Below are positions 1 to 64,000 of a stretch of 64,000 bases of DNA, one piece after another. The stretch is taken from NCBI GenBank assembly GCA_951406725.2, contig OX597815.1, positions 24,552,001-24,616,000 of the forward strand, written 5' to 3'. The notes beneath the pieces are model-generated. The model made no database searches. It was not told the DNA's origin and was given only the letters and a program-made list of their open reading frames with translations. Positions within the stretch are counted from its first letter, which is position 1. Each line of letters opens with the position of its first letter. Source of the stretch: Octopus vulgaris. Lineage: Eukaryota. Position numbers and translations under genes: made by a program.

Positions 1-108
1 TGGTTTCATATATATATATATAAGCAATGACATGCAAAGACTTTCAGAAGGGTAACAACTCAGTTTAAAGACATCAATCCTCACAGCATTTTAAAAAATT
101 ATATTGCC

Positions 109-111
<3 letters not shown>

Positions 112-150
<39 letters not shown>
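112..150. repeat. (CT)n microsatellite
   Basis: direct reading. Confidence 0.95.
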
Positions 151-157
<7 letters not shown>

Positions 158-3100
158 TAAATTAAGTTTGCAGTTTTATGTATACTGGTTTTCTCATAAA
201 CATTATAGCACTTTTCTGTATGTACATTTCATTCAAATGTCTTCTTTTCCATGCTTGCATGGGTCAGACAAAAGTATGTTTGGGCAAAGTTTTCTATGGC
301 TTGATGTCCTTCCTGTTATCAACCCCATATGTTTTCAGGTGAAGTATTAATCTCCCAGTCTATCAAACAATGAATAGCATGGATATGTATAACTGGAAAA
401 CTAGAAACAACTGACTCCAGATGGACAAGCCTTTTGTTCACAAAGATCATTCAACATGACAAGGCATGTCAAGAAACTCAGATGTGCTTTCATAGTGGAC
501 TGCAAGCAAATGACACTGCTAGCAAAGCCACTGTTTACAATGAACAAATGTGTTCAGATGAGAAAATATGAATTCATACACATACACACATAGACACTAG
601 GCTTCTTTCAGTTTCCATTTACAAAACCCACTCACAAGACTTTGGTCAGTCTGGAGCTATAGTAGAAGACACAAGCTCAAGATGCCACATTGGAAGACTG
701 AACTCAAAACCATGTAGTTAGGAAGCATTCTCTTTAACTAGACAGCCATGTACACCTATATAAATTAGAAATTTAAAGAAATATACTGTGAGCCATTTAT
801 TATGAGAGTCACAGCTCTCATGCAGCCATAGAAAAATGTTGATCCTTATCACAAATACAAATGTAAATATTAGAGCCTTCTTTACATATGACAAATCCAT
901 ACTGAAGAATACAGAAACCAATATAATTTAATAAATCAAAATAGCATTCTCCTGCACTTAAAAATTTTCCTGTACTTGAAAATATTCATCACTCCTTCAT
1001 CATCAACAAGGATGGCACCTGTGTCGGTGGCATGTGTAAAAAGATTTGAACGAGGTCGTTGCCAGTACTGCCTGTCTGGCCCCCGTGCTGGTGGCACGTA
1101 ATAGCACCCACTACACTCTCGGAGTGGTTGGCGTTAGGAAGGGCATCCAGCTGTAGAAACTCTGCCAGATCAAGACTGGAGCCTGGGGCAGCCATCTGGT
1201 TCGCCAGCCCTCAGTCAAACCGTCCAACCCATGCTAGCATGGAAAGCGGACGTTAAGCGATGATGAAGATGATGATGATGATTCTTTTCCCAATGTTAAG
1301 CAGTATGTCATCTTGTTTTCTGTCAGTCAGATACATTGTTTAGTTTAAATGGATTAAATACATTCTGAGTTATTAGTCAAATTCAGACAAGTTACAATGT
1401 TTCTGTTATTACCATGGTGATATATATGTATTATAAATATATATTCAAACATTTTTGCCATTATTTTTCTTTGGAGAGGCAGCACCTATTTGATTATGAA
1501 AATAATAAATCCAATCAAGCAGGCTATTTATTACATGAATTTCAGAGATTGGCTTCTTTGTAGTTCATGAAAATTTTGAAAGCCGAATTCTTGTTTAGTC
1601 CTATTACTCTCATGTAATCATAATAATTTGTAAAGTAGATACATAACCAAACATGAACAATAAAAGGTGACAGTAAGAATGGTATCCAGGGAAGAAGGGT
1701 CCATTGTGGTTGTCATCCCTGTGAAAGAGTTGCATCATCTTGTAATAAATAATCTAAATATTTTTATTCACTTTTAATGAAAATCATATTATTTTAAAAA
1801 TGAATTTCAAATGTAAAAGTCGTATGTTGTTTAATCAATTATTAACTAACTTAAACACATTCATTAATTTTAGTTTTTGCACATTGGTGATTATATCAAG
1901 TTGGACAATTTGCATATTTTTTGATTGAGCACTAATTGAACTAACAGCTGAGAAACAAAAGCTAATAGAATATATATTCGAAGAATATATTTGAATTCTG
2001 AATAGAGGGGTACATTTGAAATGAAAAAAAAAAACAAAAAAAAACAGACTGATGCCCCTACCCCTCTGTGTGTGCCTGTATAAAAGAAAAAACAACAACA
2101 AAAAACAATTAAAAAATTCATCCTGAGAAGATAATAAACTGCATTCTTATTACTTGGCAAGACATACAAATTAGTAACTCTACATCAATATCTTTAGCAC
2201 TTAATACAATACCCTCAGGACTGCTGTATAACTGAATATACTAATTGAAGATCATGTAAACCAACACTCATTAAACAAGGAATATAAAGCATTGTACAAA
2301 ATTTGTGAAATGAAACTATTCTAGCAGTTCTCCTTTCTAGGACTAATAAATCAAAGAAATGAGCATATGAATTAAAGACACACTCAACCATAGAATTTAA
2401 TCAAAGACTTTCTCTTCATCCTAAATTAGTCAAATATATATAAAATACATTTATCCCTTCACAAAATACCAAATGATATATTTTCAATAAATGTTCCTCT
2501 AAATAACTCTGACGAATCATACCAAGATCAGTTATGTATAGGTCACCTGACTGATCAGCAAAGATTACCTCACCAACATGCTTCAAACATTACACAGATA
2601 CACAGTTTATTCTCCCTCTCTGACCATCTTTAAATATTTTCTACTGTACACTGATGCCTAACTGAAACGTCTAATATCAGCCAGGGTCCACATGGGAACC
2701 AGTGTAAAGGCTGTACTCTCCTGAATGTTAACTACCTTTTTACCTTCAGGCTATTGTATCAACACTTATCCAATCCTAAGTCTCCGCCCTTTCAAGGTAC
2801 CATCTCTTCTGACTACCAACTACTAAAATGTTCTGTTTTAATCATACCAACTAATGATGTTCAAAGTTCTCAGCCACTTTCTCACATGACACAACATCCA
2901 GGTCTCTTAGTTTCAAGAAACTAATATAACAAAACCATTCTTTAAAGATTCTTATGTTACATTTGAATGGATCCTACACTTAAAATATTTATAATAGGGA
3001 GTAACTGTAGTCTCTTACAAGCTTTGTAACAACTGAACAGAAAAAATATATATTTTGGTAATATTTTGATTACTAAGCTGAAGACTTTCATTTGTAGTCT

Positions 3101-3383
3101 TTAGTTTAACACTTGAGTAGGCCAAACTCTTAAAAGTTTTATTACCAATACATGTTAGGGAGATTTTCTAGCTTACAGTAAAATGAAATGAAAAGAAAAG
3201 AAACAATCATAAACTGTTGTTACATGAAAAATAAAACTGATTAAATTTAAATTGAATCTTGAATTCTTCAAATACTGTTTTGAAAATTTAATTAACAACT
3301 AACAATGGTATTTGTTCTACCTAAAAGTTTGATTTCATCTGATAAAACTTTTCTTTTGAAGAGAACTCTTAGGATTTTATAAT

Positions 3384-3550
3384 TACATTATGGAAGAGTC
3401 ATTTTGACCATTTAAAAACATACAAAAACTATTATTTTAAATTTCACAGTTGTTTGACGAAAATTTTGACATTTCATAAATGTAAATCAAAAGTGAATTT
3501 AACAGTTTTTGTGTGATATCAAATGGTTAAAATGACTCTTCTATGATGTA
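3384..3550. mobile_element. Small MITE-like element, ~30-bp TIRs
   Basis: tacattatggaagagtcattttgaccattt / aaatggttaaaatgactcttctatgatgta. Confidence 0.55.
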
Positions 3551-4631
3551 CTTACTGCAGTTTCAACACAGACTCACTTGCTAGACAAGTACAACTCCGA
3601 AATATTAGGATTTACTGTAGCAGTTTAATTCATAATAGACTGATATTAAAAGCATAGCATATTTTTCTAAAACTTTCAAGACAGCAAGCAACTAGCCAAC
3701 TCTATGCTCATTCCTGTAAGCAACAATTATTTACAAACTAAATTTTGTTAAAATGAGTTAAAAGAAAAGTTATCCAAATGAATCGTGCTTAAAACTATAT
3801 TCTAACAGCATTCCTATTTTAAGGCTTCTATAAAACTTACTGGACATAAACAGGAGGAATATTAATCTTCTCTACATCACTGCATCAAATCTTGCAAAAA
3901 AGACTTATCCAAATATAAGAGGTAAAATTATTCTCCCATATTTATATATCCAATAAATCTTCCAGAAGTCTTAGCAAACATAAAAGATGATGTTTCATAT
4001 CAGTATAGAAACAAATCCTTTGAATTTGTAATTTGTAAATGATCTTTAAAAAATTAAATCCAGATAAATTCAAAACTGGATTTTAAAAAAAGCAAAAGAT
4101 AAAAATGTTAGATGACTGATAGACTTCTATAAATACTTGATCTGATGCCACAAAAATTTCCTGTGAATCTCTGTAGAAATATCAGAATGACTGTGTTATC
4201 AGATCTGCTAAAGAATATCTACTACAAGACATTAAGGATAATGTAGTTGTAAAGAAATAAAATTGACAAACTGAAAAATATATTCTATTGAAATACATAA
4301 AAAAGTTAAAAAGAAGGAAAACAACAAAATTTCTAGTATAATTCATAGAAATGTCTAGAAAATGTTGAAAACAACCAGCTGAAAAACAAAATATTTTGCT
4401 AAACCTTTTCTGATTTCAATATAAAAGCAAACTATCTATTTAGCAATGAGCATCAGATTACTTGGAACTTGGCAGTAAAAGAGACACTGACGGAAAAAAG
4501 AAACCAGGAAAATATGGTTCTTGACTTTAAGCAGAAGCATGCAGTCTCTACAAGTAACTCATTCAAAGAAAGTAAAATGGAAAAGCTGGCAAACAATAAA
4601 ATTTGAGGCAAGAATCTTTTAGCAGTGGCAC

Positions 4632-4694
4632 CTCAGGTTTTTGTGAGTTTTCATCCAGGATGTCCTGCCTAAACACCATAACAATAGCAGCAAC
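4632..4694 (-). CDS. ITPR: Candidate exon following ..PKQL (VAAIVMVFRQDILDENSQKPE)
   Basis: 63 nt, phase 0/0, ctgcattcttgcag acceptor, weak GAG|GTGCCA donor; loosely like VEVIKKAYMQ + acidic run. Confidence 0.45.
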
Positions 4695-6322
4695 CTGCAA
4701 GAATGCAGTTTTGAGAAGCATCAGCAAACATCAATTAGTGAGAAGATGTAAAGGCAGACACAGGCAAACTGTGAAAACAAATGGGTGATACAAACTGATA
4801 CCATATGTATGGCAGTGGGATGAAAAAAAAAAAAAAGGATTAAGGACAATCTTGAGAAATCATAAGAAGCAGATTTGCTTTCATTTTGTATGGATTACCA
4901 AGGAAATAATTTATTGACAAAAAGTGGAAAATAAATTAATGGGAATGTAAAATTTAACTGAAAAAGTACTTATGACAAAAGTAGAGCGAGAAAGGAAAAA
5001 TAAAGATAAATATGATATGAATATTTACATGTGAAAGAAATCTATTCAGTATGGCAGCCAATAGGTGTAAGCAAAGAGGTGGAAATTTTCAAAATAGTTA
5101 TGTGAAAAGGAAAAAAAAAAATTGGGTATAAAGAAAGAACTGAGAAGAAAGAAGAAGCATGCATGAAGGCCACAGAAATACAACAACAAAGAGAAATAAG
5201 CCTGGGTTAGCAACATATTTCCTTAATAAATAAGTTTTGCATTTGGAAATATTTTCCCTAAGTTTTGTAGTTTCAATTCAGCATTCCGATTGATGTAAAA
5301 CTATATCACTTTTTATAATTTTTTTTTTTTTTAGCTTTTTCTTAGATAGAAACAATTCAGAAATATCTGAAACTGAATTATATAGAATTTGGTCACAGAC
5401 AGACCCTTATGATACTTTCAAAGTTCAGCATTAAATTTAGCTTAATGCTGTTATTAAACTTACCAGATAGGAAACTTGTCTATTATGTAAATATGTAATA
5501 TTCTACTGAAAATCCATAATATTTAAATGATTATTATTGAAGAAAATAAGTGGGGCAGTCAGCATTTCCAGCTTGGGAAGAACAAAGTACCACTAAGAAT
5601 CTAATTTCAATTCAGATAAAGTATTAGTATTTGGAAGCTAAAAAGACAAAAATATATCTTGATAAATATTGATTTATGGTTGTAATGTTTGTGTTAAGGA
5701 ACAAATAAACATTGATTAAGAAAGTTTACATAAATATTATGATAGTTTTATCCTTGTCTTTTGCAATATTTATGTTTTTAATTTTTTTCAAAATTGATGC
5801 TTTGAATTGATGCTGTCTTAAATAATTTACCTATTTCATCACTTTAATCAGGTGAAATACAAAAATGAGGACAATTGTAATTTCAGTCACACACATTTAT
5901 TACAACACAAAAAATTAAACAAACACAGTGCTGTTACTGCTCCCACCACTAAAATCCCTGCTGTCATCTTTATCATCCCTATCTGTGTCAATAATTCATG
6001 AAATAATACTTAAAAATCATTTTAAATTCATAAGAAAAAAATCCTTTTTAATGTTTTGAAGAAACTGATATAAGTGTGTTGCCCTTAAATCCACTCAACT
6101 TCTCCACTGAACAACTGAAAATTTTATTTAGTTGGTATCTTATTTGTTCTGCAATTGTATCTCTTAATTCAAAAGTAATGCTGATATCAAACTTATTAAG
6201 ACCTTCATTAGACATATGAAGAGAGAGCAAGCCATAGCTATAGATACCCACAAAATTAGGAGAAATATAGATATTATTCCAGAATTAGTGATATAAGTTT
6301 AGCATATCTAAAGCATACTTAC

Positions 6323-6418
6323 AAGTTGTTTTGGGTTCATGTTGTACAAAATTCTTTCAGCATTCTCACTATCATGTCGGCTTTCCATGATTGCCAAGAG
6401 TAATTTAGAAGCATTGTC
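6323..6418 (-). CDS. ITPR: IP3 receptor exon ([32 protein letters not shown])
   Basis: 96 nt, CTT|GTAAGT donor; near-invariant. Confidence 0.96.
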
Positions 6419-6804
6419 CTGTAAAGAACATTTAAATAATGTTGGGAAGAAATCATAAGAGAAAGGAAATTCTGTCTTTTATAACCTTCCATAGTCATAA
6501 AATTTATTCTCAGTAACAACTCACCACAGTCTATAGTTTATGTTATCTGAGTGTATCATGAGAACCATATGTTACAATTTTAAAGAAAACAAAACAAAAA
6601 AGAAAAGGAATGAAAATTATGCTAGATGTCATTTAAAAATTATGTCTGAAGCAATTTGATTCATTATTTCTATTGTAGATATGCATGGCTATAAGAATGG
6701 AAAAATTGATAGAGTTATTGTCAAAAGTAGATCATATTCTGCACAATTTATGAGAAATTGTTAATAATATGCACTTAATAAACCATAGGTTAAATTGGAA
6801 ATAC

Positions 6805-6915
6805 CTTTAGTCGAAGGACTAAACCCATTCCTTGTTTGCCAAGGGAATTGATGTCATTGAGTAGTAGTGCAATAATTATATCAATTCCATTACTCTCATG
6901 CATAGCGATTGCATT
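6805..6915 (-). CDS. ITPR: IP3 receptor exon ([37 protein letters not shown])
   Basis: 111 nt, AG/GT; HESNGIDII motif. Confidence 0.94.
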
Positions 6916-7000
6916 CTGAAAAATCAAAGCAAAAAATATTAAGCATATAATAAAATATGATGCGATATGTAATTTTTGAAAACCCAAAGTAAGTTATAAC

Positions 7001-7422
7001 TCTTTTATGAGTTTCAGTCATTTGACTGTGGCCATGCTAGAGCACCACCATTAGTCGAGCAAGCCGACCCCAGGACTTATTCTTTGTAAGCCTAGTACTT
7101 ATTCTATCGGTCTGTTTTGCTGAACCGCTAAGTTACGGAGACGTAAACACACCAGCATTGGTTGTCAAACGATGTTAGGGGGACAAACACAGACACACAA
7201 ACATATACACACACTCACACATACATATATACATATATATATATACACACATATATACAACGGGCTTCTTTCAGTTTCCGTCTACCAAATCCACTCACAA
7301 GGCTTTGGTCGGCTCGAGGCTATAGTAGAAGACACTTGCCCAAGGTGTCACACAGTGGAACTGAACCCGGAACCATGTGGTTAATAGGCAAGCTACTTAG
7401 CACACAGCCACTCCTACGCCTG
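7001..7422 (-). mobile_element. tRNA-derived SINE, family A, full length
   Basis: A/B-box-like head, internal (TA/CA)n, (AAAGAGT)n tail; multicopy. Confidence 0.88.
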
Positions 7423-8429
7423 TAACTGATGACAAAGTCATAAGAACAACTGCATCTGGAGATGGGCTGATGCTAAACAACATCAAAAACCTAAACTACA
7501 GCTAAAATAGGCCAAAATACATCAGAAACATTAACTGCTTACCAGCACACATACTACAACCACTCTCCCATAAATGCACTGCTTTGGCCTTTCTTCCTCC
7601 TTTACTACAACTAGAACAGTAACAGCTGTTGCCCCACAACAGCTAGCTGCACACCACCTTCACTGACCTCATCCAATGCACCATCTGTCATTCTCTCACC
7701 ATGTGGGATTTGTTTTACCATCCAAATCCCACACTACACGCTATTTCCCAATCCTTCATCATTGAAACCACAGCAGTCTCTACTACCCACAACAACCTAT
7801 ACAAGTTCAAGCTGAACATCATCTGAATCATTCTCACCAGTCTAGGGAGACCTGTAAATATAGAAACGGTCCTTCCTTCTCTTCCTTATAGACAAAAAAA
7901 ATCAAATTGAAAATAGGAATTACACCCAGGTTTAAGATTAAGCATTTATTTAGTAATAGGAATGGCATCCAAAAGGAAATAAGTCAAAAAAGATTTGAAA
8001 CTGCTCTCTTCCTCCTCTTCTTCATCATCATTGATTTTCATTGGATGGACGCCTTTCCTGTGGTCAACTTTCACATGTTTCCAAGCAAGGTAATATTTCC
8101 TATGGCCAGACATGTTTTTGTGAGGTTTGATGGTGACAACTCACTTATAGCTATCATGTGATGTCAAGATAAAGATACACACACACAACAGGTTTCTTTC
8201 AGTGTCCATCAACCAGATCAACTTACAAAGCTTTGGTCAACCTAGGGCTATAGTGAAAGACACTTGCTCATGGAGCAATGTAGTGGGACTAAACCAAAAT
8301 CCATGTGATTAGAAAGCAAACTTTTTAAGTATACAACCAACCCTGTGCCTCTAATGATTCAAATTTGTAGAAGTATCCCACTTATGAATCTGAAGGAACT
8401 TATTTTTACAAAATTATGAAAGCTATTGG

Positions 8430-8915
8430 GAAAGACTCAAGAGATTAAGACTCTATTCCTTGGAGCGTAGGCGAGAAACATATGCATAATATACATCTGG
8501 AAGATCCTGGAAGGACTTGTCTCAAACTTTGGCATCGAGAATTACACAAGTATTAGAACTGGGCACCACTGCATAGTGCCAAGGACTCCAAATTTGCCAT
8601 CAAGATGTATGACAAAATACTGCAATAGCCTCGACTTCAGAGGTCCACAGCTCTTCAATATCCTCCCAAATGACCTGAGAGACCTGCATGAGGTGGATGT
8701 AGGTGTCTTCAAAATAAAGCTGGACCTCTTCCTGTCAGGTGTCCCATATGAACCAACTTCGTGGCAGGAGGTGCAGATGAGGGCAGCTGCATCAAACTCT
8801 CTCATGCACCAAATGTCAATTGCTAAAAAGCATTCGTGAAGTAAAATTATGTAGCAACACCAAATGGCGGTGCCCCAGCATGGCCACAGCTTGTGAGCTG
8901 AAACTAGATGAAAAA
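8430..8915 (+). mobile_element. CR1/L2-group LINE 3' fragment
   Basis: IYIWKILEGLV..GPQLFNILP..KLDLFLSGVP; poly(A) next to the exon donor. Confidence 0.78.
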
Positions 8916-8929
8916 AAAAAATTGCTTAC

Positions 8930-9130
8930 CTGGTTTTCATGACAAGGTCCTTGACAATATTCTGTTAGTGTTGTCAAAGTTTGATTAATGAGATCGACAT
9001 TTTGTTCGTTGATATACAAACCCAGCAAACCTAGACCACCTGTTGTGCTTCCACAGATGCAGTCAAGGAACTGTAGGGTCTCACACACCAAATTATAGTT
9101 TGATTTGTTGTTCTGACTCCTTAAGTAATT
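8930..9130 (-). CDS. ITPR: IP3 receptor exon ([42 protein letters not shown]...[11 protein letters not shown])
   Basis: 201 nt, AG/GT; near-invariant, includes the GLGLLG motif. Confidence 0.97.
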
Positions 9131-9242
9131 CTGAAGGAACAAGTAAAAATAAACTAGACTGAAATTTGATATTTTTATGAAATTATTTATAATTTAGCAA
9201 TAATAAATCTCTGAATGAGGTATAAACAGTAACTGCATGACA

Positions 9243-9508
9243 ATGTGAAGTATATTTGCCATCTAAATATGGCTAACCACTAAGGGTAGATGTTACTGTA
9301 GCTTGTAGCCCCAGGAGAACATCTTCTCCAGCTGGCTATTGACACGTCAGGTCGACGATGGGAAGGATGGATTCCCTTTGCAAATACCGATAGGGCACAG
9401 AAAGTGTGTCAATAGCCAGCTGGAGAAGATGTTCTCCTGGGGCTACAAGCTACAGTAACATCCACCCTTAGTGGTTAGCCACATTTAGATGGCAAATATA
9501 CTTCACAT
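9243..9508. repeat. Long inverted repeat, 103-bp arms with 2 mismatches, 60-bp spacer
   Basis: 9243-9345 is the reverse complement of 9406-9508. Confidence 0.92.
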
Positions 9509-10079
9509 ATTTATAATTTCTTTCAAAAGAAATAAGGGTTGAGGTATAGTTGGTTGAATATTTTATTATTTTAAATCATTTTTAACAGCAAAATTATTGG
9601 AAAAGAACACAATTTATTAAACAATAAAAATGGTAAAAGAAAAAAATATATAAATACATAAAATAAAAAGGTATGCATATACCTTCACTTAATCATTGCA
9701 TTAGGGGACACTAGCATTCCCACCAAAAAGTTCTTTAGGCAATCCCAGACATAATATTATGTCAGGTGATTATGAAGCTGTGGTACTGAATTAGTCAAGT
9801 ATACTGATGGCACTTGCAATTCAAAGAAAAGCCTGGCATTACTTTGACCTATAAATTAGTGTTACAAAACTAGACACTACAAAGTTTGATACACTACTGT
9901 TCCTGGTAGGCTGTACTTTTAAGATAACTTCTATAACGAAGACAATCACAAAGAAGTAAAACAGAAAAGAAAACCCAATTTCTTTGAGGTTGGGGAGCAA
10001 ATGCTATTTCCTATTTGCTTGCCCCTGGAAAGTATGAAAAATGGCTAATATTACCTCCAAACTTTGCTTTTGTTACATT

Positions 10080-11423
10080 TACAAGGGGGTACCCAAAAGA
10101 AACTGGAATTTTGCACGATTATTTTGTTCATTTAGTTTTACATGTTTACACCCTTATCACCATCAAAGTAGTCTTCATCTGAAGCAATGCATCAGTCCAG
10201 ATGCATTTTCCACTGTTTGAAACTGCCCTGGAACTCTAGCAAAGTGATACCTTTTAATGCCTCCATTGTTTTTTTTTTTCTTCACCTCTTCTACATCTGC
10301 AAATTCTGTAGCACCAGTTTTTGTCACCAGTGATGACCTTCATAAAAAAAGGTCTGGATCAACTTCCAACTGTTCTTTTAGTTCCTGACACGCATTCAGT
10401 CATGACTGCTTTTAATCTTCCATGAGCAAGCAAGACACAAATTTTGCTGCAACTCATTTCATTCATAATTCCTTACTCAAAATTCGTTGGAAGGAACTCC
10501 TGGTTCATATCAACAAGTTATCAACAAATTTGTCAATCATATCAACAAGTTTGTCAATTGTTCAATGATGGTCCTCCAAGAACAATCAGTTCATGAATTT
10601 TCCTGATGTTTGCATTCATTCGAGAGGTTGACAGTTGCTCTGAATGAGGTTGGTCTTCAAGCAACAAGTGATCATTTCTAAAGTGTGAAAACCCCTTGTA
10701 AACCTGGGTTTTGCTCATGGCAGCATCTTTGTCAGCTTTTTTGAAGCACGATGACTATTTTGGTTGCTGTTTTAACCCAGCAAAAAAAAAAAAAAATTCA
10801 CAGAAGCAAGAGTGGCTGTGTGGTAAGTAGCTTGCTAACCAACCACATGGTTCCGGGTTCAGTCCCACTGCGTGGCACCTTGGGCAAATGTCTTCTACTA
10901 TAGTCTCGGGCCGACCAATGCCTTGTGAGTGGATTTGGTAGACGGAAACTGAAAGAAGCCCGTTGTATATATGTATATATATATGTGTGATTGTGTGTGT
11001 GTTTGTCCCCCTAGTATTGCTTGACAACCGATGCTAGTGTGTTTATGTCCCCGTCACTTAGCGGTTCAGCAAAAGAGACTGATAGAATAAGTACTGGGAT
11101 TACAAAGAATAAGTCCCGGGTCGAGTTGCTCGATTAAAGGTGGTGCTCCAGCATGGCCACAGTCAAATGACTGAAACAAGTAAAAGAGTAAAGAGAGAAG
11201 CATGCTGCTCTTTTGTTTCAGCCATTGCAAAAATCAACGAATAGGGGAGAAGCACTGCAAAACAAAGATGCACTACATGGCAGTATGACTTCACCCAACA
11301 ACACTGGTCAGCATACTGATGCCTGAGGGTTGCATCAAGTGACTTCCAGTTGTAGAAGCCTGAACTACAATGGGCTTGTCCCACAGTTACTTTTGTCCAG
11401 TTACTTTTGGGCACTCCCTCATA
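10080..11423 (-). mobile_element. Decayed mariner-like element
   Basis: imperfect TIRs tacaagggggtacccaaaagaaactgga / tccagttacttttgggcactccctcata, TA ends. Confidence 0.7.
10805..11192 (+). mobile_element. SINE family A, nested in a mariner remnant
   Basis: tggctgtgtgg..ggttcagtcc head; matches the other copies. Confidence 0.88.
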
Positions 11424-11873
11424 TTCAAACCTCCAAAGAATCCCTCTCAACATATGGTTATGATGATCTCCCACTACTCCTGTTCATGATCAGAGATGCA
11501 CATATTGTCAGCCAGTAAGGGACATGCTCAAATGGTTATGGTCAAGTCACTGATAAGAAAATCTGTGGTATTGAGCATAATATTTGCTATAATGATATTT
11601 CTGCTTCAGCCACTCGGTGCTGAATCTGTTTGAAATGTAATGGAAAATGGATTAGTTTCAAAATATTTGATGTCCAGGTCACAAAAGCAAAGTCTGAAGG
11701 GAATAGTAATAATTTCCTTTGATTTCTAGATAGAAGCAAATAGGAAATACCCGCGCTCGATACGGCGACGTGATCCGTCCCGTAAAATCCCGAAAGGTGA
11801 CAAAAAAAAAAAAAAAAAAATTTTGTTACACAGTGTAAGCAGTGTCAAACTAATTAGCAGACTGGTTACCTAC

Positions 11874-12109
11874 CTGTAAATCTCGGTTGTGATTTTCACA
11901 AAGAAGCTGTAAAAATCTCAAGATTGGTTGGAGTACAGCAATCTGGGGAGACACTTTGTTTTTATCTTGTATCATTGTTTCCTCCCAGCTTGTTGTCTTA
12001 TTAGAATGAAACTCTTCACCAGATCCAATCTCTTCAGCGTGACCAACACCCCGGCTTAAAGAACTGTCTCCTTCACTACTGATGATGGACATACCATCAA
12101 CACTTCTAA
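11874..12109 (-). CDS. ITPR: IP3 receptor exon (VRSVDGM...[19 protein letters not shown]), start of RIH-associated domain
   Basis: 236 nt, phase 1/0; hallmark [17 protein letters not shown]. Confidence 0.93.
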
Positions 12110-12906
12110 CTGTGGAAAATGTAAAAGAAAAGACACGAAATTCCAGAATATTGAAAGGAAAGAAAACTGGATAAATCTAGTTTCAGGCAGTGTGAAAAAA
12201 AATCTTTCTTACTCTGTTTCACTTTTGTTTCTCAGAAATAGAACTTTGAATTAATATTGTTGAAATGAAGTGAAGGATTTGTAGTAAGAAGTGAGGTAGT
12301 GGCAGCAGATATGGTGTTGGGGCTGACGATATGATGATAGAGAATTGATGAGAATGACAATTAAAGCAGTCACAGATGAGATGATAATGCAGAAGAGGAG
12401 AATGTGGAGAACGACACTGGTTTGACAGAGATGACCAGTATGTACATGATATATATCGATTTCAAATTTTGGCACAAGGCCAGCAATGTTGGGGAAGGGG
12501 TGAGTAGATTACATCGACTCCAGGACAAAACTGGTACTTATTTTTATTGACTCTGAAAGGATGAAAGGCAAAGTCAACCTTGGTGGGATTTGAACTCAGA
12601 ATGTATAGACAAACGAAATTCTGCTAGGCATTTTGGTCAGCATGCTAATGATTCTGCCAGCAGATTTGAAGGAGGAATCTACTTTATACCAGGTGTTGAG
12701 ACACAATAGTATGATAGAGAGATAGGAACAGTGTCTTACTGTAGAGGAGATACATGGCTCCTCTAGCTGGAAAGAGAGAGAAAAAGGTAGTGGTAATGAG
12801 GTGTCAGGATATACACACACAGACTTATATGTACACACATACATATAAACACAGAGCTTATCTAAATTATCAATAATTATATCATATATTAATAATACTT
12901 CCATAC

Positions 12907-13084
12907 CTTTATTAACTTCTTTCTGAGGTGAATTAGTCGTCATTTTTTTGCAGCTCAATGTATCACTGGTATTAACCATTATAGTATTCTTTATTTCAGC
13001 TTCTGCTTCCCGCATCTTGTCATAAAACACTTTGACATATATTTCAGAGCTTTTGTCTTTAGTCAATCTTGTATATAAAGATTT
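12907..13084 (-). CDS. ITPR: IP3 receptor exon (KSLYTRLTKDKSSEIYVKVFYDKM...VNTSD...KEVNK)
   Basis: 178 nt, phase 0/1, AAG|GTATGG donor. Confidence 0.9.
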
Positions 13085-13143
13085 CTGAAAGTATATCATT
13101 ATGTTATAATTTACTGCTTTGATTTTAATGTTTTAATATTTGA

Positions 13144-13719
13144 CTAGCACTATGACCTGGCGTTGCTGGGTCATAGTGCTTGTGTATGCATATACAGCTG
13201 CATGCGTGCACACATAACACGCGAGTACTGTCCAAATCTCCGACCAATCACATACAGCTAGCTGGCATTCAATTGGCGTATCAAGTTTCGGGTATTTTGA
13301 TTGGGATTTTGATAGAAAATTCACAAAAAAGTCACTTCTATTGATTTTTTAATGGCTTTGTGGGGTGACTGGGGAAATGTAAAGATATTGCACAACCACC
13401 CTTGGACAGTTTTGAATGACCATAGAAAGTGCGAGCCCTCTAACTGAAAAATTGTGGATTTGTATACAGGACACAAACAGACATTTTGCCGTTTATATAC
13501 TCTTTTACTCTCTTTTACTCTTTTACTTGTTTCAGTCATTTGACTGTGGCCATGCTGGAGCACTGCCTTTAGTCGAGCAAATCGACCCCAGGACTTATTC
13601 TTTGTAAGCCCAGTACTTATTCTATCGGTATCTTTTGCCGAACCGCTAAGTGACAGGGACGTAAACACACCAGCATCGGTTGTCAAGCAATGCTAGCGGG
13701 GACAAACACAGACACACAA

Positions 13720-13780
<61 letters not shown>

Positions 13781-13959
13781 TACGACAGGCTTCTTTCAGT
13801 TTCCGTCTACCAAATCCACTCACAAGGCATTGGTCGGCCCGGGGCTATAGCAGAAGACACTTGCCCAAGATGCCATGCAGTGGGACTGAACCCGGAATCA
13901 TGTGGTTGGTTAGCAAGCTACTTACCACACAGCCACTCCTGCGCCTATATATATAGAGA
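13144..13959 (-). mobile_element. Non-autonomous Helitron, interrupted by SINE A
   Basis: minus strand starts TCTCTATATATA and ends with hairpin cactatgacc..ggtcatagtg plus CTAG. Confidence 0.75.
13500..13945 (-). mobile_element. SINE family A, nested in a Helitron
   Basis: full-length copy. Confidence 0.88.
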
Positions 13960-14182
13960 TATTAACAAAACCAAACTAGGATGGACAAGAGAAACAGACT
14001 GATTGCATGATGGAGTGGCTGCTATTATATCTTTTTAAATTAAGTACTACAAATTGTTTCTGCCCAGTAGACCATGAGACAAGCTGAGCCTCACAATCTG
14101 AGCCCATCATCAACAAAAGGTAGAAGCTAGTAACAGCAGGCTATTTTACCTCTCTGGGAAGGACAGTCAGTAGTGATGATAG

Positions 14183-14238
14183 ACTGTGAAGAAGTAGGTC
14201 ACTGAATCAGCAAAGTCAGTGACCTACTTCTTCACAGT
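14183..14238. repeat. Perfect 23-bp hairpin, 10-nt loop
   Basis: actgtgaagaagtaggtcactga / tcagtgacctacttcttcacagt. Confidence 0.9.
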
Positions 14239-15351
14239 GAAAAATTTCTACATGAATTGATTTAGGTTGTGATCAATTGCAATGACCACATTAACACCAT
14301 CTTTGCTTTAGCATCTTGATTTCATGGCACAAAGGTACTGCAATAGAGAGATGCATTTTGCAGCAATGGACCACTGAGAATGGACCACTGAGTCTACAGA
14401 AAACCACCTGACAAAATGCTCATTTTTCACCAATATTAGAAAAGCTGCCATTGAGGACTAGAATAAGTTAGGATTATCATCATGGAGCACCCAAATATTC
14501 TCAAGTATATGCAGCAGGCCCTTCCAGTGCCAGTTTCAATCTGGGACAATCATGATACTAAGTCAGAGATTGAAGTATTGACTACAGTATTTCTAATACC
14601 AATTACTCACCTTCAGATTTGGAATACCTTTTTACAAGTGTATATAGTGAGGTAATGAGAGAAATGTGCCTTGATAAGAGCATGAAATAATGATTGTGAC
14701 AATGCTTGGATTGATGACCAAATGGTGAACTAGTTCTTTAGTGATTTAGTGCAGTGAGTTTAGATAGAACTAACCTAACTTGTAGAGACTGAGCCATGGT
14801 ATATCGTTTTGTTAAAAATAATGCATTCATATTCATTTAAAATTTACTCTCATGTCAAACACATATCATTATTGTTCTTATAATTACTTCTCATTTTTAT
14901 TTACTTAATCAGTGAAGAAAAAGTAGATGACCTAGATTGGCAGGAGAAATGGGATAATTTATTCTGGTCCCAAAGCTTTCACCTGAATATACCTGATTAA
15001 AGGAACCCAAAAACCAAGTAGTAGTATTAATATAGTTGATGGAATAAGTTACCCAGTTAAGCCAGACAATAATATGTTTAAGAACAGCCTTCATACTCTT
15101 CACCATAACATCTCATTGGTATTACAGATCCTGTGAAGGCAATGGCCACAGCTCCTATGTTCTGATTAACTTCTTCTTCTCTCTCTCTATGTGTGTGTAT
15201 GTATATATATATATCATCATCATTGTTTAACGTCCACTTTCCATGCTGGCATGGGTTAGACGGTTTGACTGGGGACTAGTGAGCCAGATGACTGCACCAG
15301 GCTCCAATCTTGATCTAGCAGAGTTTCTACAGCTGGATGCCCTTCCTAACA

Positions 15352-16852
15352 TCAGCAAAAGAAATGTCACACATATACTAAATAGAAACTGGTTTATTAA
15401 TGGACTGCCATAACATTGACTGAAGAGTGATAATTAAGAAACCATTCTTTACTGATGATAAAATGTCATTTCCTGAAACACGTTTGACATCACATAGTGT
15501 CATGTGATGACGGGGTGTCCTGGATCCAAAGAGATGAATTCAATATCTTGTGTGATCACCCTTAGCGTTGATTACTGCCAGGTATCTTATGTGCATTGAA
15601 TACACCAAACAGCTGATGAAGGCCATGGGGATAGCAGTCCACACTCTTTTAAAACTTGCAGTGAGTTGTGTCACAGTTGTCAGATACTCTATGAGGTTCA
15701 AGTCTGGACTTAGGGCAGGACATAGCAGTGTCTGGAAGTTGTGCTGGTGGAGGAAGTCTGTTTTCAACCTGGTAGTATGGACATGGGCATTGTCATGTTG
15801 AAACACGTGATTCGAATGACGGGCAAAATATTGCACAATGTGAGGTCTCAACACCTGGTTGATGTAGCAAGTAACAGTTACTCCACTGCTCCAGCTTGGC
15901 CAATGTTTTGGAAGACCACCAGTCTGAGTCTTTGGTTGAGTGCAATCTCACCCCATACCTATTTCTTTACTACCTACAAGGGGCTAAACATAGAAGGGAC
16001 AAACAAGGACAGACAAACGGATTAAGTCGATTACATCGACCCCAGTGCATAACTGGTACTTAATTTATCGACCCTGAAAGGATGAAAGGCAAAGTTGACC
16101 TCGGCGTAATTTGAACTTAGAACGTAACGGCAGATGAAATACTGCTAAGCATTTTGCCCATGATGCTCTGTCCTCCTTATGACTTTCTCTCCCCTACATA
16201 GCCATCAGCATGACATTCACCCCTTCTTCTCTGCCATCTACCACAGAAATGCAATATTGACTTTCCTCCACTGCTGATATCGCCAGTTCTGATGTTTTTG
16301 AGCCCACTGTAAATGTGCCCGTTGATGACGATCTATGAGGATATGACTTCTAGTCGAATGTTGACAAGACAGATTGAAAGATCTCAGTTGGTGGTGAACT
16401 GTCACTGCACAAATAGATCTGTGGTGACTCCCTATGGAGTTCAAGTCATTAGCAATGACCCACGGACGTTGACCACGGATGTTGACCCATGGAGACATCT
16501 GATAGCTTGCTCCCTCTGATTTCATGTCAGTCTAGGCATGCTTACTGCATTCGGGAAATGAATGACAGTATAAAATTTGGGTGCCTTTTATACTCAATGA
16601 GTCAACATTTTGACCCTGCATCATGCTTTTCATAAAGATGTATTCACGAGCATTACTATGTTCATGAAGAGTGAGTGAGTTTGAACCCTACTTGCAATCC
16701 TTGTTTTCAAAAGTGAGTGGTGTTGTGGGTCAGTGATATTTTCCTAATGTCAAACTACTCAGAAATATGATAAAATCTATATAATCTCAATATCTTGTGT
16801 GAAACAAATAATCTTTTACAGTGCAAGTTTTTTTTTTTTGTCGTTCAGTATA
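15352..16852 (-). mobile_element. Decayed Tc1-family DNA transposon, interrupted by SINE B
   Basis: VFQHDNAHVH..PALSPDLNLIE and HLQWAQKHQNW..QW motifs in broken ORFs. Confidence 0.8.
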
Positions 16853-16879
16853 CATATATATAATTAAAGTGGATTCTTT

Positions 16880-17035
16880 GAAACGCGTCAGCAGTTATGA
16901 AAATTTTCAATTGCGATTTTTCATAAGATATTTAAGAAGACATGTCTGTCTGATGAAACCTCATTATATTTAAAACAGTATTTTATTATTCTTGAAAAAC
17001 CTGTTTTTTTTTATGGTGTTGAAACAGCTGTAATT
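16880..17035 (+). ncRNA. Degenerate tandem hammerhead motifs
   Basis: orphan GAAACGCGTC at 16880, then CTGATGA (16950)...GAAACAGCTGTA (17021); stem I eroded. Confidence 0.45.
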
Positions 17036-17267
17036 TACTAGATGTGCCATTTGTTTGTATAAAATAATAAAAGTGAATTGAATTTATCATTTAATGATTA
17101 AATCATTTAATTGTTCAATTGTTCAATTCATTATTTTGATTTCCATTTCTAATTTATATCTATATATACATATAAATAAACACACTCACAAAATAAGTCT
17201 TTATGTTAAATACAAGAAAAATTCGATTACACAGTATTATTTACAAAAATACAATAAGCTGGCTTGC

Positions 17268-17399
17268 CTGAATAACACTGTTGCCACCTTCCAGTAAAGC
17301 GATTCCAAGTTCAACAGTCTGTAAGAATATTTGGTTGCTCGCATTCTGGATAATGAGGTCCACGATAAGATCAGAGGCACCTTCCTTGTCTAAATGGCA
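17268..17399 (-). CDS. ITPR: IP3 receptor exon (CHLDKEGASDLIVDLII...ELGIALLEGGNSVIQ) with GC donor
   Basis: 132 nt; conserved CHLDKEGAS and ALLEGGN; donor CAG|GCAAGC. Confidence 0.92.
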
Positions 17400-17737
17400 C
17401 TAGAAAATGAACGAGATAAAACAAAATAATTTACACAAAGATGTAATTTTATTTGAACTTTAGTGAAATTTGTCAATCCTTTGATCCAAGTTAAAGGTGA
17501 TTAAATGCAGTCGGAAATGACAAAGGAATTGATTTATGATTAGTTACAATGAGAAAATGATATACCATATCAGAAAACCTCAATGACACTAATGCCTATT
17601 TTATCAATCCTAAAAAGACAGACATTTCCAAATATATTTGATGGTAGAAGGTGTTCAGTTTAAATTGACAGTTTTCATAAAATGAAAAGAAAACACAATA
17701 TCCCACCCCAACATAAAAATATTCTAAACAATCCTGT

Positions 17738-17905
17738 AGGTGCAGGAGTGGCTGTGTGGTAAGTAGCTTGCTTACCAACCACATGGTTCCGGGTTCATTC
17801 CTACTGTATGACACCTTGGGCAAGTGTTTTCTACTATAGCCTCGGGCTGACCAAAGCCTTGTGAGTGGATTTGGTAGACTGAAACTGAAAGAAGCTCGTT
17901 GTATA

Positions 17906-17954
<49 letters not shown>

Positions 17955-18177
17955 ATGTGTATATGTTTGTGTGTCTGTGTTTGTCCCCCAACATCACTTG
18001 ACAACCGATGCTGGTGTGTTTACGTCCCCGTAACTTAGCAGTTCGGCAAAAGAGACCGATAGAATAAGTACTAGGCTTACAAAGAATAAGCCCTGGGGTC
18101 GATTTGCTCGACTGAAGGCAGTGCTCCAGCATGACCACAGTCAAATGACTGAAACAAGTAAAAGAGTAAAGAGTAAA
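17738..18177 (+). mobile_element. SINE family A
   Basis: full-length copy. Confidence 0.88.
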
Positions 18178-18545
18178 TGTTATTGACATTTGAAGAACCA
18201 ACAGTTCTTTGAAAGTGTAAATTCTGACTACTGCACCATATCAAGCATCTATCTTAAATATAAAAACCCAAAATATAATAGAAACTATTGTGTGGCACCA
18301 TGTAAAAGTGCCTGTGCAGTGCCATGTATAAGCACCCAGCACATTTTGTAAAGTGGTTTGCATTAGGAAGGGCATGCAGGTGTAGAAACCATGCCAAATC
18401 AGATTGGAGTCTGGTGCAGCCACACAGCCTGCCAGCTCTGGTCACAACCTCTAACCCAAGACAGCATGGATAATGGATGTTAAATGATGCTGATGCTGAT
18501 GATGATTTGATGAAGTAAAAGTTAAAATGAAAAATAAATACTAAC

Positions 18546-18713
18546 TTGAACTTCATGGAGAGTCATTTCAGCTCGGCTGACCATTACAGAACCTGGTCCA
18601 ATAATTCCTAAGCTTTTCATCTGTGGTGAATTGGCATTAATACTCTCTCGCCTTGTTCGAAAATAATCTTTGCCATAATATTTTGTCAACAGACTCTGTC
18701 GCAGAGCCTCACC
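18546..18713 (-). CDS. ITPR: IP3 receptor exon (GEALRQSLLTKYYG...RRES...SRAEMTLHEVQ), second PKA-site motif
   Basis: 168 nt, phase 0/0, within ORF 18522..18800. Confidence 0.95.
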
Positions 18714-20099
18714 CTGTAATTGGAGGTAGTAAATGACATGAAACAACAACATTGGTTTTACAACCTTAAACATAAATACAGAATACAATACAGAAATCAA
18801 TTTTTAATTCAAATATTAACATTAGGCAGGATTAATGAACATGAAATTAAATTGAAATATTTCTTACCTAGAATTTGATAGAAAGAAAGAAAACATTTTT
18901 TTTTTCTTTTGAATAGTAAAAGATTTTCTATGAAGGAGGAAACAGTCTAAGAAGGGACTAAACTTACTAAAAAGTTAACAATGACATCTTGGTAAAAAAT
19001 GTCAATTTCAAACTTCTAAATTTCTGAAATATTGTCAAAATTACTTGCTATGTTATTATGAATATATTCTAGACTAAAAAATAAAACCAGAAGAGAGTTA
19101 ACGCATGCTAAAAAGAAACAAATCTCAATGCAATACCATACTATATAAAGGATTTTATAATACTTAAATGTCCCCTTGCAAACAGAGATGCCTATCCATT
19201 TCTTTAAGTTTCAGTTAAATCATATTTTTTGTATTATTATTGAAGTTGTTTCATGCTATCTTAGCAGAAATGTTGTGTGAGGCTTGGTGATAAGTTTCAT
19301 CAAATGTTGCCAGAAAAACAAGCTGGCCTTCATGCCGATGGCACGTTAAACACACTATTCGAGCGTGATCGTTACCTGCATCACCTTCCTAGCACTTGTG
19401 CTGGTGGCACGTGAAAAAAAACATTCGAGCGAGGTTGTTGCCAGTGCCATTGGACTGGCTCCTGTGCAGGTGGTGCATAAAAAGCACCGTTTGAGCATGG
19501 CCGTTGCCAGTACCACCAAACTGGCCCTCATGCCGGTGGCACATAAAAGCACCCACTACACTCTCGGAGTGGTTGGCATTAGGAAGGGCATCCAGCTGTA
19601 GAAACTTTGCCAGATCAGATTGGAGTATGGTTCGCCAGACCTCAGTCAAATCGTCCAACCCATGCTAGCATGGAAAGCGGATGTTAAATGATGATGATGT
19701 TGATGATTTCTTACAGGTTGACAATGCAGGTCTCAATTCCAGGATCCTTAAGCCTCTTCTATAGCAGTTTAAGTGTTGTGCCAAGTTATTGACTTCTAAC
19801 TAAGATTATAGAGATTTTAGTCAAAACAATCTATTGAAGAGATTAAATTACAAAACTTCTAAACAGAACAGACAGTAAAATCTCATTTCAATGTAAATAT
19901 TTCAACACTGGAAATTTACTTTCATAAATATTTCAGTATTGGAATATAATATCCAATGGTAATTAACACTTTCCATTTCATAAATCATTCACTTTCCAGT
20001 TTATAAATTGTCTGAAAAATATTAGCAAGCAAGTCACTGAGATATATAAACTAAACAGACTTGCCAAACAGATAAACAGTTATCTCTAACAATTAACTC

Positions 20100-20995
20100 A
20101 AATAGGATGAGGTGGTGAAGCATGATCTTTGAATGTTGGGCCTCTTGGAGATGATGACAAATGACCGAGACCTTTGCAATCTCTGTAGAGAGAGCTTGTG
20201 GAAGAGGTAGACCCAGGAAGACATGGGACAAGGTGGTGAAGCATGATGTTTGAATGTTGGGCCTCAGACAATCGACTGAGACCTTTGCGATCTCTGTGAA
20301 GGGAGCCTGTGGAAGAAGTAGACCCAGGAAGACATGGGACAAGGTGGTGAAGCATGTTGTTTGAATGTTGGGTCTCAGACAATCGACTGAGACCTTTGTG
20401 ATTTCTAACTGTGAAAGGAGCCTGTGGAAGAGGTAGACTCAGGAAGACATGGGACAAGGTTGTAAAGTGTGATTTTCAGATGCTGGGTCTCACAGAGGTA
20501 ATGACAAGTGACTGAGACCTTTGGTGATATGCTGTGCTTGAGAAGACTCATCAAGCCAAGTGAAATCCTAGTCATGGCTGATGCTGGTATCATATAACTG
20601 GCAGCCATGCTGATGGCATGTAAAATCACCTGTGCTGATGGCATATAAAAATCACCTGTGCTGGTGGAATGTAAAATCCCCTGTGCTGGTGGTATGTAAA
20701 AAGCACCTGTGCTAGTGGAATGTAAAATCACCTGTGCTGATGGCATGTAAAAAGCACCTGTGCTGGTGGAATGTAAAATCCCCTGTGCTGGTGGCATGTA
20801 AAAAGCACCTGTGCTGATGGCATATAAAAAGTACTCATTACAATCTTGGAGTGGTTGGTGTTAAGAAGGGCATCCATCCATTGAAACCATGCCAAATCAG
20901 ACTGGAAGCTGGTGTAGCTCTCTGGCTTACTAGTTCCAGTCAAACTGTCTAACCTACGCCAGCATGGAAAGCAGTCATTAAATGATGATGATGAC
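20100..20995 (+). mobile_element. RTE-type LINE 3' end with internal tandem repeats and (GAT)n tail
   Basis: encodes RGRPRKTWDKVVKHD-like RT C-terminus ~4 times, then ~30-bp repeats; shorter 3' ends at ~1010-1282, 15213-15350(-), 18290-18510, 19320-19705, 45075-45315, 45906-46190(-); fragment 28120-28290(-). Confidence 0.75.
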
Positions 20996-21310
20996 AATTT
21001 TACAGATCAGTAATTAACAACAATATGCTTAGAGGTGTTTATCATTATCATCATCAATGTTTAACACCTGTTTTTCATACTGGATTGGGTTGGATGGGGA
21101 GCTGACTAACATAATTGCAATGAAGTTCATCTTTTCATATCTAAAAATTGAAAAACCATACCAATGAAATTAACAGTGAACCAATGGTTCATGAGTACCC
21201 AAATACATTAGTAACTATAAGGATTGACCACTCATATGTAAAACAAACTGGTATATGTGTGCATATATGTATGTATACACACACACTCCAGTATGTTTTA
21301 CACATGGGTG

Positions 21311-21352
<42 letters not shown>

Positions 21353-24300
21353 ATTTAAAGTTATTCAGCTACAGAATTCAATCAGTAATTCAACTAAAAC
21401 AATTTATAACAAAACTGAATATTAAGCAAAATTAATACAAACACATGAATGTTAAAAAAGTAAAACCAAACAAAAAATTTAAAAAAAACTACTTTAAAAA
21501 AAAGATAATCAAAGTAAGAATTCTACACATAACACTTGTGGAAGAAATTTTTCTCAGACAATTCTAAATTGGAACAATGAAAATTTAACATAAAACAAAT
21601 AGAAGGGTCTTGTAAAATTGCTGAGAAAAAGATAAAATTTTGGCAATCCCCAGATCCAAATAAGCAGTATAATTAAACACCAGATCCATGTATTGGATGA
21701 TGCTATAGGATAAATAACATATACTTACAAAATTGTGAGATTGACAGTAGCAATTATTTCTTTTTAAACAGTGACTGGTAACTGAATATGTGAAATGAGT
21801 TCTTACAGAACAATGTTAAGTTTTCTGCTGTTTCATCACTAAATACTCTATTTCATTATTGGTCAAAAGTATATTGAAACTTGTTTGAATTTTAAATATT
21901 TTATGAATATTATATTTAACATTTCAGGATTACAGCCCTGAATCTTATGTGTAAAATACATCAATTTTTTTTTTTGTTATATTAACTTGGTAACAACTCA
22001 ATATTGAAAAATTCTTTCAAACATTACTAAAGAAGACAAAGGAAAGGTTGTTATTGAATGGAAATTTGAAGGTGCTACAAGCGACCACATAAATTTATAC
22101 AAAGTAGAAGCTACTGGCATTAAGAGTGATTAATGTTTACTATTGTAAATATTATATTATAACAGAAGTTGTCAGTACAATAGACACTGTGTAGAATGAC
22201 TTGAAAAATTCGGAAGAACCATTACAAATAAATATTTTCTTTGCTGACCTTTTAATAAATTTCCTCTCATAATCTATGGATGTGAGTATCTCATCAAATT
22301 AAAGTTTACATGTAAATGGCTGTTTCAGTCAATATGGGGTCAATATATAGAGAAGAACGAAATTCAGATTTAATTAAAATACCTATGTAGGAGTAGTCAG
22401 CATTTGCCAAAATTTATTGAATTTTAAGGAAAAAACTGAGTAATAAAGTATTAAATTAAGATATAATTTTCAACATTTTTTAAAAGCTTGGAATATTAAT
22501 GAGGTCTTTCTTACCCATAATGTTGGAAAAAGAAAAAAAAATGAATATTGCTAAATGCAACATGATGAAATTAAACCTCAAAATACAAATACACTAACAC
22601 ATTATTAAAATAATTATTATATAACAAATATAAAAATAAAAAAGAAAACCCACATGAATAGAAATATTTGTTGCAGGTATAATCAGACATGCCATGACAA
22701 GCAGAGAAAGCAGGAAATAAAACCAATTCTCTACAGCTACCCCATCTTAAAGTTACCCATCTGAAGAGGGTGTATTAATCTGAATTCAAATGCAATATAT
22801 GGGGAAAAGGAACTATACAATATAAAAGACGTAGGAACTATGCAATATGAAGGAAATAGGAACTAATTATAGCAGACAGTACTCCTGCAGCAGTAATATT
22901 AAAGAAGAAACAAGCTGAAAATTGAACGGATCAATGGTTTGAAGAGGAGGAAAGACAGGCATCCAATAGCAATTTAGAGTTTAATATTGAAGACAATATT
23001 TAACTCCTTCTCTAGATTAAAAGTCATGTCTTCTTTTGAAAGGCTACAAAAGATGTTTAAGAATAGCAGATGTAAAATTGAGATATGTATCATGCAGACC
23101 ATGAGCAAAAGGATTACAAAACATTCCATTCTAAATAGGAGTGAAAAGAAAGAAAGATATAAAGCAAACCATAATTGTCGGGAAAAATATTTGGTGTCAA
23201 AGAAATTGGAGAGCGGAATTTTAAGCTTTCTTAAGCAGAGGAAATTTTCACTTAAATACATCTCAATGTTTTGTATGTGTCTTTGGTTTTGTAAATATGT
23301 GTACAAGTGTACACATTTAGTTTCCCAGATCAGTTGCACATAATCTATATGAAAGGAAAAAAAAATAACCTGTCTATACACCCACAAATACCCACCTACC
23401 CACTATGCATGTATAATGAGTATTTCTTCTTGCTGATCACATGACTAGCACTGTTAGATAGTATTAGGCATGTTATGAAATTTCTTATAAAAGTTCATCA
23501 AGTAAGAATAGGTGGAACATTGGTAGAAAGAAATGAGCTTGTAGTAGCACTGATCATCAGAAGATACAATGCTGAACTCACTAAGTTTGCATGGAAGTTG
23601 AAAAATTAGGGAAATTAATGTAAAATAGTTAAATTTGGAGCAATTTAGGTACCTTAATAGCTTAGGAATATGTGGTATTTGCCTTAGCAATAAGCTATAT
23701 ATAACTCTGCATATTACTTTAATCTGAAAGCAAAAGTTCTCCTTAAACTATTAAGACCTTAAACTGTTACAAGCTTTTAGGAACAACACCTGACTGACAA
23801 AATAACTTGATGACTTCAGGTTGCACACCTGAACTATTAAGAAAATGAAAGATACTATTCAACTCCATAAAAGAAAGTGAAAGATGTTATTTCATGAAAA
23901 GTTTAACATAATAAACCAACTTAATATCAGCAAATATTAGATCAGAAAGAAATTTATTATTTTACTAATGTACACTGAAGTGAAGGGGCTATGTAGAGCT
24001 GTCATTATACTAAGTTGAGTATAATGTATGACACAAGTGATGGACTTGTAAGCAAGTCCATTGATAATCTATAACTTGATATAAGCATGCAAGTTTATTT
24101 ATACATATGTAAACTTATCAACAACTACAGAAAGATATTGAATTGAAATGGCAGAAATATTTGAAGGATCAACAAATACAAATGACAGAATTAGCCATAC
24201 ATTCCTTGAAGTTTTAAAAACCAATAAATAAGGATATCAGACACTTTTACTAGAAAACAAGATGATGATCATGGTCTGACAGTGGAGCTGGAGATATTTT

Positions 24301-27300
24301 CTCAAAAGAACACAGAAACATCTTTCATGCAAGGTTGCTAAAAGTAAACATTCATTCTATTATATGACAGTCTGCTATGAAAACCATGCTATAGGAAAGC
24401 ATCCACAAATGGTTTGTTTCAATGAATATCGAATACGGAAGATTTTGAGGAAGAAATATTGGTTTTCAAGGAAACAAGAATTTCAGTATTTTACATTGTA
24501 TAGGAAATAGACGATTGAAATATTTTGCATTCATTTATTCAATATTTCCATTGTAGGTTATAAATACGCTTTTATTAGAATTGTTAATTCTCTTTAGTTC
24601 AGAGCAGAAGATATTACTAAACTTTTAGCATAATATCCATCTGAGTATTGTTCTGTTTTCTCAGATAAAATAGCTGCATTTGCAGCAAACTAGAGAAATA
24701 AGTAGTGCTAAGTATACATATCACTACAGATGAGCTAATAATCAACTAGATGCCAAAAGGATAAAGATTATTTAGCACTATGACTTAATGTGAAGTAAAT
24801 GAGTTAAATGAAGCAACACGATACTAAAAATTTCTTCAACATGGCCAAAATAGATATAAAACAATTCCCCAAGGGCCAGTATCATTTGTCTTGCTCTACA
24901 TATAACTAAACAAATAGGATTTAAAATAACTGTTCTATATTTATATAATGTCTTGTTCCTGTCTTGTCTTTTATTACTTTTCCTGTTTAAACAAGCAGGA
25001 AAATAGATATGGATGTAATCACAAACATATCTGAGTTGTGGCAGACAACATTAATTACATACAGAGCCTATTTGATCTGGGTACTATCTCATTCTCTCTT
25101 ATCTAAGGTAATTTTTTTTCTGATGGTCAGTTGATATCTTGTGATTGTCTTGTTATCTGATTTGCCATTATAATGACCACATAATTACTTTCCTTTATCA
25201 TAGATTCGATGACTAAGCTGAGATTAAATCAATTTTTTAAATTTTACTTAAAATAATGTTTGCAATTTTTGTTTTTGAAGTTTAAAAGAGCACCTTCACT
25301 TTATCTCATTCTTTACAATACAAAGTTAAACACAGGACAATAATTGGTTGTAAGCATCCCAAACAAAGCTTCATGGTACAATTTTCCTTAGCTTCATGTA
25401 TTCATGTCATAAAAATGTTATTCACTGTGATAATGGGATTGTGTAGCAGGTACATATGTTCAGAGTCAAGTCATTTTAAATAACTCTCTATTAAGGGGAA
25501 TATTCTATAGAATTAGTATATTGATAGTGCAACTAGTAGTATATAAATAGTGTGATAAAATGTGCAATGTTATACAGACTGATTGATTTCATAAGCTAAA
25601 GCTGTGACTTTTAGGACATCTATTTGCAACTAAAGTGAACAAGCAAGAGTTAAATGTGCTTGACAAGGAACAGTGTCACACAGGTACTAGTTTATAGGGC
25701 ATCACTTTCATGATTATTCACAAAGAATGTTATTCTTTAAAACTGCAAAATATACATGTGCAGATGTATTCTAAGCCAGTGCAATCTTTCTTCCCCAGTA
25801 CAATATCCCTCTGAAATTCCAACACTGCTTATGTTTCTGTCTGCTACTAACATCATCATAGAAAAGTTGAAGTTGGATGTCAATCATATCAGCCTCACCA
25901 GTGTCAGAAGACTCACAAAAGTCTTTAGCTTCAATCACCCTTTTCTGGCTAAATAACAATAGTAATGATTTCTTTTATTATAAGATTTATTACAGTATTC
26001 TTTATTAACTACTGCATTATTTAATCTTTTATTTAAATAAGAATACTATTTTGTGTAAAGTTATGATCAGCAACATCAACCAATACAGCCTATGACATAA
26101 GCAATAGAATTAAAAAAATATTTTAAAAATCAAGCTGAAATGAAAATTCTATATTAATTATAATGCAAACTTAATAACCGAAACCTTAGAGAGGTGGACA
26201 TTCATGGACAATTAGGAAACCAAATTTGAAATAAAAGACAAGAAATATATGTTGTTGATAAAACTAATTTTAAATAACATTTAAAACAGAGGTACTTTAG
26301 CTTAACACCTAGGAGGTACAGTGGAGTAGACTATCAGTAGCAGGCTATAAATTCAGAATGAAGACATTTTATACTTAATAATATATACTAGTGTATGTAT
26401 ATGAAGGGAGGTAGTGGGGAGAGAAGTGGGTATAAAAGTGTACATGAATTTATCATGATACATGCTTTAGTTTCAACACAATTTCAAATAAAATCTCGTG
26501 TCAAGCACATACAAGATATCAATTTTTACTTAAAACTAAATTTAAGGAATTCATATGCAAATACACTACTGTTTACTAGTTGATCATGAGAATTATTGTC
26601 ACTTAATCTTAATTACAACAGTACTTCCTTTATTAGATTAAATCAGTTTGTACTCAAACCATAGAACTATGATACAGAAAAAAAAAAAAAAAACAGGATA
26701 GAAACCTCTAAAATTTTAAAATAAAAAAAAAGAATTCTTTGGATCCTAACAATATAATAAATAAATACAACAAAATTTATATTGCAGTAAATAATATGAG
26801 ATGCAAAAATTCTGAAGATAATATTTGTACATAAACAGTTATTGCTTTCAGTGTAAAAAGAAAAAAAGAAAAACAAAAGCACATTGAAATAATCTATAAA
26901 ATAAGAGAAAATAATGATAGATATTAAACTTATATTTTTCAGTAATAACTATAGGTACAAAAATGATAGCAGCTAAAATCAAGCGTGGAATATAGGAAAA
27001 TAGAAGAAAATGTGTTTCGCCCGTTTTCAAATTAAATTTAAGAGAAAACACAACAGGATCTACTGTAAATAACTGAATTCTTATTTCTATAAATTATGTT
27101 TTCATATTTGCATAGTCTAAATTAATGCTTAGAGTAAAAACAGAAATCTATTCGTTTAGAAAACATATTTTTCAATGCAAGCAGAAATTCTAAGTTGATA
27201 ACAAATAATAATAAAAAACAACCTAAATAAAACAACAAACAACATTCAAAATGTGCATTTCATAACAAAACCTAAAGTTTCATAGAAACACAAAACAAAT

Positions 27301-28284
27301 GCGCAAAAAGAAAAACAATGGCTTCTATAAAGAACACAAACACAAATATAATACAACGACTTTATGTTAAATAAACAAATAGATACACTGAAAGTTCAAA
27401 ACACAGACCTGAAAGTTAAATTCAGCTGCATGTAATATTATTTGACTTATATGCTAGAAATATTCACTTGGTATTATTAATTGAACTTGGATCATTACTC
27501 AGATTTGAGAAGCCCTCTGAAGAACTATGAAAGATTTTCAGCAGTATTCTCAAATATGTTTTTAGAAAGAAAATACAAAAAATAAATTCAGGATTTAATT
27601 TTTGCAACTTCTGTACGATATTTAGACATACATATGGATGTCACAAACAAAATCGTTTTTAAAACTGCAATATTATATTTCATAAATTTTGATTAATTAA
27701 AACAAAAAGACTTAAAAATAAAACTACAAGACACTGAAAAATTCAAATAAAATGGTTTAATGAATATAATATCCCATAATTTCCCCTTGGTTAAAGCTAC
27801 CACAGACAACATTAAGTGCACATGTCAAATGTTACCACTAGACTCCATCTGGTAAAAATAGTTACAATCTTCTTGCTGATTAAACTATATTGAGAGGAGG
27901 AATGTATCTTCGAAATTCAAAAGATTTTCATTGAAATATTAGCATCTTTACACAACACATTTTTTTCTGTTTTTTAAAAAAGCTGACACATATATTGTAG
28001 CTCTAGATAGGGCTTTCTACAATAAAAAATACTTTTCAAAATATCAATTTCTTTTAAAAGGCAAATTTCATCAGGAAGGGAATATCATTGATCAAGCTAA
28101 ATCCCATATATACATGAGGCCTAATGTTTGAAGGTCGTGCTTCACCACTTCACCCTAGATCTTCCTGGGTCTACCTCTTCCACATGTTCCCTCAACCGCT
28201 ACGGTGTGGCACTTTTTCACACAGCTATCCTCATCCATTCTCACCACATGACCATACCAGTGCAGTTGTCTCTCTTGCACACCA

Positions 28285-28665
28285 CATACATATATAAATA
28301 TATTTGTATACATTTATATACATATATACATACATACCTATATATATATATATACAAGTATATATACACACACACACACACATATATATACATACATATA
28401 TATAAAAATATATATATACATATATACAAAAATATATATATACATATATACAAAAATATATACACATATATATATGTATATATATATATTTCCATATATA
28501 TGTATGTATATACATGTGTATATGTATATATGTATATGCATATATATATATAAATACATATACATACATATATATACATATGCATATACATACACACATA
28601 TATATACATATATACATATACACACACATAAATATACATATATATATATACACATACGTAGACAC

Positions 28666-28711
<46 letters not shown>
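28285..28711. repeat. Low-complexity (TA/CA)n tract
   Basis: direct reading; produces spurious Y/I-rich ORFs. Confidence 0.95.
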
Positions 28712-28714
<3 letters not shown>

Positions 28715-29177
28715 AGATAAGAAAATGGAGAAATACATCTAAATCAAATATCAATTACCAGATAATACTCAATCACATACTTTATTAAACCACCACATAA
28801 GAGACTGCAGGGTTAAATATAAAAAGCAGAACAAATTAGTGTACATAAAGGAATGTACAAAAAAAAGTGTACATAAAAGAGTAATGTTGTATAATAATTA
28901 GAGTATATATAAAAAAGAATATAAATACAAGTAAATATAAATATAAGTATAAATTAGATCTTACAGCTGTTTCGTCCATGTCGATAATTATGTCTCATTT
29001 TACCAATATTAGCCCTTTTGGTAAAATGAGACATAATTATCGACATGGACGAAACAGCTGTAAGATCTAATTTATACTTATATTTATATTTACTTGTATT
29101 TATATTCTTTTTTATATATACTCTATCTGGTAATTGATATTTGATTTAGATGTATTTCTCCATTTTCTTATCTTGTA
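28711..29177. repeat. Nested palindrome: 108-bp inner arms, ~52-bp outer arms
   Basis: 28899-29006/29018-29125 and 28711-28762/29126-29177; arms hold the hammerhead 3' half GAAACAGCTGTA. Confidence 0.9.
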
Positions 29178-29439
29178 TTAGTAATTTATGGTAAATACAG
29201 TAAATGAATTGATTGCATCGCAATCATTAACATTTATGTATTAACTTTGTTGGGTACTTCACTAGCAGTATATTGGATATACGTTATCCCATAGAGGGTT
29301 GCATTTACAACCCCTATTTCAATTTGTATATATATATATATATTCATATACACACACATATATGCATATATATATACATATATATATATACATACATATA
29401 CATACACATACATATATTTAATTATCTAAATTATTTCAA

Positions 29440-30125
29440 AATGTTTCAGCTTCAATGCTGCAGTCATGCTGAGGCACCACCGTTGACTGAGCTACACCAC
29501 TATTTGAAACTTCCTCTGATTTGTGGCAGCTGGTCAATGAGGGAGTTTGATGCTGCTGCCCTAATCTGTGTGTCCTGCCGTGAGGTAGGCTCATCTGGAA
29601 CCCTTGACAAGAAGAGAGCCAGTTTTTTTTAAAAGACACTTACATCCACACCATGCAGGTCTCTCCAGCATTTTGGAAGGATATTAAAGAGCTGTGGGCC
29701 CTTGAAGCCCAAGGTGTTGCAATATCTGTCCTGTATTTTGATGGTGATGTTAAGATCTTTGGCACTATGCAGTGGTGCCCCGTTCTGCAGTCTGAATAAC
29801 TTTCAATGCCAAAGTTTGGTACAAGGCCTTCTAGGATTTTCCAGATGTATATCACTGTATATCTTTCCCACCTTTGTTCCAGGGAAAAGAGTTTTAATTC
29901 TCTAAGTCCTTCCCAGTGGCTGATATGTTGCATCGAGACGATTTTCTCAGAGTAGCTTTGTTGGATTGCTTTGAGTTTCACCATGGATTTTACAGTGTGT
30001 GATGACCATAGTTGGGAGCAGTAGTCCAAGCAGCTGAGAATGTATGTCCTCCAAAGGATCATCAATGTCTCCTTTTCTCTTGTTTTGAAAGTTCAGAGAA
30101 TCCATCCAGCTAGCTGTAGGCATTT
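29440..30125 (-). mobile_element. CR1/L2-group LINE 3' fragment, same family as 8430
   Basis: ORF 29640..30065 LDYCSQLWS..SLEQRWERYTVIYIWKILEGLVPN. Confidence 0.8.
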
Positions 30126-30285
30126 TATTACCACACACACACACACACACACACAGATACACACACATAAATACACATATACATATATGTATATACTCAA
30201 GTCGGCTTCAGACTATATACTGAGTCTGCTGTGATGATTTTAAAATACAACACTTAAAAGATCTAACAGTATATCTTTTTTCCAC

Positions 30286-30368
30286 CTCTCTGAAGAGATT
30301 TTGACTAATATAATGATTAAAATAATTGCTGTTTAATCTATTAGGCTTAATTGAAACAGCTGTAAGGG
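30286..30368 (+). ncRNA. Type I hammerhead ribozyme motif
   Basis: ctct-CTGAAGA-gatt..ctaat/attag..aatt-GAAA-cagctg-TA-aggg; palindromic stem III. Confidence 0.75.
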
Positions 30369-30457
30369 ACTATGTTTGATTTTTTGCAGATAATAATTTT
30401 GTATTAAATGTTATATAACCATTTTCTTACTTTCTTTTGAATGACTACAAACCATGA

Positions 30458-30492
<35 letters not shown>

Positions 30493-31138
30493 GCATCAGG
30501 GGCTCGGTGTGTGGTGGCGGCGGCGTGCTTGCGCATCATCCATTGCTGCCGCCAACCTTAGGCAAATTTCTAAGAAAATTAAAATTTATCTTATATAGTG
30601 AGGTTTTCAAACTTCTTTTTTATAAATATATATATAGCTAAGAATATAAAGTGAGAATTCACAAGACTGCAAGCTGAATAATAAACAATGCAACAGATTC
30701 ATTTTTTTGAATGAAATGGTGTTGACCATAAAAAAATGCCAAAACATAAAAGGAAAAAAAAAAATGTAAAAAAACCCCACAAACTCTTTTTCAGTAAATT
30801 TTCTGAAACAATTTGAGACTGAATGATAAAAAGTATGACTTTAGTAACAGTGATATTCTGTCTGGGAACAGGATGAGATGTAGAAATTAATCTTAAGTGA
30901 AAGTTAGCAATTTTTGTTTCTATTCAGCTAAATTATAGAACTGGCAGATGGAGTCAGGTGTGTAATTGACTATTTGATAAATAAGCATGGGATAATTAAG
31001 AAAGATGCAGCAATAGATTTACATAGAAGATTGTAAGGGGAAATGAAAAAAAAACAAAACAAACATTAACAATAAAATAATATTTGGGAGGATTATAACA
31101 TGCATCCAAAAGTAGGCTAACACACAACAATAGCTTAC

Positions 31139-31186
31139 CCGTCTGTGGTCATCAAGCTCTGTCTTATTAAGTGCCTTCAGGTCCAC
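31139..31186 (-). CDS. ITPR: Candidate cassette exon at the SII site (VDLKALNKTELDDHRR)
   Basis: 48 nt, phase 0/0, ctttcctttgctgcccatcgtaag acceptor, CGG|GTAAGC donor; resembles vertebrate SIIC (..LEDHKR). Confidence 0.75.
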
Positions 31187-32178
31187 CTTACGATGGGCAG
31201 CAAAGGAAAGGTGTATAACAGTTTATTAGTTTGAAGGATAGGATAGGTAATGACTAGGTTGGGAAGATAAGGGATAAAGGGACACTAATACAACAGTTCA
31301 ATTGAGTGTTTTTGAAATTGACAAAAAAAAAACCCTTTCTACATGCATGGCATTGGAATAATGAAACAGCTTATGAAAACAACATTTTTTACAGAAGCAG
31401 TTTAGTGGTTGCACTGGAAAAGTGACATTGATTCCTTAAATCAAGGAAACATATATTTAATGAAACAATTATATCTAATATAACCTCACATCTTACACAC
31501 TCACACACACATAAGACATTCATAAGATAAGATTTTATCAATTTACAAAAGATGATTACAGTGGTTTGTTAAGGAGTTTCAAGGATCTCCAAGCACTGCA
31601 GACCTTTTCCAGTCTCACAGGTGAATGTTTAGAGAAGTGTAGAAGTGATGTGTCATTAAATTATTGCTGAAAAACATCTATAGACATACACAAACACATA
31701 TACACATACATTAGATATATGTTCATTTTACAAAAGCAAGATAATAGCTGAAAGTTTGAGATATTGAGGAACACATTGCATAATCATAAATTTAAATCTT
31801 ACAACAATCATTATACATTTGAGTAAGGAACATAGCTTTCCTTGTTTCATTTTGCTTGACAAAAACTAAGTGCTAACCATATTTGGTTAACATTAGAGAA
31901 AACATCTAAATATACAGTCAAATGATCTGACAGCAAAAAGCTGTGTATGCATGCACACACACACACAAACATACACACACACAACAAATACACAGCATGA
32001 AAATACTCCAGGGTTCATTTCACATTAAATCTATACTTAAAACAAACAAATATATTTTGATATATAGAACATAATCATTTTCATGCTTATGTTAGTGTAT
32101 TAATAGTTTCATAATGTTTACTCAGATCAATATGCAAACCATCTCAGCTCATGAAGTAAGAAATATTCTGTATAGTTA

Positions 32179-32213
<35 letters not shown>

Positions 32214-33814
32214 GAAGGTGATTATGTATGCATGAATATGTGTGCTTGTTTTTTGTCATCAAAAAGTAATTACTAAAACAACGTAAACAAAAAAAAAAGG
32301 TAAGAGAATAGCAAGTACAAACACCTCAAATAAGCATTGGAACTTTATACTCCTTGGATTCTACCATCATGAATCTTACTGTACATTGTTACTGATTTAT
32401 ACACACACACATCAACATAGAAAACAGACATTAAACAATGATATATACGCATAATTAACATATGTCTATCTGGATAGTCTTGTCCTGAAAGCAACCATCC
32501 CAGAAATCTATTGGTCTCTTTCTTCAAGAAACAGCTGACATCCCTTTACATACACTAAAAGTAATGGACAGATGGCGCTTTTGGACAAAGACGTTATGCA
32601 AACTGCTTCAAAGACCAGTCTTCCCCACAGACTAATTCATCCTTTGTTTAAGCATTAACACATACACACAGACAATGATTCAAAATAACAAATAAGAGGT
32701 TAAACAGCTTAACTGGCACTCCCAAAACACATTTTTTGTCCAAGCTTAATTTGAATTCCTGACAATTGCCAAGAATCAGTCTACATCTTATATACAACAG
32801 CCTGCAATTTTTGAAGAATTCTGTGAAGAATGAAAGTGTTAAGAGTATGATGAGTAATAAAGAATATTTCTCCAGCTTCTGGATACTTTCTTGTTTAATT
32901 AATATATATATAAATATAAAATCTGTACACACATACACATGGGATTTGTTTCTTGCCATTTATAATTTCTAGCCAGAAACAGTTAACAAAAACTAAGGCA
33001 GCATATTAAAATAAAAGAAGGAGATATAAGGAGCATCCTCATAGACAAATTTGGTAGAATGTCTAGCTAATTCATACATAATAAAGATCCTTTCTGAGTC
33101 GTACAAACTCATATGGCTGGTTTCCCAGTTTCCATGGTGTACATATTTTACCCTGGATGAGATGCCAGTCCATCACAGGATAACTCATTTTTGCCAGCTG
33201 AGTAGATAGGGGCAGCATGAAATGAAGTGTTTTGCTCAAGAACACAACATGTCGCCCGGTCCAGGAACTGAACCCACAATCTTATGATCATGAGTCCAAC
33301 ACCCTAACCACTAAGCCAATGCAACCACACTAAGATTAGTGAGGTAATAACACAAGATTATGAAATGACAAAAACTTCTTAATGTGCATATGACTATGTG
33401 AGTCAATATCACCCAATGAAGGTGAGGCACTGCAAACAACTTTCAGGCCACAAATAATGACATACCTGTTGTATAGTCTTAGGAAAAACCAGATGCAATC
33501 TTTTAAGTAGTGGATTTTTATTCCACATCTTCAAAAGCCTAGAACTACATGACATAGAATGGAAAGGGAAGAATGTAAAGATAATAAACCATCAGTGATT
33601 TGCTCAAACGGTTCTGTGAGAAGAAGCCAAATGTAAACAAGTGTCACCTTGTATCCATTACAATTCTATCCTGTCATAGACATCTTTCCAAACCTATTTG
33701 CTTGATCAACTCATAACTAAACCTTTTATTCACATTTTACATATAATAACTCTTTATACAGCTACTTTGTCTTCCAGTTGAAACAAATCTTTATCCACAG
33801 CTCATTTATTGTCA

Positions 33815-34208
33815 TCTCTATATATATAAAGCTGAAGTTGTCTGTGTATGGCAGGTTTGGTAGCCTTCAACTAACACTATCTCCTCCGAGACCCTGCCGC
33901 ACAAGTTGACCAAAATTGAGAGTATGATAGGTTTGCTCTTCCTTCCGTAGAAGAAAAAAATTCAAATCGGACCGTGTTAACAGCAAAAATTATTTACATC
34001 AAAAAGGTGCTTTTTTTCTATGAAAACCCCCTTTTTTTTACGATTTTTTGACTGCTGTGTTGCCATTTTTCGGTGTATTTCAACCCGAAAAATGTTCACT
34101 TAAAGAGAATAACAAGCTACATAATGCAAAATTTTTACTTTTCAAAAATTCCAATTCTAAAGGGTCAAAAAGAAAACAAGCCCGAGCAACGCTGGGCTAT
34201 ACTGCTAG
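33815..34208 (+). mobile_element. Non-autonomous Helitron
   Basis: 5' TC, 3' GC-rich hairpin plus CTAG, inserted between A and T. Confidence 0.82.
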
Positions 34209-34484
34209 TGTATAATTAAACTTAACAAATGAGTGATAGAAGTTTCTATATAGTCACTCTTCTTGATCAATATAGCTAAAAGAAAAATAAAAAAGCGACC
34301 ACCAAATTTTTCCCAAGAACATTTTATTATCATCAAAATGCAGACCATAGACTTAATGCTCTGAATTTAAGGAAAATATGCCTCAATGATGACAGGTCAG
34401 CTCTTTCTAAATACAGTAATCAGATGATTGGATAGACATATAGAACCTCTGCATCAACTCCTACACAACTGACTGGAATTATCT

Positions 34485-34900
34485 TATTTCTTTATTGCTC
34501 ACAAGGGGCTAAACATAGAGGGAACAAACAAGGACAGACAAAGGGATTAAGCTGATTACATCGACCCCAGTGCATAACTGGCACTTAATTTATCGACTCC
34601 GAAAGGATGAAAGGCAAAGTTGACCTCAGCAGAATTTGAACTCAGAATGTAATGGCAGACGAAATACCTATTTCTTTACTACCCACAAGGGGCTAAACAC
34701 AGAGAGGACAAACAAGGACAGACAAACGGATTAAGTCGATTACATCAACCCCAGTGTGTAACTGGTACATATTTAATTGACCCCGAAATGATGAAAGGCA
34801 AAGTTGACCTTGGCAGAATTCGAACTCAGAACGTAACGGCAGATGAAATACTGCTAAGCATTTTGTCCGGTGTGCTAACTATTCTGTCAGCTCACCACCT
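34485..34900 (-). mobile_element. SINE family B, tandem dimer
   Basis: gtcgattacatcgaccccag..gaaaggatgaaaggcaaag core; other copies ~12460-12665, 15957-16160, 55770-55910, 56890-57075, 57585-57800(+). Confidence 0.8.
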
Positions 34901-36270
34901 TCTGACTGGAATTATCTACAAATCATAACACCCAAGCACAAGTCACACATAGTAACTTGTTTTCATTTTATAATTCATGCATATGTAATTTACTAATATG
35001 TTCACCAAATTATTTTAGGTCATTCTGATGTAATTACAAATTGCTAGCATGGAAAGCGGATGCTAAATGATGATGATGATTATAATTTTTAAAATTATTA
35101 ACTTCATTTTTAGAGTGAATATGTACAATATTTAATCTACACAAAATTTTGATCTGTAATTATCATAAGTTGTGTTAGATTGAACATGATTCCAGATTGA
35201 ACTCAAATCAGGAACCTTTGTTTATAAATAACAAAGTAGAAGTCTGATCCAAATACTCATGTCTGTCTGTTCCTTCTCGAGCCATGCCTGGCTCATAAGG
35301 GCCGGTTTCCAGGTTTCCATGGTGTATAGATTCCCTACCTAGACAGGACACTGGTCCGTCACAGGTGAGCTGCAAGATGTAGGAGGAAAGAGTGAAAGAA
35401 AGTTGTGGCGAAGGAGTCAGCAGAGGTTCACCATTACCTTCTGCCGGAGTAGCGTGGAGCTTAGGTGTTTCACTCATAAACATACACAACGCCCGGTCTG
35501 AGATTCGAACCCGCGATCCCTCGAGTGCAAGTCCACTACTCTAACCACTAGGCCATGTGCCTCCTCAAATCCTCATGTGCTAATGGCATAGTGGATACAA
35601 ACATTACAACTATTAGTTTACAACTAAAGATTACTAGTTAAAATCCAGTAAATACTCAGGAATACGATACTCGACGATTAATAATTGAATGAATTGAAAT
35701 TGTATGTGCATGCATGCGTGTGTGTGTCTGCACATGCATATGTGTATTGTAATATATAAACTCTCAAAATGAAGTTGACAGTCTGGAAATTACTGTCTTT
35801 GTGTATGTTAAACCATTCTAATAAATGCTAAATCTCATGGTACTTACAAAATAATTTGAATCATCGAGCCATTTCAATAAGTATTAATCTAAGTGAATAC
35901 ACATGAAGTCAACTTGATCTATGTTAAGTCATCTTGATATATATTAAACCATGCCATTATATATTAATCTAAATTTGTCATGCCATTCCTATATTGCAGA
36001 CAAGATGGGTGTAAACCAAGCAAGCTTAATTTATGTAAAGAGATTTTGAAATACATTATCTTAAACAATATTGGTAAATTAATTTAAAAGTAATAATGAG
36101 CAGTGGTGTCAGAGATAAGATAGTCATCCTAGGGTACTAGAGATGAGGAAATTCTATTGATTCACTATAACACAACTCACAGGTATTAGGTATATATATA
36201 TATATAAACACCAGCAAGCAAAGTAGCTAGTTCTAAAATCTCTATACAAGATGCAAATAGTAACTCTACT

Positions 36271-36542
36271 GAAAAGTAATAGTTGTTACCACCTCAACAT
36301 GGTTGTTCCTTACAGAATGCTGTTACTACTCTTTTTAACCAAAGGAGGACATCTCCTCCAGCTGGTGTATTGGTTCCTGTCAGCGCTAGATGGGAGTTGT
36401 TCACTCGCTTGTTTGCAATATAACGGACACAGATAGTGTGTTGTTAACCAGCTGGAAGAGATGTTCTCCTGGAGTTAAAAAGAGTAGTAACAGTGTTCTG
36501 TATGGAACAAACACAGTGAGGTGGTAACAACTGTTACTTTTC
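36271..36542. repeat. Imperfect inverted repeat related to 9243-9508
   Basis: ~95-bp arms with shared ggag.acatct..tccagctgg core. Confidence 0.8.
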
Positions 36543-36564
36543 AAAAATAACACCACCAATATTG

Positions 36565-36855
36565 TGGAGGCACATGACCTAGTGGTTAGAGCAGTGGACT
36601 CGCGGTCGAGGGATCGTGTGTTCGAATCTCAGACCAGGCGATGTGTGTTTTTATGAGCGAAACACCTAAGCTCCACGCGGCTCCAGCACAAGGTAATGGC
36701 GAACTTCTGCTGACTCTTTCGCCACAACTTTCTCTCACTTTTTCCTCCTGCATCTTGCAGCTCACCTGCGACAGACTGGCGTCCTGTCCAAGTGGGGAAC
36801 CTATACGCCAAGGAAACCGGCCCTTATGAGCCAGGCAGGGCTCGAGAAGGAACAA
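36565..36855 (+). mobile_element. tRNA-derived SINE, family C
   Basis: tgacctagtgg..gttcgaatc head; inverted copy ~35265-35545; relatives ~33090-33330, 57330-57555, 63350-63560. Confidence 0.8.
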
Positions 36856-37099
36856 ACCAACTACAAACTGAATCTGTTATAAAGATGTAACTTAATATCT
36901 TTGAAATTAAGATAAAATTAAATGAAATAATTTGGATGAAATTAATTAGATGACGTGTGTGTATGTTAACATATATATTTTAATTCAAAATTCATACAAT
37001 CATTCTTTCCACTTGTACAATTCATACAATCATTCTTTCCACTTGTACTATCAAACATGCATGCAAGTACTCATACAATGAAATATTTATCCAAAATTC

Positions 37100-37760
37100 A
37101 CAGCCTGAAAGAAGTTGTAGGTTCATATCAGTGTCTGCATAAAGTGGTGGTACCTGCCTCTTCTCCAAGTACAGATGACTTGTCTTCTCCGAGGGAGGTG
37201 TTTCTACCCTTTCTCAGATTGTATTTCCAATCCTGCTGGGGTTTCCACACCATCCTGACCTATCAGTGAGCTTTATGCTTTACATATGTTATCATATATT
37301 ACATCTCACTTGGTAATATGTGATATCCACTTCAACCCACACTCGATCCTTACATTTATCAACGTATGCATACTTCTAAAATTCAACATTCTACGATGTA
37401 TTTTTTGCTTTCTCTTACCTATTACCTCCCTTGTTAATTTTAAAGCTATGAGAGTTACCTCCTCTTCAAAAATAAAAATGAAACCTTTTCTGTAGAATTC
37501 ATGGTCTGTAGAATTCATGGTCCGCTCTGCACAAGAATAATGCCAGCCTAAGTCTTAACCAGATGTATGTTTCCGTTCACCACCTTAGGTTTAATTATTA
37601 ATCAATTAACCAGGCAAATGTTTGATAAAATAGTTGCCTAGGGAAACTGGATTAACAGCTAAGAAATTCAGCAACAATTTTAGTTGAATTTATATGAGAG
37701 TTTATATGAGGTGAGTTCCTCCATTTCAGACTCTCTCAGAAACTCATCAGGGGTGAATAC
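37100..37760 (-). mobile_element. Highly decayed Penelope-like GIY-YIG remnant
   Basis: minus strand reads VIYDNICKA*SSLIGQ; degenerate CTGATGA..GAAA near 37725-37752. Confidence 0.4.
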
Positions 37761-38074
37761 TGAAGTATAAACGAAAACAGATCAGCACTCGCTTGCAAAG
37801 TAGTTACTCAAAAAATATATCAACTCTGTATCAAAATGTATTGTGTAGGTAACTGGGAAGTGGTCTCCCTTGGTTTTGTAACTAAGACTATCCAAGATAG
37901 ACGTGTCTGTGTGGGTGTGTGCATGCATGCGTTTATGTATGTGTGTGTTCTTCTTTTTCAGCTATATGATCCACTGATAATATTGTCCCACCCATGCCAA
38001 TATGGAAGGCGGACGTTAAGCGATGATATGAAGTCATTGTTCATACACTAGATACTTGGTTTAAAGTGAAACTT

Positions 38075-38096
38075 TAACTAGAGAGTTAATCACCAG

Positions 38097-38138
<42 letters not shown>

Positions 38139-38160
38139 CTGGTGATTAACTCTCTAGTTA
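38075..38160. repeat. Palindrome centred on (TA)n
   Basis: taactagagagttaatcaccagc-(TA)n-gctggtgattaactctctagtta. Confidence 0.9.
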
Positions 38161-38309
38161 CAGTGGTTTTCGATCAAAAGGGATCGTAAAAGGGAAAGAA
38201 GGAGAAAAAAAAAAGAAACAAACAAAAGAAAAAAAACGATCAATAGGGATCGTGTATCACAGTGTCATGATGTAAGGTGTAAAGGGGGAAGCAGATAAGG
38301 TTTATCCGT

Positions 38310-38680
38310 GTGGCTGTGAGGTAAGTAGCTTGCTTACCAACCACATGGTTCTGGGTTCAGTCCCACTGCGTGACACCTTGGGCAAGTGTCTTCTACTGTA
38401 GCCTCAGGCCGACGAAAGCCTTGTGAGTGGATTTAGTAGACAGAAACTGAAAGAAGCCCGCCGTATCTGTGTTTGTGTGTCTGTGTTTTTTTTCCTCCCA
38501 ACATCGCTTGACAAACGATGCTGTGGTGTTTACGTCCCTGTAACTTAGCAGTTCGGCAAAAGAGACCAATAGAATAAGTACTAGGCTTACAAAGAATAAG
38601 TCCTGGGGGTCGATTTGCTCGACTAAAGGTGGTGCTCCAGCATGGCTGCAGTCAAATGACTGAAACAAGTAAAAGAGTAA
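38310..38680 (+). mobile_element. SINE family A
   Basis: near full length; inverted relative to the 39925 copy. Confidence 0.85.
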
Positions 38681-39305
38681 TAAATTGAGCGATGTATTGC
38701 AGTCTAGGTTGTCTGCATGTGCAGCAGCACCTTTCCATATATATGTAAGCAATACTTTGCTGAGAGCCTCTACTGAGCTTTGTGAAGTATCAATAACTGT
38801 TGTTGGAGTCTGAAGTATCTTCTGGTCTTGGAGGAAAAATGCCACTAGTTGGGATGTTGTCTCAGCTATGACAAAATGAATTTCACTTTCTATCAATCGA
38901 ACTGTTATTTACATCTGACCAAATAGTGTCTCTTTGCTCACATCTAAAGCTCAGTGATACAGACATTCAGGCTGGTTATTATTAAATGTGCATTACGCTA
39001 TATTTGAACTAAGAAACCTTGACAACTCTAATATGATAAAGGGGGAAAGAAAGAAAAAGGCAGGGTTGGGAGGGGAGGGGTTGCCATAAAAAAATAATAG
39101 TAGTAGTAGCTGAAGTCTTGAGAGTAATCATAAGTGTAATGTAAAATAATGGTGAGTTGAGAAAGCTTGTATGAATGATGATGATGATGATGATAATTGT
39201 CACCAAGGTGATTTATGAAAGTTACAAAAAGTGTATGGGTTTATATAGAGAATAGGTGCCAGACCCTCCCTCCCCAAACAAACTAAAATGAGTTAAAAAG
39301 TATAC

Positions 39306-39474
<169 letters not shown>

Positions 39475-39924
39475 GAGTTTCAAGAGAGGAGGACCACCAC
39501 TTTCAGCTGCTCAATGAAGTCACAGATCCCAAATCACCCTGACTGCCAACACACATCTGTAGGCATTCTCTTATCTACAGCTGCATGCTGTATATTCACC
39601 TGTGTTGAGTCTGATACCATCAACAACAAGCTTTTATAAAATTTACTAGAAGAGGGCTCCCCTCACCTCCCACAGTTTCTCTCTATCTTCACGTTCTTTT
39701 CCATGTAAAATCTAAAAAAAAAAAAAAAAATAAATAAATGATGGTTTGACAGAAGAAGAAAGTGTAAGTTTTCAGTCCTTTCTGTCATGTCTATTACACA
39801 ATCTCATTCCCTGTAGCCATAAGAAGGGCAACATTGTCTTTCCTCCTTGATTAAAGGAAAGTAGAGAACCAATTTTCATGATAAACTCAGTTGACAACAG
39901 GATCCTTTGTACATATAACATCAG

Positions 39925-40289
39925 TTTTACTCTTTTACTTGTTTCAGTCATTTGACTGTGGCCATGCTGGAGCACCGCCTTTAGTCGAGCAAATCGACCT
40001 GGGACTTATTCTTTGTAAGCCCAGTACTTATTCTAACGGTCTATTTTTGCCGAACTGCTAAGTTCATAAACACACCAGCATCGGGGACAAACACAGGCAC
40101 ACAAACACACACATATATATACATATATACGACAGGCTTCTTTCAGTTTCCGTCTACCAAATCCACTCACAAGGCATTGGCCGGCCCGGGGCTATAGCAG
40201 AAGACACTTGCCCAGGATGCCACGCAGTGGGACTCAACCCGGAATCATGTGGTTGGTTAGCAAGCTACTTACCACACAGTCACTCCTGC
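39925..40289 (-). mobile_element. SINE family A
   Basis: near full length; degraded copies also at ~580-755, 8180-8350, 45490-45630, 60305-60490. Confidence 0.85.
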
Positions 40290-43200
40290 TGTTGCTCAAC
40301 ATAAACCCAAAAGTTAGTAATGCTTAGACCTGAATGCATGAAGAATAGTTTCATTGCTCTGTATGTGTCTCAGACTTCCCAATTGATAGGAGTTTTGTAT
40401 CTGTTGAGTTTATCTTGAAATGGCAATGACCCTAGGTAGCATGGTCAGTCCAATAATTTCTAAAACTTATCTATAGTTTCTGAGCAGAGAAAATCTTCCA
40501 GAATAGACCATCCAATACATTCTCATTGATGCCCTGAATTTTCTCCAAGAAACTCTGAGCTTTCCTTCCCAGCACTAGTCTGCTATAAATTATTAATCTA
40601 GAAGCTCCTCCAGCTGCAATACCCAGATGGTAAGGGTTGTGAGTGTCTGGGAATATCTAAGATGCCAAGTATCAGTTTGAATCTTTGCTTGATCCAGAAT
40701 TGAAGCTCTGTCAAAGTGATGGGCTGTGGAAAGTTATTGCTAACAAAGTGTGACGACATCTCTCAAATAAAACTAAAAAGGGAAACATAAATATAATTTT
40801 ATCTAGGATTTTTTTTGATCATTCACCCCACCCTGCTTTTGTTATAACCAATTTGTGTAATTTAGTATTTTTCACATTTTGTCAGCTTTCTAATGTTTGA
40901 AACATTAACATTACACACTCAGTACTCTTGCAAATGTATCTCTGCATAATGACAAAACAATAAGCTTTTCAAAGAGAGTTATGAGGAAACAAAATCAAGT
41001 AAGCAGGGAATGGTCCAAAACTCCTAAAAAAATACTTTTTTTTAAACAGAATTTTTATCAGTATAATCAGAATCTACACCCTTGAAAATATATCTCTGCA
41101 AAATTTCATTGAAAAATGTGCATCTATTAGAAAATTGTGAGCAAACAAATTTGGAAGAGTACCAAATTATAGTTTTGCCAAAAATTTCATAAATGTAAAA
41201 GCAATTATGAATGAAAAAAAAAAAAGGCATCAGAGGGGCGATGCATACCATGTGAGCACACAAGGATAAAATAAAATTTAATTTAATAAATATATTCTCA
41301 GATGAATTCATATTTCAAAAAAATGACATCAAGAGTTATTTCTCCTGCTTATCGTTTATAATTATATAAACAAAGGAAAAAACATTTTGATTCACTCATC
41401 TGCCAGTTTTGAAAATAATCAAACCAAAATAATGAATTTGAGCCACTCACCCGATGAGTATTTCTGCTAAATTTGGTGAAAATCTGTTCAGCCATTTTCT
41501 AGTAATTTTGCAAACACGCAAAGATGAGCAACTACAATACTCTGTTTTTGCTTACACATGCAAGTCAATTAATATATTTTTCCCTTTAATAAAAAGTGCA
41601 TAGCCTTTAGGTAAGAAATTTATCAATGGTTTCTCACAGTTTTCATTGGATGCGCCATTTTTCATCATTAGTAAAACTATCATAATTTTTAATCACATGG
41701 GTATATTAGTAAAAATGAATAAAAATGAATACAAAATATCACTAAAGGCTTAGGGGCTATTTAATGAAGGATGAATAATTAATTATTCATTGTACCTCAA
41801 GTGATAATCAAGATAAAAAACAAATGATGGCAGAACATTGGAATTAATAAAAATTCTTCTAATAATCATGAGAAATCGATAATAAAGAGATGCACTACAC
41901 TAAGACAATATTATAATAAAATCATACAATAACAATTAAAAAAAAAAACTACCTTTCAAAACTGTTATCCTACACAGGTTTCCCTCATTCTGCATTTTTT
42001 CAATCATTGTTAGCTTTACCCACTTCACAAAATATAATTCTCCCTCTTCTACACAACATCCCAATCATCTTTCATCCACCTTTGTGCATTGCCATCTATG
42101 TTTCCAGAGATTTTCACACATGCATATTCACACACACCTTTCATATATTTTTAAGTGTTTCTTTTCTAAGTATTTGTTAATGAAATCTTGCATGTATTTT
42201 CCCCATGTATCTTCCTTGTAAATGTCTCATATTTCCTTCATGTTTTCTTTATATCACCCTTCATATCACAATCAAATTTATATTAAATTGTATTATTCAA
42301 ATAAGTCCATTGATAATCTCGAATTCAGTTATAGGTGCATTACAAAACTACTATGCACTTATTAATGAATCATTAATTAATGAAGCATATGCCTGCCAAA
42401 TCCTTCACTTCTATATCTGATGGTGACATTGAAATCATTTTACATGCTAGCAAAATCTTGGTACTTCACTATGGATCTATTTGGATCCATTTAGCATGTG
42501 GGCAAATGGCTCTGTGGAACTTGGTGATCATATCAGATTGTGTATTCTACACATCCTGAGGACCCATTTCGTGGGTATAGATGGAGGTTTGTACTACATT
42601 GATAGATAACTAAAATTATATGAGGCCAACCTGCATATGACTAATAGGCTTAGAAACAAGGTTTTACATATTACCATTAAATAAATCTGACCCAAGCCAA
42701 CTTCCTCAGCACTGAGCTAGACATAATTAGGTCTCTATATTATCCTTTTCATAAACTCAACGAATCCCTACATTACATCCATCAGCAATTGAATCACCCT
42801 TAGAATATTACTAGAAATTTACTTAATTCTTTGACAAATACATATTAGGGGTGACACGCTTGATGGTTTTAGATGCAGCTCAACAAAAACAAAAGAACTT
42901 CGACTTCTCTTATAATCATACTTGTTATGAGCCAATGTGGGAGGCTCTAAATAGTTATTGGTCCTGCTAGAAATAACAAATTCTTTCATAAATTGTAACC
43001 TGCTATCTTTAAAATGGCAGGACATATTGGATTATAGTCTGAGGTATAATCTGAATGAAATGTAGGATAGTCACAGCTGAAACATCTGTAATCACAGGCC
43101 AGCTCAATTGTTGCTGACCAGGCACAAAATACAAAACTGTACTTGTTACTTGGCAACCAATTAATCAAACTGCATCGTTAGAATATACATGTCACCAGCT

Positions 43201-44067
43201 ATTATATATCTGCTATTATTTCAAGCTACTATCTTGGTTAAGCAGAGCTTTCGAAATACACCCACCACCATTTTCCTGTAATTGCTATCAAATATGATAA
43301 ATAAATTGTAAGATACATTCAAACTTAAGCTTCTGTAACCCTAACCCTAACCCTAAAATGCTAGAGTAAATCACTCCTTTACAAGTTCTATTGTTAATAG
43401 ATTAAGTACAATTTTATTGTCAACAATTGAGATTATTAAATATAATTGAATTTAAATTGGAATCAGTGTTGTTTGAAAACTATCCTCATCAATTCTATAT
43501 CGACTTTACTTTGTAAAAATACTGTTCCGTCATTTAAAGAATTTGAACATGATATAAGACCATCCAAGGAAAGAACATGATAGTAGTAGAGTTATGGCTG
43601 ATTAAATGTATAATTTTGAGCACACTGAAAAAAGAACATGAAATATGAATCTTATGTCTATATACCGAATGTGTCTAACATACCTTAATTCCTAAATAAA
43701 GAAGAAAGTGATGAAAAATTAGTAATTCTTAAAGTCTATACAAAATCAAAGTCTATATAAGTTTTTTGACAGACAGTATGAGTGTTAGTAATGTAATTGT
43801 TTTCCAGACATATATAGACAATATAAGTGACTAATAGAGGCAATTGAAGACTTTTAAAAATGGCTTTAGCAGATATAGTATGCTGATGGAATCATCCAAG
43901 ATAATAAGATATGCAATGCAATATCTTATTCCTGGTATTTTGTATACCATAAAGTATGGAATGTTTCATGGATACTTTGCTATGTTGAAAAAAAACAACA
44001 AAAAAAAAACAATGATATAATTGCTGACTATGTAAAAATAGATAAATAATATAAAACATATTGTTAC

Positions 44068-44179
44068 CTTTTCCCCATAATCAATATCGACAGTCATCAT
44101 TTTTTTCAAAGTTTGAAGTACCTTGATACATAATCTTTCCTCTTTCTCCTCCAGTAAACGTTCTGTGTGCTTGATCAGT
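44068..44179 (-). CDS. ITPR: IP3 receptor exon ([37 protein letters not shown]), just before the SII site
   Basis: 112 nt, phase 2/0, AAG|GTAACA donor. Confidence 0.95.
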
Positions 44180-45040
44180 CTGAAAAATTATAAGAAGTGG
44201 TCAATGTGATTTTTTTGGATAATTGACTGTGGATCAGTGATGAACTAAACTGGATCCAACTTTCTGGTTATAGTTTGCTTAATTGATACATATTCCTATA
44301 ACGTCTACATGCTTTGAGAAACATTTTACTAACAAAAATGAACTAATTAGAGATGGGCCAGTTTGGCTCCAATTAGAGATTTTTGTCCTATTTTTGTTAC
44401 AATTCTTATTACAAGACTAAATTGGTATAGGACAGAGGATATATATGTAAATGGAAAAACATGTTATTTACATCCAAAACCAACTGAAGCAGAAGTGTAA
44501 AATGTATGATCCATTTGATATAATGGCATTCAATAAATAAGAACATAAATAATAGCATTCAACTAGAAATAATCTAAAACAAGTTAATATCAGATACATT
44601 TTGTTTGTTAAAAACAAAAGGATACTGTGACATTAAAAGCTTTCCTTATAAATATTAATAAAAGAGAAGTGTAGTGAACCCTGGCAGTCAAGCAGGTAAG
44701 CAAAATGAAAAGGGATTTAACGAGAGTAATCTCCCTCAACCTTCTAGAAAGTTCTTGAACATTCTAGAAGCTTCCAGGTCACCCCTTATAAAAAGGAACA
44801 GATTTCTAAATTTGCGCCACTCATGTCTGTCGATTCAAAGACAAGCATTGGGTCAGGCCACTCACATATGCACTCGTATGCATGTACATTTGCTTCATTT
44901 ACATGGAGGTGTGGTTGCAAAAGAATATGTTCATGTGATGTTACAAGCTTTCCTTCAGTTAACCTTATATGTTAACGCATTACCTTCAGTAATAAATAAT
45001 TTGTATCCATTAGATCTCTCCGTTTTCAAACTTAATAATT

Positions 45041-45075
<35 letters not shown>

Positions 45076-46425
45076 GTGCAGGTGGCACATAAAAAGCACC
45101 ATTTGATCGTGGCCGTTGCCCTTACCGCCTACGTGCCGGTGGCACGTAAAAGCACCCACTACACTCTCGGAGTGGTTGGTGTTAGGAAGGGCATCCAGTT
45201 GTAGAAACTCTGCCAGATCAGATTGGAGTCTGGTGCAGCCATCTGGTTCGCCAGACCTCAGTCAAATCATCCAACCCATGCTAGCATGGAAAGTAGATGT
45301 TAAACGATGATGATAATTTCACAAATTCTTATTTTTTTGTCATTACATACAAAATGGTGATCCCTCTTTCTCTCATGCTTAGTAAATTATAGGATGTCAC
45401 TTAATCAACATCACTATAGAAGCAATGCTAATTAAGAACTGAAGCTTGGCTGTTGATTCAATCTATTGAAAGCATACAAGTTAAACAAACTATTTTGCAA
45501 CCAAGTGGTTTTGAGTTCAATGCCACTATACAGCAACTTGGGCAAGTGTCTTGTATGATAATGATACCCTCAGGTCAGCCAAAGTTCTACAAGTAAAACA
45601 TTGTAGAGGTAAAGTGTGTAGAGGCCTGTATGAGGAACTGTTCCAATTCTTGTGTGGTAAACTTAATCCATGTTGTGTATGGAAGTAAGATGAAGGTCAA
45701 CCAATGAAATGAATCATTCACTCAAACGTATCTATCAAAACTGCAAGCTAACTACAACACCTCTATGTGGTTGATCAATCTGCTAGAAATGGCAGTCAAA
45801 TCTTCCTTGAACCACACTATATTGTCCTAAAAAGAGGCAGAACACATTGGATATGGCCCTAGATATACTATATCTGAAAGAAAGTTAGGATGTTCATAGC
45901 TGGAATCATCATCATCATCATCATCATCATCATTTAATGTCTGCTTCATGCTAGTATGGGTTGGACGATTTGATTGAGGGATGGCGAGCCAGATGGTGGG
46001 ACCAGGCTCCAATCTTGATCTGGCAGAGTTTCTACAGCTGGATGCCCTTCCTAACGCCAACCACTCTGAGAGTGTAGTGGGTGCTTTTATGTGCCACCGG
46101 CATGGGGGCCAGTCAGGCGGTACTCTGGCAACAACCTCGCTCAATTCTTTTTACACATGCCACTAGCACAAGTACCAGTAAGGTGATGCTTATACATCCT
46201 CTGAATAATAGTTGACCTGGGGCTAAACAACAATTAAAATTGTACTATCATGTAGAAATTCTTGCCAATTTTTTTTTAAATGGTGCATGACTGATAGAGA
46301 TAGCTACATAGAAGCTGATAACTAGATACATATATAGCTGTAGATGAACAGATAGAAATAAAGTTATATGAATATAAATATGTTAAGAGATTGATAAAAG
46401 AAAAATGACAGAATCAGAAACATAC

Positions 46426-46574
46426 CTAGAAATAAAACCTCCACTTTCACATTTGATACGAGCTTCTGTTCCATGAACGAACAAGAGCTCGGGATGGTGA
46501 AGGACATCAACAAGCACAGACATCTCAGCTTGGACTAAAGGTTTCAGCTGTTCTTCCAGAAGAGCTACAATTTC
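46426..46574 (-). CDS. ITPR: IP3 receptor exon ([32 protein letters not shown]...CESGGFISR)
   Basis: 149 nt, phase 0/2, within ORF 46383..46676. Confidence 0.96.
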
Positions 46575-48519
46575 CTGTAATTTAAAAGATGTCATTTCTG
46601 CATGAAAGGTTAATAAACCCATGCTTACCATTTTTTTTTTAATGTAGAGTAAGTTTATAGATGAGAACAGTTTCAATCTAGGTTTTAATTCAAAGATTTC
46701 ATCTTATTCATAATGCATAGAAATATGTGCAGATGCATTTATGTACACCCATTTTACGTGTGTGTATATGTGTGTGTTTGTGTGTGTGTGTGTGTGCATG
46801 CATGTGTGTGTGTGTGTGTGTATTAGCAAATAGCCATATGAGAAGTTCAGTCCATTTCGGCAGGTCTGGAATAGCTGGAATCACATCATATGATACAAGT
46901 TTCTCTTGAGGGTATGAAACATTTCATAGCATGAATACAAAGCTAAAGAGAAGATTTATAGACATATTCCTCTCACCCCTGCTATTGTTGCTCAATGCAA
47001 GGCAGGCTTTGCTGGCCATAGCTACTGTGTTGAAGACCAGACCATATTGAATGCTATATTTTGGAGACTTTGACATTCTAACAGATGACAAAGACCACTC
47101 AATTCCATTGATGTTGTTGGCAGAGGCACACAACATGAAACTGGTAAAGCATGGTGAAATGCATCTCAGTCGTGACCACTTCAAGAAGGTTATCATTTTA
47201 AAGCAATCTTAAGAATGATAATTGTACATTTACTGATGAGAAGACTCAATACTAAAAGTAGAGTCAAAATTTTTATGTCAGTTTTATTTGTTTTGCCCCA
47301 ATTCAGGATTGTATTTGCAAATAAGGCAACTCACTTCTCTCTTCCTATTTTTCCCTCCAGCTTTCTATCATTAACTGTTTGAACGCCACCCAGTTCAGAT
47401 GTCTTCTCTTTTCTGTTATTTTCTATTCCCTAGGTGAAAGTCTTCCCTATATTTTTCTCTTGACACTTGTTCTGTCTTGGTCATAAGAATATTTACGTTT
47501 CTTGTTTGTCCTTCTTGTTTGTCCCTCATTTGCTTATTTTATCACCATGTTCTGTAATAGTGTCATAATAGTAGCCACAGTTGTTATCAAACACTGCTAA
47601 ACATTGTAGTCTCATCAGAAGGTATTCAAAACCAACCAAGGAAAATGTTTAGTTGACATCAAATGAAAGGAATCAATTCATTTCGGCCTTGTTTTACCAT
47701 TTTGTTTTGTAATGTCTGTTCATGCTAATCTCTTCCTCTTTCCATTCTGTTTATATAACCTCTTGTTCTTAGACAATCTACTTCTTATTTTCACTTGACA
47801 ATAAAGAAAAAAAGTTTTTTTTTTGTTAATGCTCTGTTTTTAAAATTTTATGTGTTTGTGTCTGGTTTTTGTCTTTTATACTTCTCACCCAGGGTAGATA
47901 TTTTTTCACACACACACACAGATATAAATATTTTGAAAGTCTGCTGGTATTGTGGAAAAATGTTTTCAATTCATGATAGTCATCGATTAAAGGTTTAGAT
48001 TATTAATCAGAATTTCATATTTGATCGTTAATGTTGCTTTTGTTGCTCTTGAACAAGATATTGTAATACACACTGTCTCAAGATGTAATACACTCAAACA
48101 ACCTATTTGTAAGTTTCTAGGACCAAAATCAAATCCAGCTGATCCTTAACTAACCAGTAGAGAAAATGGATAATAGCAGATAACAGAAGACATTCAAGTA
48201 AATATAGAAAACTAAAAAGTCACCTGACTATGGCCAAGGTATCAAAGTACATCTTCGTACAGTTATAAGTTTAAATCTTACACCTTTTGTGCAGAATACT
48301 TAACTTTGTTTGCCATAATTTTGCTGATGGAAGAAAAACAGCTTTCATGCCAAGCAGTAGGCAGAATACTCAGGTGTAATAAGTGTAATAAAAATATAAT
48401 CATGGGCATAAAAATACTGGATACATAAATAAGAAATAAAACGCAAAACAGAACTGAAGCAAGGAATTTTTGCAAGAAGTGACTAACGATACATATGAGA
48501 AGGTCAGGAACTCACTCAC

Positions 48520-48698
48520 CTGTAAACCTTCAATGATGACTCTATAATCCCGGGACACAGTACTTGAATGAAGAGACTCTCGTTTTCTGCCAGTAGCTAT
48601 CCAATGCTTGGTGTGTTTCATGACAATCTGAGACTTCTCAAACAAATTCTTTACTTGTGTGGCTAAATCAACAGGAATTGCAATACTGCGGTTCTTTG
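48520..48698 (-). CDS. ITPR: IP3 receptor exon (AKNRSIAIPVDL...RKRES...SRDYRVIIEGLQ), first PKA-site motif
   Basis: 179 nt, phase 1/0, CAG|GTGAGT; RKRES at the position of vertebrate IP3R1 RRDS. Confidence 0.94.
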
Positions 48699-49865
48699 CT
48701 GCAACAAAAATCAGTAGAAAAAGGTGTGAAAAATTAATAAGAAAGGTGGATGGGTAATCCTTTATTTTAATCAGTGAAAGTTTACATTGTCTGTAATATG
48801 GTCTAAGTAAGAAAATAAAAGATGGGTGGTGTTTGATAACTTACAGTAATAATATAATAATATAGTAATAATTAGCAATAACTAGTACAGAAATTTCAGA
48901 TTTCATAAGTTTTTTAAAAGAAGTTTAGAAGCATAATAGTGGTTGGTTGCTTGCCTTGTCATGACATAATGGCAGTGGTATATGGTAAAATAGTGATGTA
49001 GCAATATAGTGCAGTCATAGTGGTGGTATAATGTCATACTGATACACTAGCACTGTGGTATAGTAACATAGCACCATCAGGACTGAGTGATATTGTATCA
49101 TAGTAACAGAGTGACATGAACATATTTATATTTTTTTTTTTAAAAGTAAAGAAATTTATGGCCTTATCAGAGGAATGACGTTTTCAGACCTCTGAGACTA
49201 ATGTAGGAAAGTGGGTGGAAAATCTATGATTCATGTATTGCTGAAGCAGGAAGCAACACATCAAAGTATAGAATTAGCATCATGCAGCAGAAGTGTTAAA
49301 ACCAGTCTCCCTGGTGGTGAGGATTGAGCAGCAAGAGTCCTGTGCCGATGTCATGTAAAAAGCACTCGTAAAAGTGTCATGTAAAAAGACATAATTGTAT
49401 TATTTTCATAGCTATATGAAGCCTCAGATGGCCGGAGAGTGGCTCACAAAGGAGTTGGTAAGTGATGCCAAGACACCCTCAGCCTTCTTGGCAAGGTGTA
49501 GTGATATATATGTTGGACATAGACTGTAATATAATTGCATAGTATCATAGTAGTATACAAACACGACAGATAGTAATAGGGAGAAATAGTAATATAGTTG
49601 CACAGCAACATACTGGTATAATGATGTGCTAGACAGTAACAGTGGCATGGTAATGATTGCATAGTACCATACTGGCATATTTTTGTACTAGCACTTGACA
49701 TAGGTAATATAGTTGGATAGTACTAGCATGGTATACTAATATCACAGATAGTAACAGAGTAACTTGGTATTATAGTCATACCTTAGCATAGTTATATATT
49801 TATATGGTAACATTCTAGATATTAATAGCAAGGAAAAAGACATGTATAAATGAAAAATATCTCAC

Positions 49866-49986
49866 CAATATCAGCAAGAGTTTTGATGCAATTTTCAACA
49901 TTATATCGTTGCACACCATTCAGCCACAAACATTGGGACAATCGGTGTACACCCTGAAGTAGTTTTATAAACACAGGTTGCCTTGT
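49866..49986 (-). CDS. ITPR: IP3 receptor exon (TRQPVFIKLLQGVHRLSQCLWL...VENCIKTLADI)
   Basis: 121 nt, phase 0/1, G|GTGAG donor; conserved TRQPVF..LLQ. Confidence 0.94.
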
Positions 49987-50108
49987 CTATTGAACAAAAA
50001 AAAAAATGTATTTCGTGAGATAATTGATAATAACCATTGGAGCGTTTCAGTGAAATTTGTATTTCACAAAGTATCTGACAATTACAACATAGAACTATAA
50101 AGCTTTAA

Positions 50109-50325
50109 CCTTTTTCATTACTGTATTTATTTTGAGATGCTCTGTGCTTCTTTCATTTAATTTAAATATAACAAAGAATTTAGTAAAATAACTTATCATT
50201 AAGCTAGTGTTAGGAACATAAATTGCGACTAAGGTTTGGTGGGAGATTTTAATTCAAAACGTTTGAAAACAAGACATTTGTACTCAGAGCCAGAGCCGGT
50301 TTCAGCTAGGTTGGTAACAAAAGGG
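50109..50325. mobile_element. piggyBac-like MITE
   Basis: TTAA on both sides; short imperfect TIRs cctttt../..aaaaggg. Confidence 0.65.
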
Positions 50326-50898
50326 TTAAGAAGCTAAATTATTTCTATAGTAAGTATTACAGTTAAAAAAAAAAAAGATAACTTGTAAACCTTTTACTCT
50401 CTATTATCTATAATTTGATTGATTTGACACAGGATGTTCTTTAGTTTGATTTCTTTTAGCTTATTAATGCCAACCATTCTGGTATTTAAAAGAAAATATT
50501 TATTTTCAGCTGAGCTGATGGAGGTAGTTAGATAATACTTCTTATATTTTCAGTTAGACTGACGAACAAATAGATAATATTTCTTCTCTATATCATATAT
50601 TTTAAACAAGACTTTAGGCAGCTAGACTGATGAAAGATGGCAGTAGTTAGATAATACAGCTTACCTATGTTATATATTTTAAAGCAGATTGATGAAAACA
50701 GGTAATTTATCTTGATTATGAACACAAAGAAATTCCAGGAGTAGAAAATGTTTTAATTAGTTTTTCGACATCTAACAACATGACTTTGAAACTTTTGAAT
50801 GTCAAACACAGTTACTTATTTTATTTAGTTGTTAAAATGCCAAGGAAAAAAAAAGCAAGAAAATAAAATAAAATCAAAGACAAAAATTGAAGCCTTAC

Positions 50899-51027
50899 TT
50901 GAACAGTAGTACTTTGATCAGAGAAGGGGGAATTAAAAAATGTTGTGATGATACTAGTAATTATAGTGGTAACATATTGTTCAAGGACAAGGTCAGCATG
51001 TTGTCGGTCAGTTGTTGCATTGCTCAC
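50899..51027 (-). CDS. ITPR: IP3 receptor exon ([19 protein letters not shown]...[14 protein letters not shown])
   Basis: 129 nt, AG/GT, within ORF 50821..51039. Confidence 0.95.
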
Positions 51028-51149
51028 CTGTAAAGACAAAGGAAAGGATTAACTATATAAACAGTTATAAAACCAAACATCATAACCTTCACAACCAGGA
51101 AACATCTTTGAATCTTACAAGTGATGTTATAAGGATTTCAATAATGACA

Positions 51150-52065
51150 TTGATAACCAAATTTATGACATAAAAACAACAATCATAATTTTGTGAGATA
51201 ACAAACATAACGCTTTGTTAAAAACTTCTAATAAAATTAAATTACGGGTGGCTCTATACATAAATTCTTTTAAGAATAGAAATTTAATTAATTCTACTGG
51301 CCTTAGTAAATATATATGGGAACTAAAATCTAAAAGTATTAAGTACAATTTAAATTGGGAGATAGTTTGTAAGGCAAAATCTTATCGAATAGGTAGTAAT
51401 TTTTGCTTATTATGTACTAATGAATTTAAGGAGATATTATTAATTAATAATAAAAATTTGGTTATTTCCTTGGATGAACGAAAAATTAAATGTAGACATA
51501 AGTTAAATTACTTATATAATAAGTTTAGCTAATTTGTGTATATATATAAACCCTATTTTATGTTACTAATTGTTGTAGTTATAATTTGTAGTAGTAAAAT
51601 GTGTATAAATTATTACAAGATTATAAGATTAAACTAAGATGTTTATAAAATAAATAGATAAATTAATGAAAATAGATTAAATTATAGAAATTTAGCTTAA
51701 TTCATGTATATTATATATTTTACATATTTTAGTTTTAAATTATTTAGACTTTAAAATTTTCCAGTAAATGGTATATTATAATTAATTTTTTCGTATTCTC
51801 ACAGCTAAAATAGATTTTGTCATTTTAACAACTTAAATACATATTTCTATCTATTTATTCTATAATTTTTATTTATGCCATATTTTCACGCAATATATTT
51901 CTTATAAACGCTAAGTTCTATGTATTATATTTAAAGTTTTAGTTAACAGAAATTCTTTGATAAGATAAGTTATGGTTTTATTTTAAGTAATATTGTTAAA
52001 ACACATATTTTTCTATATTTATTTGATGATAATTATAAGTTAAGATACGTACATTTATTTTATTA

Positions 52066-52097
<32 letters not shown>

Positions 52098-52360
52098 TTA
52101 GACCTGATGAGTGACTATATTTTTAAATAGAATTAATTTTAGATCAATTTAATTTCAAAGCGAATTGATTTTATTATCATTATCTACTTGAAAATATAGC
52201 AACGAAACGTGCGTAGTCAATATACTACTATTTACTATTTATTGTTTATGTACTTTATTGATTTTTAGAATAAGGTTTTTATAGCATATTTTTTTCTATA
52301 TGGTGTGAATAATGTCTTTCACTATTGAATTGCTTAATAGAGGTTTTTCTCTAAATTATG
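51150..52360 (+). mobile_element. Penelope-like element 3' remnant (GIY-YIG C-terminal region, Naiad-like) with hammerhead
   Basis: ORF 51215..51532 STGLSKYIWELK..LNWEI..AKSY....CLLC..E...KCRH; AT-rich tail with hammerhead motif. Confidence 0.75.
52101..52218 (+). ncRNA. Type I hammerhead ribozyme motif of a Penelope-like element
   Basis: gac-CTGATGA-long stem II (ctatatttt/aaaatatag)-GAAA-cgtgcg-TA-gtc. Confidence 0.75.
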
Positions 52361-52405
52361 TATCATCATCATTGTTTAATGTCCGTTTTCCATGCTAGCA
52401 TGGGT

Positions 52406-52436
<31 letters not shown>

Positions 52437-52564
52437 AAAAATAAGCAACCACAAAATTTATATATAAGATTAGAATTAAGTTTTGAAGAAAGAAAGTAGT
52501 CAAGTGACACAATGTTAATAGAAGTAAGGATGTAAAAAAAACTAAAGGTTCATTATTTACTTAC

Positions 52565-52690
52565 AATGGCCATGTCAAGTAAAAAGTTTTCAAACAATGT
52601 CCATAAATGATTACTCGTATAAATTTCCTTCATTTCAACTTCAGTATCTACATAGCAGTGGTTTAGAAAATTAATATAAGCTATTTTCAC
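52565..52690 (-). CDS. ITPR: IP3 receptor exon ([42 protein letters not shown])
   Basis: 126 nt, AG/GT; near-invariant IP3R sequence. Confidence 0.96.
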
Positions 52691-53352
52691 CTGCAAAACA
52701 CAAAGCATTAGAGTCAATTGTTATATGACATACATAAATAAATATAAACATAATTACATTTAATAAAAATTGAATGGAGTTTTAAGTGTCATTTGGATTG
52801 GTTCATTTATTTTACTTCAATGGAGTGGGGTGTAAAATCTATTTCATGTTCAGTTACTTTTCTCTTTCACCAAAGCAAAATAGATGTCCAATCAAAATGC
52901 TGCTTTTTAAAAAAAAAAGTTCCAGCCAGCATTTAATGCAATTGTGTCATTAAGGGTGGTCACCAGGTATCCTCTCATGGAAGCAATGGCTAGAAGAATG
53001 TAATGAACCTAGTGTATATCTTGCTAATCTATATAAGTACACATCCAATGGTATATTTTTCATTTCTCCTCAATAACTGTAGATGTGAAAGTAACCTCAT
53101 TTGTACACATGTTCTTCAAGAAAATGTTTTGTGACCAAAGGGACTTTTTCACAGTAGTCTGATCTTTCAAATTATTGTGATATTAGTTTTGGGTTTTCAA
53201 TTTTTCTTTAGCAAAATGATCCACTTTCCCTGTGTCTGTTAAAAAGGAAATTGTTCATCTAAATTTCTTGGTGGTAAAAGTATATGGTGAACTACTGAGA
53301 GAGAGTTTCCAGTAATTGTGCAAAGATTGAAAAAAATGAAAATGTAACTCAC

Positions 53353-53604
53353 CTCAGGAATACAGTTTACATCAATCACAACTTTAACAATATCATCTAA
53401 AGGCAGCAGTGAGTGACATTTGATTTCTGTATATACATTCTTTCCTTCTGTACACAAAGCTAGTAACTGTACTAAATTGATGTGGTATGCTAGAGGACTA
53501 CGCTCATCAGAGCGATGACGTTCAGATCGCATTAGTTGCACCAGAGTATCAAATGATGGTTTGTCATTGTAAAACAAAAGTACTTCCTCTCCAACACTGA
53601 TGAG
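53353..53604 (-). CDS. ITPR: IP3 receptor exon ([14 protein letters not shown]...[23 protein letters not shown]...CIPE)
   Basis: 252 nt, AG/GT, within ORF 53239..53670. Confidence 0.96.
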
Positions 53605-53979
53605 CTGCAGAAAGTCAGGAAAATAATATAAAAAGGCTTTGGTTAATCCAATAAGTGGTTTTTTCATCAATTTTCAAAAAAGTAATTCAAATCCTTATTT
53701 ATTGCAAAAAAAAAAAGGAAATAAATAGTCAATAAAACTATATGTTCTCAACAAGAGTATATAGTATTTGAAAACTAAAATAAAAAAAAATAAGAAACAG
53801 GCATACAATTTCATCATAAAAAAGTAAAAATATAATCCCTCAATTTCTTTAGAAATATGAAAATTTACCAATGTTTTAATTTTTCAACTGTATGAAATAT
53901 GATTCTAAAAACAATTCCAAATACAAATTTTTAAATAATTTTGATTTTATGTAATGTCAGATTCTTGCAAAATCCTTAC

Positions 53980-54180
53980 CTCAGCCATTACCATGTCTTG
54001 ACTTTTTCTGATGTATTGTCCTTCAGCCTTAACAATAGTTTGAAGAAACTTCAGATACTGAACGTGCCTGCCATGTGTCTCTATACAATGAACAAAATGT
54101 TGCACAATTCGTTCAGAAATTTCATTGCATAATAGTACATTATCTTCAAAAATGGATTTCATTGTCTGAGCTTCCAATAA
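53980..54180 (-). CDS. ITPR: IP3 receptor exon ([11 protein letters not shown]...[25 protein letters not shown]...MVMAE)
   Basis: 201 nt, AG/GT, within ORF 53947..54198. Confidence 0.96.
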
Positions 54181-54314
54181 CTGAAAGGAGATGAACACAA
54201 AAGGATTTTAAGATAAATAAAAGGTTCAGTAAATAGATATATCAAAAGAAAAAAGAACTGCTCTAATGCTTTTGAAGTATTAGAGCAATTCTCTGAAAGC
54301 TGACAAAACAATAT

Positions 54315-55090
54315 TTGAAAATATAAGGACACAGATCATGTTGTATAGCCAACTGGAGATGATATCTCCTGGGGCTAAATTACAGCAACATTCGTCCTAA
54401 CCAGGATTGCCATGTTATGTTGTCAAACAATCTTTACTACAAAGCTGACAAATTTTTAGTTTATGACTTTAGGTTTTTATTGAAAAGATAGTAATAGTTT
54501 AATAAATCTTTTTAATATGATATACTTCATAAAATAAGATTATACTTTACAATGCATATTGCTACTCAATAATGATGAAAAGATATCAAGCAATGCTATA
54601 GTGGTGTAAATATGTCTTGAATACTTACATAACTTGAAATATATTATAGTGAAGATTAAAAAAATCTTAGAAATTTTTATGTTGATATTATCTAAATCTG
54701 AGTACAAAGAAAAAGTTTCTTAACCAAATATCAAATTAAGATTAGAAAATTACTATGTTTTAAAATCTCACAATGAGAGATATTCAGCAACAATACTTTG
54801 TAGTAAAGATTGTTTGTCAACATAACATGGCAGTCCTGGTTTAGGACAAATGTTGTTGGAATTTAGCCCCAGGAGACATCATCTCCAGCTGACTATATGA
54901 CACAGTCTGTGTCCTTATATTTTTGAACAAGGGAATCTAGTACCCCCACTCAGCTCAAAACAATATCTGTGTACCGTGATTTCCAGGTTATTTTCCTTCA
55001 TCAGCACAGAATAATTGTTTGGCTAAATTACAACAACATTCACCCTAAGCCAGGACTGCTATGTGAAGTTGGCAAACAATCTTTACTACA
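54315..55090. repeat. Three-armed inverted repeat related to 9243-9508, containing a hammerhead
   Basis: arms ~54315-54445, 54797-54925, 55021-55090; core ccccaggagacatcatctccagctg. Confidence 0.8.
54968..55008 (-). ncRNA. Minimal hammerhead motif, sense to ITPR
   Basis: tgtg-CTGATGA-aggaaaataacctg-GAAA-tcacgg-TA-caca; 4-bp stem I. Confidence 0.65.
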
Positions 55091-55581
55091 TCAAATTAAA
55101 AGCCATAAGATGATCTCAATATAAAAACAATACTTTTTTATGAGAGCCAAACAAGGGAAAATTATCTAGAAACTGATTAGTGGCATCATAATATCAGTAA
55201 TATTAAACTTTAAAGTAGCATGATGAAAACATGTAACACTTAGCTTGGAAAAAAAAAAAAGAAAAAAATCATTTGAAAATCTTTATTAACCTGTATCTAT
55301 TTTAGTAAATTGTTTGTACATATTTTCACATGTATTTTATATTTGCCTCTCCAGTATTAAGTATTTGAAATAATTTTATGCTTTTGAATATGCTTTCACA
55401 GAGACTGACATTAAGTTGAATAAATCAACTGAAGTTGATGTTTATTTTTTCATTAACTTCTTAACAAACAAAAAAAAAAGACTTCAAGTTGAAAAAGGTT
55501 TAACTCAAAAGGACATAAGTTGAAGTATGCCTGTCATAGTAATATAGTATAACAGTAGAAATAACGACTTAAATAACTTAC

Positions 55582-55707
55582 TCCTGGGTTCAAGAAAAGG
55601 TCAACTTCTTTATGAAGTAAAACCTGATTTGCAGGATTTCCAAGACAGAAGCACTGAAGAAATTCATGAGCCAGTCTTATAATTTCATGCATACGGATAT
55701 CTTTGTT
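55582..55707 (-). CDS. ITPR: IP3 receptor exon ([42 protein letters not shown])
   Basis: 126 nt, AG/GT; RIH-domain motif LAHEFLQ.FC.GN..NQ.LLH. Confidence 0.95.
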
Positions 55708-56412
55708 CTGAAATAAATGTAAAAGATTAACTTTGTAATAGATATATATATATATATATTTATTTTTTTTTTACTACCCACAAGGGGCTAAACACAGAGA
55801 GGACAAACAAGGACAAACGGATTAAGTCGATTACATCGACCCCAGTGCGTAACTGGTACTTAATTTATTGACCCCGAAAGGATGAAAGGCAAAGTCAACC
55901 TCGGCGGATTAGGAGTTAAAAATATAGTAGCTATCTTGATCACTTCACGGAGAAGGGATTACACTAATGAAGGATGGTAATTCATTATCTGGTACAAATT
56001 GTGCTGTGCCGATTGCATACTTTTAAATACTAATGCAAGGCTCTTAGTTGAGGACAGCATCTGCCTAGAAGTTTGACTTTCAAAACTATTTCAGGTTTAT
56101 TGAGTCTTACACTCAACATTGAAATATTTAGATTTTTGACTTTTACTATTTTAAAGAAACTGTAAAGTTTAAGCTTTTGCTGAAATTCCAGCAAAACAAC
56201 ATTGGTAATATTAAAATATTTAAAGGGAAAAATTTGACAAGGCAGTCAGTCACCCACTGACACTCGTTGATGCTACATCGAAGAGGCCAGGGAACAGAAG
56301 AAAGAAGAAAGAAGACATGCACCCAACACCAGAGCTGAAGACACCTCTGAAAGTGGGGGCCCAGCCATGTCAAAACGGTAGAGGAATAGGGGCCGAAACC
56401 GGATGTGGCTCC

Positions 56413-56485
56413 TCCTGATGATGTCTTGAGCTAACTGGATCCTATAAAGGAGCTGTTGTGGTAGCAGATCACGAAACACGGTTGA
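56413..56485 (+). ncRNA. Degenerate hammerhead motif in a pLTR/retrozyme-like repeat (~56240-56600)
   Basis: tc-CTGATGA-...cagatcac-GAAA-cacgg-TT-ga; second degenerate CTGAAGA..GAAA just upstream. Confidence 0.45.
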
Positions 56486-57884
56486 AATTCCTCAGAATAC
56501 CTGCTTTGGGAATCATAATTAAAAAAGAGCAAAAAACCACCTGGCCTGTTAAGTCTTGACATCCCAGTAACAAAGCTGAGACTTCCTAACACTATTCTAC
56601 TTTTTCCCAATACACACACACACACACAAATCAAATGGAAATTGTAGTTGGGATACCCGTGCCGGTGGTACGTAAAAAGCTGAAATCATGTGATCTGGCA
56701 GTTCTGGTGGCTGTAGTAGATGGTTCTTGCACACCAGTAATATAAACCACAAATCCATATGAGAGATGCTCTTGTGGAAAATAACACAGTATTCTGTGTT
56801 TTAACATGATCCAATGAACTGAGAGATAAATATTTCTTAAATTAGTATTTCATATTAAGAGTTTCAGAAGCCATAAATATCCCCTCCCAGGGGATGAGGT
56901 AAGTTGATTACATTGATGGGGTAAGTTTGATTACAGCAGTGGTACTGACGTAATCAAAACCCCCAAAAGAATGAAAGGCAAAGTTGACGGAATTTGAACT
57001 CAGAATGTAAAAACAGATGAGATGCTGCTAAGCATTTTTTCCCAGTATGCTAATGGTTTGCCCATCCACTACCTCAAAGAGGCTATAGATATTGATGAAT
57101 AAAAGCAATGAATATATTAAATTGATGTCATCATTATAGCATTATTTTCCATGCTAATATACATTAGCTGAGTCTGTGCAACAATATGCAATATTATTTC
57201 ATTGAAATTACATATCCCAGATATTTTCTGTTTTATTGAATCTAAATGTTAACACAAACCAATATCTGAATTAGAAATTTAATCATGTGTTAACATATTT
57301 GTTAATACTCAGGTCTGTCATGAGTTTTAGGTCTCAGAAGAACAGAGCTTAACACGATTTCCATGGTGTATAAGGTCTGGACTGCAATACTCCCCACTAA
57401 ATGGGACACCAGTCCATCACAGGGTTAACTTCCCAACTATTGTTGGAACTCATTTACAGTTGAATGGACTGTGGCAACATGAAATGTAACACCAACCAGT
57501 TTGGAAACAGAAACCATGATGAGTGCAACACCCTAACCACAAGGCCATCCACTTTCACTTTGTCAGTATTCCAGCCATATGAAGACGGTGAGCTGGCATA
57601 AACATTAGCATGCCGGGCGAAATGCTTAGCAGTATTTCATGTGTCTTTATGTTCTGAGTTCAAATTCTACCAAGGTTGACTTTGCCATTCATCCTTTCGG
57701 GGTTCATAAATTAAGTACCAGTTGCATACTGGAGTTGATCTAATTGACTGCCCTCCCGCTTCACAAAAAATTCGGGCCTTGTGCCTAGAGTGGAAAAGAA
57801 AAGAAAAAAAAAGTATTCCAGCCACATTAAACACTCAGCTATTGTCAAAATTATATTTTGGCAGCTGACTTGGCAGACACCCAT

Positions 57885-58270
57885 AAAATTATTAACCATC
57901 TTACAAACAATAACTCTGAGCACCTTTTCAAACTCCACCTGTCTAACACCCGTGGACATGTTTACAAAGTCAGAAAACAGCACAGCTCCCATGACTTTCA
58001 GAAACATTTTTTCATGCTAAGAGTTGCTGAAGTATGGAATAAACTGCCAGCATCAATTGTTAGTTGTCGGAGCACTGCATCCTTCAAAACTTCCATGCTT
58101 CCTGAGATTCGCCAACACTATACCTAATTTTCCCCCTCCATACACACACAAGCATGTATCTGACTCATACACTGATCACTTTCCAGACATTTGTACATTA
58201 CTGCATATACTTTATACACACTTTTGACAAGTTGTGCTGCAATAGAGCACTGTATACAATAATTTCATTA
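57885..58270 (+). mobile_element. CR1-like LINE 3' fragment
   Basis: NTRGHVYKV..KHFFMLRVAEVWNKLP. Confidence 0.75.
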
Positions 58271-58359
58271 TTATAACAGCAAAAATAAAAGATAAATAAA
58301 TTACAAATTCATTGTAATGTTTATTTTTTGAAAATCCATAAAATCCAAAACAGGCTTAC

Positions 58360-58500
58360 CTTGTCAAAAGGAATTTGTAACAATTCCAAAACAACAGAGT
58401 GAGCAGCCATATTCCTAAGTAGTCGTTGTTCATGTTTCCTTGGCTTTTTATTTCCCTCTGATGTTTCTTGGACACACAGTTTAGTAAGGCGCAATAGGAT
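58360..58500 (-). CDS. ITPR: IP3 receptor exon ([12 protein letters not shown]...[25 protein letters not shown])
   Basis: 141 nt, AG/GT; conserved [16 protein letters not shown]. Confidence 0.95.
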
Positions 58501-58806
58501 CTGTAGAAGAAACAGGATATTTTTTTAAAAGAAGTGCCTTAACATTATCAAAATCAGTAAATAATAAAATATTTTATTTATCGTCTTGAATTTATGCTTC
58601 ATATTGAGACAAATGGTTTTCGTACTTTGTCTTAGTAGAGGTATTTCATGTTATTTCTAATACCAACAACTATGTTTTCCAAAGGATGTGATAAAAGCAC
58701 CCAAATAAAGTATTTCTCCTTTATAACTGTATTTAATCTATTTTCCCTTAATGGAGACGAAATACTAAAATGTTCTACTCTGCCCAAAAGATACATACAT
58801 ATATAT

Positions 58807-58847
<41 letters not shown>

Positions 58848-58961
58848 TATATATATATATATAGTTAATCCAAACATGAACAAAGAGAAAACACAACAAT
58901 GCGAGGACGTGGAACAAGTATAGTGTTATTGGACGCTTAGGAAAGGAAAGAAAGTAGGAGA

Positions 58962-58995
58962 ATTTAACGTTTCGAGCAGAGCTCTTCATCAGAAA
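58962..58995 (-). ncRNA. Minimal hammerhead motif, sense to ITPR
   Basis: tt-CTGATGA-agagctctgctc-GAAA-cgt-TA-aa. Confidence 0.65.
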
Positions 58996-59063
58996 CATTG
59001 AAAAAGTAAAGGTCCTAGGAAGGGAGGAAGGAGAAAGAAAATCACCAACGATACACACGTGGT

Positions 59064-59099
<36 letters not shown>

Positions 59100-59132
59100 C
59101 AAACGTATATAAATATATATATATATACAAAC

Positions 59133-59184
<52 letters not shown>

Positions 59185-59187
59185 TAC

Positions 59188-59541
59188 AAATATATATTTT
59201 AATTTAGAGATAGTAGGCCCCTACATCTCACCATATAAAAAGTATTTTTATTTTTACTTTAAATACCTACTGTTTTATTACTTGGCAACACGTGTTTCAT
59301 GAGGTGCATCCTCGGGTTCCTAAACCACTCTCAAAATGGAACCCCTCTCAAAATGCCACCCCAATCATCAGGCCCTTATATCACTTTATCAATGTTGATA
59401 AATGTTTAGGAACCTGAGGATGCACCTCATGAAACACGTGTTGCCAAGTAATAAAACAGTAGGTATTTAAAGTAAAAATAAAAATTCTTTTTATTTGGTG
59501 AGATGTAGGGGCCTACTATCTCTAAGTTAAAATATATATTT
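59188..59541. repeat. Long inverted repeat (~138-bp arms) between (TA)n tracts
   Basis: 59188-59325 reverse-complements 59404-59541 with few mismatches. Confidence 0.9.
59284..59374 (-). ncRNA. Type I hammerhead ribozyme motif within a long inverted repeat, sense to ITPR
   Basis: ggc-CTGATGA-ttggggtg/cacctcat-GAAA-cacgtg-TT-gcc. Confidence 0.65.
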
Positions 59542-59845
59542 CTTCATTGAGAATAATTTGAATCTCTGTTATGCCAGAATGTTTATTCCCTAAAAATAAT
59601 ATTTATATATATATATATATATATAATAAATATTAAATATTAGGGAATAAATCCAAACTTACAGGGAAAAATCAGATTTAGGATTGAATCCAATTTTATA
59701 GTAAAATATTATATTATATTAAATTAGAGACAAAACCACTATTAGGCAAATCATACAATGAAAAACTTAAGCCAATACATAAGATTATTTAATTTATATT
59801 ATTTAAATATATAACAAAATTATTAAAAAAATATAATTAATATAA

Positions 59846-59909
59846 CACTACGATCATTTCATGGCTGTTAATTTCTTTAAATTTTCGAGTTACAGTCATT
59901 CATCAGGTG
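59846..59909 (-). ncRNA. Type I hammerhead ribozyme motif, sense to ITPR
   Basis: cac-CTGATGA-atgactgt/acagccat-GAAA-tgatcg-TA-gtg. Confidence 0.75.
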
Positions 59910-60026
59910 GTTTAAATATTTATCTTGGCGAGGTTTAAACAATGAACTAATTTAATATAATATATATATATATATGATGATGATATATATGTGCATTGCA
60001 TTTAATAAAAATAATATAAATCTTAC

Positions 60027-60119
60027 TTCTTTTTTCTTTTTGTAATTAACTTCTGCTAATTTATCAATGTTAGGTCCTAAACCCAGATCAATAGCTGAGC
60101 CTTGATCAGCTCCAAGTTC
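60027..60119 (-). CDS. ITPR: IP3 receptor exon (ELGADQGSAIDLGLGPNIDKLAEVNYKKKKE)
   Basis: 93 nt, phase 0/0, GAA|GTAAGA donor; ends NY...KE as expected before ILLRL. Confidence 0.85.
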
Positions 60120-61188
60120 CTAGATAAAGAGAGGAAAAAAATTAAAGATGAATAAGAATTCTTTAAGCAACATTGAAAAGTATAACATAATAATTTTTCA
60201 AGTTATTAGCTCCATATTAACGAAAAAGTTTTTGAATGCTTACATGAACATGTTTTGATCAATTTAAACTCAATCTGTTAATAAGAGTCTATATCTGTAT
60301 GTTCTTTTATTCTTTTATTTGTTTCAGTCATCTGACTGTGGCCATGCTGGAGCACCACCTTTAGTTGAAGAAATAGATCTCAGGACTTATTCTTTATAAG
60401 CCTAGTCTATCAGTCCATTTTGCCAAATCACTAAGTTACTGGGACATAAATACACCAACATTGGTTGTCAAACAATGGTAGGGGAACAAACTCAGCCCCA
60501 CCCCCAACAAATACATGCATTGGGTCATCCTATAAACAACCAGGCTTTTTCAATTGTATGAACTAAAAGTTGGCTGGCCTTTATTTAGATATTTGTAAAT
60601 GTAATTGCAACAATATTCCATGTGGATCTTGTGCTTTGTAGACTCAGCAAGTAACCAAGCTAAATTATTTTCTAAACCTGAAAAGTTAATCTAGTCATCA
60701 TGATTTTGTTTTGATTATATCACATATATGTGATGTTGCTTTGAAAGATCATTAGAGATTGAGGACTAAACTTTGAAGTGAATTCAAGAGATCTTGGTTA
60801 TCTGTTTGTTGTTCATTTGTAGAGAAAGTTTGGTACAAAACTACTTCATTGGTACACATGGTAATTATGTGTTCGCATTGTTAAGAGAGACAAGCTTGTT
60901 ATATTCCCATTGATGGATATTCTCAATACTTCTGTTCTCAGAGCTAGTGCAAGACTAGTGTAAAGTGTTTATACTGCATGAGGATGAATATGAGTAGAAT
61001 TTAGTATCAACAGTACAAGAGTATGTGCTGGGAGCATTGACAAAAACAAAATGGCAGTTATATATAAAAATAAGGGCTCACAAAATATATGCAGCCTGAA
61101 AATAATTAATAGATAAACTTAATTTTTCTATATACTGTTTTATTCATGAAAATTTTAAAAGTAGAAGCCAATGAAAACTTTAACTCAC

Positions 61189-61227
61189 CCAGGCATTTTG
61201 TTTTCGCATTTTAGATTCACTTTTTTC
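61189..61227 (-). CDS. ITPR: Small IP3 receptor exon in a variable loop (EKSESKMRKQNAW)
   Basis: 39 nt, ttcttcattctttag acceptor, TGG|GTGAGT donor, phase 0/0, no stop; no homology support. Confidence 0.7.
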
Positions 61228-62917
61228 CTAAAGAATGAAGAAAAATTGTGTTATGAAATGCAAACAGATAAATGTGTAAGATGAGAAAGTTGTTTAAAAG
61301 GGTTTTTCAAAATACAAGCTGATAAATATGTTTAAGAACATCTATTGATATCAGGATTTTATTATTAATTTCAGAATTTGGTTATCATTGTGCCCAAAAT
61401 TTATCACATTTTCAATAACTTCATATTTTTTACATTTTTAAGATAGTAGGGGAAATATTGAAAGAGATCTGCCTGCTAACTGTAGCAGGTTGTACTGTCT
61501 CAGGACTTGACAAACAGACAGTTATATACCAAAACACTTAGGGCCTGGAGGAATCATTGCACTCACAAACATCTACAATTTCTTACTCCAACACTGCCAA
61601 ATCCCCATAATCTGAAAACTGGGCAAAATCATCACAATTTTGAAGCCCAGCAAAACCCTCTGGAAAAGCAGTATCACACAAACCCATAACTTTGTCTGCA
61701 CATCTTGAAAATGTTAAAACCACCCAACCTTCACATCATTAATTCACACACTCCTTCTTTTAAATCCAACACATATTCAGGTTACTACATTCAATCACCA
61801 CACAACTTATACAACATAGAAGTTACATGATAACCTCAACTGCAACATTCAAACTACCATTAACATCAGCAAAGCTTTGATTCCATTTCTTGCCAGCTAC
61901 TTACACAAAATAGCCAACATCGCCTTAAGAAATGACACAAAACACTGGATACCAAACTTATGCAATGCATAAAAGCAACACACAGAATTTGTAATTTCCC
62001 TAATGGAGTACCACAAGGCTCCATCTTTTTATGGACAGGATATACAGGCTTGGCTGTTTGGTCAAAATTTTTTCCAAAAAACCATGCAGTTATAGATTTG
62101 ATCTTATTGCAGTACAATTTAAGCAAAGCTTTTCAGGTGATCAAACGTTATGAATGAAGTTTGCTGGATGGAAACTGCATTGAAGCCTATCATTTGTGTG
62201 TGTGTGTGTGCATGAATGTGCATGCTTGTGCATGTGGTGTGCATGCGGAGTGTGTGTGTGTGTGTGTTTATACTGGTGCAAATTGGAAATTAGTACACTC
62301 AAACTGAAATATTTTGCACTATTTTTGCCAGAATGAATTATCATCTTCTATGTCAATGTTCACTTTACATCATACAAGAATGATGAAATAAAAACCAGGC
62401 AATATACTGGAACTGGTATAATCAACTAAAAGCTCTTGTGCCTAAAATCAATACCAGAAAACGACAAAAATATGTCAAAAATCAGTACCAGAAAAAGACA
62501 CAAATACAGAGCGTAACTGGATAGTAGAGAGAATACAAAATGTCAAATACAAAATGTACCCATATAATTAAACACTTTATGTTTCAGTGTCCAGTACAAG
62601 AACATGCAAAATGTTGAAGTATGCAGTAGAACTATGCTATGTCTTAGACAATAGATCAAAGGGTTGTACCAAGTCTTTCAGCTGATTACATGTATGCCAT
62701 AGGTCTATTTGATTATAGCTGGTCTAGGACAGCATGACAATTCACTGCTTTATTTCATGATTTAATAAAATAATTGGGGGTTATGAGCTATGAGAAACTT
62801 TTTTTAAAAAGGCATCATCTTACATTCTGTTTGAATACAATTGAATGAATGACACAATAGAGAAAAAAAAGTTAAATAAACATTAAAGTGAAGGAAAAAA
62901 GTTAATTGAAATTTTAC

Positions 62918-63091
62918 TTTTTTTGAACCACCCTCTTTTTCTTCTTTTGTAGCTTTCTTCTTTTTGCCATCGGGTGGTTTAGCCTTATACACCCACAGTT
63001 CTGATTTCTCAACCAACAAGCGCAGGTCATCCAAATCTCGTTTAATCTGTTTGTAGTTTTCAACATCGCTTGTAGACACCAATAGTTGGAC
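62918..63091 (-). CDS. ITPR: IP3 receptor exon (VQLLVSTSDVENYKQIK...EGGSKK)
   Basis: 174 nt, phase 0/0, AG/GT; conserved VQLLV..DVENYKQIK..LVEKSELWVYK. Confidence 0.95.
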
Positions 63092-63733
63092 CTTAAAAAA
63101 CAAAGAAATTGATTTTTGAAAAACTAAGATTATAATCAGTTTTACTTACCTTGGCAGTAATACGAAATTGGTCAAAATCTTAGTTTTCAGTCATTAAAAA
63201 ATTAGATTTAAAATTAAAAGTTATTAAATTTAACTGTTCTTAATTTAAGCCAGCAATTTTTGAGGGTGGTGAGTTACTCATTTACATCTAATCCAGTACT
63301 TTGACTGATACTGTGATTGGAAGATAGTAAAAAAAAAAAAAAAAAAAAGGGTATTGGACTCATGATTGTAAGATTGTAGTTTCAATTCCTGGACCAGGCA
63401 ATGTGTTGTATTCTTGAGCAAAACACTTCATTTCGCTTTGCTCCAGTCCACTCCGCTGGCAAAAATGAGTAATCCTGTGATGGACCAATATCCCATCCAG
63501 GTGTGGAATATATACGCCATGATGCTGGGAAAGCAGCCCTTGCGAGTTGGCATGACTCAAGAAGGAAGGTAGTTTATTGCAATTAAAAAGCAAGTTTATT
63601 ATCTGAGAAAGGTAAAGACCTATCTGTTGTAAACTGACATCTCTAACACACACACACACACACACACAAGAATGAAATGAAATCATCCAGAAAGAGAGAT
63701 AAAGCATTTGAAAAAGGTAAAATTGATACATAC

Positions 63734-63899
63734 TTGGTTAAAAGCTTGAAGAACCTCTTGCCGTTGACTAAAATGCCTGAAGAGTAATTGGAGAGCTCCT
63801 GATACAACTGCAGGATAGTTGTGCATCACCAGGTTAAGAAGAACCCGGAGAAACATCTTACCACCTTGTCCATCTAAATCTAATTCCGCTGTTTCAGAA
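63734..63899 (-). CDS. ITPR: IP3 receptor exon ([55 protein letters not shown])
   Basis: ccag acceptor, CAA|GTATGT donor; matches the IP3R motif [15 protein letters not shown]. Confidence 0.95.
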
Positions 63900-64000
63900 C
63901 TGGAATGAAATAAAAAGAATAATAATAATCTTATAATACATTAACATTTTTAACTCATGGTTTTTACTATAAAGAAATATAATGAATAATTTTGTTATCT

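Follow-up and report, generated by a model that had tools for sequence, protein, structure and literature searches.

Discussions of the SII insert usually tie it to the neuronal IP3R1 of mammals. A short exon at the same junction in an octopus IP3 receptor gene raised the questions of whether it is genuine, whether it shares ancestry with the vertebrate SIIC segment and whether it serves neurons. The window, a stretch of 64,000 nt from Octopus vulgaris contig OX597815.1, holds the middle of the gene on the minus strand, and for residues 1301 to 2096 each block of its exons agreed with P0400, a public record of this species. Two constitutive exons (Table 1) enclose a phase 0 intron of 25,354 nt between positions 44068 and 18713. 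The initial annotation had placed a 48-nt exon at the SII junction, between the two PKA sites. In the alignment, the exon lies exactly between the YGEK and GEALRQ exons, equivalent to rat 1693-1732, and it is flanked by the PKA-consensus motifs KRES and RRES, judged as motifs alone. In rat IP3R1, S2 comprises residues 1693-1732 and is removed in non-neuronal tissue (PMC5471599).

Table 1. Features of the window and of homologous loci in metagenomic DNA.
Feature	Position	Strand	Remarks
SIIC-like cassette exon	31139..31186	-	48 nt, phase 0, reads VDLKALNKTELDDHRR; sequence, junction reads, public isoforms, homologous exons
3' splice region	31187..31253	-	AAG acceptor 31189-31187, pyrimidine tract, AG-free zone
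UGC pair in 3' splice region	31202-31200 and 31199-31197	-	at -16 and -13, adjacent
CTAAT branch-like site	31229-31225	-	at -43
5' splice site GTAAGC	31133..31138	-	8 reads leave here toward the downstream exon
UGCAUG, Rbfox-type candidate motif	31099..31104	-	starts 35 nt 3' of the exon
Block without listed difference from related species	31099..31328	-	230 nt; X19 contig, 6 of its 19 substitutions without listed position
Upstream constitutive exon ending ..DYGEK	44068..44179	-	aligns with rat IP3R1 1656-1692
Downstream constitutive exon starting GEALRQ..	18546..18713	-	aligns with rat IP3R1 1733-1796
RRES, PKA-consensus motif	18642..18653	-	serine is exon residue 24, same offset as rat RRES serine
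KRES, PKA-consensus motif	48574..48585	-	where rat has RRDS (S1589 region); coordinates counted by hand
Second upstream cassette exon	39667..39711	-	45 nt, 15 aa, ILHGKEREDREKLWE; position of SIIA, not recognisably related
L003 homologous exon	2334-2381		VDVRSLTRKEYEDHKR; 48 nt, phase 0, same intron
L004 homologous exon	3503-3550		VDFKIMSKKEIDDHRR; 48 nt, phase 0, same intron
L006 homologous exon	8021-8068		VDVKSMTKKEFEDHRR; 48 nt, phase 0, same intron
Further predicted cassette	L003 3881-3949; L006 9166-9231; L007 85-144; L004 8474-8533		3' of the SIIC-like exon

A 48-nt cassette exon in the octopus gene

The phase 0 exon proposed in the initial annotation was recovered in the sequence, in frame on the minus strand, with the acceptor TAAG|GTG and the donor CGG|GTAAGC. 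The acceptor is preceded by 69 nt without another AG, and no tandem 3-nt acceptor of the SIIB type was found in the sequence. The two UGC motifs in the pyrimidine tract and the UGCAUG about 35 nt downstream were likewise present (at -16/-13 and 31104-31099). Taken alone, these motifs are little evidence: 25% of windows of 25 nt contain a UGC, and 2.4% of windows of 50 nt a UGCAUG. Open, frame-preserving AG..GTRAG candidates with a length of 9-90 nt number 41 in the intron; seven of them have a pyrimidine-rich tract, and only 31139-31186 joins such a tract with UGC and a downstream UGCAUG. A repeat or second copy of the exon was ruled out, as G000 holds a single match to this stretch.

Reads or contigs of 4 of 24 listed runs were aligned to 30790-31930 (1.1 kb around the exon). 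Run X21 is raw RNA of a related species that carries no tissue label, and about 6% of it was read. Eight of its reads exit at 31138 and continue at the start of the 18713 exon with 29 of 30 letters equal and one synonymous change, which backs the junction 31139>18713 predicted earlier, as seen in a related species. No junction into the exon from the upstream side was present among the X21 rows listed, 53 further rows being outside the listing. The X21 depth of 118 letters in the bin 31180-31218 fits four reads clipped at 31189, where AAG is common to the upstream exon and the intron, plus two more. By hand depth arithmetic, two X21 reads over 31187-31246 (minus strand) would stem from transcripts with the downstream intron removed and the upstream intron retained. 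In run X22 the exon was covered to a depth of about 3 with no junction row, and run X1 contributed an unspliced contig spanning it. The block without listed interspecies difference (Table 1) can be set against the neighbouring intron segment 31522-31927 (406 nt), which held 23 substitutions and 9 gap letters in the same species comparison.

The exon had been described as hidden, but it is already contained in public protein records of Octopus sinensis, O. vulgaris and O. bimaculoides. Among the 15 of 23 cluster members listed, it is included in 11 and skipped in 4; these records are gene models, and those of O. vulgaris may depend on those of O. sinensis. A Logan cluster about 85% identical to octopus comprised six members with the exon and four without, among the 10 of 14 that span the site. 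The octopus exon is therefore alternative, with plus and minus forms on record. The majority of listed isoforms contain it, isoform counts not being expression, and such exon-rich lists do not look like a rare neural form.

The same intron holds a second cassette, 39667-39711, which was absent from the initial annotation. It occurs in 7 of the 15 octopus records listed, and all four combinations with the SIIC-like exon are found. Clams and amphioxus have upstream cassettes of their own, so that the vertebrate SIIA+SIIC layout is echoed with different sequences. Ordinary microsatellites and tandem repeats are located at 39310-39470, 28286-28712, 20156-20829 and 34485-34851. The intronic open stretches 15543-15947 and 29439-30092 (minus strand) resemble, by eye, decayed transposase and LINE-type fragments.

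Homologous exons and probable kinship with vertebrate SIIC

A metagenome scan yielded nine loci of animal DNA, five of which span the intron. L003, L004 and L006 carry a homologous exon, each with the AAG acceptor and GG|GTAAG donor of the octopus exon. Variable columns of the homologous exons numbered 5, 7 and 12 of 16 at codon positions 1, 2 and 3. No such exon was found in L008 and L010, loci of a divergent receptor whose intron spans about 180 nt. In a poorly resolved 24-row tree, the window was placed among molluscs (88/86), and L003, L004 and L006 lay outside that group, unplaced among protostomes. L003 and L006 are called annelid-like on the basis of 84-86% identity to Owenia over 116 residues, and L004 on the basis of the cassette that it has in common with them. 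The annelid-like loci also show a further conserved predicted cassette of 20-23 aa, of the ..EERPLSFLAMCR type, 3' of the SIIC-like exon. This second cassette was not found in the window intron, where the best score was 28, without a donor.

With 41 crude candidates in the intron and few reads aligned, a chance open stretch or a cryptic exon without function was considered. It is refuted by the junction reads, the public isoforms, the conservation across phyla and the third-position-biased change, and its probability is negligible. The octopus exon is a genuine exon.

Among invertebrate isoform clusters with members listed, a matching cassette was present in 19 of 20, the exception being Littorina, and 18 of them also hold minus forms; single representatives carried it in 6 of 15 cases. 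Lophotrochozoans with a similar last cassette were chiton, abalones, pulmonates, Gigantopelta, Babylonia, mussels, scallops, clams, Lingula and two nemerteans. Elsewhere, similar last cassettes were seen in spiders (16 aa), hemichordates (17 aa), sea stars and urchins (19 aa) and amphioxus (15 aa); spiders and deuterostome invertebrates are known from proteins alone, not splice sites, and the SIIC-like cassette of each group was picked by eye. The intron often holds unrelated cassettes, as in Littorina, Aplysia, urchins, amphioxus and Anneissia, and the Aplysia record shows a different cassette. A first homologue search with the downstream exon as sole query returned six proteins, none with an insert. 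No insert was detected in the 58 parsed insect-like rows, a class that takes in anything nearest to insect references; of 120 rows in all, 25 were unparsed, and a loss of the exon in insects is only suggested by these sequences.

The 16-aa SIIC was found in P0191, P0180 and P0277, and the mole rat insert ends in ELEPSPPLRQLEDHKR, as the initial annotation had given it. Two fish records contain the 16 SIIC residues without other SII segments. Three mouse Itpr1 exons are tabulated, with sizes of 33, 36 and 48 nt and an alternative acceptor of 3 nt on the third (PMC8797185, table S2), and they are taken as SII since 33+36+3+48 gives 120 nt. The 48-nt exon, VastDB event MmuEX0024736, is the last of the three and is neural (PMC8797185, table S2); from its size, it would be SIIC.

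The likeness of the octopus exon to SIIC was assessed with a profile of 14 lophotrochozoan inserts, from which the final R was dropped because the way the inserts were chosen had fixed that residue. Among 862-2734 windows per protein, the end of vertebrate SIIC took first rank in 5 of 8 proteins and ranks 4, 5 and 15 in three fish. The spider, ambulacrarian and amphioxus inserts ranked first in 6 of 7 cases and second in one. All 15 controls, drawn from skip forms and from different cassettes at this junction, ranked at 98-2347. Only the last 6-10 residues show the likeness. Residues 1-10 scored -0.5 to -11, the N-terminal half of SIIC varies among vertebrates too, and over the full length the identity to the window exon is 2-6 of 16. 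For the C-terminal half, sequence homology to SIIC was supported.

Further points of agreement with SIIC of vertebrate ITPR1 are the junction (rat 1692/1733), the length of 48 nt, the ending [ED]-D-H-[KR]-R, the two flanking PKA-consensus sites, the ability to be skipped, the combination with upstream cassettes and the position as last cassette before the GEALRQ exon. The last of these applies to the window, while in L003, L004 and L006 a further predicted cassette comes after the exon. In contrast, the first 10 residues are proline-rich in vertebrates, unlike in octopus. The whole SII module of SIIA, SIIB and SIIC was not found in octopus, which has no 3-nt SIIB acceptor and whose upstream cassette has, by eye, no evident likeness to SIIA.

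The initial annotation had left it open whether the switch was ancestral to bilaterians or convergent in cephalopods. Its second option fails, as the cassette is common to protostomes and deuterostomes; the annelid-like DNA loci likewise exclude a convergence limited to cephalopods. Ancestry, its first option, is likely. A wider form of convergence was weighed as well, in which a permissive intron acquired exons repeatedly and these came to share a charged helical motif by convergence, so that the octopus exon would be lophotrochozoan and not SIIC by descent. The many unrelated cassettes in the intron and the unlike N-terminal halves fit this, recurrent neural exons at one position are frequent (10.64898/2026.09.05.749416), and the need to extend the GEALRQ helix, as modelled, would be a reason for convergence. 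Against it, K-[KR]-[EQ]-x-[ED]-D-x-[RK]-R is a motif that forms a graded series toward vertebrates by way of spiders, ambulacrarians and amphioxus. All but one of 30 rows have D at -4, the motif is lacking in the remaining cassettes of the junction (15/15 controls), and the length of 16 residues is common to lophotrochozoans, spiders and vertebrates. Repeated origin is considered improbable. Judged by sequence, the octopus exon and SIIC very probably have common ancestry in an exon of the bilaterian ancestor.

Within the receptor family, both PKA-like motifs were present in 28 of 33 vertebrate ITPR1 rows, compared with 1 of 69 other rows. The sequences of solved ITPR2 and ITPR3 structures align through the SII site unbroken. 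The motif pair was present in octopus and in L004 and L006, and absent from nearly all insect-like rows, which parallels the exon's own apparent absence from those rows. In some bivalves that carry the exon, the downstream RRxS is missing.

Possible regulation and predicted effect of the insert

The initial annotation had read the UGC and UGCAUG motifs as signatures of SRRM4/eMIC and Rbfox. Like the neural exons controlled by SRRM3/4, the octopus exon has UGC near the acceptor, a long AG-free zone, a CUAAY-type branch site and a weak acceptor (PMC8797185). It differs in its length of 48 nt, against a median of 31 nt for fly eMIC exons. UGC near the acceptor was present in L003 and L006 and absent from L004, and the motif is common by chance. 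The eMIC reading is further weakened by the mouse 48-nt Itpr1 exon, which is classed as 'neural-enriched, not regulated by eMIC' (PMC8797185). UGCAUG, the Rbfox signature, shows no listed change in a related species, but it has no comparable place in the three distant loci, being located at +109 in L003 and +470 in L006, with none within 600 nt in L004. Rbfox control of the octopus exon is plausible from the motif, although its position is not conserved.

By analogy with mammals, the exon would likely be enriched in neurons. Its weak, conserved AAG acceptor would rather probably lead to skipping by default, with neural factors, probably Rbfox acting via UGCAUG, raising inclusion. Neural enrichment and PKA effects of SIIC are established in mammals only. 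The exon may instead be an ancient alternative SIIC orthologue that is not neuron-specific outside vertebrates, with broad, stage-related or muscle use, the neural restriction having been gained by vertebrates. Inclusion as the majority form in most clusters and the failure of the regulatory motifs to keep their position across three distant loci point in this direction. Retention of neural specificity from one phylum to another is also rare, and 270 exon orthogroups acquired it at the vertebrate node (10.64898/2026.09.05.749416). On the other side, the 230-nt block without listed interspecies change ends at UGCAUG, and the persistence of skip forms in 18 of 20 clusters implies that some regulation is old. 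This alternative is a real possibility, though on the unlikely side.

To our knowledge, the structural role of the SII insert is unsettled. The accessible text of PMC9663519 and PMC4300941 holds nothing on SII structure. A 252-aa model, built from 82 aligned sequences for an insert-bearing close relative, reached a mean pLDDT of 79. It contains a helix at 104-125 that runs from insert residues KKELDDHRR into GEALRQ..YY with a pLDDT of about 83, and closely after it comes a low-confidence loop, 132-150, with the PKA serine. A 1198-aa model showed the same helix, but with a pLDDT of 52 it was too poor to use alone. All 30 rows have T, P, N, S or G in the column directly before the helix, and such residues are favourable for the start of a helix. 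Insert residues 8-16 are thus predicted to lengthen the GEALRQ helix by nine residues at its N-terminal end. As the modelled helix is continuous from insert to GEALRQ, inclusion of the exon is predicted to lengthen the helix leading into the PKA-site loop.

In the mammalian S2+ form, PKA effects operate via S1755 only, whereas S1589 and S1755 are both needed in the S2- form (PMC5471599). Tentatively, inclusion of the octopus exon might also change which of two PKA sites controls gating. In neurons, the exon would then alter cAMP/PKA tuning of Ca2+ release. The preferred reading is held with slightly better than even confidence; it takes the octopus exon as a likely SIIC orthologue from the bilaterian ancestor that is predicted to extend the helix, would likely be enriched in neurons and might there alter PKA tuning of Ca2+ release.

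Wider context of the SIIC-like exon

The 27-nt exon of the fly receptor gene is one that we take to be the SIII-region site. In fly Itpr it is an eMIC exon (PMC8797185), and a splice site in the SIII region is common to insects and humans (PMC8301844). This offers a precedent for a cross-phylum splice site in the receptor, although it is situated near residue 920, about 790 residues before SII. Fly Itp-r83A also has a rarely included 48-nt LowPSI exon, DmeEX0004834 (PMC8797185, table S2). It is probably not an insect SIIC if the 27-nt exon is the SIII-region site, as the two fly exons are separated by 380 codons at most, compared with about 790 residues from SIII to SII.

A 2026 survey of 20 bilaterians, octopus and amphioxus included, required an insect member and inferred no more than two neural exons as ancestral to bilaterians (10.64898/2026.09.05.749416). 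ITPR is not named in the main text of this preprint, and its supplementary datasets may list the exon. The neural microexons of APBB1/2/3 and MADD resemble the IP3R exon as deeply shared small in-frame cassettes in signalling proteins. They differ in their lengths of 6 and 9 nt and in having insect members, whereas the IP3R exon has 48 nt and none was seen in insect-like rows. The exon itself is already annotated, but no report of an invertebrate SIIC was found in a literature search that missed most classic IP3R papers.

An extended scenario, for which the chances appear even, takes the SIIC switch as a bilaterian-ancestral neural exon, the third beside APBB and MADD. Insects would have lost the exon together with the two PKA sites, so that surveys missed it; the insert would extend the helix by the PKA loop, and the exon would have been kept by ITPR1 and lost by ITPR2 and ITPR3. 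The invertebrate series marks about nine residues conserved across bilaterians and, with the model, points to a predicted lengthening of the helix next to the PKA loop. Should octopus and amphioxus both use the exon in neural tissue, it would represent an ancestral neural exon missed by the insect-member rule. If it is not neural, it would be an old alternative exon which vertebrates recruited for neurons.

Follow-up and report, generated by a model that had tools for sequence, protein, structure and literature searches.

Four hammerhead ribozyme motifs in ITPR introns are very probably the ends of dispersed retroelements

The window analysed here, the whole stretch of 64,000 nucleotides, contains four hammerhead ribozyme motifs (M1 to M4) within 5 kb of ITPR introns, and our analysis indicates that each of them very probably represents the end of a different dispersed retroelement family, likely inserted independently by Penelope-like RT/GIY-YIG proteins, and is likely an inert passenger in the pre-mRNA. 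All four CUGAUGA...GAAA...UH motifs described in the initial annotation lie where it had placed them, on the minus strand, which is the sense strand of ITPR, and its suggestion that they may be inert proved the best reading. In the parent elements, the ribozyme would process the element RNA, either by forming a double hammerhead whose halves pair at the palindromic stem III or with the help of an element protein. After insertion, a solo copy would be left without a partner in cis and would decay at CpG sites.

The minus-strand host gene was identified as ITPR by a match to ITPR1 in PDB (E 8e-39) and by a Pfam RIH domain, with molluscs among the closest matches in the ITPR search (71–73%). M1, M2 and M3 share one intron of 1,526 nt (60026 to 58501, minus strand, donor GT at 60026), flanked by an upstream exon at 60027–60119 and a downstream exon at 58360–58500, and M1 begins 117 nt past the GT, in agreement with the earlier description of a 1.5-kb intron holding three motifs, the first about 118 nt after a donor. 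M4 sits in an intron spanning 55581–54181, between exons at 55582–55707 (upstream) and 53980–54180 (downstream, RIH domain), all on the minus strand. ITPR has dosage-sensitive signalling roles, and the presence in such a gene of four sense motifs in 5 kb, the first of them this close to a donor, speaks for co-option of the cluster as a regulator, with sequential intronic cleavage tuning ITPR splicing or releasing small or circular RNAs; several observations below weigh against this explanation, which we regard as highly improbable.

We described the motifs by a descriptor that specifies a type I hammerhead through its stems I and II, a palindromic stem III and UH; it was written after the motifs had been seen, and M4 meets it only if palindrome mismatches are tolerated. 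The descriptor matched five times in the window, whereas shuffled sequence gave means of 0.05 (60 shuffles) and 0.14 (a second set of 100 shuffles), with a maximum of 1 in each set; in 1.2 Mb of control DNA it matched 24 times, against none after shuffling. The fifth match in the window is a plus-strand, antisense hammerhead of another family (30286–30368). A further antisense hammerhead (52101–52218, plus strand), read by eye, fails the descriptor's rule for stem II, a region that spans about 95 nt in this motif; it stands behind the antisense C-terminal GIY-YIG remnant of a Hydra-clade element (51197–51532, plus strand), which is 70% identical to an intact ORF. A search with hammerhead models, proposed in the initial annotation, gave no hammerhead, Rfam reporting none over the window at gathering score and none over 52000–62000 at E<=10; its microRNA matches were rejected as (TA)n/(CA)n artefacts. 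This silence and the tuning of the descriptor on these very motifs are what favours chance matches in AT-rich DNA, an explanation to which the shuffled controls and the position of the motifs leave almost no probability: they occupy the same place as published Hydra-element hammerheads and have the same architecture.

The catalytic core (CUGANGA / GAAA / UH) is complete in all four window copies, and the 5' core is intact in most family copies (M1 39/42, M2 27/30, M3 28/31, M4 34/37). From M1 to M4, stem I measures 3, 3, 4 and 6 bp and the monomer stem III 2, 2, 0 and 2 bp, while stem II has A-U at its base in M1, U.U in M2 and A.G in M4. A palindromic stem III (15.2-16.2) is present in all four families, with a different short palindrome in each, as had been noticed at the outset, and the family context bears out the earlier assignment to type I hammerheads of the Penelope or retrozyme type with palindromic stem III. 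Because the four palindromes differ, pairing or dimer formation among the window motifs is not expected, and heterodimers among M1 to M4 were thereby ruled out; this mutual incompatibility also argues against a co-opted cluster.

Genome-wide first-look searches gave 1,324 candidates for M1, 684 for M2, 3,543 for M3, and 1,869 and 3,789 for M4, numbers that are not copy numbers and of which the best 40 were scored. Each motif is thus one of hundreds to thousands of dispersed copies, which leaves the special tie to ITPR splicing envisaged earlier without support. A second motif copy on the opposite strand occurs in 14/29 loci of M1, 1/29 of M2, 0/28 of M3 and 9/29 of M4. A parent ORF was found in none of 29 loci for M3 or for M4, and M1's own ORF was likewise not found among 29 loci.

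The M1 element (59599–59945, minus strand) belongs to a young Penelope-like family, of which it represents the 3' end, and lies between (TA)n runs. Its hammerhead (59846–59909, minus strand) has a 3-bp stem I, a 39-nt stem II region and A as H17 at 59849, and its stem III palindrome shows one departure from the form found in 37 of 42 family copies. The tail is 87–88% identical over 170–181 nt to the pLTR of intact Hydra-clade elements (L305-L307). M1 is 97–98% identical to dispersed copies and is therefore a recent insertion, which is hard to reconcile with a regulatory role in ITPR.

The M2 element (59188–59396, minus strand) represents the 3' end of a Penelope-like element of the Hydra clade and is accompanied by an inverted, 5'-truncated copy (59389–59541, plus strand), a 153-nt arm that is 93% complementary to 59188–59340. 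The M2 hammerhead (59284–59374, minus strand) combines a 3-bp stem I, a 66-nt stem II region whose base is U.U and a perfect 8-nt palindrome, with U as H17 at 59287. Longer copies carry a Hydra-type GIY-YIG ORF about 750 nt ahead of M2. The GIY-YIG end stands 130–155 nt ahead of the M2 upstream region in L006, L298 and L301, and L303 and L304 show EN, then the 3'UTR, then the hammerhead, with an RT remnant also in L303; in all five, the hammerhead is preceded by a C-terminal GIY-YIG that has the CxCX5C linker, CxxC and CxH. The RT motifs WK and DKT were seen only in an intact sister family (L305-L308, frames of 821–852 aa), the M2 side having the RT remnant of L303, and L306 has confirmed WK, DKT, CxCX5C, CxxC and CxH motifs. 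The Hydra-clade assignment is based on these motifs and BLAST, since neither the GIY-YIG nor the RT proteins are covered by a Pfam model. A Neptune-type ORF, whose RT adjoins M2 in L036, was considered as the M2 parent and rejected as a chance adjacency: in the follow-up, 0/20 longer stretches matched the M2 element or its upstream region. One Neptune-type copy (L275) bore a different hammerhead.

The M3 element (58861–59067, minus strand) is non-coding, about 207 nt long, and has sharp ends in (TA)n. It carries a minimal hammerhead (58962–58996, minus strand) with an extra A after A9, G10.1-C11.1 and a 4-nt palindrome; the palindromic register gives U as H17 at 58966 and not at 58965, where the cleavage nucleotide had first been placed.

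The M4 family consists of a non-coding unit of 353 nt (38% GC) that occurs as longer-than-unit, head-to-tail copies, and its sequence organization makes it probably a cephalopod retrozyme family. The 353-nt spacing is seen in L113, where the first unit's hammerhead has a broken core; in 15 of the 29 non-self loci the ribozyme is preceded by the motif of the unit's 3' end, and all 40 scored loci match 497–681 nt of the two-unit query. Long arrays were absent from these best 40 loci, the query holding two units only. In the window, the M4 element (54742–55025, minus strand) corresponds to positions 80-353 of the retrozyme-like unit; an inverted fragment of the unit (55021–55090, plus strand) abuts its 5' end, and a second antisense fragment, without a ribozyme, lies at 54318–54444 (plus strand). 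The M4 hammerhead (54966–55010, minus strand) has a 6-nt loop II, a decayed palindrome, A as H17 at 54972 and a 6-bp stem I that continues past a bulge into a long distal helix. Within its inverted repeat, this hammerhead falls in the loop rather than in the stem. With about 278 of 353 nt and a single ribozyme, this copy could not release a unit circle alone, contrary to the release of circular RNA proposed earlier.

Nearest-neighbour energies, which leave out tertiary contacts and co-transcriptional folding, place the hammerhead fold 3–13 kcal/mol above the minimum for M1, M3 and M4 and 38–65 kcal/mol above it for M2 with its inverted arm. M2 is accordingly predicted to be sequestered in a 153-bp hairpin, a point against co-option. 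The palindromes of M1 and M4 have decayed away from the family form, whereas a co-opted cluster would be expected to keep them. Singleton changes are no rarer in the core than elsewhere (P 0.14–1.0, no family significant), in a test of little power that leans towards conserved cores for M3 and M4; counting shared variants, core columns vary less (M2 4/330 versus 141/2964), which counts against the passenger reading. On these models, activity of the four window motifs appears doubtful.

A less likely explanation, to which we assign a small but real chance, is that at least one copy, most plausibly M4, cuts the nascent ITPR intron slowly, helped in trans by a Penelope protein or by pairing with abundant retrozyme RNA of the same family, with a modest and unselected effect on splicing or RNA turnover. 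The cores are intact, M4 lies in a loop as described, and its extended stem I resembles that of self-sufficient type I ribozymes; the intact cores and this stem I count against an inert reading. The genome holds 26 exact copies of the undecayed M4 motif, and for a natural copy of the family the dimer hammerhead is the cofold minimum (-29.3 kcal/mol). Penelope-like element (PLE) hammerheads can be protein-assisted (PMC11167929), and since intact-looking frames are present in the genome, protein-assisted cleavage is possible. Against slow cutting, the palindrome of the window copy is decayed, its dimer hammerhead (-12.7 kcal/mol) lies 10 kcal/mol above the cofold minimum, and the orientation of motifs in control genes points to little cost for the host.

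These controls comprised 1.2 Mb around RyR and 13 dynein gene regions, picked by dynein AAA_6 or RyR exons. By descriptor, the 24 matches split into 12 sense and 12 antisense, and by homology the split was 12:14; it was 11:11 for the 22 matches within the exon-like span, a rough check that includes some repeat-derived peptides, and 9:9 once three inverted pairs, each giving one sense and one antisense match, were removed. The sense-strand bias raised by the initial annotation is thus absent from the control genes, and the window itself also has two antisense motifs. Sense matches not being depleted suggests that cleavage costs the host little, with n=24 leaving room for a modest bias. Across the ITPR gene of about 190 kb, 5 motifs are sense and 3 antisense, a further argument against co-option, and we infer that the shared sense orientation of the four ITPR motifs is a chance outcome.

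Their clustering would arise from the preference of the elements for (TA)n. M1, M2 and M3 abut (TA)n runs, and (TA)6+ occurs within 400 nt of 17 of the 24 control matches, compared with 23.5% of random sites (P 1e-6). The flanks are also enriched in motifs of other families (16 versus 7.4 expected, P 0.004). Four motifs in 5 kb still greatly exceed what the control density predicts (Poisson 4e-6 per stretch), which we count against the passenger reading; at this rate about two such 5-kb stretches are expected per genome, without clumping.

For ITPR, a local pile-up of known retroelement tails has little consequence. The probable cephalopod family of 353-nt retrozymes and the Hydra-clade hammerheads with unusually long stem II are of some value to transposon and ribozyme specialists, and, provided that the control introns are representative, 24 matches per 1.2 Mb would scale to about 56,000 motifs in the genome. 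The candidate 353-nt retrozyme, with its Hydra-type 8-nt palindrome, coexists with Hydra elements that have intact frames, and it is conceivable, if improbable, that expression of the elements lets abundant retrozyme RNA or Penelope protein act in trans on thousands of solo copies in introns and so switches on cleavage of host pre-mRNAs, such as that of ITPR, the palindrome of each family serving as a pairing code. Were solo intronic copies switchable in this way, retroelement expression would be tied to host pre-mRNA cleavage, a new mode of interference between transposon and host.

Among known intronic hammerheads, HH9 and HH10 of amniotes are ultraconserved and single-copy. They resemble the motifs described here in lying in introns on the sense strand and differ in that ours are high-copy, recent and decaying. 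M3 fully fits the minimal hammerheads (min-HHRs) described by Cervera and de la Pena 2014 (PMC4209133), with the extra nucleotide after A9, G10.1-C11.1 and palindromic 15.2-16.2, and shares with them the lack of a monomer stem III, mostly solo dispersed copies and many families per genome; M1, M2 and M4 differ from them by having 8-nt palindromes and no plain G10.1-C11.1 beside the core. That study reports low cleavage by min-HHR dimers and none by single copies. An anole PLE hammerhead depends on the protein of its element; insertion can do without this hammerhead in vitro, and RNA-seq shows no ends at its site (PMC11167929).

Hydra-clade PLEs, as presented by Craig et al. 2021 (PMC8557442), share several features with the elements found here: GIY-YIG at the C terminus, a CxCX5C linker, insertion into (TA)n, inverted copies with 5' truncation and a hammerhead close to the 3' end. 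In their hammerheads, too, the base of stem II carries an additional nucleotide, with U.U among the listed forms, stem III is a palindrome of 8-10 nt, and H17 is A, U or C. Unlike those Hydra-clade PLEs, the window copies are ORF-less tails, and stem II regions reach 39–95 nt here, whereas the loops listed for published Hydra elements do not exceed about 10 nt; compared by eye, the hammerhead sequences also set our families apart from Hydra-1_Obim of Octopus bimaculoides.

No cephalopod retrozyme was described in the titles and abstract openings covered by our literature search, subscription papers being mostly outside its scope. M4 differs from known retrozymes in that many of its insertions have PLE-style inverted truncated copies, and the window copy is shorter than one retrozyme unit. 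In Xenopus, 42–44% of retrozyme copies are intronic, according to a preprint (Li, Clavereau and Pollet 2026, bioRxiv 10.64898/2026.07.22.740005). The metazoan non-LTR retrozymes described by Cervera and de la Pena 2020 (PMC7229834) cleave at about 0.1/min in mussels, and the M4 family resembles them in its short non-coding unit with a type I hammerhead, in its head-to-tail, longer-than-unit insertions, and in a unit length of 353 nt, compared with about 350–390 nt in mussels.

All four hammerhead ribozyme motifs that the initial annotation had placed on the sense strand of ITPR introns are confirmed there, on the minus strand and in two introns. M1 (59909-59846), M2 (59374-59284) and M3 (58996-58962) share one 1,526-nt intron (60026-58501), with M1 117 nt downstream of the donor, and M4 (55010-54966) lies in an intron of 1,401 nt. 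The host gene, ~190 kb in total and spanning the entire window, is ITPR (PDB ITPR1 match, E 8e-39; RIH domain; molluscs among the closest matches, 71-73%), and the minus strand is the sense strand of this IP3-receptor gene, so that M1-M4 are all sense. A type I hammerhead descriptor, designed after M1-M4 had been seen, gave five matches in the window versus 0.05 (60 shuffles) and 0.14 (100 shuffles). The fifth match (+30286) is antisense, as is a sixth motif, identified by eye at +52101, which follows a GIY-YIG endonuclease (EN) remnant at a distance of ~570 nt. Searching with hammerhead models, a check suggested in the initial annotation, left M1-M4 and both antisense motifs undetected in Rfam. 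At 50555-50700 (+), a short repeat has two copies 68-77 nt apart with CUGANGA half cores, without a matching GAAA or palindrome.

The sense:antisense count is 4:2 within the window (P 0.69) and 5:3 across the ITPR gene; a modest strand bias is compatible with this small sample. In 1.2 Mb of control regions (RyR and 13 dynein heavy-chain gene regions), the suspected bias was not evident, again in a small sample: the 24 descriptor matches (shuffled DNA, 0) divided equally into 12 sense and 12 antisense, 22 of them lay inside the roughly defined exon span (11:11), and homology gave 12:14. Four motifs per 5 kb has a Poisson probability of 4e-6, which corresponds to ~2 such stretches per genome; the elements, however, occur in clumps. 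Runs of (TA)6+ occur within 400 nt of 17/24 control motifs versus 23.5% of random sites, the M1-M3 intron holds seven, and the flanks of 116 non-self loci contain 16 other-family motifs (7.4 expected). The control motifs show 21 distinct combinations of stem III and cleavage-site nucleotide (H17), implying dozens of hammerhead-bearing families; many stem II regions span 40-70 nt. The 100-kb RyR region (G000:C11:32451001-32551000) has no descriptor match versus ~2 expected at control density, which is not significant.

Each motif is a repeat in its own 2.8-Gb genome, with 1,324 (M1), 684 (M2), 3,543 (M3) and 1,869 (M4) first-look candidates; per family, scoring covered the best 40 and the further analysis 29 non-self loci. 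Within those 40, M1 shares 97-99% identity with its best copies, and M2, M3 and M4 share 87-96% with theirs. Aligned copies carry the perfect family palindrome in 37/42 (M1), 23/30 (M2), 28/31 (M3) and 17/37 (M4) cases, and the M1 and M4 copies in the window deviate from it, in part at CpG sites.

The proposed Penelope or retrozyme origin is also confirmed, and is refined by the repeat-family and parent-element analysis. Longer M2 copies run at least 780 nt further upstream, reaching the GIY-YIG C-terminus at loci L006, L298 and L301; L303 and L304 preserve the order EN, 3'UTR, hammerhead, and L303 also an RT remnant. The EN linker of these elements is CxCX5C, with CxxC and CxH, the defining mark of the Hydra clade in Craig et al. 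(PMC8557442). A sister family of the M2 parent has intact 821-852-aa frames at L305-L308 (WK and DKT checked in L306), and the M1 tail matches the pLTR of these intact elements at 87-88% identity over 170-181 nt; M1's own ORF was not found at the 29 non-self loci. The M3 element is ~207 nt, with sharp ends mostly within (TA)n; a search of 29 loci gave no parent ORF for it. L305-L308 (G000 C7, C4, C17, C20) are near-identical Hydra-clade elements in which an Asn-rich insert separates RT and EN, and their sequences suggest recent activity. The 3' part of another Hydra-clade element, antisense to ITPR, occupies 51197-52218 (+), with a GIY-YIG C-terminus 70% identical to an intact ORF, an AT-rich 3'UTR and a hammerhead stem II region of ~95 nt. 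Neptune-type elements with 750-860-aa open frames are numerous (e.g., C1:9001823, C22:35574919; L277-L287); no descriptor-type hammerhead lies within 1.3 kb of their 3' ends, and one group carries a CUGAAGA half core only.

A role of M1-M4 in ITPR processing is unlikely. Because their palindromes differ, a double hammerhead would require a second RNA from the same family. In folding predictions, whose energies leave out tertiary contacts, M1, M3 and M4 reach the hammerhead form at 3-13 kcal/mol over their minimum; for M2 it costs 38-65 kcal/mol, as its upstream inverted arm (153 nt, 93%), transcribed before it, captures the 3' half. In the window M2 stem II loop (59334-59345 region), a local duplication has taken the place of a short segment, so that this copy differs from all family copies by 5 substitutions plus a gap of 4 nt, probably through a template switch during inverted-arm formation. 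Again omitting tertiary contacts, the dimer hammerhead of a natural M4-family copy is the cofold minimum (-29.3), while that of the window copy exceeds the minimum by 10 kcal/mol. Once shared variants are counted, variation is lower in core columns than in the others, which fits selection acting on the source elements; for singleton changes the difference is not significant (P 0.14-1.0), at low power and with M3 and M4 trending to conservation. Published tests are in line with low activity: single minimal hammerheads gave no cleavage and dimers low cleavage (PMC4209133), and an anole element hammerhead was protein-dependent, with no RNA-seq ends (PMC11167929). Against this reading stand the extended stem I of M4 and the cleavage of mussel retrozyme monomers (PMC7229834). 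Low-level incidental cutting of ITPR RNA keeps a slim chance, and co-option in ITPR processing is very improbable.

The M4 family, judged from its copies, shows the pattern of a non-LTR retrozyme. Its unit is 353 nt (38% GC), the unit's 3' end motif lies upstream of the ribozyme at 15/29 loci, and all 40 best-scored loci matched 497-681 nt of a two-unit query. The window copy spans unit positions 80-353 and carries a single ribozyme; an inverted fragment adjoins its 5' end. Two-unit head-to-tail copies (L113:1100-1780; G000:C2:4649119-4649788; C27:35145397-35146072) are candidate source loci of a putative circular RNA. No description of a cephalopod retrozyme was found in the literature searched, a search of limited reach. 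The M4-family pattern is that described for non-LTR retrozymes (PMC7229834; bioRxiv 10.64898/2026.07.22.740005). Hydra hammerheads with U.U at the base of stem II, with palindromes of 8-10 nt and with U as H17 are already listed in the motif table of PMC8557442, which also includes an Octopus bimaculoides entry, the 39-95-nt stem II regions here being the sole feature that exceeds its Hydra rows.
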